Shown here: one piece after another, positions 1 to 64,000 of the stretch | How positions within the stretch are numbered: position 1 is the first letter of the stretch | Layout: the number at the start of each line of letters is the position of its first letter | From: an uncultured Blautia sp. | GTDB lineage: Bacteria; Bacillota; Clostridia; Lachnospirales; Lachnospiraceae | NCBI GenBank assembly: GCA_946622645.1 | Contig: CAMOQF010000002.1 | Location: forward strand, 190-64,189 | Length of the DNA stretch: 64,000 bases | Reading direction: 5' to 3' | Made by a program: the position numbers and the translations under genes | Notes under the pieces: generated by a model | What the model was told of the DNA's origin: nothing | The model's input: the letters and a program-made list of their open reading frames with translations, nothing else | Databases searched by the model: none

Positions 1-423
1 AACGCGGCCCAGGTCGAAGAGTATATGGTGAAGAAAGTCACGTTCTCAGACGATATATCGGTCAAGGGAGTGCGTGAGGACCAGATCGAAAAGGCGATGC
101 CCCTTATACAGACGGTGACAGACCCCGGTGAGCGTGTCATTGTATATGGAAACAAAGGGATCCTGAGCAAAGGAAAAGAATACTTTGCCGTGACGGACCG
201 GCGCACCATTTTTGTGAAGAAGAAAAATATAAAATCGGTCCTCCACGCGGATATAGCTTCGCTGCAGTTTCTGGACTGCGGGAACTGTTATGTGAACGGA
301 GACTATGACAAAGGGATCGTCAATCTTGACGGGCGCGGAACATTTCAGGGGGCGCTGATCGCGCTGATCTGTATGTTTGCATTGGAGGCGGATCCGGACA
401 GAGAAAAGATCCGGATCAGTTAA
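1..423 (+). CDS. Hypothetical protein with bacterial PH-like domain, possibly 5'-truncated by the window edge
   Basis: ORF 25..423; the frame is open back to position 1. YFAVTDRRTIFV resembles the bPH LTxxRxIF strand motif. Confidence 0.5.
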   Translation, partial: NAAQVEEYMVKKVTFSDDISVKGVREDQIEKAMPLIQTVTDPGERVIVYGNKGILSKGKEYFAVTDRRTIFVKKKNIKSVLHADIASLQFLDCGNCYVNGDYDKGIVNLDGRGTFQGALIALICMFALEADPDREKIRIS

Positions 424-479
424 GCAGCTGCTGCGGGCAGACCAGCAGGATACAGCGGACCTGAGGCAAAGGGAGAAAT

Positions 480-2459
480 ATGGATCATTTTGTTTTACAT
501 TCAGAATATGAACCGACCGGCGACCAGCCGCAGGCCATCGAAAAGCTGGTACAGGGCTTCAAGGACGGGAACCAGGCGCAGACGCTTCTGGGCGTGACCG
601 GCTCGGGCAAGACTTTTACCATGGCCAATGTGATCAAGGCTCTGAACAAGCCGACGCTGGTGCTGGCGCACAACAAAACGCTGGCTGCCCAGCTCTACGG
701 GGAATTCAAGGAATTCTTCCCGGAAAACGCGGTGGAATACTTCGTTTCCTACTATGACTATTATCAGCCGGAGGCGTATGTGCCTTCGACGGACACCTAT
801 ATCGCCAAGGACTCGGCCATCAACGATGAGATCGAAAAGCTGCGTCTGTCCGCGACAGCCGCCCTCTCGGAGCGGCGGGATGTGATCGTGGTCTCGTCCG
901 TGTCCTGCATCTACGGCATCGGTTCGCCCACGGATTTCCAGGAGATGATGATCTCGCTCCGCCCGGGCATGGAGAGGGAGAGGGACGACGTGATCCGTTC
1001 TCTCATCGATATCCAGTATGAGCGCAACGAGATGGATTTCCACCGGGGCACCTTCCGGGTGCGGGGCGATGTGCTGGAGATCTTTCCGGCCAACTATTCC
1101 GACCGGGCGATCCGCGTGGAATTCTTCGGCGACGAGATCGAACGGCTGACGGACATCGACGTCCTGACGGGGGAAGTCAAGAGCGTCTACCAGCATGTGG
1201 CGATCTTCCCGGCTTCCCACTATGTGGTTCCGCCCGAACAGATGCAGAAGGCGGCGGAGGAGATCCGGAAAGAGCTGAAAGAGCAGGTGGCTTTTTTCAA
1301 GAGCGAGGACAAGCTGCTGGAAGCCCAGCGGATCGCGGAACGGACGAACTTTGACATCGAGATGCTGAAGGAGACCGGCTTCTGCTCCGGCATCGAAAAC
1401 TATACACGTTATCTCTCCAATCTGCAGCCGGGGGAGGCGCCTTACACGCTGATGGATTATTTCGGGGACGATTATCTGCTGATCATCGACGAGTCGCACA
1501 AGACCATCCCTCAGGTGGGCGGCATGTTCAACGGCAACCTGAGCCGCAAAAAGACGCTGGTGGATTACGGCTTCCGGCTTCCGTCCGCGATGGACAACCG
1601 TCCTCTTTCCTTTGAGGAATTTGAAGAGAAGATCGACCAGGTGATGTTTGTCTCCGCCACGCCGGGCGATTATGAAGCGGAACACGAGCTCCTCCGCGCG
1701 GAGCAGATCATCCGTCCCACGGGGCTTCTGGATCCCAAGGTGGAGGTCCGCCCGGTGGAAGGACAGATCGACGATCTGATCAGCGAGGTGAACAAAGAGG
1801 CGGCCGCAAAACATAAGGTCCTGATCACCACCCTGACCAAGCGGATGGCGGAGGATCTGACCGAATACATGAAAAACGTCGGGATCCGGGTGCGGTATCT
1901 GCATTCCGACATCGACACGCTGGAGAGAGCCGAGATCATCCGCGACATGCGTCTGGACCATTTCGACGTGCTGGTGGGCATCAACCTCCTGCGGGAGGGC
2001 CTCGACATTCCGGAGATCACGCTGGTCGCGATCCTGGATGCGGACAAGGAAGGATTCCTGCGTTCCGGGACTTCCCTCATCCAGACCATCGGCCGGGCCG
2101 CCAGGAACAGTGAAGGCCGGGTCATCATGTACGCGGAGAACCGGACCGATTCCATGAAAATGGCCATCGAAGAGACCAACCGGCGCCGTGAGCTGCAGGA
2201 AGCTTACAACCGTGAGCACAATATCACGCCGACCACCATCCATAAGGCGGTGCGGGATCTGATCGCTGTCTCCAAGGCTGTGGCCGAGACCGAACGCAGG
2301 CTTAAGAAGGATCCGGAATCCATGAGCCGCAGCGAACTCCTGAAACTGATCGCCCAGGTGGAGAAGCAGATGAGGGCGGCAGCCGCCGATCTGAACTTCG
2401 AACAGGCCGCGGAGCTCCGCGACTGGATGATCGAGCTTCGAAAAAACCTGGATCATTAA
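480..2459 (+). CDS. uvrB: Excinuclease ABC subunit B
   Basis: Walker A GVTGSGKT, beta-hairpin [25 protein letters not shown]-terminal UVR domain ([11 protein letters not shown]). Confidence 0.99.
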
Positions 2460-2479
2460 AAAAGATTTCAATTAAACAG

Positions 2480-2508
2480 TTGACAAACCAGGACAAGGGT
2501 GCTACATT
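2480..2508 (+). promoter_or_regulatory. Sigma-A promoter of the hrcA-dnaK operon
   Basis: TTGACA (2480-2485), 17 bp, TACATT (2503-2508), directly upstream of CIRCE. Confidence 0.8.
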
Positions 2509-2519
2509 ATGTACAGATG

Positions 2520-2546
2520 TTAGCACTCTTTTCTTTTGAGTGCTAA
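2520..2546 (+). promoter_or_regulatory. CIRCE element (HrcA operator)
   Basis: Exact TTAGCACTC-N9-GAGTGCTAA upstream of hrcA. Confidence 0.98.
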
Positions 2547-2580
2547 CAATCCAAAATGAGATCAGAAAGGAGATGATCCT

Positions 2581-3621
2581 GTGGAGCAGGAGCTGGATGA
2601 GCGTAAGCGGAAGGTGCTGAAGGCCATTATCAAGACCTACATGGAGACCGGCGAGCCGGTGGGCTCCAGGACCATTTCCAAATATACGGATCTGAACGTG
2701 AGCTCCGCCACCATCCGGAACGAGATGTCGGACCTGACGGAGATGGGCTATATCATACAGCCCCACACCTCCGCCGGGAGGATCCCTTCGGACAAGGGCT
2801 ACAGGCTGTATGTGGACGCCCTGATGAAGGAAAAAGAGGATGAGATCGCGGAGATCCGCAATCTGATGATCGAAAAGACCGACAAGATGGAAAAGGTGCT
2901 GAAGCGTGTCGCCAAAGTGCTGGCTTCCAACACGAACTACGCCGCCATGGTGGCGGTTCCGCAGTACAGCGGCAGCCGGTTGAAATTCATACAGCTGTCA
3001 AGGGTGAGCGAGCTGCAGCTGGTGGCCGTTGTGGTGAACGATCACAACGTCATCCGCAACCAGATCATCGATCTGACAGAGGAGATGGACGACGAGACCA
3101 TCCTCAAGCTGAACCTGCTTCTGAACACCAACCTGAACGGCCTTCCCGTGCAGGACATCAGCCTTGGCATGATCGCCAGGCTGAAGGAGCAGGCAGGCAT
3201 GCACAGCCAGGTGGTGGGCATGGTGCTGGACGCTGTGGCGGCCACCATCCAGGTGGGCGAGGAGGACATGGAGATCTACACCTCCGGCGCTACCAACATC
3301 TTCAAGTATCCGGAGCTGGCCGACAAGAGCCGCGCAAGCGAGCTGATCTCCGCCTTTGAGGAAAAACAGCAGCTGGCCGATCTGGTCAAGGAACACCTCT
3401 CCGATACGGAGAACACAGGCCTGTCGGTGTATATCGGCGACGAGCTGCCGATCGGGACCATGAAGGACTGCAGCGTGGTCACGGCCACGTACGAGCTGGG
3501 ACAGGGGATGCACGGCACCATCGGGATCATCGGTCCCAAACGGATGGACTACGAAAACGTGGTGGACAGCCTGAAAGCCCTGAAGACCCAGCTGGACAGC
3601 ATTCTGGCGGATAAAACCTAG
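2581..3621 (+). CDS. hrcA: Heat-inducible transcription repressor HrcA
   Basis: GEPVGSRTI, SSATIRNEMSDL, HTSAGRIPSDKGYRLYVD, GIIGPKRMDY; GTG start; follows CIRCE. Confidence 0.98.
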   Translation: MEQELDERKRKVLKAIIKTYMETGEPVGSRTISKYTDLNVSSATIRNEMSDLTEMGYIIQPHTSAGRIPSDKGYRLYVDALMKEKEDEIAEIRNLMIEKTDKMEKVLKRVAKVLASNTNYAAMVAVPQYSGSRLKFIQLSRVSELQLVAVVVNDHNVIRNQIIDLTEEMDDETILKLNLLLNTNLNGLPVQDISLGMIARLKEQAGMHSQVVGMVLDAVAATIQVGEEDMEIYTSGATNIFKYPELADKSRASELISAFEEKQQLADLVKEHLSDTENTGLSVYIGDELPIGTMKDCSVVTATYELGQGMHGTIGIIGPKRMDYENVVDSLKALKTQLDSILADKT

Positions 3622-3668
3622 CCGGGTGCAATCGATACAAAGAGACTATGAAAGGTGGTTGAAAAGCC

Positions 3669-4358
3669 ATGGGAGAAGAAAATAAAGAAAAACTGGAAAA
3701 CGAATCTGACCTGCACGCGGAAGAGGGTTCCGCGGCAGAAGAGATCACCGAGGAGATCGTAGAAGACCTTCCCGATCCGGAGGAACAGGCGCCGGACACT
3801 GAAGAACCGGAAGAGTCCGAAGAGGAGACGGCTTCCGAAGCATCGGAGGAAGCTTCCCCGCTGGATACACAGAACCCCGGCGAAGAAAAGAAAAAGACTT
3901 CCTTCTTCGGCAGGAAAAAGAAAGAAGCGGACAAAGCCCAGGCGCAGATCGACGAGCTGACCGACCGCCTGAAAAGAAACCTGGCGGAATTCGACAATTT
4001 CCGTAAACGGACGGAAAAAGAAAAGTCGAGCATGTACATGATCGGCGCGCGGGATATCGTCGAAAAGATGCTTCCCGTGGTGGACAGCTTTGAAAGAGGG
4101 CTTGCCCAGGCGCAGGAGGGAGACGCTTTCGCGGACGGCATGAAGATGATCTACAAGCAGCTTCTGACAGCGCTGGAGGAAGCAGGCCTGACCCCCATCG
4201 ACGCGGTGGGAAAAGAGTTCGACCCCAACCTGCACAACGCCGTGATGCATGTGGAGGATGAATCCTTCGGAGAAAACATCGTCGCGGAAGAGCTGCAGAA
4301 AGGATATATGTTCAAAGACACTGTGGTACGCCACAGCATGGTAAAGGTGGCAAACTGA
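3669..4358 (+). CDS. grpE: Nucleotide exchange factor GrpE
   Basis: AEFDNFRKRT, FDPNLHNAV, QKGY..RHSMVKVAN; lies between hrcA and dnaK. Confidence 0.97.
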   Translation: MGEENKEKLENESDLHAEEGSAAEEITEEIVEDLPDPEEQAPDTEEPEESEEETASEASEEASPLDTQNPGEEKKKTSFFGRKKKEADKAQAQIDELTDRLKRNLAEFDNFRKRTEKEKSSMYMIGARDIVEKMLPVVDSFERGLAQAQEGDAFADGMKMIYKQLLTALEEAGLTPIDAVGKEFDPNLHNAVMHVEDESFGENIVAEELQKGYMFKDTVVRHSMVKVAN

Positions 4359-4368
4359 GCGCCCGTGA

Positions 4369-6321
<1,953 letters not shown>

Positions 6322-6445
6322 TTTTCATTCAGAATATGATATTATAATCCCATACCCGTCCTGGAGATCTTCTCCGGGGCGGGCAAAACTATGATTAGGA
6401 CCGTTGCAGACGGAGCCTTGGAAGAATGATCAGAGGATACTTAAA

Positions 6446-7609
6446 ATGGCCGATAAAAGAGACTACTACGAGGTGCTGGGTGTAGACAGAAATGCCGATG
6501 AAGCGGCGCTGAAAAGCGCGTACCGCAAACTGGCGAAGAAATACCATCCGGACGTCAATCCCGGCGACAAGGAAGCGGAAGCTAAATTCAAAGAAGCCAC
6601 CGAAGCCTACGGCGTTCTTTCCGATCCGGAAAAACGCCGCCAGTATGACCAGTTCGGGCACGCCGCTTTTGAAAACGGCGGCGGCGCGGGCGGCTTTGGG
6701 TTTGATTTTTCCGGCGCGGATTTCAGCGATATATTCGGAGATCTGTTCGGGGGCATGTTCGGCGGCGGAAGGAGCCGTTCCGGCAGGAACAACGGGCCGC
6801 AGCGGGGCGCAAGCCTGCGGGCGCGGATCAATATCACCTTTGAAGAGGCGGTGTTCGGCTGCGAGAAGGAGCTGGAGATCTCTCTCAAGGATGAGTGCAC
6901 GACCTGCGGCGGGACCGGCGCAAAGCCCGGGACGTCCCCGGTCAAATGTACCCGCTGTAAAGGGGAAGGCCGGATCGTCTATTCGCAGCAGTCTCTGTTT
7001 GGCATGATGCAGAACGTGCAGACCTGCCCGGACTGCCAGGGAAAAGGCACCGTCATCAAAGATAAATGTACCAGCTGTAAGGGAACCGGTTATACTTCCT
7101 CCTGGAAAAAGATCCAGGTCTCGGTGCCGGCCGGCATCGACGACGGACAGAGCATCCGGATCCGCGAGAAGGGCGAACCCGGTCTGAACGGCGGCCCCAG
7201 AGGAGATCTGCTGGTGGAAGTGCGCGTGGCGAGACATCCCATCTTCCAGCGCCAGGATATGAACCTGTTCTCCACCGCTCCGATCACCTTTGCGCAGGCT
7301 GCTTTGGGCGGACCCATCCGCATCAGCACCATCGACGGTGAGATCGAATACAAGATCAAGGCCGGAACACAGACCGACACCCGCATCCGTCTGGAAGGCA
7401 AGGGCGTACCTTCCCTCCGGAACAAGAACGTGCGCGGGGATCACTATGTCACGCTGGTCGTGCAGGTGCCGACCCACCTGAGCGCGGAGGCAAAAGAAGC
7501 ACTGGAGCGTTTCGACGCGGCCTGCGGAAACCGTCCGGCTTCCGGGGAACCCACGGAGAAAAAGAAAAAAAGCTTCATGGATAAACTGAAGGAGACTTTT
7601 GAAGACTGA
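6446..7609 (+). CDS. dnaJ: Chaperone DnaJ
   Basis: J domain with HPD, G/F-rich region, four CxxCxGxG repeats; start placed at [10 protein letters not shown]. Confidence 0.99.
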
Positions 7610-8319
7610 TGGACAAGAAAACCGGCAGGCAGACGTTTATAAGCAAATGGACGACGCGCTACGAGGTGATCCCTCTGATCACGATTTTTATCGTGAACCT
7701 GATCGTCTTCTCGGGTACCGGAGTGCTGACGGCCTCCTGGCATCATTATGACCTGACGACCGCGTTTGACCGCGCGGTCCCTTTCTGGCCGGTCTTTATC
7801 TGGCCTTATCTTCTGGCTTATTTCTTCTGGGCTGCCTGCTACATCCTGGCGGCGCAGAACGGGAAGGACTGGTTTTACAGGATGGTGGCGACGGACCTGA
7901 TGGTCCATCTGGTGTGCATGTTCTTTTTCCTCGTGATGCCGACCACCAACGTAAGGCCGGAGATCACGGGGAATTCAATCTCGGAGAAAGCGCTGGGCCT
8001 GATCTACTGGATCGACGGCGGCGACCTGCCGGGCAATCTTTTTCCGTCCATCCACTGTTATGTGAGCTGGCTTTCGTACCGGATCGTACGGGAGGTGAAG
8101 ACGCTGCCCAGGTGGGCAAGCCCCGCCGCTTTTGTGTGCGCTGTCATGATCATCGTCTCGACCCAGGTGCTGAAGCAGCACTACATCGCGGACGCCGTCG
8201 CAGGCGTCCTGCTGGTGGAGATCTTCTGGAGAGTGTTTATGAAGGGCAGTCGTCATATGCCCTTCTATCGTTTTTTTGAAAAGATCAACCAAAAAGTATG
8301 GAAGGATAAACTGGACTGA
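7609..8319 (+). CDS. PAP2-superfamily membrane phosphatase/phosphotransferase
   Basis: Several hydrophobic segments; FPSIH and KQHYIAD motifs; start and stop overlap dnaJ and prmA. Confidence 0.75.
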   Translation: MDKKTGRQTFISKWTTRYEVIPLITIFIVNLIVFSGTGVLTASWHHYDLTTAFDRAVPFWPVFIWPYLLAYFFWAACYILAAQNGKDWFYRMVATDLMVHLVCMFFFLVMPTTNVRPEITGNSISEKALGLIYWIDGGDLPGNLFPSIHCYVSWLSYRIVREVKTLPRWASPAAFVCAVMIIVSTQVLKQHYIADAVAGVLLVEIFWRVFMKGSRHMPFYRFFEKINQKVWKDKLD

Positions 8320-9275
8320 TGAAGTGGAACCGTTTTACGATCAAGACAATCGTGGATGCAGAAGATATGATCATCGCTTCTCTGGCGGATCTGGGGATCG
8401 AGGGAGTGGAGATCACGGATTCCCAGCCGCTTTCGGAGGAAGACAAGGCGCAGATGTTTGTGGATATCATGCCGGACAGCCCGGAAAATGACGGGACGGC
8501 TTCTCTCAGCTTCTATCTGGAAGAAACCGAAGAGCAGGAGTCTGTCCTTTCGGAAGTACGGGAGATGCTGGATTCTCTTCGGACCTTTATGGACATCGGG
8601 GAGGGGACCGTGGAGGTCTCTCAGACGGAGGACAAGGACTGGATCAACAACTGGAAGGAATACTTTCATCAGTTTTCCGTGGATGATATCCTGATCGTTC
8701 CCTCCTGGGAGGAAGCTTCCCCTGAAGACGCGGACAAGCTGATCCTTCATATCGATCCGGGCACCGCTTTCGGGACCGGCATGCATGAGACCACACAGCT
8801 CGTGCTCCGACAGATCAAGAAGCATCTGCAGAAGGGTGATGAGATCCTGGATATCGGCACGGGGAGCGGCATCCTGGGGATCGCCGCGCTGAAGATGGGC
8901 GCAGGCCATGTATCCGCAACGGATCTGGATCCCTGTGCGGTGAACGCGGTGGCCGAAAACCTGGAGGCCAACGATATCTCTCCGGAGGGTTTCATTCTGA
9001 CCATCGGCAATCTGATCGATGATCCAAAGACGCAGGAATGGGCTGGAAAAGCCTGTTATGACCTGGTGACGGCCAACATTCTGACCGAGGTACTGATCCC
9101 CCTCACTCCCGTGGCCGCAGCGTGCCTGAAGGAGGGCGGTTATTACATCACCTCCGGTATCCTGGAGGGAAAGGAAACTCTGGTCGCGGAAGCGGCTGAA
9201 AAAGCCGGCCTCACGGTGACGGAGATCACAAAGCAAGGCGAATGGATGTCCGTGACCGCCAGAAAAGGAGCGTAA
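8319..9275 (+). CDS. prmA: Ribosomal protein L11 methyltransferase
   Basis: WINNWKEYF, IDPGTAFGTGMHETT, LDIGTGSGIL, ANIL. Confidence 0.97.
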   Translation: MKWNRFTIKTIVDAEDMIIASLADLGIEGVEITDSQPLSEEDKAQMFVDIMPDSPENDGTASLSFYLEETEEQESVLSEVREMLDSLRTFMDIGEGTVEVSQTEDKDWINNWKEYFHQFSVDDILIVPSWEEASPEDADKLILHIDPGTAFGTGMHETTQLVLRQIKKHLQKGDEILDIGTGSGILGIAALKMGAGHVSATDLDPCAVNAVAENLEANDISPEGFILTIGNLIDDPKTQEWAGKACYDLVTANILTEVLIPLTPVAAACLKEGGYYITSGILEGKETLVAEAAEKAGLTVTEITKQGEWMSVTARKGA

Positions 9276-9276
9276 A

Positions 9277-10065
9277 ATGCCGCGCTTTTTTGCAGATCCG
9301 ACGGGGATCGACCGTTCTTCCAACACGATCACCCTCACCGGACCGGACGTCAACCACATCAAGAACGTGCTCCGCATGGGACCTGGGGAAGAGCTCTGGA
9401 TCAGCGACGGAGACAAAAAAGAATACCACTGCCGGATCGACCGGGTCTCTTCCGACCGGATCGAGACGACGATCCTGTACGAGCAGGAGCCTTCCTACGA
9501 GCTTCCGCTGGAGATCGTGCTTTTCCAGTGCATCCCGAAGGGGGACAAGATGGACCTGATCATCCAGAAAGCCGTGGAGCTGGGAGCTTCCGCCGTTGTG
9601 CCGGTGGACTCCGCCCGCTGTATCGTAAAGCTGGATGAAAAAAAGGCGGAAAAAAGGCGCGCCCGCTGGACGCAGATCGCGGAAGGCGCTGCCATGCAGT
9701 CCCGCAGGATGCGTCTGCCGCAGATCCTGCCGGTCATGAAATATAAAGACGCGCTGGAGCTGGCTTCTGAAAAAGACCTGTTTGTGATCCCCTACGAGCT
9801 GGAGGAGGGCATGCAGAATACCCGGACGGTATTCCGCTCCCTTGCCGGGAAAAAGTCCATCGCGGTCCTGATCGGGCCGGAGGGAGGATTTGAACCGGAC
9901 GAGGTCGAAAAGGCCAGAGAGAAGGGCGCGCTGCCCATCTCGCTGGGAAAACGGATCCTTCGCACCGAGACGGCAGGGATGACCTTCCTGTCGGCCCTCA
10001 TGCTTTGCCTGGAGGGGGCGTTCGCGCCGGATGAAAGCGGGACCGTCCCGAATAATGGAGAATAA
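9277..10065 (+). CDS. rsmE: 16S rRNA m3U1498 methyltransferase RsmE
   Basis: HIKNVLR, KGDKMDLIIQKAVELG, IGPEGGF, LGKRILRTETA. Confidence 0.97.
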   Translation: MPRFFADPTGIDRSSNTITLTGPDVNHIKNVLRMGPGEELWISDGDKKEYHCRIDRVSSDRIETTILYEQEPSYELPLEIVLFQCIPKGDKMDLIIQKAVELGASAVVPVDSARCIVKLDEKKAEKRRARWTQIAEGAAMQSRRMRLPQILPVMKYKDALELASEKDLFVIPYELEEGMQNTRTVFRSLAGKKSIAVLIGPEGGFEPDEVEKAREKGALPISLGKRILRTETAGMTFLSALMLCLEGAFAPDESGTVPNNGE

Positions 10066-10071
10066 TATAGA

Positions 10072-11226
10072 ATGGAAGCATATTTTGACAATTCCGCCAC
10101 CACCCGGGTCTATCCGGAGACGGCGGACCTGGTCCGTGACCTGATGACCGTCGATTATGGAAATCCCTCCTCAATGCACCGGAAGGGCGTGGAGGCGGAA
10201 CGGTACGTCCGCGAGGCGGCCGAGACCCTCTCCCGGATCCTGAAGGTGAACAAGGAGGAGATCCTGTTTACCTCCGGCGGGACCGAGTCGGACAACCTGG
10301 GGCTGATCGGCGCGGCGTTTGCCAACCGCAGGGCCGGAGACCATATCATCACTACGGCGGTGGAACATCCCGCCGTTTCCGCACCCGCAGCTTTCCTGGA
10401 GGAACAGGGCTTTCGCGTCACGTATCTTCCGGTGGACGGCGCGGGCGTTGTGCGTATGGACGCGCTTCTTTCCGCCCTCACGCCGGACACCATCCTGGTG
10501 TCCGTGATGCTCGTCAACAACGAGACCGGCGCCGTGATGCCTGTGGCGGAGATCGGGCGTATGGTCCATGAAAAATGCCCCAACGCCCTCTTTTTTGTGG
10601 ACGCCGTCCAGGCTTTCGGCCGGATGGAGATCCGTCCCCGGACGATGGGGATCGATCTGATGGCGGTGAGCGGACACAAGATCCACGCGCCCAAGGGCGT
10701 TGGTTTTCTGTATATCCGGAACGGAGCGAAGGTTCGCCCGATGCTTCTTGGCGGCGGGCAGCAGAACGGCATGCGTTCCGGTACCGACAACGTCCCCGGC
10801 ATATCCGGGATGGCATTTTCGGCCGGAAAGATGTATGATCATTTAAAGGAGAACACGGAGCATCTCTATGCGCTGAAACAGCGGATGGCGGAAGGCCTCC
10901 GGGCGATCCCGGATGTGGTGATCAACGGGATGCCGGTCTGCGAAGGCGCTCCCCACATCCTGAATGTGACTGTGCGCGGCGTGCGGAGCGAGGTGCTGCT
11001 GCATGCGCTGGAGGACAAAGGGATCTATCTTTCCGCCGGCTCGGCCTGTTCCAGCCATAAAAGACGCCCGAGCGCCGTCCTGACCGCCATGGGTCTTTCC
11101 AAAAGCGATATCGAGAGTACGGTCCGGATCAGCTTTTCGGAAGAGAACACGGTGGAAGAGGTGGATTACTGTCTGCAGACACTGGGCGAGACCGTGCCGG
11201 TGCTCCGCAGGTTTTCCCGCCGTTAA
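10072..11226 (+). CDS. iscS: Cysteine desulfurase (IscS/NifS family)
   Basis: YFDNSATT, GNPSS, FTSGGTESDN, SGHKIHAPKG (PLP Lys), SAGSAC; adjacent to thiI. Confidence 0.93.
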   Translation: MEAYFDNSATTRVYPETADLVRDLMTVDYGNPSSMHRKGVEAERYVREAAETLSRILKVNKEEILFTSGGTESDNLGLIGAAFANRRAGDHIITTAVEHPAVSAPAAFLEEQGFRVTYLPVDGAGVVRMDALLSALTPDTILVSVMLVNNETGAVMPVAEIGRMVHEKCPNALFFVDAVQAFGRMEIRPRTMGIDLMAVSGHKIHAPKGVGFLYIRNGAKVRPMLLGGGQQNGMRSGTDNVPGISGMAFSAGKMYDHLKENTEHLYALKQRMAEGLRAIPDVVINGMPVCEGAPHILNVTVRGVRSEVLLHALEDKGIYLSAGSACSSHKRRPSAVLTAMGLSKSDIESTVRISFSEENTVEEVDYCLQTLGETVPVLRRFSRR

Positions 11227-11252
11227 TAGAATACAAGGAGACAAAAACGACC

Positions 11253-12434
11253 ATGAAAGTACATGCTTACCTGATCAAATATGCCGAGATCGCTATCAAA
11301 GGCAAAAACCGCTATCTGTTTGAGGATGCGCTGGTCCGCGAGATCAGAAGAAGCCTCGGACGGCTCTCGGATGGATATACGGTGGAAAAAGAGCAGGGCC
11401 GGATCTATGTTTACTGTCCGGAGGAATATGAGGAAGAGGAGACAAGAGAGGCCCTTTCGAAGGTTTTCGGCATTGTCGAATTCTGCCCTGTCTGTATCTA
11501 TGAGGACCGGGGGATCGACGGGACAGGAGAGGATGTGCTCTCCTATATGCAGGACTTTCATCCCGGCTATTCAGGAAGCTTTAAAGTCCACACCAGACGG
11601 GCGAAAAAGAGCTATCCCCTGACCTCCATGGAGGTGAACGCGTTCCTGGGAGAGAAGATCCTGGATGCGTTCCCGGAGAGCCATGTGGACGTCCATGAGC
11701 CGGAGCTGGTGCTCCGTCTGGAGATCCGTGACAAGATCTATATCTATTCACAGTCCTGCAAGGGACCGGGCGGCATGCCCATCGGGACCAGCGGAAAAGC
11801 CATGGTGCTCCTGTCTGGCGGGATCGACAGCCCGGTGGCCGCCTATATGATCGCCAAAAGAGGCGTGACCATCGACGCGGTCTATTTTCATGCGCCGCCT
11901 TACACGAGCGACAGGGCACGGCAGAAGGTGGTCGACCTTGCGGCGATCGTAGCGCAGTACTGCGGGAAGATCCGCCTGCATGTGGTCAACTTTACGGATA
12001 TTCAGCTGTATATCTACGACCAGTGTCCCCACGATGAGCTGACCATCATCATGAGAAGATATATGATGCGGATCGCGGAACACTTTGCCGCGGAACGCAG
12101 GTGCCTGGGCCTGGTGACCGGCGAGAGCATCGGTCAGGTGGCGAGCCAGACCATGCAGAGCCTGGCGGCGACGGACGATGTGTGCACCATGCCGGTGTAC
12201 CGTCCTGTGATCGGGATGGACAAGCAGGAGATCGTGGAGCTTGCCCGGAAGATCGGGACTTTTGATACTTCCATCCTTCCCTATGAGGACTGCTGCACGA
12301 TCTTTGTGGCCAAGCATCCCGTGACCAAGCCTTCGATCAAGACCATCCGTCATTCCGAGACGCGTCTGGCGGAGAAGATCGATTCTCTTGTAGAGGAAGC
12401 CATCCGGACAACAGAGATCGTGGAGGTCGGATAA
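11253..12434 (+). CDS. thiI: tRNA 4-thiouridine(8) synthase ThiI
   Basis: THUMP domain, PP-loop LLSGGIDSPVA, GESIGQVASQT, PYEDCC. Confidence 0.97.
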   Translation: MKVHAYLIKYAEIAIKGKNRYLFEDALVREIRRSLGRLSDGYTVEKEQGRIYVYCPEEYEEEETREALSKVFGIVEFCPVCIYEDRGIDGTGEDVLSYMQDFHPGYSGSFKVHTRRAKKSYPLTSMEVNAFLGEKILDAFPESHVDVHEPELVLRLEIRDKIYIYSQSCKGPGGMPIGTSGKAMVLLSGGIDSPVAAYMIAKRGVTIDAVYFHAPPYTSDRARQKVVDLAAIVAQYCGKIRLHVVNFTDIQLYIYDQCPHDELTIIMRRYMMRIAEHFAAERRCLGLVTGESIGQVASQTMQSLAATDDVCTMPVYRPVIGMDKQEIVELARKIGTFDTSILPYEDCCTIFVAKHPVTKPSIKTIRHSETRLAEKIDSLVEEAIRTTEIVEVG

Positions 12435-12448
12435 AGAGAAAAGGGCAA

Positions 12449-12481
12449 TAAAAAAGACTGCCGCAGGACCCTGCGGCAGTC
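12449..12481 (-). terminator. Rho-independent terminator between the convergent thiI and HPr-like genes
   Basis: GACTGCCGCAGG/CCTGCGGCAGTC stem preceded by an A run on +, i.e. a U tract on the - strand. Confidence 0.75.
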
Positions 12482-12504
12482 ATACCATTTTTAAGGCATT
12501 TGAA

Positions 12505-12741
12505 TTATTCGACGATATATTTGCCGATCACGGATAAAACGTCATCCAGAGCAGCGCCGTCTGCATGAATGTTCAGGTCGATGGACTTGGACAGATCCAG
12601 GCTGAAGATGCCCATGATGGATTTGGCGTCGATGACATAACGTCCGGAAACCAGATCAAAATCACAGTCAAACCGGCTGATCTCGTTGACAAATGCTTTT
12701 ACTTTATCGATAGAATTCAAAGAAATTTTGATCGTTTTCAT
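12505..12741 (-). CDS. HPr-family protein lacking the His15 motif
   Basis: DAKSIMGIFSL (Ser46 motif) present; no GLHARP; 78 aa. Confidence 0.85.
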   Translation of the reverse strand: MKTIKISLNSIDKVKAFVNEISRFDCDFDLVSGRYVIDAKSIMGIFSLDLSKSIDLNIHADGAALDDVLSVIGKYIVE

Positions 12742-12779
12742 TTAAGTAACCTCCATTAATAATTTATGGCGCTGTTATT

Positions 12780-12808
12780 ATCTTACCGTTAACATAATCA
12801 AAAGTCAA
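12780..12808 (-). promoter_or_regulatory. Sigma-A promoter of the HPr-like gene
   Basis: Minus strand TTGACT (12808-12803), 17 bp, TAAGAT (12785-12780). Confidence 0.65.
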
Positions 12809-12819
12809 GAGGAAGACAA

Positions 12820-14151
12820 ATGAAAGTTAAAGCCGCTCTTCACAACCTGGGCTGCAAAGTGAATGCCTACGAGACCGAAGCCATGCAGCAGATGCTGGAA
12901 AACGCGGGCTTTGAGATCGTGCCTTTTGAACCGGGCGCGGACGTCTATGTGATCAACACCTGCTCGGTCACAAACATTGCGGACAGGAAATCCAGACAGA
13001 TGCTGCACAAGGCCAGGAAGATGAACCCGGACGCCATCGTCGTCGCGACAGGCTGCTATGCTCAGACGGACACGGAACAGCTGTCCCTCGATGAGGGCGT
13101 CGATCTGATCCTCGGCAACAACCGGAAGCAGACGCTGGTCGAGGCTGTAGAGCAGCTTTTACAGTCAAGAAAGAAAACTTCGGATGTGATCGATATCAAT
13201 CACACCTGCGAGTATGAGCCTCTGAACATCCATAAGACCGCCGAGCATGTGCGCGCGTTCATCAAAGTACAGGATGGCTGCAACCAGTTCTGCACCTATT
13301 GCATCATTCCTTACGCAAGGGGCCGGGTCCGGTCGCGCAGTCTGCCGGACATTCTGCAGGAAGTCGCTTCGCTGGCGCGGCGGGGCTATCAGGAGGTGGT
13401 CCTGACCGGGATCCATCTGAGCTCCTACGGTACCGACTTTTCCGGTGAAGATAAAACGGACCTGCTGTCTCTTATCCGCGCTGTACACGGGGTCGAAGGG
13501 ATCCGGAGGATCCGCCTTGGGTCGCTGGAGCCCGGCATCATCACGGAGGAATTTGCAGGCTCCCTCGCGCTTCTTCCCAAGGTCTGTCCGCATTTCCACC
13601 TGTCGCTCCAGAGCGGCTGCGACGCGACCCTGCGCCGGATGAACCGGAAGTACGATACGGCTGCTTACCGGGAAAAATGCGCCATCCTGCGAAAAGCCTT
13701 TCCCGGCTGCGCCCTCACGACCGACGTGATCACCGGCTTCCCCGGGGAGACGGAGGAGGAGTTCGACGTTTCCAGGCGTTTTGTGGAAGAGATGCATTTC
13801 TTCGAGACCCATATTTTCCCCTACTCCAAACGGCGGGGGACCCGCGCGGCTTCGATGGAGGGACAGCTCACCGAGGCGGTCAAAAAGGAGCGCGCGGATG
13901 TTCTGATCCGCCTTTCGGCAGAGAGAGAACGGGAGTATGCAGAAGGGTTTGTCGGAAGAACGGTATCGGTCCTTCTGGAGGAAAAAGTGCTTCTGGAGGG
14001 CAGAGAATGGCTCACGGGCCATTCCCGCGAATATCTGAGAGTGTCAGTGCCGTTTACAGAAGAGCTGGCCGTAAATGATATCATAGATGTGCGTGTGACC
14101 GGTTTTTTAGCAGATAGTCATTGTAATTTAACCGGGAATAGTATAAAATAA
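12820..14151 (+). CDS. mtaB: tRNA t6A37 methylthiotransferase MtaB
   Basis: LGCKVNAYE, INTCSVT, radical SAM GCNQFCTYC, C-terminal TRAM-like domain. Confidence 0.95.
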   Translation: MKVKAALHNLGCKVNAYETEAMQQMLENAGFEIVPFEPGADVYVINTCSVTNIADRKSRQMLHKARKMNPDAIVVATGCYAQTDTEQLSLDEGVDLILGNNRKQTLVEAVEQLLQSRKKTSDVIDINHTCEYEPLNIHKTAEHVRAFIKVQDGCNQFCTYCIIPYARGRVRSRSLPDILQEVASLARRGYQEVVLTGIHLSSYGTDFSGEDKTDLLSLIRAVHGVEGIRRIRLGSLEPGIITEEFAGSLALLPKVCPHFHLSLQSGCDATLRRMNRKYDTAAYREKCAILRKAFPGCALTTDVITGFPGETEEEFDVSRRFVEEMHFFETHIFPYSKRRGTRAASMEGQLTEAVKKERADVLIRLSAEREREYAEGFVGRTVSVLLEEKVLLEGREWLTGHSREYLRVSVPFTEELAVNDIIDVRVTGFLADSHCNLTGNSIK

Positions 14152-14185
14152 AATGGAATATGTAGATCGATCAGAGGAAAAAACA

Positions 14186-14455
14186 ATGGCAGACACAAAT
14201 CTCGGAAACACCCAGTATTTCAATACCAAACCGGAACAGGAGATCCCCGTCAAGGAGGTCCTGGATCTGGTCTATAACGCCATGGAGGAAAAGGGCTACA
14301 ACCCGGTCAGCCAGATCGTCGGCTACATCATGTCCGGGGATCCTACCTACATCACCAGCCATAAAGGCGCCCGCAGCATGATCATGAAGGTGGAGCGCGA
14401 CGAGCTGGTGGAAGAGCTTTTGTACGAATATATCAAAAACAGACCCTGGGAATAA
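14186..14455 (+). CDS. ireB: IreB family regulatory phosphoprotein (UPF0297/DUF965)
   Basis: [27 protein letters not shown]; upstream of ruvX as is typical in Firmicutes. Confidence 0.92.
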
Positions 14456-14460
14456 GAATC

Positions 14461-14892
14461 ATGCGTATCCTGGGACTTGATTATGGATCGAAGACCGTCG
14501 GGGTGGCCGTGAGCGACCCCCTGGGTCTTACTGCGCAGCCAGTGGAGACCATCTGGCGTGAAAAAGAAAACCATCTGCGGAAGACTCTGGCCAGGATCGA
14601 TCGTCTGGCGGCGGAGTACAAGGCAGAGTCCATTGTGCTGGGCTATCCGAAAAACATGAATAACACAGTCGGGGAGCGGGCTTTGAAATCTCTGGAATTT
14701 GGGCAGATGCTCAAGAGACGGACAGGCCTGCCTGTTGTTATGTGGGATGAAAGACTGACGACCTCCGAGGCGGAGAATATCCTGATCGAAGGTTCGGTGA
14801 GAAGAGAAAACAGAAAACAATATCTGGATACCATGGCTGCGGTGCTTATCCTGCAGGGGTATCTGGACAGCAATAGAAATAAAGGATCATAA
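14461..14892 (+). CDS. ruvX: RuvX/YqgF family nuclease (pre-16S rRNA maturation)
   Basis: [38 protein letters not shown]. Confidence 0.96.
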
Positions 14893-14896
14893 AAAT

Positions 14897-15151
14897 ATGG
14901 ATAAGATCAGCTTTGTCACAGAAGACGGAAATACAGAAGAATTCTACATAGAAGAACAGACCGTGATCGCAGGGACCTCTTATCTGCTGGTCTCTGATTC
15001 GGACGGCGATGAAGCCAACGCCTACATTCTCCGGGACACATCGGACCCGGACAGTCCCGACGCCTGTTATGAAATGGTGGAGGACGAACATGAGCTGGAC
15101 GCCGTCTATAAAGTATTTCAGACTCTTATGGAGGACGCTGATCTTGTGTAA
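14897..15151 (+). CDS. DUF1292 family small acidic protein
   Basis: 84 aa, acidic, immediately after ruvX (conserved Firmicutes order). Confidence 0.8.
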   Translation: MDKISFVTEDGNTEEFYIEEQTVIAGTSYLLVSDSDGDEANAYILRDTSDPDSPDACYEMVEDEHELDAVYKVFQTLMEDADLV

Positions 15152-15169
15152 TGCATGGAGGTGCATTTT

Positions 15170-17161
15170 TTGAGCAACGGCAATATAAATCACAGTAAAA
15201 ATACAGGAAAAACCCGGAATAAGCCGGTCAGAAACAATAAGAATAAAAACACATTTCTGAAAGGGTCTTCCCGAAAAACGGAAGCCGCAGATAAAAAGCC
15301 ATACAAAAAGCCGGAGTCACCGGCCAAAGCGCCGGTCAGAAAACCGGAGGCCAGAAAAACGGAGGTCAGAAAACCGGAGGTCAGAAAACCGGAGACCAGA
15401 AAACCGGAAGTCAGAAAACCGGAAGTCAGAAAACCGGAAGTCAGAAAACCGGCGCCCGCGACGTTTGTCAAAACCCCGGTGCGGTCCGCTTCCAAAAAGA
15501 GCAGAAAACAGGCTTCCCGCCTGAAGATCATCCCGCTTGGCGGTCTGGAACAGATCGGCATGAACATCACCGCCTTCGAGTACGAAGACAGCATCGTGGT
15601 CGTGGACTGCGGCCTGTCCTTCCCGGAGGACGACATGCTGGGCATCGACCTGGTGATCCCGGACGTGACCTACCTGAAAGAAAACATCCACAAAGTCAAG
15701 GGCTTTGTGATCACCCACGGACATGAGGACCACATCGGCGCGCTTCCCTATGTGCTGAAGGAAGTCAACGTCCCCATCTATTCCACCAAGCTGACCCTGG
15801 GCCTCATCACCAACAAGCTGCGTGAGCATAACATGGTCAAGACCACCAAAATGAAGGAGGTCCGCCATGGCCAGGTAATCAACCTGGGCGAGTTTGCCAT
15901 CGAATTCATCAAGACCAACCACAGTATCCAGGACGCTTCGGCCCTGGCCATCTATTCGCCGGTGGGCATCGTGGTCCACACGGGCGACTTTAAGGTGGAC
16001 TACACCCCGGTTTTCGGCGATGCCATCGATCTGCAGCGCCTTGCCGAGATCGGCAAAAAGGGCGTGCTTGCCCTGATGTGCGACAGCACCAACGCCGAAA
16101 GGCCCGGTTTTACCATGTCGGAACGGACCGTCGGCCATGTCTTTGACAATCTTTTCAACGAAAACCGGAATTCCCGGATCATCATCGCGACCTTCGCTTC
16201 CAACGTGGACCGTGTGCAGCAGATCATCAACACGGCTTACCGTTACGGGCGCAAGGTGGCGGTGGAAGGCCGCAGCATGGTCAACATCATCTCCGTCGCT
16301 TCGGAGCTCGGCTATCTGCGCGTGCCTGACCAGACGCTGATCGAGATCGACCAGGTCAAGAATTATCCCGACGACCAGGTGGTGCTGATCACCACCGGCA
16401 GCCAGGGCGAGTCCATGGCCGCGCTTTCACGCATGGCGGCCAGCATCCATAAAAAGATCACCATCAAGCCGAATGACACCATCATCTTCAGCTCCAACCC
16501 CATCCCCGGGAACGAAAAAGCCGTTTCCAAGGTGATCAACGAGCTGTCCATGAAGGGCGCCAAGGTCATCTTCCAGGATGCCCATGTATCGGGCCATGCC
16601 TGCCAGGAGGAGATCAAGCTCATCTATTCTCTGGTACGCCCCCGCTATGCGATTCCCGTGCACGGCGAGTACCGTCATCTGACAGCCCAGGCGCACATCG
16701 CGGAGGATCTTGGCTATGCAAAGGAGAACATCTTTATCCTTTCCTCCGGCAATATCCTGGAGCTGGATGAAAACGGCGCGGAGGTGACAGGCAGCGTGCA
16801 GACCGGAGCCATCTATGTGGACGGGCTGGGCGTCGGCGACGTGGGGAACGTGGTGCTGAGAGACCGGCAGAGACTGGCCGAAGACGGCATCATCATCGTG
16901 GTCATGACGCTGCAGCGCCACAGCAACGTTGTGATGTCCGGACCGGACATTGTCTCCCGCGGCTTTGTCTATGTTAAGGAATCAGAGGATCTGATGGAAC
17001 ATGCCCGTGAGGCGGTCCGGACAGCCCTGGATTCCTGCAGCGATAGAAACATCAATGACTGGAGCCGGATCAAGACGGAGGTGAAGGACGCTCTTTCCAG
17101 CTATGTCTGGAAGACGACCAAAAGAAGCCCCATGATCCTGCCCATCATCATGGAGGCCTGA
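15170..17161 (+). CDS. rnj: Ribonuclease J with a long basic N-terminal extension
   Basis: IIPLGGLEQIGMN, THGHEDHIG, HTGDFK, HVSGHA, PVHGE. Probable TTG start at 15170 after GGAGGTG; ATG 15155 is an alternative. Confidence 0.96.
   Translation: MSNGNINHSKNTGKTRNKPVRNNKNKNTFLKGSSRKTEAADKKPYKKPESPAKAPVRKPEARKTEVRKPEVRKPETRKPEVRKPEVRKPEVRKPAPATFVKTPVRSASKKSRKQASRLKIIPLGGLEQIGMNITAFEYEDSIVVVDCGLSFPEDDMLGIDLVIPDVTYLKENIHKVKGFVITHGHEDHIGALPYVLKEVNVPIYSTKLTLGLITNKLREHNMVKTTKMKEVRHGQVINLGEFAIEFIKTNHSIQDASALAIYSPVGIVVHTGDFKVDYTPVFGDAIDLQRLAEIGKKGVLALMCDSTNAERPGFTMSERTVGHVFDNLFNENRNSRIIIATFASNVDRVQQIINTAYRYGRKVAVEGRSMVNIISVASELGYLRVPDQTLIEIDQVKNYPDDQVVLITTGSQGESMAALSRMAASIHKKITIKPNDTIIFSSNPIPGNEKAVSKVINELSMKGAKVIFQDAHVSGHACQEEIKLIYSLVRPRYAIPVHGEYRHLTAQAHIAEDLGYAKENIFILSSGNILELDENGAEVTGSVQTGAIYVDGLGVGDVGNVVLRDRQRLAEDGIIIVVMTLQRHSNVVMSGPDIVSRGFVYVKESEDLMEHAREAVRTALDSCSDRNINDWSRIKTEVKDALSSYVWKTTKRSPMILPIIMEA
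15338..15457 (+). repeat. 15-bp tandem repeat (about 8 copies) encoding RKPEV-like pentapeptides
   Basis: Units AGAAAACCGGA(A/G)GTC and variants, read directly at 15338, 15353, 15368, 15383, 15398, 15413, 15428 and 15443. Confidence 0.95.
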
Positions 17162-17162
17162 C

Positions 17163-17504
17163 ATGGAACAGATCGACAGATTGACAGAAGAGCTTCTGCA
17201 GGCGATCCTGGACAGCAGCATCTACCGGGAATACGCCGAGCAGGAGGAAAGACTTTCCTCCGATCCCGAGCTTCTTGTCAGAGTCAACCGCTTTCGGGCG
17301 GACAATTTTCTGATGCAGCAGGAAAATCCCCAGGATCTTTTTGCCGTGTCGGAGATCATCGCTGAAAGATCATCGGAGCTTCGCAAGATCCCGGAGGCCA
17401 ACGCCTATCTGGAGGCTGAACTGGCCATGAACAAGCTGATGCAGAGGATCTGCTGCAGGCTGTTTGAAGGGATCGACTATAATGTTCCGGAGGAAATCAA
17501 TTAA
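17163..17504 (+). CDS. YlbF/YmcA (RicAF-like) family regulator
   Basis: 113-aa helical protein; AYLEAELAMNKLMQRI pattern; follows rnj. Confidence 0.75.
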   Translation: MEQIDRLTEELLQAILDSSIYREYAEQEERLSSDPELLVRVNRFRADNFLMQQENPQDLFAVSEIIAERSSELRKIPEANAYLEAELAMNKLMQRICCRLFEGIDYNVPEEIN

Positions 17505-17528
17505 AACAGCTTCGGGAAAGGAGCCGGC

Positions 17529-17933
17529 ATGAGCAACGTAAAGGATAAAGCCGGAAAGGTCGGCCTGGCGCTGGCGGGCGGCGTGTTTCACATCGCATTG
17601 TACGCCTGCGTGCTGGTGCTTCTGTTCTGGCTTGGAAAGACAGCCTATTATTTCGGATATGACGTGTTTAACCAGCAGGCCATGAGCCCGGGCGCGGGAC
17701 AGGAGGTCACCGTCGTCGTCCAGGAGGGGAGTTCCCCCTACAAGATCGGAAAGACCCTGGAAAGCAAAGGCCTGATCCGCAGCGCCTATGTGTTTGTGGT
17801 GCAGGAGCTGCTTTCCAATTATCACGGCAAGCTGCAGGCGGGCACGTATCTTCTGAGCACCGCTTATACGCCCAACCGCATCATGGGCATCATGGCCGGC
17901 GATAAAGAACAGGAAGGGGCCCAGAGCCCGTGA
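17529..17933 (+). CDS. Short MltG/YceG-like membrane protein (N-terminal part only)
   Basis: One TM segment, then VVQEGSSPYKIGKTLESKGLI and LQAGTYLLS, typical of the MltG N-terminal domain; no catalytic domain; located at the usual mltG position before trmR/U32. Confidence 0.7.
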   Translation: MSNVKDKAGKVGLALAGGVFHIALYACVLVLLFWLGKTAYYFGYDVFNQQAMSPGAGQEVTVVVQEGSSPYKIGKTLESKGLIRSAYVFVVQELLSNYHGKLQAGTYLLSTAYTPNRIMGIMAGDKEQEGAQSP

Positions 17934-18571
17934 TCGTCAATGAAAGAATGAAAGATTTTCTGGACTCTTTTGATACAGGAAACACGGCTTTCCTGGAGGA
18001 GCTTGAAAAGCGCTCCCTCCGTGAAAACGTGCCGATCATCAGAAGAGACACCCAGAGACTTCTGAAAACACTCATGGTCCTTGCAGGACCGATGAAGATC
18101 CTGGAGGTGGGGACAGCCGTAGGCTTCTCCACACTTCTTATGTGTGAGGCTGCGCCGGAGGGCGCAAGGATCACCACCATCGAAAATGATCCGTCCCGCT
18201 ATGAAAAGGCCAGAGAGAACGTCTCCGCCGCCGGCCGGGAGGAGCAGATCGATCTTCTGTTCGGCGACGCCGAAGAGATCCTTGCTTCCTTGTCGGGAGA
18301 ATGGGACATGATCTTTCTGGACGCTGCCAAGGCGCAGTATATCCGCTGGCTTCCGGTCCTGAAGGGACTTCTCAGGCCCGGAGGAATGCTGGTGTCCGAC
18401 AACGTGCTGCAGGAAGGCGACCTGACGGAGTCTCATTTCCTGGTGCAGCGGCGCGACCGTACGATCTACAAAAGGATGCGTGAATTTCTGTACGCCGTCA
18501 CACATGATCCGTCGCTTTCTACCGTCATCCTGCCGGTTGGCGACGGGGTGGCCCTGAGTGTAAAACAATAG
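17930..18571 (+). CDS. trmR: O-methyltransferase (TrmR/YrrM-like)
   Basis: ILEVGTAVGFS, IFLDAAK, GGMLVSDNVL, GDGVAL; next to a U32 gene. Confidence 0.8.
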   Translation: MIVNERMKDFLDSFDTGNTAFLEELEKRSLRENVPIIRRDTQRLLKTLMVLAGPMKILEVGTAVGFSTLLMCEAAPEGARITTIENDPSRYEKARENVSAAGREEQIDLLFGDAEEILASLSGEWDMIFLDAAKAQYIRWLPVLKGLLRPGGMLVSDNVLQEGDLTESHFLVQRRDRTIYKRMREFLYAVTHDPSLSTVILPVGDGVALSVKQ

Positions 18572-18638
18572 ATGTCACGCCGCAGGCAGCAGGGCTTTGC
18601 CCGGTCTCTGCCCGCGGGAACAAAGGGAGGACTCTGCC

Positions 18639-19889
18639 ATGAAAAAACCGGAGCTTCTGGTGCCGGCGGGCAGTCTGGAGGTCCTGAAGATCGCCGTGCT
18701 CTACGGAGCGGACGCCGTCTATATCGGCGGGGACGCCTACGGCCTGCGGGCCAAGGCCCGCAACTTTTCTCCCGCCGAGATGAGAGAAGGGATCCGTTTC
18801 GCCCACGAGCATGGCGCAAAAGTCCATGTGACCGTCAACATCCTGGCCCACAACCGGGACCTGGAGGGAGTGGCGGCCTATCTGCAGGAGCTGAAAACGC
18901 TTGCTCCTGACGCGCTGATCATCGCGGATCCGGGCGTCTTTACGCTGGCAAGGCAGATCTGCCCGGAGATCGAGATCCATATCAGCACCCAGGCAAATAA
19001 TACCAATTATGAGACCTGCCTGTTCTGGCACAGCCTCGGAGCCAGAAGGATCGTGATGGCCCGGGAGCTTACGCTCTCCGAGATCCGGGAGATCCGTGAA
19101 AAAGTTCCGGATTCCCTGCAGATCGAAGCCTTTATCCACGGCGCCATGTGCATCTCTTATTCCGGCAGATGTCTTCTCAGCAATTATCTGGCCGGACGGG
19201 ACGCCAACCAGGGAGAATGCACCCACCCCTGCCGCTGGAAATATGCGGTGGTGGAGGAGACGCGCCCCGGTGAATACATGCCCGTGGAGGAGAACGAGCG
19301 CGGCACCTTTATCTTTAATTCCAAGGATCTCTGCATGGTCGACCACATGGAGGATATCCTTTCGGCCGGGATCGACAGCCTGAAGATCGAAGGCCGCATG
19401 AAGACGGCCCTCTACGTCGCGACCGTAGCGCGCACTTACCGCAAGGCGATCGACGAGGCGGCGCAGGATCCTTCGCTCTATCACGCGCACATGGACTGGT
19501 ATCTGGAACAGATCGCCTGCTGCACCAACCGGCAGTTTACCACCGGCTTCTTCTACGGAAAACCGGACCGGGAAAGCCAGATCTATGACAGCAGCACTTA
19601 TATCAAAGACTATGTATATCTGGGGTATGTGGAGGAGGTCCGTCCGGACGGGCTCGTCCGCATCACCCAGCGGAATAAATTCAGTACGGGAGAGACCATC
19701 GAGATCATGAAGCCGGACGGACGCAACGTTGCTGTCCGGGTGCGGTCGATCCATGATCCGGACGGCCGGGAGATGGAGAGCGCTCCCCACGCGCAGCAGA
19801 CCCTGTATGTGGATCTGGGAGCAGACGTCTGTATGTATGATATCCTCCGCCGGAATGACGGCGGCATGGAGGAAGGAAAACAAAGTTGA
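18639..19889 (+). CDS. U32 family protein (TrhP-like tRNA hydroxylation)
   Basis: KPELLVPAG, GADAVYIG, HGAMCISYSGRCLLS, CTHPCRW, LKIEGRMK. Confidence 0.9.
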   Translation: MKKPELLVPAGSLEVLKIAVLYGADAVYIGGDAYGLRAKARNFSPAEMREGIRFAHEHGAKVHVTVNILAHNRDLEGVAAYLQELKTLAPDALIIADPGVFTLARQICPEIEIHISTQANNTNYETCLFWHSLGARRIVMARELTLSEIREIREKVPDSLQIEAFIHGAMCISYSGRCLLSNYLAGRDANQGECTHPCRWKYAVVEETRPGEYMPVEENERGTFIFNSKDLCMVDHMEDILSAGIDSLKIEGRMKTALYVATVARTYRKAIDEAAQDPSLYHAHMDWYLEQIACCTNRQFTTGFFYGKPDRESQIYDSSTYIKDYVYLGYVEEVRPDGLVRITQRNKFSTGETIEIMKPDGRNVAVRVRSIHDPDGREMESAPHAQQTLYVDLGADVCMYDILRRNDGGMEEGKQS

Positions 19890-22800
19890 AAAGAACGATC
19901 GAAGAACTTTGCAGCGGAAAACATGAATATGACGTTCCTGCGCTGATGTTTTCACAGGAAAAGATCGAGGTGACGCTTCCTCCGGGACAGACGACCCAGC
20001 GGGAGCTCTACATCGGTACGGAATCGGACCACCGCATCAGAGGCTATGTGACTTCTTCGGACCGCCGCCTGGTGCCCGGGCTTGAAAGCTTTTCCGGGAC
20101 GACCATCCGCCTTCCCTTCGGGGTCGACGCGGTAGGCCTGCCGAACGGGGAGGTCCGGGAGGAGTGGCTCTGCTTTACCACCAATCTGGGCGAATACCGG
20201 ATCCCGGTCACCATCCGTACGGAAGCGGAGCAGATGAAGACCGCCGGAGGCGAGATCCGTTCTCTGGACGAGTTTGCCGCGCTGGCATCCCGGAATTTCC
20301 GTGAAGCCTACCGGATGTTTACGGAACCGTCGTTCTATGACCTGATCCATGCCCAGGATGAAAAGACCCGGTCCTTGTACGCCGGTCTTTCCGCCCAGCC
20401 CGTCACATACCAGAACCTGGAAGAGTTCCTGGTGGCCTCCGGCAGGAAGGACAAGGTGGAGGTCCAGCTGGGAGAATACCAGAAGGAGATCTTCGAGATC
20501 CAGGAATCCACCCGGGAAAGCCTTCAGATCACCCGGAGCGGCTGGGGGCATCTGCGGATCGACGCGGTGGTGCGCGGGAGCTTTATCGAGCTCGAAAAAC
20601 GCGTCATCACGGACGAGGATTTTATCGGAAGCACCTACAATCTTTCCTACGTGATCCGGAGAGACAGGCTGGGAGAGGGCAACCAGTTCGGCGAGATCCG
20701 CATCATCACGCCTTACCAGGAGCTGGTATGCCAAGTGACGGCTTCCGCCACCATCCGTTCCAACCTGATGCTCCGTATGGAGGAAAAAAAGAGACGGCTC
20801 AACCTGATGCAGGATTATCTGGACTATCGATGCCAGATGGTGGATACGGCCGCGTGGGCGGCCCAGTCCCATTATGAGCTGAACCGTCTGAAGGACGCCG
20901 GGTTTGATTATCCGGAGTATAAAATGTATGAGGTCTACGTGCTGTGGACCGAGGGAAAAAAGGCGGAGGCCTACGATATCCTGCGGGAATATCACAAGGA
21001 GCCCTTCATCAAGGACGACCCGGAGCTCGCAGGGCTCTATCTGTATCTGGCCTTCGAGGCAGGCATCTACAAAGACTCTGAATCGGTGCTCCGAAGGCTG
21101 ACAGGCCTCTATGTGCAGAATGAAAAGAGCTTTCTGCTGCAGGAGATCCTGCTGCACCTGGATCCGGAGCTGATCCGGGTCCCCTCCAAAGCGCTGTATC
21201 ACCTGGAGGAGATCTTTTCGAAGGGCTGCAAGAATCCTCTGATGTATCTGGAAGCATGGGTGCGGATCTGCATGGACGAGAGTCTTCTGCACAGGATCAC
21301 CCCCTTCTGGATCCAGGTGTTCCTGTTTGCCGGGCGGAGAGGGCTCCTGACGGAAGAGCTGACCATGCGCTTCACCTATCTGTCCGGGTATGAAAAAGAA
21401 TTTTCCGAGTGTCTGTACCGCGCCCTGGTCTACGGGTACGAGGCATATCCGTCGGACGAATCCCTGGAGGCCATCTGCCGCTATATCATGACCGGGAACC
21501 CCAGGAAGAAGGAGTATTTCCGCTGGTTCTCCCTCGCGGTGGAGCGGGACATCCGTCTGACAAGAGTGTTCGAGTATTATATGGAGACTGTGGACACTTC
21601 CTACCACAAAGAGCTGCCCAAGTCTCTTCTGATGTATTTCAACTACAACAACAGCAATCTGGGCGATACCAGAAAGGCATATATCTACGCGGATGTCATT
21701 GCGGGCAAGGATCAGGATCCCAAGACCTACAACAGCTACCGCCAGACCATCACGAGCTTTGCCGCCCAGAAGATCCGCGAGGGCAGGATCAGCGAGGACT
21801 ACGCCATTCTCTATCAGGAGTATCTGCGTAAACCGGAAAACCAGGAGGAGGCCCGTATCCTCTCCGGCATCCTGTTCGCGAACCGTCTGTACTGCGACAA
21901 CCCGCGCGTGCGGTGCGTGATCGTCCGTCACAGCCAGCTCACAAAGGAGGAACTGTATCCCTGCGTGCACGGCGTGGCATATCCGCGGATCTACACGGAG
22001 GACGCGGCTGTCCTGTTCCAGGACGACAAACAGCGCCGGTACAGCGCCACCGTGGATTACAATCTGAAAAAACTGATGGATGACCGCGATCTGGTCCCCG
22101 CGATCATCGAAAAAAGATACACCGAGCCGGGACTCCTTTTAAACTACTGCGAATTACACGAGATCACGTCGGAAAATCTGCCGGTCTTCCAGCAGGTGGT
22201 CCAGTCGGATTCCTTTTCCGAGGACTACCAGATGGAGACCCGCCGGAAGATCCTCCGCTGGTACCGTGAGAACATGAAAGGCGCCGAACTCGACATGCTG
22301 CTGAAGCGGCTGGATCACAGGGAATACGCCCTGGTGGACCGCAAAGCCCTTCTGGAGGTCCTGATCGACCGCGGCATGTTCCGCCAGGCTTATCAGATCG
22401 TGGAGGAGTTCGGCTCCGAGGACGTGAGTCCCTCCGATCTGCTGAAGCTGGTGAGCCGCATGATCATCCGCCTGGAGCTTAAGGAGGACGACGAGCTGAC
22501 GGCTCTTTCCTCCAGGATCTTCCGGGGCGGGCTGTACGACGAGATGATCCTCCGGTATCTCATGCTGTACCGGACGGGCCCCATCGATGAGCTCTTTGAG
22601 ATCCGCCGCTGCGCGGTGGGATTCGATCTGGACACCTATGCGTTCGACGAGAGGATCCTGGGTCTTCTGATGCTGACCACCGACTTCCGGAAGGAAGGCG
22701 AAAAGATCCTGGAAAGCTATGTGAGATCCTCCGGCCGCGAGCAGGTCATCAGCGCCTATCTGACCATGCTCTCTTACGGAGCATTTGTAAAAGACTACAG

Positions 22801-23416
22801 TGTCAGTCCCTTTGTGCGGGAATGCCTGATGACGGTGTATAAAAACGGCTGGGAAGTCGACCAGGTCTGCCATCTTGCCCTTTTCAAGGCCCTCTCCCGG
22901 GAAAAAGATCCGGACGGTCTGTACAAAGATCTCAAGGCGGATCTTCTGAAAGAGTGCATGGACCAGGGCATGCTTTTCGGCTTTTACAAAAAACTGCCGC
23001 AGGACCTTCTGAGCCCCTGGCAGCTGGATGACAAGACCTTTGTGGAATGCCATGCGTCGCCGGGAGCCGTCGTGACTTTGTTTTATCAGCTGGATTCCGG
23101 CATCGGAGAGCCGGACGGCTTTGCTTCGCTGCCGATGACCCAGGTCTATGAAGGGATCTTTGTACGGACCTTCACCCTGTTTTACGGCGAGACGCTGCGT
23201 TATTATTTCGTGACAGAGGAAAAAGGAAAAACGCGGAAGACGCCGGAGCGTGTCCTGACCATGAACCGTGTGGAAGGCAATCCTTCCTCCCGGTATCAGC
23301 TCATCAACCGCATGCTGTCGTCCCGCAAGCTCGGCAAGAAGGACGAGACCCAGAGAGGCCTTAAGGATTACCTCCGTCAGGAGCAGTATGTAAACGAAAT
23401 GTTCGACCTGAAATGA
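19886..23416 (+). CDS. Large hypothetical protein (DUF5717-like), 1176 aa
   Basis: Long ORF with host-like codon usage; TTG start overlaps the U32 stop, after GGAGG. Beta-rich termini and helical middle. Family name is recalled from Lachnospiraceae annotations, not searched. Confidence 0.75.
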   Translation: MKRTIEELCSGKHEYDVPALMFSQEKIEVTLPPGQTTQRELYIGTESDHRIRGYVTSSDRRLVPGLESFSGTTIRLPFGVDAVGLPNGEVREEWLCFTTNLGEYRIPVTIRTEAEQMKTAGGEIRSLDEFAALASRNFREAYRMFTEPSFYDLIHAQDEKTRSLYAGLSAQPVTYQNLEEFLVASGRKDKVEVQLGEYQKEIFEIQESTRESLQITRSGWGHLRIDAVVRGSFIELEKRVITDEDFIGSTYNLSYVIRRDRLGEGNQFGEIRIITPYQELVCQVTASATIRSNLMLRMEEKKRRLNLMQDYLDYRCQMVDTAAWAAQSHYELNRLKDAGFDYPEYKMYEVYVLWTEGKKAEAYDILREYHKEPFIKDDPELAGLYLYLAFEAGIYKDSESVLRRLTGLYVQNEKSFLLQEILLHLDPELIRVPSKALYHLEEIFSKGCKNPLMYLEAWVRICMDESLLHRITPFWIQVFLFAGRRGLLTEELTMRFTYLSGYEKEFSECLYRALVYGYEAYPSDESLEAICRYIMTGNPRKKEYFRWFSLAVERDIRLTRVFEYYMETVDTSYHKELPKSLLMYFNYNNSNLGDTRKAYIYADVIAGKDQDPKTYNSYRQTITSFAAQKIREGRISEDYAILYQEYLRKPENQEEARILSGILFANRLYCDNPRVRCVIVRHSQLTKEELYPCVHGVAYPRIYTEDAAVLFQDDKQRRYSATVDYNLKKLMDDRDLVPAIIEKRYTEPGLLLNYCELHEITSENLPVFQQVVQSDSFSEDYQMETRRKILRWYRENMKGAELDMLLKRLDHREYALVDRKALLEVLIDRGMFRQAYQIVEEFGSEDVSPSDLLKLVSRMIIRLELKEDDELTALSSRIFRGGLYDEMILRYLMLYRTGPIDELFEIRRCAVGFDLDTYAFDERILGLLMLTTDFRKEGEKILESYVRSSGREQVISAYLTMLSYGAFVKDYSVSPFVRECLMTVYKNGWEVDQVCHLALFKALSREKDPDGLYKDLKADLLKECMDQGMLFGFYKKLPQDLLSPWQLDDKTFVECHASPGAVVTLFYQLDSGIGEPDGFASLPMTQVYEGIFVRTFTLFYGETLRYYFVTEEKGKTRKTPERVLTMNRVEGNPSSRYQLINRMLSSRKLGKKDETQRGLKDYLRQEQYVNEMFDLK

Positions 23417-23432
23417 CCGAAAGGAACCAACG

Positions 23433-24695
23433 ATGAATGAGATCAGGGATCTGATCCTCGGGATCGATTTTGGAAAAGAAAAGACACAGCTCTGCTACTA
23501 TGACCGGAGAGCAGGCGAACCCAGATCTCTCTCCATGAAAGTGGGCGCCAACGTGTACGAAGCTCCCACCAGGCTCTGCTATCTGAGCGACCAGGAGGAT
23601 TATACCGTCGGGCTGGAGGCAGACTATTTTGCCCGCGAGAGAAACGGGGAACTGATAGAAGGCCTCTACGATCTGAGCGGCACCGAGGACACCGTCCAGA
23701 TCGGGGGGAAGACCGTGACGCCGGTCGATCTTCTGACCCATTTTCTGAAGGGAATGCTGCGCTATGTGGGCGTGGTGGACGTGATCCGCAACACGAAGTG
23801 TCTTTGCATCACCTCCCCCGTGCTGACGGAGATCCGTGTGAAAAACCTGAAGGAAGCCTGCAGAAATGCAGGACTGTCCGATGAGCAGTTCATGCTCCTG
23901 GACCATGGAGAAAGCTTTTACTACTATGTGATGACCCAGAAAAAAGAGGTCGTGAGCCGGAGCGTCGCCTGGTATCTGTTTGACCAGGACCACGTCACCT
24001 TCCGGAAGATGACGCTCAACACGGCGAAAAAGCCTTTCCTGGTCCGGCTGGAGGATCCTGTCGAGACGGATCTTCCTCGTTCCGCCAAAGAGAGAGACTC
24101 GGCCTTCTGCGAGTTTATCCAGAAGACGATCGGGACGGAGCTTTTCTCCAGCGTACAGATCAGCGGGGAAGGATTCGGGACCGAATGGGCCCTGCAGTCC
24201 GTCAAGATCCTCTGCTTCCAGAAGCGGAAGGTCTATTACGGCAACAATCTTCACGCCGGCGGGGCATGCGCCTGCGCCAAGGAGAAAACGGAGGACAGGA
24301 GCCTGCGTTCCTACCGCTTTTTGAGCGAGTCCCTCGTGAAGAACGATGTGGGCATGGATATGCTGGTGATGGGCTCCCGGGCTTTTGTGCCGCTGATCAC
24401 CAACGGCGGAAACTGGTACGAGACCCACAGTCACTGCGAGCTGATCCTGGACGGAATGGAAGATCTGGTGTTTGTGGTCAGCTCCATGGGCGATACCGAA
24501 AAGAAACGCGTCGTCATGCGGCTGCCCGGTCTTCCCAAAAGACCGCGGAAGACCACCAGGCTTTCGCTGGACCTGTCCTACGTGTCTCCTGAAAAATGCG
24601 AGATCACCGTGAAGGATCTGGGCTTCGGCGAAATGTTCCCCAAAAGCGGGAAAGTCTGGAAAGAGACCGTTACCTGGGAGGAGGGCAGTCTATGA
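23433..24695 (+). CDS. Divergent Hsp70/DnaK-fold protein (DUF5716-like)
   Basis: ILGIDFG, CITSP, KEACRNAGL and RLPGLP...TVKDLGFG align in order with motifs of the DnaK in this window. Confidence 0.7.
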   Translation: MNEIRDLILGIDFGKEKTQLCYYDRRAGEPRSLSMKVGANVYEAPTRLCYLSDQEDYTVGLEADYFARERNGELIEGLYDLSGTEDTVQIGGKTVTPVDLLTHFLKGMLRYVGVVDVIRNTKCLCITSPVLTEIRVKNLKEACRNAGLSDEQFMLLDHGESFYYYVMTQKKEVVSRSVAWYLFDQDHVTFRKMTLNTAKKPFLVRLEDPVETDLPRSAKERDSAFCEFIQKTIGTELFSSVQISGEGFGTEWALQSVKILCFQKRKVYYGNNLHAGGACACAKEKTEDRSLRSYRFLSESLVKNDVGMDMLVMGSRAFVPLITNGGNWYETHSHCELILDGMEDLVFVVSSMGDTEKKRVVMRLPGLPKRPRKTTRLSLDLSYVSPEKCEITVKDLGFGEMFPKSGKVWKETVTWEEGSL

Positions 24696-25495
24696 GCGCT
24701 TATATCCTGTGTCAGACCAGACGGACGGAGACTCCCTTCTTTCTGGAAAACATCAGCACGAATATCTATTCGCTGGAAGAACTTTGCTATTTCCTGTATC
24801 ACAATCTGCCCCTGGTGGACGAGACCGTGATCCGGGAAGACCTCTGTAAGTGGATCGAGACGGAACTCCAGCTTCCCGGGCTGGCCGAACGGCTGAGACC
24901 TCATCTGGGACGGTTTTCCGACCTGCAGGATTTTCTGTATCCGATCTTCAAGGAGATCAATTATCTCAACTATGACGAGCTTCGTTCCCTGAGCTCCCGG
25001 CTTTCCCAGCTGGAATCCCAGACGTTCTATGAACGGCAGAAGCTGAAAGGCGATGCGATGGTCCGGAACGGGATGACCGTCAACGCGATCCGCGCCTATC
25101 AGAAGCTCCTGTCCTACGCGGAATTCAATCTTCCGCCCGAAGAGATGGTGGAGGAGGAAAAACGGTTCGCCTCCGCGGTCCATCACAACCTGGGATGCGC
25201 CTTCGCGCGCCTGTTCCAGATGGACAAGGCGGTGGAGTGCTTCTGGACCAGCTACGAGCTCGTTCCGGATCAGAAAGAGCTGGTGACTTATCTGCTTGCC
25301 TACAAAAATGCCAGGACGCCTCTGGAATACGAGAGCAGGCTCGCGGAACTGTCGATCGACGAATCGGTGAAGCGTCAGGTGGAAGAAAAGCTGGATCATT
25401 TTGCCCGCCTCCCGGAGACGCCTGTCTACGGACGCAGCACGGACACCATCCTGGAGAGGCTCACCAGAGAATACCACAGAAGCACCGGTTCGTGA
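24692..25495 (+). CDS. Hypothetical TPR-containing protein
   Basis: ATG 24692 overlaps the upstream stop (ATGA) after GGAGG; TPR-like HHNLGCAFARLFQMDKAVECF and KGDAMVRNG..NAIRAY. Confidence 0.75.
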   Translation: MSAYILCQTRRTETPFFLENISTNIYSLEELCYFLYHNLPLVDETVIREDLCKWIETELQLPGLAERLRPHLGRFSDLQDFLYPIFKEINYLNYDELRSLSSRLSQLESQTFYERQKLKGDAMVRNGMTVNAIRAYQKLLSYAEFNLPPEEMVEEEKRFASAVHHNLGCAFARLFQMDKAVECFWTSYELVPDQKELVTYLLAYKNARTPLEYESRLAELSIDESVKRQVEEKLDHFARLPETPVYGRSTDTILERLTREYHRSTGS

Positions 25496-25511
25496 CGGAA
25501 CGGTTTTTTTC
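25484..25511 (+). terminator. Possible rho-independent terminator after the three-gene module
   Basis: Imperfect ACCGGTTCG/CGGAACGGT stem followed by a T run. Confidence 0.45.
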
Positions 25512-25585
25512 TTGCTTTTGAATATAGCATGTTATATAATCTCACTTGTGTGTAAAAATTGGTTTTGAAAGGACTGGTACAGGAG

Positions 25586-26293
25586 ATGGAGAAAAGAGAG
25601 CAGCTCTATGAAGGAAAAGCCAAAAAGGTTTTTGCCACGGATGACCCGGATGTCGTGATCGTCAGCTACAAGGACGACGCCACCGCCTTCAACGGTGAAA
25701 AGAAGGGCACCATCCAGGGAAAGGGCGTCATCAACAACCGGATGACCAATCTGGTGTTTCAGAAATTTGCCGAGGCCGGCATCCCGACTCATTTTATCGA
25801 AGAACTGAACGACCGGGAGACCGCCGTGAAAAAAGTGGACATCGTTCCCCTGGAAGTCATCGTGCGGAACGTGGCGGCCGGCAGCTTTTCAAAACGCATG
25901 GGCGTGCCGGAAGGCACCGCGCTCCTCTGCCCCATCCTGGAGTTCAGCTATAAAAACGACGACCTGGGCGATCCCTTCATCAACGATGACTATGCCCTGG
26001 CTCTCGGTCTTGCCACCAGGGAAGAGCTGGATACCATCCGCAGATACACCCTGTCCGTCAACGAGATCATGAAGGAATACTTCCTCCAGGCAGGCCTTAA
26101 GCTGATCGACTTCAAGATCGAATTCGGCCGTTATCACGGTGAGATCCTCCTGGCGGATGAAGTGTCCCCGGACACCTGCCGTCTCTGGGACGTCAACACC
26201 AATGAAAAGCTTGACAAGGACCGCTTCCGCAGGGACCTTGGAAATGTAGAGGAGGCCTACAACGAGGTCTTCCATCGTCTCGGACTGGACTGA
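25586..26293 (+). CDS. purC: SAICAR synthetase
   Basis: [46 protein letters not shown]. Confidence 0.98.
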
Positions 26294-26305
26294 CGGAGAA
26301 CATCT

Positions 26306-27739
26306 ATGAGCACGGACAAGTATACAAGCCCCCTGTCGGAAAGGTATGCCGGCAAAGAGATGCAGTATATCTTTTCACAGGACATGAAATTCCGCACCTG
26401 GCGTAAACTCTGGATCGCTCTGGCGGAGACGGAGAAAGAGCTCGGCCTTCCCATCACCGACGAGCAGATCGAAGAGCTGAAAGCCCATGCGGAAGACATC
26501 AACTACGAAGTCGCCACGGAACGGGAAAAACTGGTCCGCCACGATGTGATGTCCCACGTGTACGCCTACGGGGTGCAGTGCCCCAAGGCCAAGGGCATCA
26601 TCCATCTGGGCGCCACCTCCTGTTATGTTGGCGATAATACGGATATGATCATCATGCGCGAAGCGCTCCGGCTGGTGAGAAAAAAACTGGTCAATGTGAT
26701 CGAACGGCTCTCTGTTTTTGCTGAAAAGTACAAGAGCCTTCCGACCCTCGCTTTCACGCATTTCCAGCCCGCGCAGCCCACCACCGTGGGGAAGAGGGCG
26801 ACTCTCTGGATCCAGGATCTTCTGATGGATCTGGAGGATCTGGAGTATGTCCTCTCGACCCTGAAGCTGCTTGGGTCGAAGGGTACCACGGGCACGCAGG
26901 CGAGTTTTCTGGAGCTGTTCAACGGCGATACCGAAAAGATCGACCGGATCGATCCCATGATCGCGGAGAAGATGGGCTTTTCGGCCTGCTACCCGGTCTC
27001 GGGACAGACTTATTCGCGCAAGGTGGACACCCGGGTCGTGCAGGTGCTGTCCGGAATCGCGCAGAGCGCGCACAAGATGTCCAACGACATCCGGCTTCTG
27101 CAGCATCTGAAAGAGGTGGAAGAGCCCTTTGAGAAAAACCAGATCGGGTCTTCCGCCATGGCCTATAAACGGAATCCGATGCGGAGCGAGCGGATCGCGT
27201 CGCTCTCCCGTTATGTGATGATCGATGCGCTGAACCCGGCCGTCACGGCGGCGACCCAGTGGTTTGAGCGCACGCTGGATGATTCCGCAAACAAGCGCCT
27301 TTCCATCCCGGAAGGGTTCCTCGCGGTGGACGGCATCCTGGATCTCTGCCTCAATGTGGCGGACGGTCTGGTGGTCTATCCCAAGGTCATCGAAAAGCAT
27401 CTGAGAAGCGAGCTTCCCTTCATGGCGACCGAGAACATCATGATGGACGCCGTAAAAGCCGGCGGGGACCGGCAGGAGCTGCACGAACGGATCCGCACCC
27501 TCTCCATGGAAGCGGGCCGGCATGTAAAAGAAGAAGGAAAAGAAAACGATCTGCTGGAGCTGATCGCACAGGATCCCGCGTTTCATGTTTCGCTGGAGGA
27601 GCTTTCCGCGGCGATGGATCCCGCGCGCTATACCGGCCGTTCCGCCGAGCAGACGGAGCATTTCCTCACCAGGGTCGTACGCCCGGTGCTGGAATCGCGT
27701 TCCGGCCTTCTGGGACTGACGGCGGAGATCAAGGTGTGA
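26306..27739 (+). CDS. purB: Adenylosuccinate lyase
   Basis: [15 protein letters not shown], signature [10 protein letters not shown]. Confidence 0.97.
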
Positions 27740-27767
27740 CAGATTACGTTTTTCGAAAGGATATAAA

Positions 27768-29042
27768 ATGGTTAAAGCGGTTGTAGGAGCAAACTGGGGA
27801 GACGAAGGCAAGGGAAAGATCACGGATATGCTCGCGCAGAATTCGGACATCATCATCCGGTTCCAGGGCGGCGCCAACGCCGGGCATACCATCGTGAACA
27901 ACTATGGCAAATTTGCCCTTCACACCCTGCCTTCCGGCGTGTTTTATGATCATACCACCAGCATCATCGGAAACGGCGTGGCCCTGAACATCCCGGTTTT
28001 CTTTAAGGAATTGAACGAACTGATCGAGAGAGGCGTGCCCGCCCCGAAGATCCTGATCTCGGACCGGGCGCAGATCGTGATGCCTTATCACATCCTGCTG
28101 GATCAGTACGAAGAGGAAAGACTGGGCGGCAAGTCCTTTGGATCTACCAAATCCGGCATCGCCCCCTTCTATTCGGATAAATACGCGAAGGTCGGTTTTC
28201 AGGTGAGCGAGCTGTTTTTTGAAGACAGTCTGCGCGAGAAGCTTGAGCGCGTCCTGGAGACCAAAAACGTGCTGATGGAGCATCTGTATCACAAACCGCT
28301 CCTGTCGGCGGATGAGATCTTTGACGAGCTGATGCGCTACCGCGAAATGGTGAAACCTTACGTGTGCGACGTTTCCGCTTTTCTGTATGAAGCCCTGAAG
28401 GCAGGAAAGGAGATCCTCCTGGAAGGCCAGCTGGGATCCCTCAAGGACCCCGACCACGGCATTTATCCCATGGTGACTTCATCCTCCACCCTGGCCGGCT
28501 TCGGGGCTGTGGGCGCGGGTATCCCGCCGTATGAGATCCGCCAGATCGTGACGGTCGTCAAAGCGTATTCAAGCGCTGTGGGCGCGGGCGCTTTTGTCTC
28601 CGAGATCTTTGGAGAGGAAGCGGACGAGCTCAGAAGACGCGGCGGAGACGGCGGAGAGTACGGCGCGACAACGGGCCGCCCCAGAAGAATGGGCTGGTTC
28701 GACTGCGTCGCGACACGGTACGGCTGCCGTATCCAGGGAACCACGGACGTGGCCTTCACCGTGCTGGATGTTCTGGGCTATCTGGATGAGATCCCGGTCT
28801 GCACAGGATACGAGATCGACGGGAAAGTCACAACGGACTTTCCGGCCACCGGACTTCTTTACAAGGCAAAACCGGTCTATGAAGTCCTGCCCGGGTGGAA
28901 GACGGACATCCGCGGGATCCGCAGATACGAGGATCTTCCGGAGAACTGCCGTAAATATGTGGAGTTTGCAGAAGAACATATCGGCTTCCCCATCACGATG
29001 ATCAGCAACGGTCCGGGAAGAAACGATATCATCTATCGGTGA
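27768..29042 (+). CDS. purA: Adenylosuccinate synthetase
   Basis: GANWGDEGKGK, GGANAGHT, EYGATTGRPRR. Confidence 0.98.
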   Translation: MVKAVVGANWGDEGKGKITDMLAQNSDIIIRFQGGANAGHTIVNNYGKFALHTLPSGVFYDHTTSIIGNGVALNIPVFFKELNELIERGVPAPKILISDRAQIVMPYHILLDQYEEERLGGKSFGSTKSGIAPFYSDKYAKVGFQVSELFFEDSLREKLERVLETKNVLMEHLYHKPLLSADEIFDELMRYREMVKPYVCDVSAFLYEALKAGKEILLEGQLGSLKDPDHGIYPMVTSSSTLAGFGAVGAGIPPYEIRQIVTVVKAYSSAVGAGAFVSEIFGEEADELRRRGGDGGEYGATTGRPRRMGWFDCVATRYGCRIQGTTDVAFTVLDVLGYLDEIPVCTGYEIDGKVTTDFPATGLLYKAKPVYEVLPGWKTDIRGIRRYEDLPENCRKYVEFAEEHIGFPITMISNGPGRNDIIYR

Positions 29043-29046
29043 AGAA

Positions 29047-29868
29047 ATGAAAGACAAGACAAAAAGAATCCTGGCGCTTCTGGGAGCCATCGTCATCCTG
29101 ATCTCAGCGCTTCTCCCGATGATATTCGCCTTCCGGAAAGGGGAAAATTCCCGGGGAGAATTCATGGCCGTCCTGGCCGTCGCGATCTTTGTACCGATCT
29201 TTGCCTTTTTGTGCATGATGGTCTACAAAACCCTGCGGGGAGACAGGAGAGAACCTCATTCCAGGATCAAAAACGTCATCTTCGACGTGGGAAACGTCCT
29301 GATGCTCTTTGACTGGCCCGGTTATCTGAAAAGCTTCGGTTTTCCGGAAGAAAAATATGAGCGCCTTGCGGACGTCATCTTCCGCAGCGACACCTGGAAC
29401 CAGCGGGACAAAGGCGGAAGGCCGGAAGAGGAATATGTGCAGGAGATGGTGGACGCCTGTCCGGAATACGAGGAGGACATCCGCGAGATCATGCGGCGCT
29501 CCTATGAATGTATCCATCCCGTGGAATACAGCGCGTCCTGGTTCCAGTTTTTAAGAACACAGGGCTACCGGACCTATATCCTGTCCAATTACTGCGCCTA
29601 CATGCTCCCCAAAAACCGGAAAGACATGGATTTCCTGCAGTGGGCGGACGGGGAAGTCTTTTCCTGCGAGGTCAATCTGATCAAACCGGGGGAGGAGATC
29701 TACGAGCTGCTGCTTTCACGGTATCATCTGAAACCGGAGGAGTGCGTCTTCATCGACGACCGGGAAGAAAACTGCGCGACAGCCGAGGCGCTGGGGATCA
29801 GGGCGATCCGGTTTAAAAACTTCCCGCAGGCAGCCAAGGAGCTTGAAAAACTGCTGTCGGTCAAGTGA
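29047..29868 (+). CDS. HAD-family phosphatase with two N-terminal TM segments
   Basis: VIFDVGNV, ILSNY, KP, FIDD HAD motifs; hydrophobic N-terminus. Confidence 0.85.
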   Translation: MKDKTKRILALLGAIVILISALLPMIFAFRKGENSRGEFMAVLAVAIFVPIFAFLCMMVYKTLRGDRREPHSRIKNVIFDVGNVLMLFDWPGYLKSFGFPEEKYERLADVIFRSDTWNQRDKGGRPEEEYVQEMVDACPEYEEDIREIMRRSYECIHPVEYSASWFQFLRTQGYRTYILSNYCAYMLPKNRKDMDFLQWADGEVFSCEVNLIKPGEEIYELLLSRYHLKPEECVFIDDREENCATAEALGIRAIRFKNFPQAAKELEKLLSVK

Positions 29869-29921
29869 CGGACATGTGACAGAACGTACTGTAAAGATTC
29901 AGCATAAAGTGAGGAGAAAAC

Positions 29922-30434
29922 ATGAGCGAAAAAACACTTCTGGAACAGTGGAGAGAGACAGCCTACGACGAAAAGGCTGACAAAGGAAAACTGCAGAAAT
30001 TCTGGGCGGATTATTTCAACATTGAAAAAGAGATCTACGAGCAGCTTCTGACGGAGCCGGACGTACAGGTTTCCGGGACCGTGAAAGAGCTTGCGGAAAA
30101 ATACGGACAGAGCGTCTTTACCATGACCGGTTTCCTCGACGGCATCAACGACAGCCTGATCGAGCCGAACCCCATCGAGACAATGGATGAGGATACGCCT
30201 GTATCCCTTGCTTTTGACAAGGAAAAACTGTATAAGAACATGGTGGATGCCAAAGCTGACTGGCTTTATGAGCTTCCCCAGTGGAACGACATCTTTACGG
30301 AAGAGCGGCAGAAAGAGCTTTATCTTGAACAGAAGAAGTCCGGCACCGTTGTAAAGCCTGCCAAGATCGGCCGCAACGATCCCTGCCCCTGCGGGAGCGG
30401 AAAGAAGTACAAATACTGCTGCGGCAGAGCGTAA
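29922..30434 (+). CDS. SEC-C motif protein
   Basis: C-terminal [21 protein letters not shown]. Confidence 0.9.
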
Positions 30435-30438
30435 AGAT

Positions 30439-31197
30439 ATGATCACAAGCATCTGTTTTTGTCTGGCCGGGCTTTGCCTGGCCTATTATTTTGCCGTCCT
30501 GGTCATGTCAGGGCTGAACACCAGCTTTTCCTGGTTCTGGGTCCTGCTGGCAGTGCTGCTGGCGGGCTTCGGCTGGCTCTATGGATGGAAGAGGGAGTTT
30601 CTCCGGGCCATTCCCGTTGCCGTGAAGGTGCTTCTGGCAGCGGCCGTTCTGGCCGGCGTGGTGATATTCGGGCTTCTTTTCGGCAGAATACTGCAGGCCA
30701 TGCATTCTGCAGAGCCTTCCGGGGCTGCTTATATGGTGGTGCTCGGCGCCAAGGTGAAACACGGACGCCCTTCCAGGGCTCTCTTGCTGCGTCTGGAGAG
30801 CGCTCTGGCGTATGCGGAAGAAAACCCGGATACGGTCCTGATCCTTTCAGGCGGCCAGGGACCGGACGAGGCCGTGTCGGAGGCTGCGTGCATGCAGGAA
30901 TGGATGCTGTCAAAGGGTATGAAGGAGAGCCGGCTGGTTCTGGAGGATCGTTCCACCAGCACAAGGGAAAACCTGGTGTTTTCGGACCGGATGACAGGAT
31001 GTAAAAAAGGACCGGCCCTGGTCGTCACAAACGACTTTCATGTATACCGGGCGGTGCAGCTTGCCAGAAAGCTGGGCTATCAGGATGTGTACGGTCTGCC
31101 GGCGCCTACCCGCCCGCAGTATATGTTTCTGCACTATGCAGTCCGTGAGGTCTTTGCAAGCGTCAAGGAGATCCTGACCGGGAGCATGTCAATGTGA
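30439..31197 (+). CDS. YdcF/DUF218 family membrane protein
   Basis: VVLGAK, LILSGGQG, SEA, LEDRSTSTRENL, VVTNDFHVYRA; N-terminal TM segments. Confidence 0.88.
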   Translation: MITSICFCLAGLCLAYYFAVLVMSGLNTSFSWFWVLLAVLLAGFGWLYGWKREFLRAIPVAVKVLLAAAVLAGVVIFGLLFGRILQAMHSAEPSGAAYMVVLGAKVKHGRPSRALLLRLESALAYAEENPDTVLILSGGQGPDEAVSEAACMQEWMLSKGMKESRLVLEDRSTSTRENLVFSDRMTGCKKGPALVVTNDFHVYRAVQLARKLGYQDVYGLPAPTRPQYMFLHYAVREVFASVKEILTGSMSM

Positions 31198-31245
31198 GAG
31201 GACAAGCTAAGGTTTGTCCGTATTCCTGCGATTGGAGAAATACAT

Positions 31246-32124
31246 ATGATTACTGGGAATACACGATTACTGGGGCTTCTGGGGAAGCCGGTGCGGCACA
31301 GCATGTCGCCGCTGATGCACAATGAGGCCTTCCGGATACTGGGACTGGATTATGTGTATCTGTGTTTCGAGATCGGCGAAGAGGAACTGCCGGAAGCGGT
31401 CCGCGGCCTGGTACGGCTGGGCGCAAGAGGGTTTAACCTGACCATGCCCAACAAGAACAGGATCCTGCCGCTCCTGGACCGGCTGTCGGACGAGGCAGAG
31501 CTGATCGGCGCCGTCAACACCGTAGTGGTGGAAGAGGACGGCCGGACCACAGGCTATAACACGGACGGGATCGGATTTGTACGTTCGGCTGCGGAGAAAG
31601 GCTGCCCGGTGGAGAACAGCGTCATTACGCTGATGGGAGCGGGCGGCGCAGCCACGGCGGTCTGTGCCCAGGCAGCTTTATCCGGCGCTTCCGTGATCCA
31701 TCAGTTTGTGCGGAGAGACAGCCGGTTTCGTCCGCGCGCGGAGGCTCTGGCCCGAAAGATCAATGCGGCCCTCCCCTGCAGGGCGGTCCTGCATGATCAT
31801 GAGAACATGGAGGAACTGAACGAGTGTCTCGCTCAGAGCGATCTTCTGATCAATGCTACGAGCGTAGGTATGGCGCCCGACGCGGACCGGTGTATTCTGC
31901 CGGAGGAGATCGTCCTGCGCAGGGATCTCGCAGTGGCTGATATCATTTATAACCCGAGGGAGACGCGTCTTTTATCCCGCGCCCGTGCGTGCGGGTGCCT
32001 CGCCTTCAACGGCCTGGATATGCTCCTCTACCAGGGAGCTGAGGCCTTCCGTCTGTGGACAGGACAGGAGATGCCGGCCGGGCCGGTCCGCAAAATCATC
32101 GAGAATCAACAGGAGAGAAAATGA
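31246..32124 (+). CDS. aroE: Shikimate dehydrogenase
   Basis: HSMSPLMHN, NLTMPNK, GAVNT, GYNTDG, GAGGAA, GLDMLLYQG. Confidence 0.95.
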   Translation: MITGNTRLLGLLGKPVRHSMSPLMHNEAFRILGLDYVYLCFEIGEEELPEAVRGLVRLGARGFNLTMPNKNRILPLLDRLSDEAELIGAVNTVVVEEDGRTTGYNTDGIGFVRSAAEKGCPVENSVITLMGAGGAATAVCAQAALSGASVIHQFVRRDSRFRPRAEALARKINAALPCRAVLHDHENMEELNECLAQSDLLINATSVGMAPDADRCILPEEIVLRRDLAVADIIYNPRETRLLSRARACGCLAFNGLDMLLYQGAEAFRLWTGQEMPAGPVRKIIENQQERK

Positions 32125-32125
32125 T

Positions 32126-32890
32126 ATGATCAAACCAGTCTATGTAAGAAATATGGAGATCGGCACGGGGATCCCGAAGATCTGTGTGCCGCTGACCGGG
32201 AAGAACGATGCGGAGCTGCTGAGCCAGGCCGCCGGGGTCGTGGAAGGCGAAGCCGATTTTGTGGAATGGCGTGTGGACTGCTGGGAGGAGGAACACCCGA
32301 TCTACCGGGTTGAGGAGATGCTTTTTGCCCTCCGTAAGATCCTGCATGAAATGCCGATCCTGCTCACCTTCCGTTCGGAGGAGGAAGGGGGAGAAAGAGC
32401 TGCTTCCCCTGCGGAGCAGGTCGCGCTCATCCGCCGGGCAGCCGACAGCGGACAGCTGGACATGGCGGATGTGGAATACCTGCGCTCTCCGGATGAATTT
32501 GCTCCGCTGATCAGAGACATGGAGGAGAGAGGCGTACGGATCATCGCATCCTCCCATGATTTTGAAAAAACCGGCACGCGGGAAGAGCTGTGTGACAGGC
32601 TGCGGGCTCTGTCTTCTTCCGGCGCCGATATCATAAAGCTTGCCGTGATGCCCGCCTGTCCGGAGGACGTCACCCTTCTGATGGATACGGTGTCCGAAAT
32701 GACAAAGGAAGAGATCACCTGTCCGGTGATCGCCATGTCCATGGGAGAGCTTGGAGCAGAGAGCCGCGTGGAAGGAGAAAAATATGGATCTTCGGTCACA
32801 TTCGGAACCGCGGGAGCATCATCTGCACCGGGGCAGCTGCCCGTCCGGGTCCTTCGTGAAAAGCTGGAAACACTGCACGCCCGGATCTGA
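32126..32890 (+). CDS. aroD: Type I 3-dehydroquinate dehydratase
   Basis: PKICVPL, EWRVD, TFRSEEEGG, SSHDF, KLAVMP, MSMG, SAPGQ; start placed at ATG 32126. Confidence 0.95.
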   Translation: MIKPVYVRNMEIGTGIPKICVPLTGKNDAELLSQAAGVVEGEADFVEWRVDCWEEEHPIYRVEEMLFALRKILHEMPILLTFRSEEEGGERAASPAEQVALIRRAADSGQLDMADVEYLRSPDEFAPLIRDMEERGVRIIASSHDFEKTGTREELCDRLRALSSSGADIIKLAVMPACPEDVTLLMDTVSEMTKEEITCPVIAMSMGELGAESRVEGEKYGSSVTFGTAGASSAPGQLPVRVLREKLETLHARI

Positions 32891-32901
32891 TCTCCGCCGG
32901 A

Positions 32902-32995
32902 TCACGAAGGATCACGAAAGATCGCGAAGACTCACGAAGTTTCACGAATTTCCAGGATCACTCACGATTTTTCCACGAAGATTCACGAGAAAAAA
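32902..32995 (+). repeat. 10-bp-phased array of TCACGAA-like motifs upstream of the sigma factor gene
   Basis: TCACGAA at 32902, 32912, 32932, 32942; TCGCGAA 32922; TCACGAT 32962; CCACGAA 32973; TCACGAG 32983. Confidence 0.9.
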
Positions 32996-33017
32996 CAGGA
33001 AAAGTTTCTGACAGTTC

Positions 33018-33046
33018 CATACAAAATAAAACGTCTCCTGTATAAT
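33018..33046 (+). promoter_or_regulatory. Putative sigma-A promoter with perfect -10 and weak -35
   Basis: TATAAT at 33041-33046; the hexamer 17 bp upstream is CATACA (poor -35). Confidence 0.5.
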
Positions 33047-33148
33047 GTGGTGCAGGGCTCAGAAGACCGGATCATATGTCCCGCACATAGGCCGCGGTTC
33101 TTCCTGCCCGGACAACAAAGGTTGTCTTTCATCGGGGAGGTACAGGAG

Positions 33149-33751
33149 ATGAGAACAGATCGTCTGCCGGAGCCGCTCTCCAGGCAGCAGGAAGAGGGAC
33201 TGCTGTTCCTGATGCGGAAGAAGGGGAGTCGGGCAGCCCGGGAAAAACTGATCATCCATAATCTTCGCCTGGTCTATGCCATAGCCTGGGAATACGCCGG
33301 GATCCTTGAACTGGAAGACCTGGTTTCCTGCGGCGTCATCGGCCTGATCAAAGCGGTGGATGCGTACGATGGTTCCCGGAAGGCAGGGCTCGGAAGCTTT
33401 GCCGCGCGCTGCATCCGGAACGAGATCATCTCGGAGCTTCGCAGGATGAAAAGAAACGAGAGAGAAACGCTGGAGGCGATCACGCCGGAGCAGGAGATGA
33501 CGCTCTGGTCTCTGCACAGACATGAGCTGGATCCCCAGAGCATGATCGAAAGATCCGAAGAAAGAGAGGCGCTGTACAAAGCGCTGAAACATCTGGGGAG
33601 AGAGGACCGGCAGCTGCTGAAAAAGCGTTATCTTTCCGCTCAGAAGTGTTCTCAGCAGAAACTGGCGGAACAGACCGGACTTCATCAGTCCAGCATCGCC
33701 CGTCGGGAGATGCGTATTCTCGAAACGCTTCGCAGGCAGCTGCCTTCCTGA
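33149..33751 (+). CDS. Orphan sigma-E/sigma-K-like RNA polymerase sigma factor without pro-sequence
   Basis: LPEPLS, HNLRLVYAIA, EDLVSCGVIGLIKAVD, FAARCIRNEI, SQQKLAEQTGLHQSSIARRE match the sporulation sigE pattern; ATG 33149 follows GGAGG/AGGAG. Confidence 0.85.
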   Translation: MRTDRLPEPLSRQQEEGLLFLMRKKGSRAAREKLIIHNLRLVYAIAWEYAGILELEDLVSCGVIGLIKAVDAYDGSRKAGLGSFAARCIRNEIISELRRMKRNERETLEAITPEQEMTLWSLHRHELDPQSMIERSEEREALYKALKHLGREDRQLLKKRYLSAQKCSQQKLAEQTGLHQSSIARREMRILETLRRQLPS

Positions 33752-33760
33752 AAAAAACCG

Positions 33761-33789
33761 TTTACTTTTACACGACAGAGTGATATTAT
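33761..33789 (+). promoter_or_regulatory. Putative sigma-A promoter of paaK
   Basis: TTTACT, 17 bp, TATTAT with extended -10 TG. Confidence 0.45.
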
Positions 33790-33889
33790 GGTAAAATAAA
33801 CCTGGCCGGAAGTACTTTCCGGTCATAACGTCTCCCCGACATTCAAGCGTGGCATCAGGACAATCTGGAGAAAGAGAGGAAGAAGCAAA

Positions 33890-35197
33890 ATGGGCAATTA
33901 TTATCAACCGGAAATCGAGACCGCTTCCCGGGAACAGATACGGGCATGGCAGAGCGAAAGGCTCTCCCAACAGATCCGTAACGTGTGGGACAACGTACCC
34001 ATGTACCGTAAAAGAATGGAGGAAGCCGGGCTGACTCCGGACGATATCAAAACCGTGGACGACCTGTCCAGACTGCCGTTTATCACAAAGGATGACCTTC
34101 GGGACGAATATCCCTACGGCCTTCTGGCAAGACCTCTGGCGGACTGTGTCCGTATTCAGTCTACCAGCGGAACGACAGGACGGCGCGTGGTCGCCTTCTA
34201 CACCCAGCATGATGTGGATCTCTGGGAAGAATGCTGCGCAAGAGCCATTGTGGCTGCAGGCGGGACAAAAGAGGACGTGGTACAGGTGTGTTACGGTTAC
34301 GGCCTGTTTACAGGCGGTCCCGGACTGCACGGCGGCTCCCATAAGGTGGGCAGCCTGACGCTTCCTATGTCCTCCGGCAACACGGAGCGGCAGATCCAGT
34401 TCATGACAGACCTGGGCACCACCATTCTTTGCTGTACGCCGTCCTATGCGGCTTATCTGGCAGAGAGCATCCACGAAAGAGGCGTGCGCGACCAGATCAG
34501 GCTGAAGGCAGGCATCTTCGGCGCCGAAGCCTGGACGGAGGAGATGCGCCATGACATCGAAGACAAGCTTGGGCTCAAAGCCTATGACATCTACGGACTG
34601 ACCGAGATCTCCGGCCCCGGCGTTTCCTTTGAGTGCGAAGAACAGAAGGGAATGCACGTGAACGAAGACCACTTCATAGCGGAAGTCATCAATCCCCTGA
34701 CCGGCGAAGTGCTCCCGGACGGTGAAAAAGGCGAGCTCGTATTCACCAGCATCACCAAGGAAGCCTTCCCCCTGATCAGATACCGCACCCGCGATATCTG
34801 CATCCTGTCCCACGAAAAATGTTCCTGCGGCAGGACTCATGTCCGCATGACCAAACCGCTCGGACGCAGCGACGACATGCTGATCGTCAAGGGCGTGAAC
34901 GTGTTCCCGTCCCAGATCGAGACCGTCCTGATCAACAAGGGCTATCCGGCCAACTACCAGATCATCGTGGACCGCGTCAACAACAGCGACACCATCGAGG
35001 TGCAGGTGGAGATGACTCCGGAGATGTTCTCCGACAGCCTGAGCGCCGTTTCCTCGAAGGAGAAAGAGCTGGTGGACGCTCTGAAAGCGATGCTGGGCAT
35101 CTACGCCAAGGTGAAGCTCGTCAACCCGAAGACCATCACCAGGAGCGAGGGAAAAGCCGTCCGCGTCATCGACAAACGAAACCTGTACAAGGGCTGA
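33890..35197 (+). CDS. paaK: Phenylacetate-CoA ligase family protein
   Basis: LPFITKDDLRD, IQSTSGTTG, YGYGLFTGG, DIYGLTE, RYRTRD, GRSDDMLIVKGVNVFPSQIE. Confidence 0.9.
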   Translation: MGNYYQPEIETASREQIRAWQSERLSQQIRNVWDNVPMYRKRMEEAGLTPDDIKTVDDLSRLPFITKDDLRDEYPYGLLARPLADCVRIQSTSGTTGRRVVAFYTQHDVDLWEECCARAIVAAGGTKEDVVQVCYGYGLFTGGPGLHGGSHKVGSLTLPMSSGNTERQIQFMTDLGTTILCCTPSYAAYLAESIHERGVRDQIRLKAGIFGAEAWTEEMRHDIEDKLGLKAYDIYGLTEISGPGVSFECEEQKGMHVNEDHFIAEVINPLTGEVLPDGEKGELVFTSITKEAFPLIRYRTRDICILSHEKCSCGRTHVRMTKPLGRSDDMLIVKGVNVFPSQIETVLINKGYPANYQIIVDRVNNSDTIEVQVEMTPEMFSDSLSAVSSKEKELVDALKAMLGIYAKVKLVNPKTITRSEGKAVRVIDKRNLYKG

Positions 35198-35215
35198 CTG
35201 TAAAGGAGAGAAAAA

Positions 35216-35644
35216 ATGACTGTAAAGCAGATTTCCGTATTTTTGGAGAACAAGCCTGGAAAGCTGGCGGATTTTACGGATGTTCTTTCCGCCAACAAGA
35301 TCGATATGCGTGCCCTGTCCCTGGCGGAGGCCGCCGACTTCGGCATCGCCCGGATCCTCGTGGACGACGTTTACAACGCTTCCACGGTCCTGAAGGATGC
35401 CGGCTATATCTTTTCCATCACCAAGGTGCTGGCTGTGGAAATGCCCGATGAGCCGGGCGCTCTTTCCGGGATCATCCGTATCCTCGGCGACAACGGGATC
35501 AACCTGGAGTATATGTATGCTTTCACGGCCCCCAAAAAGAATTCGGCCTACATGATCCTTCGCGTGGCGGACAATGAAGCTGCCATCGAAGCTCTCGGCA
35601 AACACGGGATCCGTCCGGTGTGCCACGACGACCTGATCGACTGA
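35216..35644 (+). CDS. ACT domain-containing protein
   Basis: KQISVFLENKPGKL, DEPGALS, INLEYMYAF; the usual partner of paaK. Confidence 0.9.
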   Translation: MTVKQISVFLENKPGKLADFTDVLSANKIDMRALSLAEAADFGIARILVDDVYNASTVLKDAGYIFSITKVLAVEMPDEPGALSGIIRILGDNGINLEYMYAFTAPKKNSAYMILRVADNEAAIEALGKHGIRPVCHDDLID

Positions 35645-35674
35645 CGGATCAGAACTCAATACAGAAGTGATTTC

Positions 35675-35710
35675 GGAGCCATGGACGCTTTGCCGCCATG
35701 GCTCCTTAAC
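35675..35710 (+). terminator. Hairpin, probable terminator of paaK-ACT
   Basis: GGAGCCATGG/CCATGGCTCC 10-bp stem with a short T-rich tail. Confidence 0.5.
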
Positions 35711-35741
35711 ATTTTCGCGGCGGGTTCCGCCCCCGTTTTCA

Positions 35742-35769
35742 TTGACACTACCGGGCAGAGTGATATAAT
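35742..35769 (+). promoter_or_regulatory. Sigma-A promoter of trkA-trkH
   Basis: TTGACA, 16 bp, TATAAT with TG extension. Confidence 0.75.
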
Positions 35770-35820
35770 AACTATATCTGCATAGATATGTATTTAATCA
35801 TCTTATATACGAGGTGTATC

Positions 35821-37182
35821 ATGAGAGTAATGATCGTCGGGTGCGGCAAAGTGGGCAGCACCATCGCGGAACAGCTGCAGGAAGAAGAAAATATCGACCT
35901 TACGCTGATCGATATAAAAGAAGAAAAGCTGCAGGAACTGGGAGATGAAGTGGACGCTCTTGCCATCACGGGCAACGGAGCCAGTATCAACACGCTGCAG
36001 GAGGCCGGCATCAAGGACACCGACGTACTGATCGCCGTGACCGGTTCGGACGAACTGAACCTGCTGTGCTGCCTGATCGCCCAGAAAGCCAGCACCACCC
36101 ATACCATCGCCAGAGTACGGAATCCCATTTACAGCAAGGAGATCCCCTTCTTCAAAGAGAGACTGGGCGTTTCCGTGTTCATCAATCCGGAATACGCTGC
36201 AGCCATGGAGATATCGCGTATCCTGCGGTTTCCCTCTGCCATGAAGATCGATACCTTTGCAAGAGGAAGGGTGGAGCTCATCAAATTCAAGGTGGAGCCG
36301 GAGTTCGGCCTCAACGGGCTTTCTCTCTCCAGGATCTCTGAAAAATACCACTATGACATGCTGTTCTGCGCGGTGGAGAACGGTTCCTCCATCACCATCC
36401 CGAACGGCGATACCGTGATCCATGACGGCGATCTTGTTTCCATCGTCACCACGCCGAGGATCGCTGCCGAATTCTTCAAGAGGATCGGGCTCAAGACCAC
36501 ACAGGTGCGGGACGCCATGCTGATCGGCGGCGGGACGATCTCGTACTATCTGGCCAGAATGCTTCTGGATATGAAGATCGGCGTCAAGATCATCGAGAAA
36601 GACAAGGCACGCTGTGAGACGCTGTGCGAGCTTCTTCCCAAGGCTACCATCATCTGGGGCGACGGAACAGACAGAGCCCTCCTGATGGAAGAGGGGCTTC
36701 GGACAGCCGAGGCCGTTGTCTGTCTGACCGACATGGATGAGGAGAATATCTTCCTGTCTCTCTCCGCAAGAAAAGTTTCGCAGGCCAAGCTGGTCGCGAA
36801 GGTCAACCGCCTTACCTACAACGATGTCATCGATGACCTGGATCTGGACAGCGTCGTCTATCCCAAATATATCACGGCAGATTATATCCTGCAGTATGTA
36901 CGTGCCACCCAGAACAGCATCGGCAGCAATGTGGAGACGCTCTATCACATTCTGGACAACCGGGCGGAAGCACTGGAATTCCGTATCCGTGAAAAATCCG
37001 CGGTCGTGGGCGTGCCGCTGGCCCAGCTGAAACTGAAAAAGGATCTGCTGGTAGCCTGTATCAACCGCAAAGGAGAGATCCGTATTCCTCGCGGCCAGGA
37101 TACCATCCAGATCCAGGATACGGTGATCATCGTTACCACCGACCGGGGGCTCAGGGATATCACGGACATTCTGGAAAGGTAG
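35821..37182 (+). CDS. trkA: Trk potassium uptake NAD-binding subunit TrkA
   Basis: Two RCK Rossmann motifs (IVGCGKVG; LIGGGTIS); start placed at ATG 35821. Confidence 0.95.
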   Translation: MRVMIVGCGKVGSTIAEQLQEEENIDLTLIDIKEEKLQELGDEVDALAITGNGASINTLQEAGIKDTDVLIAVTGSDELNLLCCLIAQKASTTHTIARVRNPIYSKEIPFFKERLGVSVFINPEYAAAMEISRILRFPSAMKIDTFARGRVELIKFKVEPEFGLNGLSLSRISEKYHYDMLFCAVENGSSITIPNGDTVIHDGDLVSIVTTPRIAAEFFKRIGLKTTQVRDAMLIGGGTISYYLARMLLDMKIGVKIIEKDKARCETLCELLPKATIIWGDGTDRALLMEEGLRTAEAVVCLTDMDEENIFLSLSARKVSQAKLVAKVNRLTYNDVIDDLDLDSVVYPKYITADYILQYVRATQNSIGSNVETLYHILDNRAEALEFRIREKSAVVGVPLAQLKLKKDLLVACINRKGEIRIPRGQDTIQIQDTVIIVTTDRGLRDITDILER

Positions 37183-37191
37183 GCCCTGCAG

Positions 37192-38631
37192 ATGAATTAT
37201 TCTATCATTATTTATATCGTAGGGATGATCCTGAACCTGGAAGCGGTATTGATGGTCCTTCCGGGCGTGACCGCCATCATCTATGGAGAAAAAGCAGGGT
37301 TCGCGTTCCTGATCACCATAGCCATCTGTCTTGCGATCGGGATCCCGGTCTCTGTCAAAATATCCAGAAAGCAGGTATTCTATGCGCGGGAAGGCTTTGT
37401 GGCCGTGGCGCTGAGCTGGATCACGCTTTCCATCATAGGCGCGGTGCCGTTTGTGCTGACCGGCAGCATTCCCAACCCGATCGACGCGCTGTTTGAGACC
37501 GTATCCGGTTTTACGACCACCGGAGCCAGCATCCTGACAGACGTGGAGGTCCTTCCGCACAGCGTCCTGATCTGGCGGAGCTTTACGCACTGGATCGGAG
37601 GCATGGGCGTGCTGGTGTTCGTGCTGGCCATCCTGCCGCTGACCGGCGGTTATCACATGGCGCTTATGAAGGCGGAGAGTCCGGGCCCTTCGGTCAGCCG
37701 GATGCTGCCGACGGTGCAGTCTACCGCCAAGGTTCTGTATGCGATCTACATCGGACTCACCGTCACCCAGATCCTGCTGATGCTGATCACGGGGATGCCG
37801 CTGTTTGACGCTTTATGCATCTCTTTCGGAACCGCAGGTACCGGCGGTTTCGGCGTTTTAAACGCAAGCTGCGGGAGCTATACCACGATCCAGCAGATCA
37901 TTATCACGGTCTTCATGATCCTGTTCGGCATCAATTTCAATGTCTATTTCCTGGCATTGATGAAGCAGTTCGGACAGGCCGTCAGGGTGGAGGAGCTTCG
38001 TTATTATCTGGGCATCATCGGAGCGGCCATTCTGGCGATCACCATCAATACGGTCCATCTGTTCAGCAATGTGGGTGAAGCGATCCAGCAGGTATCGTTC
38101 CAGGTGGGTTCCATCATCACCACGACGGGATATTCGACCACGGACTTTGATCAATGGCCCGTCTTTTCCAAGACGATCCTGGTGATGCTGATGTTCATCG
38201 GCGCATGCGCCGGCAGTACCGGCGGCGGCATCAAAGTGTCCCGTATCATGATCCTGATCAAATCCGTCGGCAAGGAGATGATGCTGTTCCTGCATCCGAA
38301 CGCCATTAAAAAGATCAAGATCGACCAGAAGCCGGTGGCACACGAGGTGGTCCGTTCCACCAATATCTTTATCATTGTCTATGTGGTGATCTTTGCTTTT
38401 TCCACGCTGATCATCAGTATCGACAATTTCAGCTTTACCACCAATTTTACGGCGGTCGCGGCGACTTTGAACAATATCGGCCCCGGCCTCGAGATGGTCG
38501 GACCTACCGGGAACTATTCTCTGTTCTCCGGGTTTTCCAAGCTGATCCTGACGTTCGATATGCTGGCCGGGAGACTGGAGATCTTCCCGCTGATGATGCT
38601 GTTCTACTACAAGACCTGGACAAAAGTGTGA
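37192..38631 (+). CDS. trkH: Trk potassium uptake membrane subunit TrkH
   Basis: FETVSGFTTTG, HWIGGMG, TAGTGGF, GACAGSTGGGIK, LNNIGPG, GRLEI. Confidence 0.96.
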   Translation: MNYSIIIYIVGMILNLEAVLMVLPGVTAIIYGEKAGFAFLITIAICLAIGIPVSVKISRKQVFYAREGFVAVALSWITLSIIGAVPFVLTGSIPNPIDALFETVSGFTTTGASILTDVEVLPHSVLIWRSFTHWIGGMGVLVFVLAILPLTGGYHMALMKAESPGPSVSRMLPTVQSTAKVLYAIYIGLTVTQILLMLITGMPLFDALCISFGTAGTGGFGVLNASCGSYTTIQQIIITVFMILFGINFNVYFLALMKQFGQAVRVEELRYYLGIIGAAILAITINTVHLFSNVGEAIQQVSFQVGSIITTTGYSTTDFDQWPVFSKTILVMLMFIGACAGSTGGGIKVSRIMILIKSVGKEMMLFLHPNAIKKIKIDQKPVAHEVVRSTNIFIIVYVVIFAFSTLIISIDNFSFTTNFTAVAATLNNIGPGLEMVGPTGNYSLFSGFSKLILTFDMLAGRLEIFPLMMLFYYKTWTKV

Positions 38632-38713
38632 CCGTGGGTGCTGCGGCGGTTTATCCGGATTTCCTGCGTGGACCGCTGTTTTGAACGCCATGATCAATAT
38701 AAATGTACATGAA

Positions 38714-38745
38714 ACGGGGAAGAGCTATGCTCTCCCTGTTTTTTT
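38714..38745 (+). terminator. Rho-independent terminator after trkH
   Basis: GGGGAAGAGC-TAT-GCTCTCCCTG followed by T7. Confidence 0.7.
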
Positions 38746-38939
38746 GCTCTGCCTTCTGGTCAGGCTTTGTCTGCGGGCTCTTCTGATCAAATATCTGTTG
38801 ACGAAATGCACGAAAAACCTTAAAATAACAAGTGAAAGATTGTGAATGTTGCAAGCAATCGCAGCTGTTCTGAAGGATCACGACAGCTGCAGACGATCAT
38901 GGATGCTTTTAAAGACAAAGAGAGGAGGGGATTGATGGG

Positions 38940-40880
38940 ATGAGATCCAGAAAGCGGCGTCTGTCTGCTGTGACCGGCCTTCTGCTGGCAGCTGTTGTCA
39001 GTCTGTCCGGGCCGCTGCAGATCACAGCCGCAGAAACAAACGCGCAGAGCATCGATCTGGAAGAATTCTGGAAGGAGCGCACGGAAGGACAGGAGGGAGA
39101 GAACACTCCGACGCCTGCCCCGCAGACTCCGGACGACAAACAGACAACGCCGGCGCCGCAGACCCCGGATGACACGCAGCCGACGCCGGCGCCGCAGACT
39201 CCGGACGATCCGCAGCCGACGCCGATCCCCGGCGATACCGGCACCGACGATCATGTGATCTCGACGGAACCGCAGGTCACGTACGATGATCTGGAGCGGA
39301 TGAACAACGGCCAGGAGATCGTTCTGTTTTCGGATGAAGGCTATCTGATTTTTCTGTTTGGAAAATACTATGACAAGCAGGTCCATGACCAGGAAGAAGC
39401 GATCGCCTCCCTCCAATGCATGGCCGGTCTGCTCGGACTGTCCAAGGGTTCGGAGTTTTACAGTGTCTTCGGCATGCAGGATCCGCTGGGCTACACCTAT
39501 TATATCTACCAGCAGCGGTACGGGGACATCACTCTCCAGAACGCCGTCCTCAAGGTGATCGTAGACCCGGAAGGCTACCCCTGCGGCCTGGTCTCTTCTT
39601 TCACGCCGAATATCGGCATCGCGCCGGATGATGAACCGCTGGTCACGGCAGATGAAGCGCTGGAGATCGTAAAGAAGCGCTACCAGGGCACGGCCATCAC
39701 CTTTTATCCGGAAGCCACCCGCCAGACATCGGTGACTTTCCACAATGTTGCCTATCATGCCTGGGCGGTTTTCAGCAGCCATCCCGCCGAGACAAGGCCG
39801 ACAGAAGGTCCTGCATATCTGGAACATCTGGTTTCATATGACGGATTGTATCTCTACAGCATGGCCGTCCGGTCTCCGGAGGAGATGGTCCTGGGAGACA
39901 ATATCCCCGGAGAGCTTGCCGCGGCCTGGTTCGACGGAAAAGAAGCCGGCACCTACACGGGGGAAGTCACTCTCTGCGACGGGACCAAAGAAACCATCAC
40001 AGTTCCGGTTGTCTGGGATCCGGAACAGAATACCTACATCCTGGCGGATCCCGAAAGAAAGATCCTGGTGGCTGATCACAAGACCTTCCGGGACAGGCTG
40101 GAGCTGAAAACCATCACCTCTCCCGACAACACCGGCTGGCCGGAGCATTACCTGAAAACCTACAACACGTACATCAAAGTCTATGACTTTTTCGACAGTC
40201 ACAACTTCCATTCCGTGGATGGCTTTGGAGTCCCCATCCTGATCCTGTATGATTTTGTGGATGACATGGATCTTCCGTACGACAACGCCTGCTATCTGGG
40301 CAGAGCGGACGGGTGGGCCTGCTTTGGAGCAAGCGCCATCAACGATTATGGTGAAGCGCTCGATGTCATCGGCCACGAGTTCACACACGGCATTACGGAA
40401 TGGGCTATGGGAGGCCAGCTCTACGAAAATGAATCAGGCGCTCTGAACGAGGCTCTGAGCGATATCCTGGGAAATCTCTGCGAGATGATCTCGGGCGAGA
40501 CCGACGATACGGAATGGCTGATCGGAGAGAAGAGCGGCAGAAAATTACGGAGCATGAGCTTTCCGTGGAAGTATAAAAATCCCGGCATGATCGGCGATGA
40601 GTTTTATATCCCGGTCCAGGAGAGACCTTCCTACTATGATGACTACGGCGGGGTGCACACCAACAGTTCCCTGGTCAATCTGATCGCCTGGAACCTGTGT
40701 GCCCGCGGCATGTCGCTGGAGGATGCCTTTACGCTCTGGGTGGAAACGATCCACCTGTTAAGCCCGACCTCCGGTTTCCGTGAGGTCCACGCCGCTCTGG
40801 CAGCCGCCTCCGAGATCCTGGGACTGGACATCACGGTGGAGGGACAGATCCACATGATCTGCCAGCAGATGGGTTTCTGA
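38940..40880 (+). CDS. Secreted M4 (thermolysin-like) zinc metallopeptidase
   Basis: Signal peptide; DVIGHEFTHG (HExxH), ESGALNEALSD, GGVHTNS; FTP/PepSY-like pro-region. Confidence 0.9.
   Translation: MRSRKRRLSAVTGLLLAAVVSLSGPLQITAAETNAQSIDLEEFWKERTEGQEGENTPTPAPQTPDDKQTTPAPQTPDDTQPTPAPQTPDDPQPTPIPGDTGTDDHVISTEPQVTYDDLERMNNGQEIVLFSDEGYLIFLFGKYYDKQVHDQEEAIASLQCMAGLLGLSKGSEFYSVFGMQDPLGYTYYIYQQRYGDITLQNAVLKVIVDPEGYPCGLVSSFTPNIGIAPDDEPLVTADEALEIVKKRYQGTAITFYPEATRQTSVTFHNVAYHAWAVFSSHPAETRPTEGPAYLEHLVSYDGLYLYSMAVRSPEEMVLGDNIPGELAAAWFDGKEAGTYTGEVTLCDGTKETITVPVVWDPEQNTYILADPERKILVADHKTFRDRLELKTITSPDNTGWPEHYLKTYNTYIKVYDFFDSHNFHSVDGFGVPILILYDFVDDMDLPYDNACYLGRADGWACFGASAINDYGEALDVIGHEFTHGITEWAMGGQLYENESGALNEALSDILGNLCEMISGETDDTEWLIGEKSGRKLRSMSFPWKYKNPGMIGDEFYIPVQERPSYYDDYGGVHTNSSLVNLIAWNLCARGMSLEDAFTLWVETIHLLSPTSGFREVHAALAAASEILGLDITVEGQIHMICQQMGF
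39108..39224 (+). repeat. 36-bp tandem repeat (about 3.3 copies) encoding PTPAPQTPDDxQ
   Basis: Units start at 39108, 39144, 39180 and (partial) 39216. Confidence 0.9.
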
Positions 40881-40916
40881 CCCGGCCGCCGGCCTGACTC
40901 GTTTTCAATAATGCAA

Positions 40917-40975
40917 GTATGAAAGAGACTTTCATACCCGTTTATGAAAATGTCCTTGCGAGCAAGCGTTTTCAT
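40917..40975. promoter_or_regulatory. Two adjacent inverted repeats (candidate LacI/CcpA-type operators)
   Basis: GTATGAAAG-AGA-CTTTCATAC (40917-40937) and ATGAAAA..CTTGC-GA-GCAAG..TTTTCAT (40944-40975). Confidence 0.45.
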
Positions 40976-41010
40976 GGCACTGGAAGTGATACAAAGAAAG
41001 GAGACACAGT

Positions 41011-42234
41011 ATGAAAAAAAGAATGAAAGCAGCCGCATGCGCTCTTCTGGCAGCCGTTCTGGTATCGGGAACCGTCCATGCTGAAAGCCTGTTTTCAGGC
41101 CTGGGCCAGGAGATCGACCAGCTCTCGTTTACCCCCATGGGCGTCGGGGCGGATCAGACCGTGGTAGCCCTGGATGACATCGGGATCTCGGTCAGTGTAT
41201 CGCAGTATACGGCCATCCGTCAGGAGGACGGATTCGTGTATATCTTCACCCAGGACGACAGGTCCATGCCCTATGTGATCGTGGGAAGCTACGGCTACTC
41301 CTCCGATGGATTTGTGAATGATTTTACGGATTTCATGACAGAGAAATACCCTGATCTCCGCATCACGATCCAGCCTGCCTCGATCACGCTGAACAACATC
41401 CCCTTTACAAGCATCACATATTCCTACATGGTAAGCGGCTATAGTGTAACGGATACAAGGCTCTTCACGGCCCTGAACGGCTTTACATACATGTTCGGCG
41501 CCAAAGAAGTGCTGGAGCTTGGCTATGAACTTCCGGTCGGTTTCCTGGAGAGGACGGCAGGGAGCTGCTCCATGCTTGCCGGAGGATGGGATGATTACGC
41601 AAATCATGTAGACGCCGATCACAGCCTGGAAGGCGGTTCTGCAGATACGCCTGGGCTTGACAACACAGGAGGCGATTTCCTTCCGGGACCGACAGACGGC
41701 AATCCGGAACCCGCTCCGGGTCCCGGCAATGATGAAGGCCCGACAAGCGGCCCCGTTGATCCGAATCCCATGCCGGATGATGTCAGCGGACAGATCAACT
41801 TCAAAGAATCCGTCGCAAACTACAACGGTGTCTGGATCCCCTTCGATGACGGCTTTAAGCTCTATATGCCTTCCGACTGGCTTTCCTATGAACTGAGTCA
41901 GGAACAGAAACAGGCCGGCGCCCTCTTCCTGGCATATGACGGGAGCCGCGCAGGCAATCCGCCTTATATCGAAGTGGACTTTGGCTCCAGCGAAGGCTGC
42001 TCCACGCTGGATGAGCTTGCAGCAGTGCTTACAGACGCAGGATATATCGTGGAGGATAAGATCTCCTTTAACGGGATCCCCTGCATCTCCTACAGCAATC
42101 CGTCAGACGATATGACCGGGCTCATGTTCTTCCATCCGCAGACCACGGACTATATCATGGTCGTGATCGCAGGACAGCTCTCGGTCGATGAGGATACGCT
42201 CTCCTGCATCCTCTGCTCCCTGTCTCCGAACTGA
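41011..42234 (+). CDS. Secreted hypothetical protein, two domains joined by a Pro/Gly/Asp-rich linker
   Basis: Signal peptide MKKRMKAAACALLAAVLVSGTVHA; linker PGPTDGNPEPAPGPG. Confidence 0.8.
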   Translation: MKKRMKAAACALLAAVLVSGTVHAESLFSGLGQEIDQLSFTPMGVGADQTVVALDDIGISVSVSQYTAIRQEDGFVYIFTQDDRSMPYVIVGSYGYSSDGFVNDFTDFMTEKYPDLRITIQPASITLNNIPFTSITYSYMVSGYSVTDTRLFTALNGFTYMFGAKEVLELGYELPVGFLERTAGSCSMLAGGWDDYANHVDADHSLEGGSADTPGLDNTGGDFLPGPTDGNPEPAPGPGNDEGPTSGPVDPNPMPDDVSGQINFKESVANYNGVWIPFDDGFKLYMPSDWLSYELSQEQKQAGALFLAYDGSRAGNPPYIEVDFGSSEGCSTLDELAAVLTDAGYIVEDKISFNGIPCISYSNPSDDMTGLMFFHPQTTDYIMVVIAGQLSVDEDTLSCILCSLSPN

Positions 42235-42262
42235 GAAACGGGTCATCAGAGAGGAAAAACGC

Positions 42263-43834
42263 ATGAAAAACCATTGGATGGCAGGACTTACCCTGGCTCT
42301 TGCAGCAGGTCTCGCGTTTCCCGTATGGGCGATGCCGGCCGACAACTGCGGAACCTGTTATGAAGTGTTTGTATATTCGTTCTGCGACAGCAACGGCGAC
42401 GGGATCGGAGATCTGCCCGGCCTGACAGGAAAACTGGATTATATCAATGACAACGATCCGCAGACGGACCGTGATCTGGGATGCGATATGATCTGGCTCA
42501 TGCCGGTCTTTCCCTCGCCTACCTATCACAAATACGATGCGACGGATTTTACCGGCATCGATCCGGCGTACGGTACCCTGGAGGATTTTACCGCTCTGGC
42601 GGAAGCCGCCCATGACCGCGGCATCCGCCTGATCCTGGACCTCCCCGTCAATCATACCTCCACGGAACATCCCTGGTTTGCGCAAGCCTCCGAATATCTT
42701 CGGGGGCTTTCCTCTGAAGAGGAGATAAACGCGGCGGACTGTCCGGAGGCGGCGTACTATCACTTTTCTACAGAACCACAGACCGGTTATGCGCCTCTTG
42801 CAGGAACGCCCTGGTATTACGAGGCGCAGTTCTGGGAAGGCATGCCGGACCTGAATCTGGACAACCCCGAGGTGGTCGCTCAGATCCACGATGCGATGGC
42901 TTTCTGGATGGAAAAAGGAGCCGACGGCTTCCGTCTGGATGCAGTGACTTCCTACTATACCGGAGACAATCAGGCCAACATCCGCTTCCTGACGGACCTG
43001 GCTTCATACGCGAAGGAGCAATGGCCGGACATCTATATGGTGGGAGAGTGCTGGGCCGATCAGCAGACCTACGCAAAATTCTACGAGAGCGGGATCGATT
43101 CTTTCTTTGACTTTGACTTTGCCGGACCGGAAGGCGTGATCACCCGCACGGTCAAAGGAAGCGTCAAGGCTGCGGCCTTCGGGAAACGCCTTGCGGAGGA
43201 ACAGGCGCTCTTTGCGGAAAACGGACAACAGGCCGTCAACGCGCCTTTCTTTACCAACCATGATATGGCCAGGAGCGCAGGGTATTTTACCAAAGACGAC
43301 GGTACGCGCGTCCGGTTTGCCTGGGGCCTGAACATGATGATCCCCGGCAACGCATTCCTGTATTACGGCGAAGAGCTGGGTATGAAAGGATCCGGGATCG
43401 ACGAGAACAAAAGAGCGCCCATGTACTGGAGCGCAGATCCGGACGCACCGGGAATGTGCGTGGGTCCGCCTGCCATGGAAGAAGTCAGGATGAAATACGG
43501 CTCCTGGGAAGAGCAGAACGAAGATGAGGGCTCCATTCTGAGCTATGTACGGAAGGCCATCCATCTGCGTATGGATCATCCGGCCATTCGCTGCGGGACG
43601 GTCACGCTGGATGAGGACCTTTCCAACGATCATATCTGCGTTCTCCGTTATACGACGGACGAAGAACAGCTCTCACTCATCGTGAATACTTTCAAAGAAG
43701 CAGATGAGATCACGCTTCCCGAAACGCCCGTTATAGCGGATACGCTTTCCGCCACAGGGGAGGAGCCTGTCCTCTCTGAGAATACCATCGTACTGCCGCC
43801 GTTTACCATCCTGGTCGTTGAGAACGCCGACTGA
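42263..43834 (+). CDS. Secreted GH13 alpha-amylase family glycoside hydrolase
   Basis: DSNGDGIGDLPG, DLPVNH, GFRLDAV, VGECW, FFTNHD; signal peptide; start placed at ATG 42263. Confidence 0.92.
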   Translation: MKNHWMAGLTLALAAGLAFPVWAMPADNCGTCYEVFVYSFCDSNGDGIGDLPGLTGKLDYINDNDPQTDRDLGCDMIWLMPVFPSPTYHKYDATDFTGIDPAYGTLEDFTALAEAAHDRGIRLILDLPVNHTSTEHPWFAQASEYLRGLSSEEEINAADCPEAAYYHFSTEPQTGYAPLAGTPWYYEAQFWEGMPDLNLDNPEVVAQIHDAMAFWMEKGADGFRLDAVTSYYTGDNQANIRFLTDLASYAKEQWPDIYMVGECWADQQTYAKFYESGIDSFFDFDFAGPEGVITRTVKGSVKAAAFGKRLAEEQALFAENGQQAVNAPFFTNHDMARSAGYFTKDDGTRVRFAWGLNMMIPGNAFLYYGEELGMKGSGIDENKRAPMYWSADPDAPGMCVGPPAMEEVRMKYGSWEEQNEDEGSILSYVRKAIHLRMDHPAIRCGTVTLDEDLSNDHICVLRYTTDEEQLSLIVNTFKEADEITLPETPVIADTLSATGEEPVLSENTIVLPPFTILVVENAD

Positions 43835-43903
43835 TGAAAACACTGATGAGCGCAGCTTCGGAAACTGCCTGAAAACAGGCTTAAAGGGACAGGAGCGGTG
43901 GAA

Positions 43904-43933
43904 TTGACATGATCTGGTGGTGTCTGTTATAAT
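43904..43933 (+). promoter_or_regulatory. Sigma-A promoter of the ftsW-like gene
   Basis: TTGACA, 18 bp, TATAAT. Confidence 0.7.
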
Positions 43934-43977
43934 CTGAAGAATACAAAAACTGACAGAAAAGAGTGCGGATCACCTTC

Positions 43978-45183
43978 ATGGAAGATACCAGACAGCGGAG
44001 AACGCCGTTCTCCGAGATGTTCAACGGAAAACCGAAAAAAGAAAACCCGACGGATTACTATGATTTCAGCCTGCTGGCCGTGATCATTCTGCTGACGTGC
44101 TTCGGGCTGGTCATGCTGTACAGCACCAGCGCCTATATGGCGGAGCTTGACTTCAGCGACGATATGTACTATTTCAAAAAGCAGGCTCTGATCAGTGCGG
44201 CCTCGATCGTCATTGCCGTGGTCATTTCCAGGATCGACTATCACATCCTGTCGAACTTTACGACCATCGCTTACATCGGCAGCCTGGTCCTGATGTTCCT
44301 GGTCAAAACGCCTCTGGGCGTCACCTCGCACGGCGCAAGGCGGTGGCTCGGCGTCGGGGAGAACCTTTCGTTTCAGCCGGCCGAGGTGGCCAAGATCGCC
44401 CTGATCCTCTACCTGGCCCAGCTGGTGGTCTCCATGGGACGTCGGATCCGTACCACAAAAGCCTTTTTCACCATGATGGTTCTGGGCGGGGCGCAGGCTT
44501 TCTTCGCCCTGGTCTTTACGGACAACCTGAGCACGGCCATCATCATCATGGGCATCACCATCGGCATTATCTTCATCTCCCATCCCAACAAAAGGCTTTT
44601 CTGGGCGGTCATGCTCCTTGTCGGGATCCTTGCGGCCATCGTGGTGATCTTTATCATGACGACCATGAAGTCCAGCGACAACTTCCGTATTCAGCGGATC
44701 CTGGTCTGGCTCCATCCGGAGGATTACGCTTCCGGCGACGGATACCAGACTCTCCAGGCGCTGTACGCGATCGGCAGCGGCGGATTCTTCGGCCGGGGCC
44801 TCGGCAACTCCATCCAGAAGCTGGGCAGCGTCCCTGAAGCGCAGAACGACTTTATCTTCTCCATCATCTGTGAAGAACTCGGCATGGTGGGCGGCATCAT
44901 CGTTCTCCTGTTTTTCGGTTATCTTCTCTACAGGCTGTTCTTCATCGCGCAGAACGCGCCGGATATGTACGGCTCCCTCATCGTGAGCGGCATTTTTATC
45001 CATATTTCACTGCAGGTGGTCCTCAACATCGCTGTGGTGCTGAACCTGCTTCCCAACACGGGCGTTACGCTGCCGTTCATCAGTTATGGGGGAACCTCGG
45101 TGCTCTTCCTGATGGCGGAGATGGGGCTGGCGCTGTCCGTGGCCCGCAAGATACGCCTGAAAGAGACCGAAGTGCTTTTGTAA
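43978..45183 (+). CDS. FtsW/RodA/SpoVE family SEDS glycosyltransferase
   Basis: GARRWL, FQPAEVAK, GYQTLQALYAIGSGG, PEAQNDFIF, GVTLPFISYGG; alternative GTG start at 43963. Confidence 0.93.
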   Translation: MEDTRQRRTPFSEMFNGKPKKENPTDYYDFSLLAVIILLTCFGLVMLYSTSAYMAELDFSDDMYYFKKQALISAASIVIAVVISRIDYHILSNFTTIAYIGSLVLMFLVKTPLGVTSHGARRWLGVGENLSFQPAEVAKIALILYLAQLVVSMGRRIRTTKAFFTMMVLGGAQAFFALVFTDNLSTAIIIMGITIGIIFISHPNKRLFWAVMLLVGILAAIVVIFIMTTMKSSDNFRIQRILVWLHPEDYASGDGYQTLQALYAIGSGGFFGRGLGNSIQKLGSVPEAQNDFIFSIICEELGMVGGIIVLLFFGYLLYRLFFIAQNAPDMYGSLIVSGIFIHISLQVVLNIAVVLNLLPNTGVTLPFISYGGTSVLFLMAEMGLALSVARKIRLKETEVLL

Positions 45184-45215
45184 ACGGCAAAGACTTTTTC
45201 TGTTTCATATAAGAC

Positions 45216-45244
45216 TTGACAAACGATAGTCCTGATACTATGAT
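45216..45244 (+). promoter_or_regulatory. Sigma-A promoter of acpP-gltX
   Basis: TTGACA, 17 bp, TATGAT. Confidence 0.7.
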
Positions 45245-45332
45245 GAAAAAAGCGTTACAGTCAACACCGCCTGTATGCGGGTTCTGACTTGTTTGCCGTT
45301 GGATTTACAACATAGAACAGAGGAGAGTTATT

Positions 45333-45566
45333 ATGTTAGAGAAGATGAAAAAAATGCTGGCAGAACAGCTGAGCTGCGACGCCGACTCCATCACACTGGA
45401 GACTTCATTTAAGGATGACCTTGGCGCGGATTCTCTGGATCTGTTCGAACTGATCATGATGCTGGAGGATGAATACAACATGGAGTTTCCGGCCGACGAG
45501 CTCGCAGGGCTCAACACGGTGGGAGATGTCATCGAGTATCTCAGACAAAACGGGATCGACGCCTGA
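45333..45566 (+). CDS. acpP: Acyl carrier protein
   Basis: DLGADSLDLFEL phosphopantetheine site; 77 aa, acidic. Confidence 0.95.
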   Translation: MLEKMKKMLAEQLSCDADSITLETSFKDDLGADSLDLFELIMMLEDEYNMEFPADELAGLNTVGDVIEYLRQNGIDA

Positions 45567-45635
45567 AAATCGGCTCTCCGGAACCCTCCGGAGAGCTTCT
45601 TTAATTACAATGCCCTAAGAACGGCAGGAGGAACC

Positions 45636-47090
45636 ATGAATAACAAACCAAGAACCAGATTTGCCCCCAGTCCGACAGGACGCATGCACGTAGGAAACCT
45701 TCGGACGGCTCTCTACGCTTATCTCATCACCAAACATGAGGGCGGCGATTTTATTCTCCGCATCGAGGATACCGATCAGGAACGCCTGATGGAAGGCGCC
45801 ATCGACATCATCTACCGCACCATGCAGAAGACCGGCCTCCTTCATGACGAAGGCCCGGATAAAGACGGCGGATTCGGCCCTTACATCCAGAGCCAGCGCC
45901 AGGAGCTTGGCATCTATCAGAAATATGCCGAACAGCTGGTCGCTCAGGGCGACGCCTACTACTGCTTCTGCCAGAAGGAAGAGCTGGAGAACATGAAACG
46001 GATCGTGGCAGGGAAAGAGATCAACGTGTACGACAAACGCTGCCTGTCCCTCCCCAAAGAGGAAGTGGAGCGCCGTCTTGCCGCCGGTGAACCCCATGTG
46101 ATCCGCTTCAACATGCCGACCGAAGGCACCACGACCTTCCACGATGTGATCTACGGCGACATCACCGTGGAAAACGCCGAGATGGAAGACCTGATCCTGA
46201 TCAAATCGGACGGCTATCCCACCTACAACTTTGCCAACGTGGTGGACGATCATCTGATGAAGATCACCCATGTGGTCCGCGGGAACGAATACCTCTCCTC
46301 CGCGCCGAAGTACAACCGCATCTACGAAGCCTTCGGCTGGCAGATCCCGACCTACGTACACTGCCCGCTTCTCACGGATGAAGACCACCAGAAGCTTTCC
46401 AAACGTTCCGGCCATTCTTCCTTTGAAGATCTTCTGGAGCAGGGATTTGTGGCGGAAGCCATCGTAAACTATGTGGCCCTTCTGGGCTGGAGCCCCTCCG
46501 ACAACCGCGAGATCTTCTCTCTTCCGGAGCTGGTGGAAGCCTTCGACTACCATCATATCAGCAAATCTCCGGCCGTCTTCGATATGGGCAAGCTGCGCTG
46601 GATGAACGGGGAATACTTCAAAGCGATGGATCCCGACGTGTTCTATGAGCAGGCGCTTCCCTGGCTGAAACAGATCCTTCCGGAGACCATGGATCTCAAG
46701 AAAGTCTCCGCCATGGTCCAGACCCGGATCGAAGTTTTCCCGGACATCTGTGACCAGATCGATTTCTTTGCGAAGGTGCCGGAATACGACATCGCGATGT
46801 ACACGCACAAGAAGATGAAGACCAACACGGAAACCTCCCTGGAGGTCCTGAAGGAGACCCTCCCGATCCTGGAAGCACAGGAGGATTATTCCAACGATGC
46901 CCTCTTTGCGGCCCTGTCCGCCTATGTCGCGGAAAAAGGCGTAAAGACAGGCTATGTGATGTGGCCGCTCAGGACAGCTCTGTCCGGCAAGCAGACCACG
47001 CCTGCCGGCGCCACCGAGATCATGGAGATCCTCGGAAAAGAAGAAACACTCAAACGCATACGCTCCGCTATCGAAAAACTGTCTGTATGA
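45636..47090 (+). CDS. gltX: Glutamate-tRNA ligase
   Basis: RFAPSPTG, HVGN (HIGH), LRIEDTDQ, KLSKR (KMSKS). Confidence 0.98.
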   Translation: MNNKPRTRFAPSPTGRMHVGNLRTALYAYLITKHEGGDFILRIEDTDQERLMEGAIDIIYRTMQKTGLLHDEGPDKDGGFGPYIQSQRQELGIYQKYAEQLVAQGDAYYCFCQKEELENMKRIVAGKEINVYDKRCLSLPKEEVERRLAAGEPHVIRFNMPTEGTTTFHDVIYGDITVENAEMEDLILIKSDGYPTYNFANVVDDHLMKITHVVRGNEYLSSAPKYNRIYEAFGWQIPTYVHCPLLTDEDHQKLSKRSGHSSFEDLLEQGFVAEAIVNYVALLGWSPSDNREIFSLPELVEAFDYHHISKSPAVFDMGKLRWMNGEYFKAMDPDVFYEQALPWLKQILPETMDLKKVSAMVQTRIEVFPDICDQIDFFAKVPEYDIAMYTHKKMKTNTETSLEVLKETLPILEAQEDYSNDALFAALSAYVAEKGVKTGYVMWPLRTALSGKQTTPAGATEIMEILGKEETLKRIRSAIEKLSV

Positions 47091-48913
47091 AACTGAATGC
47101 TGCTCAGCAAAGGGCGATCGCCCACCTGTCGGGACCCATGATGGTCCTGGCAGGTCCCGGTTCGGGAAAAACTTCCGTTATCGCAGAGAGAACTGCATAT
47201 CTGGTACGATCCGGCGCGACATCACCAGCCAATATCCTGGTGGTGACTTTTTCGCGCGCCGCGGCTAAGGAAATGCGGGAACGGTTTCTGCAGAAGACGG
47301 CGTCCGGCAGGACCGACGTAACCTTCGGCACCTTTCACGGCGTCTTTTTCGGCATCCTCTGCGACGCCTTTCGTCTGACGTCCGCAAACATCCTCACCGA
47401 CAAAGAAAAGACGGAGATCCTGCGGGGTCTTGCGATGGAACACTGTCCCGGGCTCTGTTCGGAAGGAGACTTCCTGGAGGATCTTGCCCGCGAGATCAGC
47501 GTCGTCAAAGAAAACCGGATCGATACAGCGCATTATTATTCCGCCTCCTGCCCGGATGAAGTCTTCAGCCGGATCTACCGGGAGTATCTCCGGGAGCAGC
47601 AGAACAGGCGAAAACTGGATTTCGACGACATGCTGCTGCGGACCTGGGAGCTGTTCCACAAAAGGCCGGACATCCTGGAGAGGTGGCAGAAGCGTTTTAC
47701 CCATATCCTGGTGGATGAGTTCCAGGACGTCAACCGTCTCCAGTACGAGATCGTCCGTATGCTGGCGTCTCCGGAGGACAACCTTTTCGTGGTGGGGGAC
47801 GACGACCAGTCCATCTATCATTTCAGAGGAGCCTCTCCCGGGATCATGCTGGGGTTTTCAAGAGACTATCAGAATGCAGACCGCGTTCTCCTGGATATCA
47901 ACTATCGATGCACAAAAGAGATCCTTTCGGCCGCCTCGCGCCTGATCGCGAACAACCGGGAACGGTTTTCCAAAAAGCTCTCGACGCCCAATCCAAAAGG
48001 CAGGCCGGTCGCAAGCCTCGTCTATGAGGATCCGCGGGAACAGTTCCTCTCCGTAGTCAAGGTTCTCCGGAACCGCCTGGATGCGGGAGAAGACATCTCG
48101 GACTCGGCCGTCCTTTTCCGGACGAACCAGGAGGCGGAAGAGCTGGTGCGGCTTTTTCTGGAATACCAGATCCCCTTCATGATGAAGGAGAAGCTTCCCA
48201 ACCTTTTCGACCACTGGATCTGCCGCGACCTGATGGCCTATCTGCATCTGTCGCAGGGAGATTTCAGCAGGCAGGATCTGCTGACGATCATGAACCGTCC
48301 GAACCGGTACATCCGCCGCGAAGCGGTGAGCAGCGCGGTGAAGGATCTTTCCCCCTTGTTTGCCTACTACCGGACGCAGGACTGGATGATCGAAAGACTG
48401 AACACTTTTCGCGTCCAGCTGAAGGTCATCTCCAGGCTGAATCCCTTCGCGGCCGTCAATTATATCCGGAATGCGGTCGGATACGAAGAGTACTTGCAGG
48501 AATACGCCGAGTATCGTAAAATAAAGCCGGACGAACTGACAGAGATCCTGGACAGGCTCCAGGAAAGCACCCGCGGCAAGAAGGATCTCATGGCCTGGGA
48601 GGAGTCGATCCGCACCTACACGGAACAGCTTGCAGCCCGCAATAACGCTGCCCCCAGGAAGGAGCCCGGTGTGTGCGTCTCCACACTGCACGGCGCAAAA
48701 GGACTGGAGTATCCGTTCGTCTGGATCCTGAACTGCAACGAAGGAAGCATTCCCTACAGGAAGGCCGTGCTTCCCGAAGCCGTCGAAGAGGAGAGGAGGC
48801 TTCTGTACGTGGGTATGACCCGCGCCAGGGAGCAGCTCACCCTCTGCCATGTCAAAAGCAGCTATGAACATCAACGGGAGCCCTCCCGTTTTCTGAAGGA
48901 GGCCGGGTTATGA
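47087..48913 (+). CDS. UvrD/PcrA-family ATP-dependent DNA helicase
   Basis: LAGPGSGKT, VDEFQD, VGDDDQSIY, NYR, STLHGAKGLE, EERRLLYVGMTRA; ATG overlaps the gltX stop. Confidence 0.93.
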   Translation: MKLNAAQQRAIAHLSGPMMVLAGPGSGKTSVIAERTAYLVRSGATSPANILVVTFSRAAAKEMRERFLQKTASGRTDVTFGTFHGVFFGILCDAFRLTSANILTDKEKTEILRGLAMEHCPGLCSEGDFLEDLAREISVVKENRIDTAHYYSASCPDEVFSRIYREYLREQQNRRKLDFDDMLLRTWELFHKRPDILERWQKRFTHILVDEFQDVNRLQYEIVRMLASPEDNLFVVGDDDQSIYHFRGASPGIMLGFSRDYQNADRVLLDINYRCTKEILSAASRLIANNRERFSKKLSTPNPKGRPVASLVYEDPREQFLSVVKVLRNRLDAGEDISDSAVLFRTNQEAEELVRLFLEYQIPFMMKEKLPNLFDHWICRDLMAYLHLSQGDFSRQDLLTIMNRPNRYIRREAVSSAVKDLSPLFAYYRTQDWMIERLNTFRVQLKVISRLNPFAAVNYIRNAVGYEEYLQEYAEYRKIKPDELTEILDRLQESTRGKKDLMAWEESIRTYTEQLAARNNAAPRKEPGVCVSTLHGAKGLEYPFVWILNCNEGSIPYRKAVLPEAVEEERRLLYVGMTRAREQLTLCHVKSSYEHQREPSRFLKEAGL

Positions 48914-49503
48914 AAGGAACCATCTATTTTGCGGTCATCCCGGAAAAGGACCGGAAAAAAAAGCTGGAACATATGATCGCGGAAGAACTTCTGCGCACAG
49001 GACTGAAGGAAGAGTACGGAAAGGACCTGGATTTTGAACCCAGGGCCAAAGGCGAATACGGCAAGCCCTTCTTTACGCTGGAGCCTTCCATCCATTACAA
49101 CATCAGCCATTCCGGCAAATATGTTCTCTGCATCCTTTCGGACCAGGAGGTAGGGATCGACGTGCAGGAGCACACCCGGGTGAACCGGGAGCAGATGCTT
49201 TCCCGCATGGTGCCGCCGGAGATGATCCGGCCAATACTGGACGCCGATGACCCGGAGAAGGCTTTCTTTGCCCAATGGGCCCTGCGGGAAGCCTATATCA
49301 AATGGACCGGGCAGGGACTGTCGCGGGACATGCGTACCATCCCCATGGATGACGGCGCCTCCATGATGCTGGATCTGGAGGAAGGCTACAGCGCGGCCGT
49401 CTGGTCGCGGCATCCGATGGATATCGAGATGAAACGAGTCGAAGTGAAACTGCCGGAACCCGGCGTCAAACCGGAAAACAGAGAGGAGAAGACCCTTGCC
49501 TGA
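48910..49503 (+). CDS. 4'-phosphopantetheinyl transferase (Sfp family)
   Basis: GKP, YNISHSG, VGIDVQE, WALREAYIKWTGQGL. Confidence 0.9.
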   Translation: MKGTIYFAVIPEKDRKKKLEHMIAEELLRTGLKEEYGKDLDFEPRAKGEYGKPFFTLEPSIHYNISHSGKYVLCILSDQEVGIDVQEHTRVNREQMLSRMVPPEMIRPILDADDPEKAFFAQWALREAYIKWTGQGLSRDMRTIPMDDGASMMLDLEEGYSAAVWSRHPMDIEMKRVEVKLPEPGVKPENREEKTLA

Positions 49504-51085
49504 CTTACGATCAGAAATTGAAAAAAGAAGAACCTTTGCGATCATTTCCCACCCGGACGCAGGAAAAACGACCCTGACGGAAAAGTTCCTGCTCTACGGA
49601 GGCGCCATCAACCTGGCCGGTTCCGTCAAAGGCAAAGCGACGGCCCGCCATGCCGTATCCGACTGGATGGAGATCGAAAAGGAGAGAGGTATCTCCGTCA
49701 CCTCCTCGGTGCTCCAGTTCCACTACGGCGGACGCTGCATCAACATCCTGGACACGCCGGGACACCAGGACTTTTCGGAGGATACCTACCGTACCCTCAT
49801 GGCGGCAGATTCGGCCGTCATGGTGATCGACGCCTCCAAGGGCGTGGAAGCCCAGACCCGGAAGCTTTTCAAGGTCTGCGTGATGCGCCATATTCCCATC
49901 TTTACCTTTATCAACAAGCTGGACCGGGACGCCAACGACACCTTTGACCTCGTGGATGAGATCGAAAAAGAGCTGGGCATCGCCACCTGTCCCATCAACT
50001 GGCCCATCGGTTCGGGAAAGAAGTTCCGCGGCGTCTACGACCGCTTCGCGAAGTGCGTCCTGACGTTTTCAGACACCCAGAAGGGCACAAAAGAGGGCGT
50101 TTCGGAGGAGATCCCGCTTACGGATGCGCGCATCGACCAGGTGATGGATCCGGAGCAGAAGGAACAGCTGCTGGAGGAGATCGAGCTGCTGGACGGAGCC
50201 AGCGCGGACTTTGACCAGGAGATGGTCAGCAAAGGAGAGCTGACGCCCGTGTTCTTTGGCTCCGCCCTGACGAACTTCGGGGTGGAGACTTTCCTGCAGC
50301 ATTTTCTCTCCATGACGACCAGCCCGCTTCCGCGGAATTCGGACGCAGGCCTGATCGATCCGATGGAGGACTATTTCTCCGCGTTTGTATTTAAGATCCA
50401 GGCCAATATGAACAAGGCCCACCGCGACCGGATCGCGTTCATGCGTGTCTGTTCCGGCAGATTTGACGCTTCGGAAGAGGTCTATCATGTACAGGGCGAC
50501 AAAAAGATGCGCCTGCTGCAGCCGCAGCAGATGATGGCGGAATCCCGCCATGTGGTGGACGAGGCGTATGCCGGGGATATCATCGGCGTGTTCGATCCGG
50601 GCATCTTTTCCATCGGGGACACCATCGTGACGCCGGGACATAAGTTTGCTTTTGAAGGGATCCCGACATTCGCGCCGGAGCATTTCGCACGGGTGACGCA
50701 GCTGGATACCATGAAGCGAAAGCAGTTTGTCAAGGGCATCAACCAGATCGCCCAGGAGGGCGCCATCCAGATCTTCCAGGAGCTGAACACCGGCCTGGAA
50801 GAGATCATCGTGGGCGTGGTCGGCGTGCTGCAGTTCGACGTGCTCAAATATCGTCTGGAAAACGAGTACAATGTGGAGATCCGCCTGGACATGCTTCCCT
50901 ATGAGCACATCCGTTGGATCGCGAATAAGGACGAGGTCAATGTCGAGACTCTCACAGGCACCTCGGATATGAAGAAGGTCACCGACCTGAAAGGAAATCC
51001 GCTGCTCCTGTGGATCAACCCCTGGAGCGTCGGAATGACGCTCGACCGGAACCCGGGCCTCGAACTCGCCGAATTCTCGCGTTGA
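49496..51085 (+). CDS. prfC: Peptide chain release factor 3
   Basis: RRTFAIISHPDAGKTT, SDWMEIEKERGISV, DTPGHQDF; TTG start. Confidence 0.97.
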   Translation: MPDLRSEIEKRRTFAIISHPDAGKTTLTEKFLLYGGAINLAGSVKGKATARHAVSDWMEIEKERGISVTSSVLQFHYGGRCINILDTPGHQDFSEDTYRTLMAADSAVMVIDASKGVEAQTRKLFKVCVMRHIPIFTFINKLDRDANDTFDLVDEIEKELGIATCPINWPIGSGKKFRGVYDRFAKCVLTFSDTQKGTKEGVSEEIPLTDARIDQVMDPEQKEQLLEEIELLDGASADFDQEMVSKGELTPVFFGSALTNFGVETFLQHFLSMTTSPLPRNSDAGLIDPMEDYFSAFVFKIQANMNKAHRDRIAFMRVCSGRFDASEEVYHVQGDKKMRLLQPQQMMAESRHVVDEAYAGDIIGVFDPGIFSIGDTIVTPGHKFAFEGIPTFAPEHFARVTQLDTMKRKQFVKGINQIAQEGAIQIFQELNTGLEEIIVGVVGVLQFDVLKYRLENEYNVEIRLDMLPYEHIRWIANKDEVNVETLTGTSDMKKVTDLKGNPLLLWINPWSVGMTLDRNPGLELAEFSR

Positions 51086-51096
51086 CGGAAAAGCCC

Positions 51097-51125
51097 TTGC
51101 CACGGTCAAAGCGACCTGTTATAAT
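51097..51125 (+). promoter_or_regulatory. Sigma-A promoter of the asp23-nusB-...-recN operon
   Basis: TTGCCA, 17 bp, TATAAT. Confidence 0.7.
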
Positions 51126-51207
51126 AAAGTCAGAAAAGAAAAGGGCTTTCCGGCCCTTATGAGAAGCAGGAAAAGCAGGGGCATAAAACCCCGTGCAGGA
51201 GGATCAT

Positions 51208-51591
51208 ATGGCTGAAAAAAGAAACGTATACAAGATACAGGACATAGGAGGCGTCGGAGAGGTTCACATCTCCGATGAAGTGATCGCAATGATCGCGGCG
51301 CTTGCCGCCACGGACGCGGAAGGCGTTTCGCTGAACGGCACCAATACCAGGGAACTCAGGCAGAAATCCAGCACCAAAAACCTCTCCAAGGGCGTTAAGA
51401 TCACCATGGAGGAGGGTACCGTCGCTGTCGACCTGAACCTGAACCTGGCCTACGGTCAAAGCATCCTGGATACCGGAAAGACCGTTCAGGAAAGGGTCAA
51501 GTCCTCCATCGAAAACATGACCGGCCTTACGGTGACAGACGTCAATATCCATGTGGGCTCTGTCAATATGGACACCGCCGGCGCACAATAA
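51208..51591 (+). CDS. Asp23/Gls24 family protein
   Basis: ISDEVIAMIA, KGVKI, VQERVKSSIENMTGLTVTDVNIHV. Confidence 0.92.
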   Translation: MAEKRNVYKIQDIGGVGEVHISDEVIAMIAALAATDAEGVSLNGTNTRELRQKSSTKNLSKGVKITMEEGTVAVDLNLNLAYGQSILDTGKTVQERVKSSIENMTGLTVTDVNIHVGSVNMDTAGAQ

Positions 51592-51661
51592 TACACAGAC
51601 AGAACCGGTAGGGCTGCCTTCATGGCAGCCCTTATACTGTACAAAGACCAAGGAGGAAGCC

Positions 51662-52075
51662 ATGCGCCGCACGGAACTTCGAGAACACATTTTCAAACTG
51701 CTCTTTATGGCAGAATTCAACACCCCGGAGGAAATGCCGGAACAGCTCCGCCTCTATTTTGAAGAGATGGAGGAGCTCTCCCCGGAGGATCAGGCCTACA
51801 TGGAGGCAAAGTATGCAGCCGTGCGGGAGAACCAGTCCTCCATCGACGAGATGCTGAACAGGACCAGCAAAGGCTGGAAGACAACCCGGATGAACCGCGT
51901 GGATCTTTCGGTGCTCCGTCTGGCCGTGTACGAGCTGGTCTATGACGACAGCATTCCGGAAGGCGTTGCGATCAACGAAGCCGTGGAGATCGCCAAACGC
52001 TTCGGCGGCGAGGACTCCCGTTCCTTTGTGAACGGCATCCTGGGCAGGATCGCATCCGAGGCTTCCCATGAATAA
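51662..52075 (+). CDS. nusB: Transcription antitermination factor NusB
   Basis: RRTELRE, DLSVLRLAVYE, VAINEAVEIAKRF, FVNGILG. Confidence 0.96.
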   Translation: MRRTELREHIFKLLFMAEFNTPEEMPEQLRLYFEEMEELSPEDQAYMEAKYAAVRENQSSIDEMLNRTSKGWKTTRMNRVDLSVLRLAVYELVYDDSIPEGVAINEAVEIAKRFGGEDSRSFVNGILGRIASEASHE

Positions 52076-53273
52076 TGTCTATACCGTAGCGCAGGTAAAC
52101 CGCTATATCCACAACATGTTTACCCAGGACTTCTTCCTTAAGCGGATCTACGTTAAGGGGGAAGTGTCCAACTGCAAATACCACACCAGCGGGCACATCT
52201 ACTTTTCTCTGAAGGACGAGTCCGGAGCCATCGCCTGCGTCATGTTTGCAGGCGCCCGCAAAGGCCTTTCCTTCCGCATGAAGGATGGAGACAAGGTGAC
52301 GGTCGGCGGTTCTGTGGAAGTCTATGAAAGGGACGGCCGTTACCAGCTCTATGCAAAGGAGATCACCCTGGAAGGAGCCGGCGCCCTCTACGAGCGGTAT
52401 CTGCGGCTCAAACAGGAGCTGGAAGAGATGGGCATGTTCGCCCGGGAGTACAAACAGCCCATCCCGGCTTATATCAAAAAACTCGGCGTTGTGACAGCCC
52501 CCACGGGCGCTGCCGTCCAGGACATCCGGAACGTTTCTCTGCGGCGCAATCCATACCTGCAGATCATCCTGTATCCGGCACAGGTACAGGGCGAAGGCGC
52601 TGCTGAAAGCATCGTGCGCGGTCTGCAGATGCTCGATGCATATGGCGTGGATGTGATCATCTGCGGCCGCGGCGGCGGTTCGATCGAGGACCTGTGGGCC
52701 TTTAACGAAGAGATCGTGGCCAGGGCCATCTTCGAGTGCAGGACGCCCGTGATCTCCGCCGTCGGACATGAGACGGATTTTACCATCGCGGATTTTGTGG
52801 CGGACATGCGCGCACCGACGCCTTCCGCAGCTGCGGAACTGGCAGTCTATGATCTTTCTGCCCTTCTGGAAAAGATCCATGCCCTGCAGGGACGCATGGA
52901 CAGAGCGGCTCTGTCCCACGTACGCGACAACCGCCAGACGCTGCAGGCTTTGCAGCACAGACTGAAACTTTCAGGCCCGGAGAACCGCCTTCTTCAGGAT
53001 CGTCAACATGCCGCCGACCTGGAGGAAAAGCTCCGCTCCCTGATGTCGAACATACTGCTCGAGAAGCGTCACCGCATGACGATTCTGTCCGGTCAGCTCG
53101 AAGGGCTCTCGCCCCTCAGAAAGCTCCGGAGCGGATATTCATATGTACGCACATCCGATGGATCCGCCGTCACCAGCATCTCCCAGGTATCCCCCGGCGA
53201 TCCGCTTGAGATCTGCGTGACCGACGGTACCGTCAAAGCATCCGTGCTGGAAAGGAACCCCTATGGAAAATAA
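52068..53273 (+). CDS. xseA: Exodeoxyribonuclease VII large subunit
   Basis: GEVSN, SGHIYFSLKD, GRGGGSIEDLWAFN, SAVGHETD, APTPSAAAE. Confidence 0.97.
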   Translation: MNNVYTVAQVNRYIHNMFTQDFFLKRIYVKGEVSNCKYHTSGHIYFSLKDESGAIACVMFAGARKGLSFRMKDGDKVTVGGSVEVYERDGRYQLYAKEITLEGAGALYERYLRLKQELEEMGMFAREYKQPIPAYIKKLGVVTAPTGAAVQDIRNVSLRRNPYLQIILYPAQVQGEGAAESIVRGLQMLDAYGVDVIICGRGGGSIEDLWAFNEEIVARAIFECRTPVISAVGHETDFTIADFVADMRAPTPSAAAELAVYDLSALLEKIHALQGRMDRAALSHVRDNRQTLQALQHRLKLSGPENRLLQDRQHAADLEEKLRSLMSNILLEKRHRMTILSGQLEGLSPLRKLRSGYSYVRTSDGSAVTSISQVSPGDPLEICVTDGTVKASVLERNPYGK

Positions 53274-53487
53274 AGAAGCTGAAGAAAAGTCCCTTGAACA
53301 GGCATTCCACGAACTGGAAGAGATCACCGCGCGGCTGGAAGACCGCGGGACCTCCCTGGAAGACAGCTTTGCCTTGTATCAGAAGGGGGTCGCGCTGGTG
53401 CGTCTGTGCACGGAAAAACTGGATACTGTCGAGAAAAAAATACTGCAGCTGAACGAGGATGGTACGACCAGTGAATTTTCAAGATGA
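53263..53487 (+). CDS. xseB: Exodeoxyribonuclease VII small subunit
   Basis: LEEITARLE, SLEDSFALYQKGV; follows xseA. Confidence 0.93.
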   Translation: MENKEAEEKSLEQAFHELEEITARLEDRGTSLEDSFALYQKGVALVRLCTEKLDTVEKKILQLNEDGTTSEFSR

Positions 53488-54358
53488 ACTAAACAGCAGA
53501 ACCCGCGAAGCAGAAGATATTCTGCTTCTGTTTCTCCCCCGGGAAGAAGGTTATCGAAGCCGTCTGGCGGAGGCCTGTGCCTACAGCCTGACAGCAGGCG
53601 GAAAACGGATCCGCATGCTTCTGATGCAGGAGACATACCGCATTTTCGGCGGAAATGAGGATGTGATCCGCCCGTTTATGGCGGGCATGGAGATGATCCA
53701 CACCCATTCGCTCATCCACGATGACCTGCCGGCACTGGATAATGACGATTACCGCCGGGGGCGTCTGACCACGCACAAAGTCTATGGGGAAGCCATGGGC
53801 GTGCTGTCCGGCGACGCCTTGCTGAACCTGGCTTACGAGACCATGCTGTCCGGCTTTGCCGGGACCGCTTTTCCGGAGAGAGCCGTCCGCGCGATGCAGG
53901 TCATTGCGGAAAAGACCGGCATCCGGGGCATGCTGGGAGGACAGAGTACGGATGTGGAAAATGACGGGAAACCCGTGGACCTTTCGCTTCTCGACTATAT
54001 TTACGAAAACAAGACCGCGGCCCTTCTGGAAGCCCCGCTGATGGCAGGCGCCATCCTGGCCGGAGCGGATGAAGATACGGTCAGGAGCCTGGAAAAGACC
54101 GGCAGCTGCCTGGGAGCAGCCTTCCAGATCAGGGACGATATCCTGGACGTCACCTCCACCACCGAGGTGCTGGGGAAGCCGGTCCACAGCGATGAAAAAA
54201 ACCGGAAGACCACGTACGCGACGCTTTTGGGGACGGAAGCGGCAGCTCAGAAAGTCCGGGAGCTGACAGAGAAGGCCGTAAGCCTGCTGGAAGGACTGTC
54301 CGGAGACACTGCCTTCCTGACCGCCTTTGTCCGAAGCATGGCATCAAGAGAAAAATGA
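53471..54358 (+). CDS. ispA: Polyprenyl (geranyl/farnesyl) diphosphate synthase
   Basis: GGKRIR, SLIHDDLPALDNDDYRRG, GMLGGQ, FQIRDDILD; GTG start assumed. Confidence 0.94.
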   Translation: MNFQDELNSRTREAEDILLLFLPREEGYRSRLAEACAYSLTAGGKRIRMLLMQETYRIFGGNEDVIRPFMAGMEMIHTHSLIHDDLPALDNDDYRRGRLTTHKVYGEAMGVLSGDALLNLAYETMLSGFAGTAFPERAVRAMQVIAEKTGIRGMLGGQSTDVENDGKPVDLSLLDYIYENKTAALLEAPLMAGAILAGADEDTVRSLEKTGSCLGAAFQIRDDILDVTSTTEVLGKPVHSDEKNRKTTYATLLGTEAAAQKVRELTEKAVSLLEGLSGDTAFLTAFVRSMASREK

Positions 54359-54416
54359 TCCCGGAGGAAACAGATCTTCTGCCGGCATCATCGAACAGTA
54401 CAAGAGGAGAGGACGA

Positions 54417-56279
54417 ATGATTCTAGACAGGATCAACGCGCCAAACGATCTTCATAACATAGACCTGAAGGATTTTCCGGTCCTGGCTTCCGAGATCCGG
54501 GAGCTGATCCTGGAGACCGTCAGCAAAAACGGGGGGCATCTGGCCTCCAACCTGGGGGCAGTGGAGCTTACGCTGGCCCTTCATAACGTGCTGCATTTTC
54601 CGGAGGACAAGCTGATCTGGGATGTAGGCCATCAGTGCTATACCCACAAGATCCTCACCGGACGGAAGGATACGTTTTCCACCATCCGGCAGGAGAACGG
54701 ACTGAGCGGATTCCCCAAAAGAAACGAGAGCAGCTGCGATGCCTTCGACACAGGGCACAGCTCCAATTCCATCTCGGCCGGCCTCGGCTATGTCCGGGCA
54801 AGAGACCTGACCGGAGGAGGCGGCTATGTCGTCTCGGTCATCGGAGACGGTTCTCTCACCGGCGGGATGGCTTACGAGGCCATGAACAACGCGGCTGTCC
54901 TGGAGACCAACTTCATCATCGTCCTGAACGATAACGACATGTCCATCTCCAAGAACGTAGGAGGGATGTCAACGTATCTCTCCGCGCTCCGGACGGCCGA
55001 GGCCTACACAGGACTGAAGCTCGGCGTCACCAAGACGCTCAACAGGATCCCCCGTGCGGGAGAGGCCATAGTGCGGCAGGTGCGGAAAACCAAAAGCAGC
55101 ATCAAGCAGCTCTTCATCCCCGGCATGCTGTTCGAGAACATGGGACTCACCTATCTGGGGCCTGTGGACGGACACAACATGCGCCAGATGATGCGGCTCT
55201 TTAACGAAGCAAAAAAAGTAAAAGGACCTGTCCTGGTCCATGTGCTGACCCGGAAAGGCTGCGGCTATCCGCCGGCCGAGAAAGAACCGGACCGGTTCCA
55301 TGGCATCGGTCCTTTTGATCTGAAGACGGGACAGCCCCTCTGCAAAGAGACGGCTCCGTCCTATACCGAGATTTTCGGAGACACGCTGTGTTCCCTGGCC
55401 CTTGAAAACGAGCGTCTGTGCGCCGTCACCGCGGCCATGCCCTCCGGAACAGGGCTGACAGCCTTCTCCAAGGCTTTTCCTTCCCGCTTTTTTGACGTCG
55501 GGATCGCTGAGGAACACGCCGTGACTTTTGCGTCCGCGCTTGCCCTGGGAGGCATGACGCCCGTGGTGGCGGTTTATTCTTCCTTCCTGCAGCGCTCCAT
55601 CGACCAGATCATGGGCGACGTCTGTATGCAGAACCAGCATGTGATCTTCGCGGTGGACCGTGCCGGTCTGGTAGGCGCCGACGGAGAGACGCATCATGGC
55701 TGTTTTGACATTACCTACCTGAGCATGATGCCCAACATGTCGCTTCTTGCCCCCAAGGACGGTCCGGAGCTCAAAAAGATGCTGGAATACGCAGTCTCTG
55801 CCGAAGGTCCCGTTGCCATACGCTATCCACGGGGATCGGCCGGAACCTCCGGTCTGGACACTGAAAAACCGATCGAATGCGGCAGGAGCGAAGTCCTCCT
55901 GGAAGGACAGGATATCTGCGTCATCGCTGTCGGCAGCATGAACGAAACCGCGTACAAGGCGGTGCGGATCCTGCAGGAGAAGGGCTTTTCCCCGACCCTT
56001 GTAAACGCTCGTTTTGTAAAGCCTCTGGACACCCGGCTGCTGGATGCGCTTTCCGGGACCCACAGGCTGTTCTTCACGCTCGAGGAAAACACGATCCGCG
56101 GCGGGTTCGGAGAGCATGTATGCGGATATATTAAAAGCCGCTGTCCGGATATCCGTGTGGTACCCCTGGGTCTTCCGGATCATTTTATCACGCACGGCAG
56201 TACTGAAAGCCTTTTGTCCCGGCTGGATCTTACGCCGGAAGCTGTGGCGCGGCGTATCGAACAGGAGGCGCGGCTATGA
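54417..56279 (+). CDS. dxs: 1-deoxy-D-xylulose-5-phosphate synthase
   Basis: GGHLASNLG, WDVGHQ, GDGSLTGG, NDNDMSI, DVGIAEEHAV, DRAGLVGADG. Confidence 0.98.
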   Translation: MILDRINAPNDLHNIDLKDFPVLASEIRELILETVSKNGGHLASNLGAVELTLALHNVLHFPEDKLIWDVGHQCYTHKILTGRKDTFSTIRQENGLSGFPKRNESSCDAFDTGHSSNSISAGLGYVRARDLTGGGGYVVSVIGDGSLTGGMAYEAMNNAAVLETNFIIVLNDNDMSISKNVGGMSTYLSALRTAEAYTGLKLGVTKTLNRIPRAGEAIVRQVRKTKSSIKQLFIPGMLFENMGLTYLGPVDGHNMRQMMRLFNEAKKVKGPVLVHVLTRKGCGYPPAEKEPDRFHGIGPFDLKTGQPLCKETAPSYTEIFGDTLCSLALENERLCAVTAAMPSGTGLTAFSKAFPSRFFDVGIAEEHAVTFASALALGGMTPVVAVYSSFLQRSIDQIMGDVCMQNQHVIFAVDRAGLVGADGETHHGCFDITYLSMMPNMSLLAPKDGPELKKMLEYAVSAEGPVAIRYPRGSAGTSGLDTEKPIECGRSEVLLEGQDICVIAVGSMNETAYKAVRILQEKGFSPTLVNARFVKPLDTRLLDALSGTHRLFFTLEENTIRGGFGEHVCGYIKSRCPDIRVVPLGLPDHFITHGSTESLLSRLDLTPEAVARRIEQEARL

Positions 56280-57091
56280 AAAAAAGACTGGATCTTCTGC
56301 TTGTGGAAAAAGGCTTTTTTACCTCGCGTGAAAAAGCCAGAACCACCATCATGGCCGGCAATGTCTATGTCAAAGGCCAGAAGGAGGACAAACCGGGCAG
56401 CCTTTTTCCCGAAGACGTATCGATCGAGGTGCGGGGCGGCACGCTTCCCTATGTGAGCCGCGGCGGCCTGAAGCTTGCAAGAGCCATGGAGGTCTTCCCC
56501 ATCGCCCTGCAGGATCGGATCTGCATGGATATCGGGGCTTCTACGGGCGGCTTTACCGACTGCATGCTCCAGAACGGAGCTGCGAAGGTCTATGCCGTGG
56601 ATGTGGGATACGGCCAGCTGGACTGGGGCCTCCGGAACGACCCGCGGGTCGTCTGTATGGAAAAGACCAACATCCGCTATGTAAAGCCGGAGGATATCCC
56701 GGACAGAATATCCTTCGCTTCGGTGGATGTTTCGTTCATATCACTCACGAAAGTGCTCGGACCTGCCAGAGAACTGCTGACGGACGACGGTGAGATCGTG
56801 TGTCTTATCAAACCGCAGTTTGAAGCGGGCCGGGAAAAGGTTGGCAAAAAGGGCGTGGTGCGGGATCCGCAGGTTCACGAGGAAGTGATCGACGCGGTCA
56901 TCGCCTTCGCGGAAAGCATCGGCTTTTTTGCGTACGGCCTCACCTGGTCCCCGATCAAAGGACCGGAAGGAAACATCGAATATCTCCTGCACCTCAGAAG
57001 ACAGGACGACGGGGAACGGCAGGAGATCAGAGTCCACGATACGGTGGAGAGATCCCACAGACTTCTGGATCAGGGAAACAGACAATCATGA
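56276..57091 (+). CDS. tlyA: TlyA family rRNA methyltransferase
   Basis: S4 domain, YVSRGGLKL, DIGASTGGFT, DVSFIS, LIKPQFE. Confidence 0.95.
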   Translation: MKKRLDLLLVEKGFFTSREKARTTIMAGNVYVKGQKEDKPGSLFPEDVSIEVRGGTLPYVSRGGLKLARAMEVFPIALQDRICMDIGASTGGFTDCMLQNGAAKVYAVDVGYGQLDWGLRNDPRVVCMEKTNIRYVKPEDIPDRISFASVDVSFISLTKVLGPARELLTDDGEIVCLIKPQFEAGREKVGKKGVVRDPQVHEEVIDAVIAFAESIGFFAYGLTWSPIKGPEGNIEYLLHLRRQDDGERQEIRVHDTVERSHRLLDQGNRQS

Positions 57092-57978
57092 AATCTTTTT
57101 ACATCGTACCCAACAGGGACAAAGATAAAGACCTTGAAGTGACCCGCCAGGTCACGGATTATCTGGCCAGGAACGGATGCAGGTCCGTTGTCTGCCAGCC
57201 GCAGCGGGAAAAAGCCGGAAGGCGTCACTATACCGACCCGGACCAGGTCCCGGACGGGACCGACTGTGTGCTTGTGCTCGGCGGAGACGGTACCCTTCTG
57301 CAGGCCGCACGGGATCTGGTGGACAAAAAGCTTCCGCTCCTCGGCATCAATCTGGGCAGGCTCGGCTTTCTGGCGGAGGTGGAAAAAAGCAGTCTCTTTC
57401 CCTCTCTGGACATGGTGATCCGGGATGAATATACCATCGAAGAACGGATGATGGCGCGCGGCACCGTCAGCTGTAAAGGCAGGGTCGTGGGACAGGATAC
57501 GGCCCTGAACGACATCGTCATCGCCCGGGAAGGCCATCTGCGTGTGGTCAGTTTTATCAGCTATGTGAACGGAGAATTCCTGAATTCCTGTTCTGCGGAC
57601 GGGATGATCATTTCCACGCCGACGGGCTCCACCGGCTACAACCTTTCGGCTGGAGGCCCGCTGGTATCGCCGCAGGCCTCCATGTTCATCATGACGCCGG
57701 TCGCGCCCCACACGATCAGCACACGGAGCCTTGTCTTTCCCGAGGAGGATGTGATCACGGTGGAAGTCGGCGCAGGACACATGTACGAGAGCGAAAAGGC
57801 GTTTGCCTGTTTTGACGGCGACACGGTCTTCCCCATGGAGACCGGAGACACTATCACCATCTGCCGGGCCGAGACGTCCGTGCGGATCCTGAAATTGAAA
57901 AAACTCAGCTTTGTCGAGGTGCTGCGGCAGAAAATGAACAGCACCCAGGAGGTACAGCGTGAAACCCCAACGTCATAA
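57088..57978 (+). CDS. nadK: NAD kinase
   Basis: LGGDGT, GINLGRLGFL, LND, TPTGSTGYNLSAGGP. Confidence 0.96.
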   Translation: MKSFYIVPNRDKDKDLEVTRQVTDYLARNGCRSVVCQPQREKAGRRHYTDPDQVPDGTDCVLVLGGDGTLLQAARDLVDKKLPLLGINLGRLGFLAEVEKSSLFPSLDMVIRDEYTIEERMMARGTVSCKGRVVGQDTALNDIVIAREGHLRVVSFISYVNGEFLNSCSADGMIISTPTGSTGYNLSAGGPLVSPQASMFIMTPVAPHTISTRSLVFPEEDVITVEVGAGHMYESEKAFACFDGDTVFPMETGDTITICRAETSVRILKLKKLSFVEVLRQKMNSTQEVQRETPTS

Positions 57979-58411
57979 AAAGATTCTGGAACTGATCAGG
58001 ACAGAAGCGATCGAGACACAGGAGGAGCTTGCCAACCGTCTGAACGAGGCAGGCTTCCACGTCACGCAGGCCACGGTCTCACGGGATATCCGCGCCCTGA
58101 AGCTTACCAAGATGACCCGGAAGGACGGCCGTTCTTACTATGCCGTCCTGGAGGAGAACAATCCGGTGACGGGAGACAAATACACCCGCGTGATCCGCGA
58201 GGCGCTCGTCTCCATGGACGCGGCCGAAAACCTGGTGGTCATCAAGACCGTCTCCGGCATGGCCATGGCGGTGGCGGCCTCTCTGGACTCCATGAAATGG
58301 GAGGAGCTTCTGGGATGCATTGCGGGGGACGACACCATCATGTGCGCTGCCCGTACGGCGGAAGGCGCCCGCACAGTGATCGATAAGCTGGATGCCCTCC
58401 TGCACGCATAA
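57959..58411 (+). CDS. argR: Arginine repressor
   Basis: TQEEL, TQATVSRDI, GCIAGDDT; GTG start. Confidence 0.96.
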   Translation: MKPQRHKKILELIRTEAIETQEELANRLNEAGFHVTQATVSRDIRALKLTKMTRKDGRSYYAVLEENNPVTGDKYTRVIREALVSMDAAENLVVIKTVSGMAMAVAASLDSMKWEELLGCIAGDDTIMCAARTAEGARTVIDKLDALLHA

Positions 58412-58424
58412 TTGGGAGAATAAA

Positions 58425-60101
58425 ATGCTGGTAAATCTGCACGTAAAAAACCTTGCGCTGATCGAAGAGGCGGAGGTGAACTTCGGCCCCGGCCTCAACA
58501 TCCTGACGGGGGAGACCGGCGCGGGCAAATCCATACTTCTGGGCTCCATGCAGCTGATCCTGGGCGGAAAGATCCAAAAGAACATGGTTCGGACAAACGC
58601 CCCGTACGCGCTGGTGGAGCTCCTTTTTGAAACGGAAGACGAACAGACGCTCCGGAATCTGGCAGAGCTTTCTGTCTTTCCCGAAGACGGCCAGATCCTG
58701 CTGTCCCGTCGCATCACCGACGGACGCAGCGTGAGCCGCATCAACGGAGAGACCTGTACCATCAGTCAGATGAAGGCGGCGGCTGCCTGCCTGCTGGATA
58801 TCCACGGACAGCATGAACATCAGTCTCTTCTGTACCGGGACAAGCAGCTGGAGATCCTGGACGCTTTCGCGTCTGACAAGACACGCCCCCTGTTGGAAAA
58901 GGTCAGGACCGCCTTCGCTGCCGTGAAGCAGTGTGAGAAAAATCTGCAGGAGCTGGATATCGATGAAGAACAGCGTTCCCGCGAGATCTCTTTCCTGGAG
59001 TACGAGATTCATGAGATCGAAAAAGCGGCTCTGGTCCCCGGCGAGGACGAAGAGCTGGAAAAACGGTACAAAAAGCTTTCCAACAGCCGCCGCATGATGG
59101 AGACCTTGTCCTCTGTCCACGCGCTTACAGGCTCCGACAGGGGGGCGGGAGAACAGACCGGACAGGCGGTACAGGAGCTTGGACATATTCTGCAGTACGA
59201 TGATGAACTGCAGCCGCTGAGCGACCTTCTGATGCAGGCGGACAGCCTTCTGTCGGACTTCGCGCGGGAGCTTTCTTCCTACATGGACGATCTTGTCTTC
59301 GACGAGGAGGTCTTCTACGAGACCGAAAAACGTCTGGATCTGATCAATGATCTGAAAGCCCGCTTTGGAAAGACCATCGAAGAGATCCTGGAGGGAAGGG
59401 ACCGCAGGTCGGAAAGGCTCTCGGCCCTGCAGGACCATGCCTCCCGGGTGGAAAAGGCCAGACGTAAGCTTGCGGAAGCGGAGGCTTCCTACGCGGAGGC
59501 GGCCGGGCTTCTCTCCGAAGAGCGGCAGAAGGCATCGCGGGAACTGATCCTGCAGGTCGTCGAATCGCTGCAGGACCTGAACTTCCTGGACGTACGTTTT
59601 GACATCCGCTTTGACAAAAAAGCGCCTGCCTCCAACGGAACGGATGAGATCGAATATCTGATATCCGTCAATCCCGGCGAGGAGATCCGTCCTCTGGGAC
59701 AGATCGTTTCGGGCGGAGAGCTTTCCCGGATCATGCTGGCGCTGAAGGCCATCCTGGCCTCCCGGGATCAGATCGGGACTCTGATCTTCGACGAGATAGA
59801 CGCCGGCATCAGCGGTCGTACGGCGCAGAAGGTATCGGTCAAGCTTTCTCAGATCGCACAGACCCGGCAGGTGCTCTGCATCACCCATCTGCCGCAGATC
59901 GCGGCGATGGCGGACCGGCACTTTGAGATCGAAAAACACGGGGACGAGGAAAACGGGACTGCGACGGAGGTCCATCTTCTGACAGAAGAAGACACCATCC
60001 GCGAGCTTGCGCGCCTTCTGGGGACCGACGATATCACAGACGTGGCGATCCGGAACGCGGCCGAAATGCGCAGGTCCGCCCTGGAACAAAAAGGGCGGTA
60101 G
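58425..60101 (+). CDS. recN: DNA repair protein RecN
   Basis: LTGETGAGKS, IHGQHEHQ, SGGELSRIMLA, FDEIDAG, ITHLPQIAA. Confidence 0.98.
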   Translation: MLVNLHVKNLALIEEAEVNFGPGLNILTGETGAGKSILLGSMQLILGGKIQKNMVRTNAPYALVELLFETEDEQTLRNLAELSVFPEDGQILLSRRITDGRSVSRINGETCTISQMKAAAACLLDIHGQHEHQSLLYRDKQLEILDAFASDKTRPLLEKVRTAFAAVKQCEKNLQELDIDEEQRSREISFLEYEIHEIEKAALVPGEDEELEKRYKKLSNSRRMMETLSSVHALTGSDRGAGEQTGQAVQELGHILQYDDELQPLSDLLMQADSLLSDFARELSSYMDDLVFDEEVFYETEKRLDLINDLKARFGKTIEEILEGRDRRSERLSALQDHASRVEKARRKLAEAEASYAEAAGLLSEERQKASRELILQVVESLQDLNFLDVRFDIRFDKKAPASNGTDEIEYLISVNPGEEIRPLGQIVSGGELSRIMLALKAILASRDQIGTLIFDEIDAGISGRTAQKVSVKLSQIAQTRQVLCITHLPQIAAMADRHFEIEKHGDEENGTATEVHLLTEEDTIRELARLLGTDDITDVAIRNAAEMRRSALEQKGR

Positions 60102-60185
60102 AGCGGCTTTCCGGACTGTCACGAATCCCTTGTACTGCGCGCATTTCGTAAGAAAACACACCGGTGGATTTCACGAAAATTCACG

Positions 60186-60218
60186 AGAAAAAAAGAGGCT
60201 TCCGGGCCTCTTTTTTCT
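60186..60218. terminator. Bidirectional rho-independent terminator after recN
   Basis: AGAAAAAAAGAGGC-TTCCGG-GCCTCTTTTTTCT. Confidence 0.75.
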
Positions 60219-60351
60219 TGCATTCTGTCATGAACGGTGCTAACAATGGATGCAGGGAGCGGCTTCTTTGGAAGGGAAAGACGCACGCTTCTTACGAGGC
60301 CTCGTATCGACAAAATCAACTGGTTCACGTATGACAGGAGGGGAGTTTCAT

Positions 60352-60990
60352 ATGAATAAGATCAATGTCGCTGTCGTCTCCGGACGGGAGCTGAAACCTG
60401 ATGACCTGCTGCTCCGGATGATCCGGGAGGACGGCTCGCTCTACTATGTGGGCACCGTTTCCAATGAGGATGAAGTGAAAAACCTGATGGAGCTCGATCC
60501 GCCCGACATGCTTCTGTTTTCTTCCATCGTACCGAAACTCTGGCGGCGCGACGGACGGCTGTTTTCCAGCGCGCAGAATCTGACCGGGACCCGCTACAGC
60601 ATCCCGGGGAGCGCGCTTCCGCTCCGCGAAGAAAACCTGGAGCTGATCGTCAGCAACATCCTGCACGAGCTGGGGGTGCCCACCCACATCAGCGGTTTCG
60701 GTTTTATCCGCGACGCCGTGATCCTGGCCGTCTATGACCAGGGGCAGCTGGGAAAGATCACGAAGGTCATGTATCCCACCATCGCAAAGAAGAACATGAC
60801 GACGCCCAGCAAGGTGGAACGGGCCATCCGCCATGCCATCGATCTGGCGTGGGAGAGAGGGAGCCTCAAGTATATCGACGAACTCTTCGGAAGCGATCTG
60901 CGGGACAAACGCATCAAACCTACCAATTCGGAATTCATCGCTTTGATCGCGGATAAGATCCGGATGGACTGGAAAAACAGGAAATATTAA
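60352..60990 (+). CDS. spo0A: Spo0A homolog with intact DNA-binding domain and degenerate, truncated receiver
   Basis: C-terminal LHELGVPTHISG, ITKVMYPTIAK, TTPSKVERAIRHAI and KPTNSEFIALIADK are Spo0A_C signatures; located at the canonical position after recN; 212 aa. Confidence 0.9.
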   Translation: MNKINVAVVSGRELKPDDLLLRMIREDGSLYYVGTVSNEDEVKNLMELDPPDMLLFSSIVPKLWRRDGRLFSSAQNLTGTRYSIPGSALPLREENLELIVSNILHELGVPTHISGFGFIRDAVILAVYDQGQLGKITKVMYPTIAKKNMTTPSKVERAIRHAIDLAWERGSLKYIDELFGSDLRDKRIKPTNSEFIALIADKIRMDWKNRKY

Positions 60991-60999
60991 CAAAATCTG

Positions 61000-61028
61000 T
61001 TGCCCCTTTAGGGATATTGAGGTATAAT
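61000..61028 (+). promoter_or_regulatory. Sigma-A promoter of glgA-recA-recX
   Basis: TTGCCC, 17 bp, TATAAT. Confidence 0.55.
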
Positions 61029-61092
61029 ATGCATATATAGTGCCATGAAAATGCATGTTTTACCCCCAAAACCTTTGAGGAGGAACAATGGT

Positions 61093-62538
61093 ATGAAAAA
61101 CATTCTCTTTGCTGCTTCAGAAGCAGTACCTTTTATCAAGACCGGCGGGCTGGCTGACGTGGCGGGCGCGCTGCCCAAATGCTTTGACAAACAGTATTTT
61201 GACGTACGTGTCATTCTTCCCAAATACGCCTGCATGAAGCAGGAGTGGAAAGACCGTATGGAATATGTGACGCACTTCTATATGGACATCGGTTTCAAAA
61301 ACTGCTATGTCGGCATCATGCACATCGAGTATGAGGGCATCCACTTCTATTTCATCGACAACGAGTATTACTTCAGCGGACCGACCCCGTACGATTCAGC
61401 TCCGTGGGATCTGGAAAGATTCGCATACTTCTCCAAAGCCGTGCTCTCGGTCCTTCCGGTCATCGGCTTCCGTCCGGACATCATTCACTGCCACGACTGG
61501 CAGACCGGCCTGGTGCCTGTCTATCTGCATGACAGCTTCCAGCAGAATGAGTTCTTCCGCGGCATCAAGTCCATTATGACCATCCACAACCTGAAATTCC
61601 AGGGCGTGTGGGACGTCAAGACCGTCCGTGAACTCACCGGCCTTTCGGACTATTATTTCACCCCGGATAAACTGGAAGCCTACAAGGACGCCAACTTCCT
61701 CAAAGGAGGCATCGTCTTTGCAGACGCAGTTACGACCGTCAGCAACACCTATGCGGAAGAGATCAAGACGCCGTTCTACGGGGAGCGCCTGGACGGCCTG
61801 TTAAACGCCAGGAGCCAGAGCCTTCGCGGCATCGTAAACGGTATCGACTACGATATCTTCAATCCCGAGACAGACCAGTACATCACCAATCCGTACAACG
61901 CGGTCACCTTCCGCAAGGAGAAATACAAAAACAAAGTCCAGCTGCAGAAGGATCTCGGACTCGACGAGGATCCCAAGGTCATGATGATCGGCATCATCTC
62001 CAGACTGACCGACCAGAAGGGCTTTGACCTGATCGCCTACATGATGGATGAGCTCTGCCAGGATGCGGTTCAGATCGTGGCTCTCGGCACAGGCGAAGAA
62101 CGGTATGAGAACATGTTCCGCCACTTCGACTGGAAATACCATGGCAAGGTTTCGGCTCACATCTATTATGATGATGCCCTGGCCCACAGGATCTATGCTG
62201 CGTCGGATGCTTTCCTGATGCCCTCGCTCTTTGAGCCCTGCGGCCTGAGCCAGCTCATGAGCCTTCGCTACGGCACACTGCCCATCGTCCGCGAGACCGG
62301 CGGCCTGAAGGACACCGTGGAGCCCTACAACGAATACGAAGGCACCGGCACCGGCTTCAGCTTCCGCAATTACAATGCTCACGAGATGCTCTACACCATC
62401 CGTAATGCGGAACGTATCTTCTACGACAAGAAACGGGAGTGGAACAAGATGGTGGACCGCGCCATGGCCGCGGACTTCTCGTGGAACAATTCTGCCCGCC
62501 AGTATGAAGAGATGTACAACTGGCTGATCGGAGAATAA
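61093..62538 (+). CDS. glgA: Glycogen synthase
   Basis: [40 protein letters not shown]. Confidence 0.97.
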
Positions 62539-62554
62539 AAAACAGGAGAAAAAA

Positions 62555-63583
62555 ATGGTAAACGAAGACAAGAAAAAAGCACTGGACGCTGCCCTCACCC
62601 AGATCGAAAAAACCTTTGGAAAAGGCTCTGTCATGAAGCTGGGTGATCAGACCGCTCTGCAGGTGGAGGCGGTACCCACCGGCTCTTTAAGCCTGGATAT
62701 CGCCCTCGGTGTAGGCGGCGTTCCAAGGGGGCGCATCATCGAGATCTACGGTCCGGAATCCGGCGGAAAGACCACGGTGGCGCTCCATATGGTCGCTGAA
62801 GTCCAGAAGCGCGGCGGCATCGCCGGCTTTATCGATGCGGAGCACGCGCTCGACCCCACTTATGCCAGGAACATCGGCGTGGACATCGACAACCTGTATA
62901 TTTCACAGCCGGACAACGGCGAACAGGCCCTTGAGATCACCGAGACCATGGTGCGCTCGGGCGCTGTGGACATCGTCATTGTGGACTCCGTTGCCGCCCT
63001 GGTTCCCAAGGCGGAGATCGACGGAGACATGGGAGATTCCCATGTAGGCCTGCAGGCCAGGCTCATGTCCCAGGCCCTCCGCAAGCTGACCGGCGTCATC
63101 AGCAAATCCAACTGTGTTGTCGTTTTCATCAACCAGCTGAGAGAAAAAGTCGGCGTAATGTTCGGCAATCCCGAGACCACCACCGGCGGCCGCGCCCTCA
63201 AGTTCTATTCCTCCATCCGTCTGGAAGTCAGACGCGGGGAAGCCATCAAGCAGGGCGGCGAGGTGATCGGAAGCCACACCAAGGTCAAGGTGGTCAAAAA
63301 CAAAGTGGCTCCGCCCTTCAAGACGGCCGAGTTCGACATCATGTTCGGCACCGGCATCTCTATGGAAGGCGACGTGCTGGATCTGGCTGCCGAATGCGAC
63401 ATCATCAACAAGAGCGGCGCCTGGTACGCCTACAACGGTGAAAAGATCGGCCAGGGCCGTGAGAACGCCAAGCAGTATCTGAAAGACAATCCGGATGTCC
63501 TGGAGGAAGTCGACCGCCTGGTCAGAGAACGTTACAATATCATCTCCGCGGACGGACCTGAGATACCGGAGGAGGAAGACTGA
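62555..63583 (+). CDS. recA: Recombinase RecA
   Basis: [41 protein letters not shown]. Confidence 0.99.
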
Positions 63584-64000
63584 TGCTGCAGCCTTCAGAC
63601 AAAAATGAAGCCCGGAAGAAAGCGCTTTCGCTTTTGGAGATCCGGGACCGCACGGAGAAGGAGCTGAGAGATCGGCTCCTTCGCTGTGGTTTTGACGAAG
63701 AGACCGTTCTGGACGCTGTCGAATATGTCCGGTCTTTTCATTATATCGACGACCGCCGGTTCGCGGAAAACTATATCCTGAACCATAAGGATTCCCAGAG
63801 CCGTCAGAAGATCCTGAATAGTCTGTTCACAAAAGGCGTGGATCCCGCGCTGTCGCGGGAAGTGTGGGAGGATTCTGTCGGACCGGAGCATTCCGAACTG
63901 TCACAGGTCGAAAAAGAGCTCCGGAAAAAATGGCCGGAAGGAACCGTCCTTCCGCCTGACAAGCTTCGAAATCTGTATGCGGCTCTCGCCCGGAAAGGCT
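63583..64000 (+). CDS. recX: Regulatory protein RecX (3'-truncated by the window end)
   Basis: ATG overlaps the recA stop; manual translation gives [32 protein letters not shown]...YIDDRRFAENY. Confidence 0.88.
   Translation, partial: MLQPSDKNEARKKALSLLEIRDRTEKELRDRLLRCGFDEETVLDAVEYVRSFHYIDDRRFAENYILNHKDSQSRQKILNSLFTKGVDPALSREVWEDSVGPEHSELSQVEKELRKKWPEGTVLPPDKLRNLYAALARKG

Follow-up and report, generated by a model that had tools for sequence, protein, structure and literature searches.

Autoregulation of Spo0A through 0A boxes is textbook knowledge. A cluster of ACGA-core motifs upstream of a spo0A homolog in an uncultured Blautia sp. raises the question of whether boxes spelled differently from TGTCGAA can form such an operator, and of which protein would read them. 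The initial annotation had proposed autoregulatory operators both upstream and downstream of a putative promoter, as at Bacillus spo0A. We examined this proposal in the window, by which we mean the whole stretch of 64 kb (64,000 nucleotides) that was analysed, in the complete assembly of 2.52 Mb, over which the whole-assembly motif counts were made, and in related genomes.

The motif cluster in the recN-spo0A gap

The motifs occupy the 250-bp gap between recN (58392-60101) and the spo0A homolog (60352-60990), within the gene order dxs-tlyA-nadK-argR-recN-spo0A-glgA-recA-recX. Each of the elements from which the proposal had been built is present (7 of 7), as are the promoter hexamers, and the gap and the gene behind it are organised as follows, with distances counted from a predicted start site near 60254.

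60119-60125, + strand: box O1, TCACGAA, centred at about -132
60145-60151, - strand: box O2, TTACGAA (TTCGTAA on the + strand), inverted, centred at about -106
60171-60177, + strand: box O3, TCACGAA, in the ancestral box-1 slot of the genus-wide spo0A promoter, centred at about -80
60181-60187, + strand: box O4, TCACGAG, in the ancestral box-2 slot, centred at about -70
60189-60216, + strand: intrinsic terminator of recN, AAAAAAGAGGC, loop TTCCGG, GCCTCTTTTTT, between the boxes and the -35
60218-60223, + strand: -35 hexamer TTGCAT, aligning to the genus consensus CTTGATT
60242-60247, + strand: -10 hexamer AACAAT, after an 18-nt spacer, aligning to the TATAAT of relatives
60248-60313, + strand: start of a conserved leader, its first 66 nt, of which 64 are identical in the sister lineage L055
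60293-60306, no strand assigned: perfect 14-bp palindrome TACGAGGCCTCGTA (halves TACGAGG and CCTCGTA), centred at about +46
60306-60312, - strand: canonical-type 0A box TGTCGAT (ATCGACA on the + strand), extended TTTTGTCGAT, centred at about +55
60325-60331, + strand: TCACGTA, probably a chance match
60352-60990, + strand: 212-aa spo0A homolog, whose receiver is a truncated, non-phosphorylatable stub and whose Spo0A_C domain is intact

The density of the motif is a property of this gap and not of its surroundings: over the full window TYACGAR is not enriched (24 seen against 28 expected), and genome-wide it occurs 720 times in 2.52 Mb, or 0.072 times per 250 bp. The region upstream of spo0A holds 5 per 250 bp, against the 0.07 expected genome-wide (Poisson P(>=5) of 1.5e-8 for one 250-bp window and about 1.5e-4 for the genome as a whole), and the enrichment also holds against DNA without long open frames, the kind of background that had been suggested for comparison, where the frequency is 0.107 per 250 bp. 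At least three copies per 250 bp are reached at only three loci of the genome, namely the gap between aroD and a sigma gene (6), the spo0A gap (5) and contig C36 (4). Perfect TCACGA-N4-TCACGA pairs with a 10-bp period are confined to the sigma and spo0A loci; pairs with one mismatch number about 10 elsewhere, and about 11 are expected by chance.

In spelling, the upstream boxes lack the TGTCGAA or TGNCGAA core, agreeing with TGTCGAA at 5 of 7 positions at best: they share T1, C4, G5 and A6 with it, but have C or T for G2 and A for T3. No box at the locus departs from the C4-G5-A6 core. In arrangement, O3 and O4 are separated by 3 bp and start 47 and 37 bp upstream of the -35, and the same tandem head-to-tail layout, with a 3-bp spacer and a 10-bp period, is found in this pair at 60171 and 60181 and in a nine-unit array at the sigma gene.

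Conservation of the boxes, the promoter and the leader

The regions upstream of spo0A were taken from about 30 genomes belonging to this GTDB genus and aligned with the CTTG of the -35 as anchor. For about 22 species the alignment is gap-free, in the order box 1 (7 nt), 3 nt, box 2 (7 nt), 30 nt, TTGATT, 18 nt, TATAAT, and the distances in the window match those of the genus (37 bp from box 2 to the -35, 18 nt from the -35 to the -10). The slots 37 and 47 bp before the -35 hold 0A boxes of accepted type in relatives: in the box-1 slot several species have TGTCGAA, many others nCTCGAA, and the looser box-2 slot reads GGACGAA, AATCGAA or TATCGTA across species, and TCACGAA in G001, a genome with a full-length Spo0A and spoIVA. 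Since the same slots recur at the same distances in about 22 species of the genus, we identify the tandem pair as the spo0A promoter's ancestral operator. Relatives with a short Spo0A carry three to four phased boxes upstream of spo0A (TGTCGAAtttTGTCGAAtttTCTCGAA in G111, GCTCGAAaaaCCTCGAAaaaTCTCGAAaaaGCTCGAA in G137). The proposal that the upstream sites are 0A-derived operators of spo0A is thus substantiated for O3 and O4, whose slots hold 0A boxes in about 22 species, and the proposed promoter (TTGCAT at 60218, -10 at 60242) is confirmed by its gap-free match to the genus-wide TTGATT-18-TATAAT.

The search for promoters comprised the alignment, in which one conserved sigma-A-like promoter is seen, and a consensus promoter scan, which returned no promoter-like site in the recN-spo0A gap. 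In genus members with a full-length Spo0A (L003-L023) the -35 is embedded in TTTCGGCTTGATTTCGC, that is, in two reverse TTTCG elements 11 bp apart that flank it; the window, which reads TTTTTTCTTGCATTCTG, has no CG in either.

The terminator of recN fills the 30-nt spacer between box and -35 in the window and its nearest relatives, and is kept in L031, L037, L038 and L055. It is a GC-rich hairpin with a U run directly after the gene: its arms, 60189-60199 and 60206-60216, are 11 nt each and 100% complementary, a T run follows, and the fold has a dG of -14.8 kcal/mol (z -2.4). A simple terminator scan missed this hairpin, probably because its T run pairs with the A run. An Rfam search of 59900-60500 (E <= 1) gave two chance-level sRNA matches and no known RNA family.

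At a finer scale, L055 aligns along the entire recN-spo0A gap and separates the boxes from the DNA between them. The stretch from recN to the terminator is 63% identical overall, the four boxes being identical at 23 of 28 positions and the inter-box DNA at 31 of 58 (about 53%; Fisher p = 0.016), and no indel has altered the spacing of any of the four boxes. O1 and O2 can accordingly be counted among the operators that had been proposed, their exact spacing having been kept while the surrounding DNA diverged. In L055, O1 and O3 read TTACGAA and O2 reads TCGCGAA on the box strand, with its CGAA core kept; all three direct boxes are TTACGA- where the window has TCACGA-. Together the two lineages give T-Y-A-C-G-A-R, the very consensus the initial annotation had drawn from the window.

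Conservation is strongest over the promoter and the beginning of the leader. The promoter stretch 60218-60247 is identical at 29 of 30 positions in L055, and the block 60218-60313 as a whole is 97% identical, far above the neutral expectation given by the dS of 0.28 in the adjacent gene. The leader part of this block, 60248-60313, is non-coding, since a 1-nt deletion in L055 breaks the open frame at 60250.

The operators proposed downstream of the promoter fared unevenly. The TGTCGAT box, flanked by TTTT, is conserved in L055 within the 97%-identical block; no other site of the region comes as close to the canonical form, and it is the sole box of canonical type there. Its pattern TTTGTCGA[AT] occurs 86 times in the genome, so that about 0.004 copies are expected per 105-nt leader, and it resembles a conserved TTCGACAAAATC box at a prepilin-peptidase promoter. 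Because it is both rare by chance and conserved, we regard it as a plausible candidate for a downstream operator. TCACGTA has to be dropped: it lies in the 22 nt after the conserved leader block, which are only 59% identical to L055, and is lost there. The palindrome at 60293 is unchanged in L055 but is probably not a Spo0A site, because the version found in relatives is unlike their own box type: L031, L037 and L038 carry another 14-bp palindrome centred on GGCC, GAAGCGGCCGCTTC (halves GAAGCGG and CCGCTTC), at a comparable place in the leader. Perfect 14-bp palindromes number 323 in the genome, and GGCC is the centre of 19, which makes the one in the window only mildly unusual by itself.

The short Spo0A and related arrays in the genome

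The spo0A homolog matches the Pfam model Spo0A_C at 124.8 bits and gives no match to Response_reg, and TIGR02875 covers its C-terminal part alone. Aligned to a normal Spo0A, the 212-aa protein keeps the first part of the receiver and has lost the acidic pocket and the phospho-acceptor Asp. It is 99% identical between L055 and the window at a dS of 0.28 (dN/dS 0.03), and purifying selection acts strongly on the short Spo0A, its DNA-binding domain included. Its recognition helix, SKVERAIRHAI, retains the core VERAIRHAI, and together with the domain score and the dN/dS this speaks for a functional DNA-binding domain. Among the matches listed, 117 of 120 homologs have SRVERAIRHAI, the exceptions being P0001 (SKVERSIRHAI) and P0002 (TRVERGIRHAI), both of the 212-aa short form, and P0005 (SKVERAIRHAI), a 126-aa fragment from the lineage of the window. 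The window protein thus has Lys in place of the near-invariant Arg211, a backbone contact according to a paper citing the crystal structure (PMC13577027), and the sister lineages have Ser or Gly at position 215. The orthologs of the short gene (L031:3001, L037:921, L038:367, L055:661) start with TTG or GTG, the window copy at 60352 alone with ATG, and all share the strong Shine-Dalgarno sequence GGAGGGGAG. A metagenome scan for further short-Spo0A loci yielded only one G137 duplicate and one canonical Spo0A.

The genomes with a short Spo0A lack spoIVA, and their SpoIIE matches are weak and of PP2C type only; the lineage is therefore asporogenous. Both spoIVA and spoIIE are present in two genus members with a full-length Spo0A. 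Those homologs that bear a name are Blautia-like.

A sister locus of the spo0A cluster lies in the same window, as follows.

32902-32989, + strand: nine-unit, 10-bp-phased array of TCACGAA type, upstream of a SigE/K-like sigma gene (33149-33751)

The sigma gene scores 114 bits against the SigK and SigE models, below their cut-offs, encodes no pro-sequence and has no spoIIGA partner. L093 keeps the array gap-free and unit for unit, degenerate units included, at a dS of 0.4-0.6 in the adjacent genes. The positional orthologs in short-Spo0A genomes combine direct boxes of canonical or nCTCGAA type, arrayed distally, with a reverse pair, TTCGACAnnnTTCGACA, that stands proximally, exactly 21 nt upstream of TATAAT, and overlaps the -35 region; the window has only TCACGAA-type boxes in its distal array, and no CG cores are left in its proximal pair. 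In the region 32902-33046, which takes in the array, the proximal TTCGACA pair of the relatives has decayed to TTCTGACAGTTCCATACA, yet that stretch is near-invariant between the window and L093.

A concerted co-evolution of protein and DNA, in which the C2-to-T change in the direct boxes of L055 would go with A215S in its Spo0A helix, was considered and downgraded, because the sigma array of L093, which is probably from the same population as L055, is still TCACGAA. At the DNA level the L093 sigma gene agrees to 99% with L056, and L055 and L056 stem from a single run. As L093 retains TCACGAA, box position 2 is simply Y.

Two box types coexist in the genome, canonical TGTCGAA arrays (contigs C10, C83 and C7) and the TCACGAA type at spo0A and the sigma gene. 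On C10 (33821-33867), TGTCGAA, TGTCGGA, TGTCGAA and TGTCGAA stand in 10-bp phase before a prepilin-peptidase-like gene at the contig end. The canonical boxes of this promoter, with a conserved TTCGACAnnnnCTCCTATGGA, recur in G137, G111 and G004 and more loosely in G006 and G002, which makes it a likely genus-wide target of Spo0A unrelated to sporulation. On the AT-rich contig C83 (1346-1535), TTCGACAtcaTTCGACA lies 18 nt before TATAAA, followed by a 33-codon ORF or small RNA and a strong terminator; about 800 bp from it (501-545), a phased TCACGAA-GTACGAA-TTTCGAA precedes a gene for a secreted protein. On C7 (22480-22550), a tandem TGTCGAAaacTGTCGAT adjoins the DnaA-box-like TGTGGATAA just downstream of dnaA in an origin-type region, an arrangement reminiscent of the 0A boxes near the origin of replication in Bacillus (mentioned in PMC2731898). 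Two further clusters of CGAA-core boxes are candidate regulon members: TTACGAA, TCACGAA and TTCGACA are mixed in a divergent gap between secreted-protein and DUF21/CBS-type genes (C36:16941-17080), and the second cluster lies past the ppdK terminator, before a gene for an ABC substrate-binding protein (C37:3640-3700).

The genome also encodes a second protein with this domain, a Spo0A_C-only paralog of about 114 aa (contig C22:23454-23795; Spo0A_C 74.8 bits). It is present (C22, L059-L069, L077-L092) in 11 of 11 genomes searched, sporogenous or not, and in further genus members. Its helix is VENNIRT here; most genomes have EH[DN]IRT, and four short-Spo0A genomes EQNIR[TF], which gives E-[HQN]-[DN]-I-R-[TF] as against E-R-A-I-R-H in Spo0A. 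The position of Spo0A Arg214 is thereby occupied mostly by H, by Q in the four short-Spo0A genomes, and by N in this genome only. Across 20 genomes, the paralog helix and the box spelling show no correlation.

Readings of the operator and known systems

The clustering of the motifs, their positional homology to 0A boxes, their conservation and the promoter are established by the counts and alignments above. To describe the cluster as a respelled 0A operator (TGTCGAA to TYACGAR) at the ancestral spo0A promoter of an asporogenous lineage appears well founded on this comparative ground. From here on, which protein binds, in which direction it regulates and how the affinities rank are matters of inference. 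The reading we prefer, with a confidence somewhat above even, is that the TYACGAR elements descend from 0A boxes, are probably of low affinity and bind the receiver-truncated Spo0A, which would thereby regulate its own gene. It is favoured by the presence of this box type at a sigE-like gene as well, since such genes are a classic kind of Spo0A target. The four TYACGAR copies would constitute the operator of a weak spo0A promoter of sigma-A type, to which the truncated Spo0A would probably bind, most likely as head-to-tail oligomers, and Spo0A bound at about -70 to -132 would stimulate its own promoter. The affinity per site would be below that of canonical boxes because G is missing at box position 2. 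The nine-unit array of the same box type would drive the SigE/K-like sigma gene, and the two loci may make up a small Spo0A-to-sigma circuit retained after the loss of sporulation. At about +55, the canonical-type box may add negative feedback, the palindrome beside it presumably being a separate conserved element. There would then be two affinity classes for the same Spo0A, strong canonical boxes and weak, cooperative TYACGAR boxes with a high threshold.

Published binding data bear on this reading in both directions. Spo0A contacts G2, C4 and G5 of TGTCGAA, and each single change, G2A included, costs about 10-fold in affinity (PMC3485338); the boxes of the window are without G2, one of these three base contacts, which speaks against Spo0A as the binder. 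Spo0A dimers also footprint tandem boxes 3 bp apart, including imperfect ones with up to 3 mismatches (PMC2731898). A further point against this reading is the uniformity of the variant spelling, which is unlike the outcome of a random weakening of sites. Canonical arrays are, moreover, maintained in the same genome, where a second Spo0A_C protein could read one of the two types. The main rival reading, a real alternative though an unlikely one, is that the Spo0A_C-only paralog, or another regulator, reads TYACGAR while Spo0A keeps TGTCGAA, with the paralog controlling spo0A and the sigma gene or competing there with Spo0A. Such a division would account for two box types in arrays of the same style within one genome, and the paralog has a full Spo0A_C domain, is universal among the genomes searched and differs in its helix at the position of Arg214. 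Yet the boxes occupy slots that hold canonical 0A boxes in relatives, the C-G-A core contacted by Spo0A is invariant in every box, the helix variants do not track the box spelling across species, and no TYACGAR box lies upstream of the paralog gene itself. Among other regulators, sites of ArgR, CodY, LexA and PhoP type were considered by eye, and none explains 10-bp-phased CGAA arrays that are conserved genus-wide; the pair in the window matches a CodY box at 11 of 15 positions, but the match is lost in relatives. A further proposition, that the operator code has been rewritten, either through a relaxed or shifted reading of positions 2-3 by Spo0A or through a repertoire split between Spo0A (TGTCGAA) and the paralog (TYACGAR), we consider a minority possibility; a full change of specificity is unlikely because canonical TGTCGAA arrays persist elsewhere in the genome. 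If the split were true, a two-reader system would control spo0A and a sigE-like sigma factor without pro-sequence.

The boxes might also have no reader at all, being decaying 0A relics or phased, A-rich DNA of curved or UP-like character at a constitutive promoter. The absence of spoIVA and spoIIE from the lineage would agree with decay, as would the loss, at both promoters, of the proximal CG-core boxes that relatives have around the -35, and runs of A4-A7 do stand in 10-bp phase behind the boxes at spo0A and in G137. We nonetheless hold this to be very improbable: decay predicts random divergence, yet 6 of 7 positions per direct box are kept over a dS of 0.28-0.57 while the spacers change, and spo0A itself is under strong purifying selection. 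As for A-tracts, those at spo0A are A4 and A7, and the sigma array has none of 4 or more (CGAAGG, CGAAAG, CGAAGA), yet it retains TCACGAA. It is quite improbable, too, that the main control lies in the palindrome and its adjoining boxes, as the operator of a dimeric repressor or as a 5'-UTR hairpin, with the upstream boxes secondary. The near-identity of 60218-60313 to L055 (97%) would suit this, as would the occurrence of GGCC-centred 14-bp palindromes, of which the genome has 19, at similar leader positions in two lineages. As an RNA hairpin, however, the palindrome is weak (-3.6 kcal/mol, z -0.8), and a consistent leader hairpin was not found across the genus, where the best ones are weak and inconsistently placed. 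A consensus fold of four leaders reaches -7.3 kcal/mol with little covariation, and its alternative alignment sets the palindrome of the relatives against a non-palindromic segment of the window, not against the palindrome there.

Here the module survives in Lachnospiraceae without spoIVA, spoIIE or a phospho-acceptor in Spo0A, and the spelling of its operator has changed at two promoters, canonical boxes having been kept at others. The lineage offers a natural system in which to follow the drift of the sites and recognition helix of a master regulator after sporulation loss, and the role of a phosphorylation-independent Spo0A in non-sporulating commensals. It also comes with a testable operator map (four upstream boxes, the promoter, a downstream box), and the genus-wide promoter architecture can guide the annotation of spo0A control in Blautia-like genomes.

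Among known systems, the spoIIG promoter of B. subtilis, which serves pro-sigma-E, is activated by Spo0A~P. The sigma promoter of the relatives resembles it, with 0A-type boxes before a sigE-like gene and the proximal reverse pair described above; the window differs in that its proximal pair is without CG cores, a distal nine-unit variant array is left, and pro-sequence and spoIIGA are missing. The 7+3+7 layout of the tandem pair is that of abrB and of the Spo0A-DNA crystal 1LQ1. It is also the head-to-tail layout of the promoters of phages phi29 and Nf, where imperfect boxes with 1-3 mismatches were footprinted (PMC2731898); here neither box of the pair is canonical, the mismatches lying at positions 2 and 3, and no consensus box stands beside them. 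In B. subtilis, spo0A is transcribed from the promoters Pv and Ps and autoregulated via the boxes 0A1-0A4 around them (PMC12090719). The likeness to Bacillus on which the initial annotation had drawn is a loose one: multiple boxes surround the gene's own promoter in both, some upstream (in Bacillus, of the sporulation promoter) and at least one downstream of a promoter or over it, but in place of the pair of Pv (sigma-A) and Ps (sigma-H) we find one visible sigma-A-like promoter and TYACGAR boxes. The regulator differs as well, in an organism without spoIVA and spoIIE; since it has no phospho-acceptor, any feedback cannot depend on a phosphorelay. In C. difficile, Spo0A binds upstream of spo0A and sigH, and its DNA-binding domain alone binds unphosphorylated (PMC3485338). 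The box there is a perfect TGTCGAA and the receiver is complete, and its place, about 75 bp upstream of spo0A (PMC3485338), is a point of likeness to the locus described here.

Follow-up and report, generated by a model that had tools for sequence, protein, structure and literature searches.

A truncated, conserved spo0A ortholog in a ruminant-gut Lachnospiraceae lineage, with predicted independence from the phosphorelay

We analysed a window of 64,000 nucleotides from an assembly labelled 'uncultured Blautia sp.' and found, at 60352..60990 (+), a truncated spo0A ortholog whose 212-amino-acid product joins a half-receiver stump and a conserved linker to a complete Spo0A DNA-binding domain. Both an assembly artefact and a pseudogene are excluded. 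At a probability of roughly 60%, we read it as a natural phosphorylation-independent Spo0A, like the product of sad67, that regulates its own gene and a small residual circuit. Spo0A is the textbook output of the phosphorelay, and gut surveys use it as their standard marker when Firmicutes are called spore-formers. Scoring 'spo0A present' can mislead, the gene here encoding a conserved Spo0A, predicted to be non-phosphorylatable, in a lineage that has shed sporulation genes.

The gene, its receiver remnant and its DNA-binding domain

The open reading frame (212 codons plus stop) is preceded by AGGAGG/GGGGAG 6-10 nt 5' of its ATG. A longer in-frame ORF from 60250 lacks support, because the upstream DNA of relatives shows alignment gaps of lengths not divisible by three and the start at 60352 is where the canonical N-terminus falls. 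An exact look-up of the 212-aa protein found no record, and a scan of a genome collection, whose representatives do not include the window's own species, gave matches to the P0003 MAG, to three canonical relatives and to nothing else. The 639-bp length is identical in the window gene and four diverged orthologs from independent assemblies (P0001-P0004; 67-99% identity among the five). Bovine-gut metatranscriptome contigs cover 60276-60535, 60477-60785, 60653-60879 and 60683-60870, and the junction is crossed by an RNA contig without gaps. The first-pass annotation had named a frameshift or assembly error concealing an intact receiver as a risk to its reading; we looked for one and found none, since the missing segment of ~165 bp cannot fit in another frame of a 639-bp gene with short flanks, and the relatives have the same length. 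Neutral pseudogene evolution, its other concern, is excluded by dN/dS values of 0.03-0.2 in each of the three segments (stump, linker, C-domain) of the 212-aa clade genes. The window gene differs from P0001 at 35 synonymous and 4 non-synonymous positions (dN/dS 0.03), the comparison of P0003 with P0004 gave 0.14 (stump), 0.07 (linker) and 0.12 (C-domain), and frame and exact length are kept in lineages with saturated synonymous sites (dS above 1).

We aligned the protein by MAFFT and to a canonical HMM built from 62 Lachnospiraceae Spo0A proteins. HMM positions 1-62 corresponded to residues 1-63 (25.7 bits) and positions 144-267 to residues 89-212, while residues 64-88 matched nothing in the model; positions 63-143 are missing, a net loss of ~56 residues. 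Both alignments bore out the earlier reading of the receiver: S10-G11 stands at the canonical DD, the phospho-acceptor D of 'VLDIIMPK' is replaced by S57 of 'LFSSIVPK', and the stretch with the conserved Thr and Lys (T84/K108 region) is absent. Across the 212-aa clade, SG or SE occupies the DD position and S/R/H/R the position of Asp56. Because other residues stand in place of D10, D11 and D56 and the T84/K108 region has gone, the sequence supports the conclusion that the protein is not open to His-Asp phosphorylation input, and at this level the annotation's claim of lost phosphorelay input stands.

Its term 'pseudo-receiver', a full fold lacking the Asp, had to be replaced. The complete five-strand (beta-alpha)5 CheY-like fold is not there, as only strands 1-3 and helices 1-2 could be aligned and modelled; they form a half-receiver stump followed by a new, conserved linker. 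In the window protein PF00072 (Response_reg) gave no Pfam match, Spo0A_C being the sole one, and the TIGR02875 score was 160.4 bits against a curated cutoff of 200, with alignment at model positions 143-260 only. The stump (residues 1-62, strand1-helix1-strand2-helix2-strand3; 60352..60537, +) has a dN/dS of 0.04-0.17; its secondary structure was modelled by AlphaFold2 at a pLDDT of about 76-81, and Foldseek matched it weakly to the first halves of receiver domains (56-61 residues, E 0.4-1.3). The clade-specific linker (residues 63-92, LWRRDGRLFSSAQNLTGTRYSIPGSALPLR; 60538..60627, +) takes the place of helices 3 to 5 and of some of the hinge. Its ~25 residues unrelated to canonical Spo0A are conserved, with about 20 positions invariant within the 212-aa clade, and residues 59-91 had a pLDDT <50 in both AlphaFold2 runs (74 sequences; 7 family members only). 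Constraint on stump and linker equals that on the DNA-binding domain, which suggests regulation or interaction beyond a purely constitutive model, and we propose that they have a selected function, either oligomerisation or partner binding.

The C-terminal DNA-binding and transcription-activation domain (residues 93-212; 60628..60987, +) is well kept, as had been noted from the sequence. PF08769 (Spo0A_C) matched over its full model length at residues 100-203 (E 1.8e-36), PDB 1FC3/1LQ1 matched with E about 1e-37, and the modelled domain superposed on both structures in Foldseek (TM 0.91-0.96, rmsd 1.3-2.0 A). The recognition-helix string TTPSKVERAIRHAIDLAW that the first-pass annotation had singled out is present, but its Pro is not peculiar: Lachnospiraceae Spo0A proteins read TTPSRVERAIRHAIEVAW, the comparison having been made with a Bacillus reference. 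What sets the helix region apart is an R-to-K change in the window lineage only and EV to D[L/T/I] in the whole 212-aa clade. The recognition-helix residues V155, E156, R157, I159, R160 and H161 are invariant in 74 aligned Spo0A proteins, which argues that 0A-box recognition is retained as far as the helix itself is concerned. The domain as a whole is 57-64% identical to canonical proteins, which share 91-97% among themselves, and residues 170-183, equivalent to the B. subtilis sigma-A-activating surface, are altered at positions invariant in canonical proteins; with this divergence, activation properties may differ.

Locus, lineage and order of receiver loss

The gene lies in a conserved order, prfC-asp23-nusB-xseAB-ispA-dxs-rrmJ-nadK-argR-recN-[gene]-glgA-recA, directly 3' of recN and 5' of glgA as in canonical Lachnospiraceae loci, with spoIVB missing. 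Collinear canonical loci read recN-spoIVB-spo0A-glgA, that of Blautia obeum with spoIIM after rny, and both spoIVB and spoIIM are absent from two loci of the lineage (L001 and L005). The recN-[gene]-glgA position supports orthology to spo0A, and the gene is best explained as the spo0A passed down vertically within a ruminant-gut Lachnospiraceae lineage whose MAGs carry the label 'uncultured Blautia sp.'. The local loss of spoIVB and spoIIM, two or three gene losses in all, argues that this lineage does not sporulate.

A word-index search with the N-terminal profile returned two fragments only, and an exhaustive HMM search recovered P0124 and P0125. Three deep branches, the 212-aa clade, P0124/P0277 and P0125, all carry an intact gene, and I-x-P-K-L (window residues 59-63) marks the receiver break in each. 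The P0124/P0277 proteins (213 aa) are broken as in the 212-aa clade yet keep DD and Asp56, whereas P0125 (301 aa) has DN at the acidic pair, Ser at Asp56 and a low-complexity insert of roughly 90 residues in the linker. Because one branch with the deletion still has DD and Asp56, the receiver deletion probably preceded the decay of the acidic pocket; that same branch may leave room for some residual use of the pocket. The three branches would thus order the path of a response regulator to signal independence, deletion first and acidic-pocket decay afterwards.

Candidate operators upstream of spo0A and of a sigma gene

Two head-to-tail 0A-like boxes, TCACGAA and TCACGAG, lie 10 bp apart at 60171..60187 (+) and form a proposed autoregulatory operator. 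A further lone TCACGAA box, a putative site, stands 52 bp, or about five helical turns, 5' of these two at 60119..60125 (+). The CG cores of the upstream boxes are invariant in five diverged lineages in which the flanking non-coding DNA has otherwise diverged, and three to four head-to-tail 0A-type boxes at 10-bp spacing stand 5' of the gene in all three branches, with perfect TGTCGAA boxes among those of the P0277 branch. Between boxes and promoter lies the recN terminator hairpin GAGGCU-UCCG-GGCCUC with a U run (60195..60216, +), which was overlooked by the terminator scan; it is conserved in the five lineages and folds at -22.9 kcal/mol (z = -2.5). A putative promoter, TTGCAT, 17 nt, TG-n-TAACAAT (60218..60247, +), has its columns TTGC..TG.TAA..A conserved in five lineages, and an RNA contig begins downstream of it, at 60276. 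Rfam returned nothing meaningful for the intergenic region upstream of the truncated spo0A.

A second, longer array of nine in-phase positions with about eight recognisable TCACGAA-type boxes, five of them at an exact 10-bp period, occupies 32899..32995 (+). It ends in the 15-mer ATTCACGAGAAAAAA, which occurs at two places only (the spo0A upstream boxes and the array copy at 32981; 0 expected) and at both loci stands 52-54 bp before a -10-like element; at the array this is TATAAT at 33041-33046, 52 bp past the last box. Triple box arrays in 218 kb of related DNA were found only 5' of the truncated spo0A and 5' of a sigma gene, and single boxes (TGTCGAA or TCNCGAA) are not enriched in the window; only arrays stand out. 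Short-read contigs break inside the array; an independent metagenome contig from one sample spans it with one mismatch, the array being comparable in one species only, and a metagenome scan for TCNCGAA x3 gave no match homologous to the window among the 120 listed. The proposed target is a divergent SigE/SigK-like sigma gene of 200 aa without a pro-sequence (33149..33751, +). Its product scored 114 bits with the NCBIfam SigK/SigE models, far under their cutoffs, aligning from model position about 26-34; identity is 85% to the sole close homolog and falls to about 39% with the next ones. The gene has a dN/dS of 0.14, and in the ortholog no open frame corresponds to its upstream extension. None of four metatranscriptomes yielded sigma-gene transcripts, although contig data cannot show absence. 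A promoter scan found a standard sigma-70 promoter neither here nor at the spo0A locus, both having poor -35 elements.

Canonical Spo0A contacts position 2 of TGTCGAA, where the G2A change lowers affinity about 10-fold (PMC3485338). The window boxes have C instead of G at this position and might be bound weakly or serve a different protein. An altered operator preference, which the first-pass annotation had derived from changes in the recognition helix, does not follow from these, the key residues being invariant; an altered or relaxed preference is possible because the candidate boxes differ at the very base that canonical Spo0A contacts.

Proposed mechanism, alternatives and relation to known systems

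In the mechanism we propose, an ancestral in-frame deletion right after I-x-P-K-L, past strand 3, would have removed receiver helix 3 through helix 5 and with them both the Thr/Lys switch residues and the dimerisation face made up of helix4-strand5-helix5. The acidic pocket of DD and Asp56, by then useless, would have decayed in two descendant branches out of three. DNA binding without the phosphorelay is expected because phosphorylation would be impossible and the part of the receiver that restrains the DNA-binding domain would be gone; the truncated Spo0A would thus bind DNA and regulate transcription with its activity set mainly by its own concentration. Its targets would be head-to-tail arrays of degenerate 0A boxes (NNNCGAA, 10-bp period), with the array 5' of its own promoter giving autoregulation and the window array 5' of the SigE/SigK-like sigma gene a second target, and cooperative side-by-side binding on these tandem arrays may replace receiver-mediated dimerisation. 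We infer phosphorylation independence, binding to the boxes, the direction of regulation and the role of the stump. A broader account is tentative and rather doubtful: in a non-sporulating rumen lineage Spo0A may have outlived sporulation, passing from response regulator to a one-component, concentration-driven factor in two steps still legible in living intermediates, a sad67-like deletion (DD and Asp56 being kept in the P0277 branch) and then decay of the acidic pocket. Multiplication of 0A boxes into 10-bp head-to-tail arrays with a relaxed 5' half-site may have made up in cis for the lost receiver-mediated dimerisation, and the protein would now serve a small repurposed circuit of autoregulation and the SigE/SigK-like sigma gene. 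If the arrays are operators, the replacement of protein dimerisation by multiplication of cis-elements becomes testable, as does the idea that abundant bacteria of the ruminant gut put sporulation-cascade remnants (Spo0A to a SigE/K-like sigma) to another use.

The strongest competitor, which we hold to be unlikely, is a protein that is not constitutive at all, its stump and linker docking an inhibitor, an anti-activator, a kinase-like protein or a small ligand. Purifying selection on stump (dN/dS 0.04-0.17) and linker (0.07) that matches the selection on the DNA-binding domain would fit such docking, as would the invariant linker positions of the 212-aa clade, the low linker pLDDT expected of a segment that folds upon binding, and the DD and Asp56 of one branch. 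However, none of the branches has a candidate for the partner among genes linked to the locus, and the linker is very different among the three branches, including the low-complexity insert of P0125, which argues against a single conserved docking motif.

A dominant-negative or silencing factor without an activation-competent dimer would only occupy 0A boxes and repress, for example at residual sporulation-type promoters, and we consider this improbable. The changes at residues 170-183 point that way, the 50-150 bp between the boxes and the -10 elements downstream of them do not match the typical activator position, and sigma-gene transcripts were not seen. Poor -35 elements at both promoters are nevertheless typical of activator-dependent promoters, and boxes so far upstream are ill-placed for steric repression. 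In B. subtilis, work by Grimsley in 1994 and Ireton in 1993 reportedly found both activation and repression by the isolated C-domain and by Sad67. That the two proteins do both (see also PMC4689505) counts against a factor that only silences.

Still less probable is a slowly decaying sporulation relic without present function, with the box arrays belonging to another regulator or arising as fortuitous repeats. Adjacent sporulation genes have been lost in the lineage, the C-domain has evolved much faster than in canonical relatives, four of the five orthologs of the 212-aa clade start with TTG or GTG, and degraded spo0A is known from non-spore-formers (bioRxiv 10.1101/2022.02.25.481979). A relic would not, however, be expected to preserve frame and exact length at dS above 1 with dN/dS of 0.03-0.2 in every segment, to be intact in three deep branches and transcribed, or to keep its upstream box cores amid diverged non-coding DNA. 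Receiver-less phage-borne Spo0A homologs exist (PMC10294663), but the chance of a phage origin, or of an assembly or frameshift artefact, is practically negligible, given the same 639-bp ORF in five or more independent assemblies, an RNA contig across the junction, too little DNA to conceal a receiver, a location at the ancestral recN-spo0A-glgA site where the neighbours are housekeeping and not phage genes, and a stump homologous to the Spo0A receiver.

Among known systems, canonical Spo0A (TIGR02875; B. subtilis, C. difficile, Blautia obeum) shares with the window protein its gene position, C-domain, recognition-helix residues and 0A-type boxes at its own gene. The window protein differs in having no functional receiver, ~56 residues including the switch residues and the dimerisation face being gone, in its diverged C-domain and score below the TIGR02875 cutoff, and in a locus without spoIVB. 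Full-length spo0A has been described in 40 non-spore-formers, together with one 'highly degraded' gene in Macrococcus (Galperin et al. 2022, bioRxiv 10.1101/2022.02.25.481979); the window gene has likewise been kept after probable sporulation loss, with a conserved half-receiver architecture not described there. Phage-encoded truncated Spo0A consists of the effector domain only and was proposed to be independent of host signals (Schwartz et al. 2023, PMC10294663). Both forms are Spo0A effector domains without a working receiver, but the window gene is chromosomal, syntenic among housekeeping neighbours and vertically inherited, retains a receiver remnant, and belongs to a lineage without some sporulation genes. 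The atypical response regulators HP1043 and ChxR need no Asp phosphorylation and retain the whole receiver fold, such proteins mostly being constitutive dimers; the window protein is likewise a response-regulator descendant, but half of its fold has been deleted.

A close parallel is Spo0A-Sad67, a laboratory allele of B. subtilis whose deletion, by Ireton et al. in 1993, reportedly removes codons 63-81. In both proteins an in-frame receiver deletion begins just past the strand3-helix3 loop, here after I-x-P-K-L, and the C-domain is intact. By these reported coordinates the natural deletion takes out about three times as much, running through helix 5 into the hinge, and the acidic pocket is also lost; the window form has evolved, become fixed and come under selection rather than arising as a mutant, and its activity is a prediction. 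Sad67 is active without the phosphorelay (PMC4495169, PMC4689505). Spo0A also binds upstream of its own gene, and its DNA-binding domain, when isolated, needs no phosphorylation to bind legitimate targets (PMC3485338). That isolated domain lacks the inhibitory receiver contacts, as the window protein does, whereas the window protein keeps a 62-residue stump and a 30-residue linker under purifying selection. The window protein may thus be a natural counterpart of sad67 and of the DNA-binding-domain-only constructs, which for thirty years have been the argument for the receiver as an inhibitor of the effector domain.

Domain content and conservation of the truncated Spo0A

The spo0A' ORF (60352-60990, + strand, 212 codons) carries AGGAGG/GGGGAG 5' of its start. 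In its product, Pfam detected no receiver domain and matched only PF08769, the C-terminal domain of Spo0A (E 1.8e-36, residues 100-203). The nearest solved structures were the Spo0A C-domains 1FC3 and 1LQ1 (E about 1e-37). Against the NCBIfam Spo0A equivalog, only model positions 143-260 were aligned, at 160 bits versus a cutoff of 200. The protein clearly descends from Spo0A, even though its missing receiver residues and sub-cutoff score leave it outside the equivalog.

We aligned the window protein to an HMM derived from 62 canonical Spo0A sequences of Lachnospiraceae. Model positions 1-62 matched residues 1-63 (25.7 bits) and positions 144-267 matched residues 89-212, whereas residues 64-88 had no counterpart, indicating a net loss of about 56 residues. 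The HMM and MAFFT alignments both placed S10-G11 at the canonical DD position and S57 of LFSSIVPK at the phospho-acceptor Asp of the canonical VLDIIMPK, and the segment with the conserved Thr and Lys was missing. The first-pass annotation had described these same three features, and the alignments show that description to be correct.

AlphaFold2 was run twice, with 74 sequences and with seven family members only. The C-domain was predicted confidently, and residues 4-56 of the N-terminal stump (residues 1-62) formed strand1-helix1-strand2-helix2-strand3, with pLDDT of about 76-81 in the 74-sequence run and lower values in the other. Neither run gave a usable prediction for residues 59-91. Foldseek superposed the C-domain onto 1FC3/1LQ1 (TM 0.91-0.96, rmsd 1.3-2.0 Å) and weakly matched the N-terminal 56-61 residues to the N-terminal halves of receiver domains. 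For a domain with strands 1-3 only, "half-receiver" is a better name than the earlier "pseudo-receiver". Half a domain with three strands would leave a hydrophobic face exposed, which makes it plausible, as speculation, that the half-receiver self-associates or packs on a partner.

A search of 5.8 billion proteins returned four further clusters of exactly 212 aa with PF08769 only, namely P0001 (99% identical to the window protein) and P0002-P0004 (67-69%). All four lack DD, having SG or SE instead, and carry S, R, H or R at the Asp56 position. Selection on the five genes was estimated by the Nei-Gojobori method. The window gene and P0001 differed at 35 synonymous and 4 non-synonymous sites (dN/dS 0.03), and P0003 versus P0004 gave dN/dS of 0.14 (stump), 0.07 (the new linker) and 0.12 (DNA-binding domain). 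In pairs further apart, whose synonymous sites are saturated, pN/pS was 0.24-0.40 in every segment. The domain-wise check suggested earlier therefore finds purifying constraint throughout, as strong in stump and linker as in the DNA-binding domain. Among the five 212-aa orthologs, the window gene alone starts with ATG; the other four use TTG or GTG (L011 661, L005 921, L001 10001, L010 367), which may lower their translation efficiency.

The C-domains of canonical Lachnospiraceae proteins share 91-97% identity among themselves, whereas those of the 212-aa clade share 57-64% with them. Judged by sequence, the C-domain (60628-60987) is evolving much faster than in canonical relatives. K114, Y116F, Y118F, E164D, S168E and loop 186-188 are among 22 canonical-invariant positions altered in every member of the clade; several of the 22 lie within a stretch that we take to be equivalent to the sigma-A-activating region of B. 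subtilis. The recognition helix had also been singled out as unusual. Its Pro in TTPSKVERAIRH is typical of Spo0A in Lachnospiraceae, but R->K (restricted to the window lineage) and EV->D[L/T/I] (throughout the 212-aa clade) are specific. With the helix Pro and the half-receiver corrected, the first-pass interpretation is largely right.

Gut metagenomes from sheep, goat and bovine hosts contained the spo0A' sequence. Bovine metatranscriptome contigs covered 60276-60535, 60477-60785 (crossing the deletion junction), 60653-60879 and 60683-60870; as such libraries may contain DNA, this coverage supports transcription without being conclusive.

Deeper branches and loss of sporulation genes

With a profile of stump plus linker, an exhaustive HMM search of 1.84 billion cluster representatives identified two more proteins of similar architecture, P0124 (12 cluster members; 213-aa form, P0277) and P0125 (301 aa, with DN and Ser and a long low-complexity insert). 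P0277 retains both DD and Asp56. In both branches, as in the 212-aa clade, the sequence departs from the canonical one directly after I-x-P-K-L. The simplest history suggested by these sequences would be one ancestral deletion, after which the useless acidic pocket decayed in two of the three branches. Separately, four singleton metagenome Spo0A proteins of Blautia type (P0046, P0073, P0074, P0113; 219-254 aa), otherwise canonical and mostly retaining Asp56, carry differing internal in-frame receiver deletions, being either assembly artefacts or recurrent natural deletions.

The window, P0002 and P0003 loci share the order prfC-asp23-nusB-xseA-xseB-ispA-dxs-rrmJ-nadK-argR-recN-(truncated spo0A)-glgA-recA-recX-rny. 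Collinear loci with full-length Spo0A read recN-spoIVB-(FHA protein)-spo0A-glgA in two rumen MAGs and recN-spoIVB-spo0A-glgA-recA-recX-rny-spoIIM-xerD in Blautia obeum. The truncated-gene lineage has kept all housekeeping neighbours and lost spoIVB and spoIIM, both sporulation-specific genes of the region; the P0124/P0277 and P0125 loci likewise read recN-(gene)-glgA, with no spoIVB. This conserved synteny and gene loss indicate that spo0A' is a vertical spo0A ortholog in a lineage shedding sporulation genes. Among about 30 large window ORFs scanned, no sporulation-specific gene was found, with a divergent sigma factor as one partial exception. From the local gene losses we infer that sporulation has been lost genome-wide in this lineage. 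Origin from a phage gene or a paralog is excluded by synteny.

In Blautia obeum, the syntenic block of roughly 20 kb holds spoIIM between rny and xerD (L016 15990-16583); the gene is lacking at the collinear positions L001 15571-15930 and L005 6512-6830. In the P0277 lineage (L137 11879-17997), a BrnT/BrnA toxin-antitoxin pair comes after recA, along with a phosphorelay-type cluster made up of hybrid histidine kinases, a REC-GGDEF-EAL protein and an Hpt protein; this cluster is 4-9 kb away from the half-receiver spo0A that retains Asp56.

Elsewhere in the window, the RNase J ORF (15155-17161) has near its 5' end a 15-bp tandem repeat of GGTCAGAAAACCGGA (15334-15452, 7.9 copies, 91% matches) that, if translated, would give a 5-residue peptide repeat. 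In a thermolysin-family (M4) peptidase, part of the N-terminal region is a Pro/Thr/Asp-rich repeat (TPAPQTPDD) encoded by a 36-bp tandem repeat (39108-39224, 3.2 copies). At 19886-24695, downstream of a gene for a U32 peptidase, two genes for proteins with domains of unknown function, DUF5717 (1176 aa) and DUF5716 (420 aa), lie side by side.

Candidate operators and a second array

We aligned the DNA between recN and spo0A' from the five 212-aa lineages. Conserved in otherwise diverged sequence were CGAA cores at 10-bp spacing, the recN terminator hairpin (confirmed by folding) and a promoter-like TTGC..17..TGnTAA..A. The window has TCACGAA-aaa-TCACGAG (60171-60187) and a single TCACGAA at 60119. 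Upstream of the other genes lie three or four (T/G)CTCGAA (P0003/P0004), GTCGAA/CTCGGA/GTCGTA (P0002), TTGCGAA-taa-TAACGAA-ttt-TATCGAA followed by a terminator (P0125), and TGTCGAC-aaa-TGACAAA-taa-TGTCGAA-ttt-TCTCGAA (P0124/P0277). The last array contains one perfect canonical 0A box, and its 7-bp boxes with 3-bp spacers are arranged as in the B. subtilis abrB promoter. In canonical relatives, by contrast, boxes are single or dispersed.

Spo0A contacts bases G2, C4 and G5 of the 0A box, TGTCGAA, and in C. difficile it binds upstream of its own gene (PMC3485338). On this basis the arrays are read as candidate autoregulatory 0A-type operators. Family boxes retain C4, G5 and the subsequent A bases, and position 2 varies by lineage (G, C, T or A). 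In the P0001 lineage (L011 487-510), both boxes read TTACGA(A/G) rather than TCACGA(A/G), and A158S, one of three P0001 amino-acid differences, lies within the recognition helix. This could be co-variation, a single case that serves as a lead only.

A second TCACGAA-type array at 32899-32995 comprises nine positions in phase; about eight of them hold a recognisable box, and five boxes keep an exact 10-bp period. The 15-mer ATTCACGAGAAAAAA ends both this array and the spo0A' operator and is absent elsewhere in the window (0 expected). The only triple CGA arrays with a 10-bp spacing in 218 kb of related DNA were those 5' of truncated spo0A genes and the one at 32899-32995. The last box is followed 52 bp later by a perfect TATAAT (33041-33046), for which no -35 element was recognisable; the corresponding distance is 54 bp at spo0A'. 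Directly downstream is a 200-aa sigma factor gene (33149-33751), whose top NCBIfam matches were SigK and SigE (114 bits vs cutoffs 252-339). The alignment begins at model position about 26-34, implying no pro-sequence. The only close homolog shares 85% identity (dN/dS 0.14) and the next about 39%; a stop codon in the close homolog breaks the upstream in-frame extension. No transcripts of the gene were found in four metatranscriptomes. We propose, with the shared box array as the sole basis, that truncated Spo0A may be tied to this gene.

Proposed mode of action and known systems

While unphosphorylated, the receiver keeps the effector domain of Spo0A inhibited; phosphorylation lifts this inhibition and drives dimerisation. 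By analogy with sad67 and the isolated DNA-binding domain, the window protein should be a phosphorylation-independent DNA-binding regulator. Its output would track its own expression level, which fits an autoregulatory operator, and the head-to-tail arrays could supply in cis the cooperativity formerly provided by the lost dimerisation face. Regulation by a partner is an unlikely alternative, favoured by the strong constraint on stump and linker, the main observation that the expression-driven model leaves unexplained.

The window protein probably works like constitutive laboratory derivatives of Spo0A. One of these, sad67, was reportedly described by Ireton et al. in 1993 as an in-frame deletion of codons 63-81; on these coordinates, it would start almost exactly where the natural spo0A' deletion starts. 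Response regulators that keep a complete receiver fold but are independent of phosphorylation are also known. Activity of the sad67 allele does not require the phosphorelay (PMC4495169, PMC4689505), and the isolated Spo0A DNA-binding domain needs no phosphorylation to bind legitimate targets (PMC3485338, citing the primary work). Some gut phages encode Spo0A homologs that consist of the effector domain only (PMC10294663), and spo0A is kept in non-spore-formers, in 40 of the surveyed genomes, with one "highly degraded" gene in Macrococcus (Galperin et al. 2022). The searchable literature yielded neither an account of a chromosomal Spo0A ortholog, in synteny and with its half-receiver conserved, nor one of tandem arrays of 0A boxes alongside such a gene. 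Sad67, constructs of the DNA-binding domain only and phage Spo0A homologs are precedents that lessen the novelty; added interest comes from the evolutionary series and from box arrays that would link spo0A' to a residual SigE/SigK-like sigma factor.
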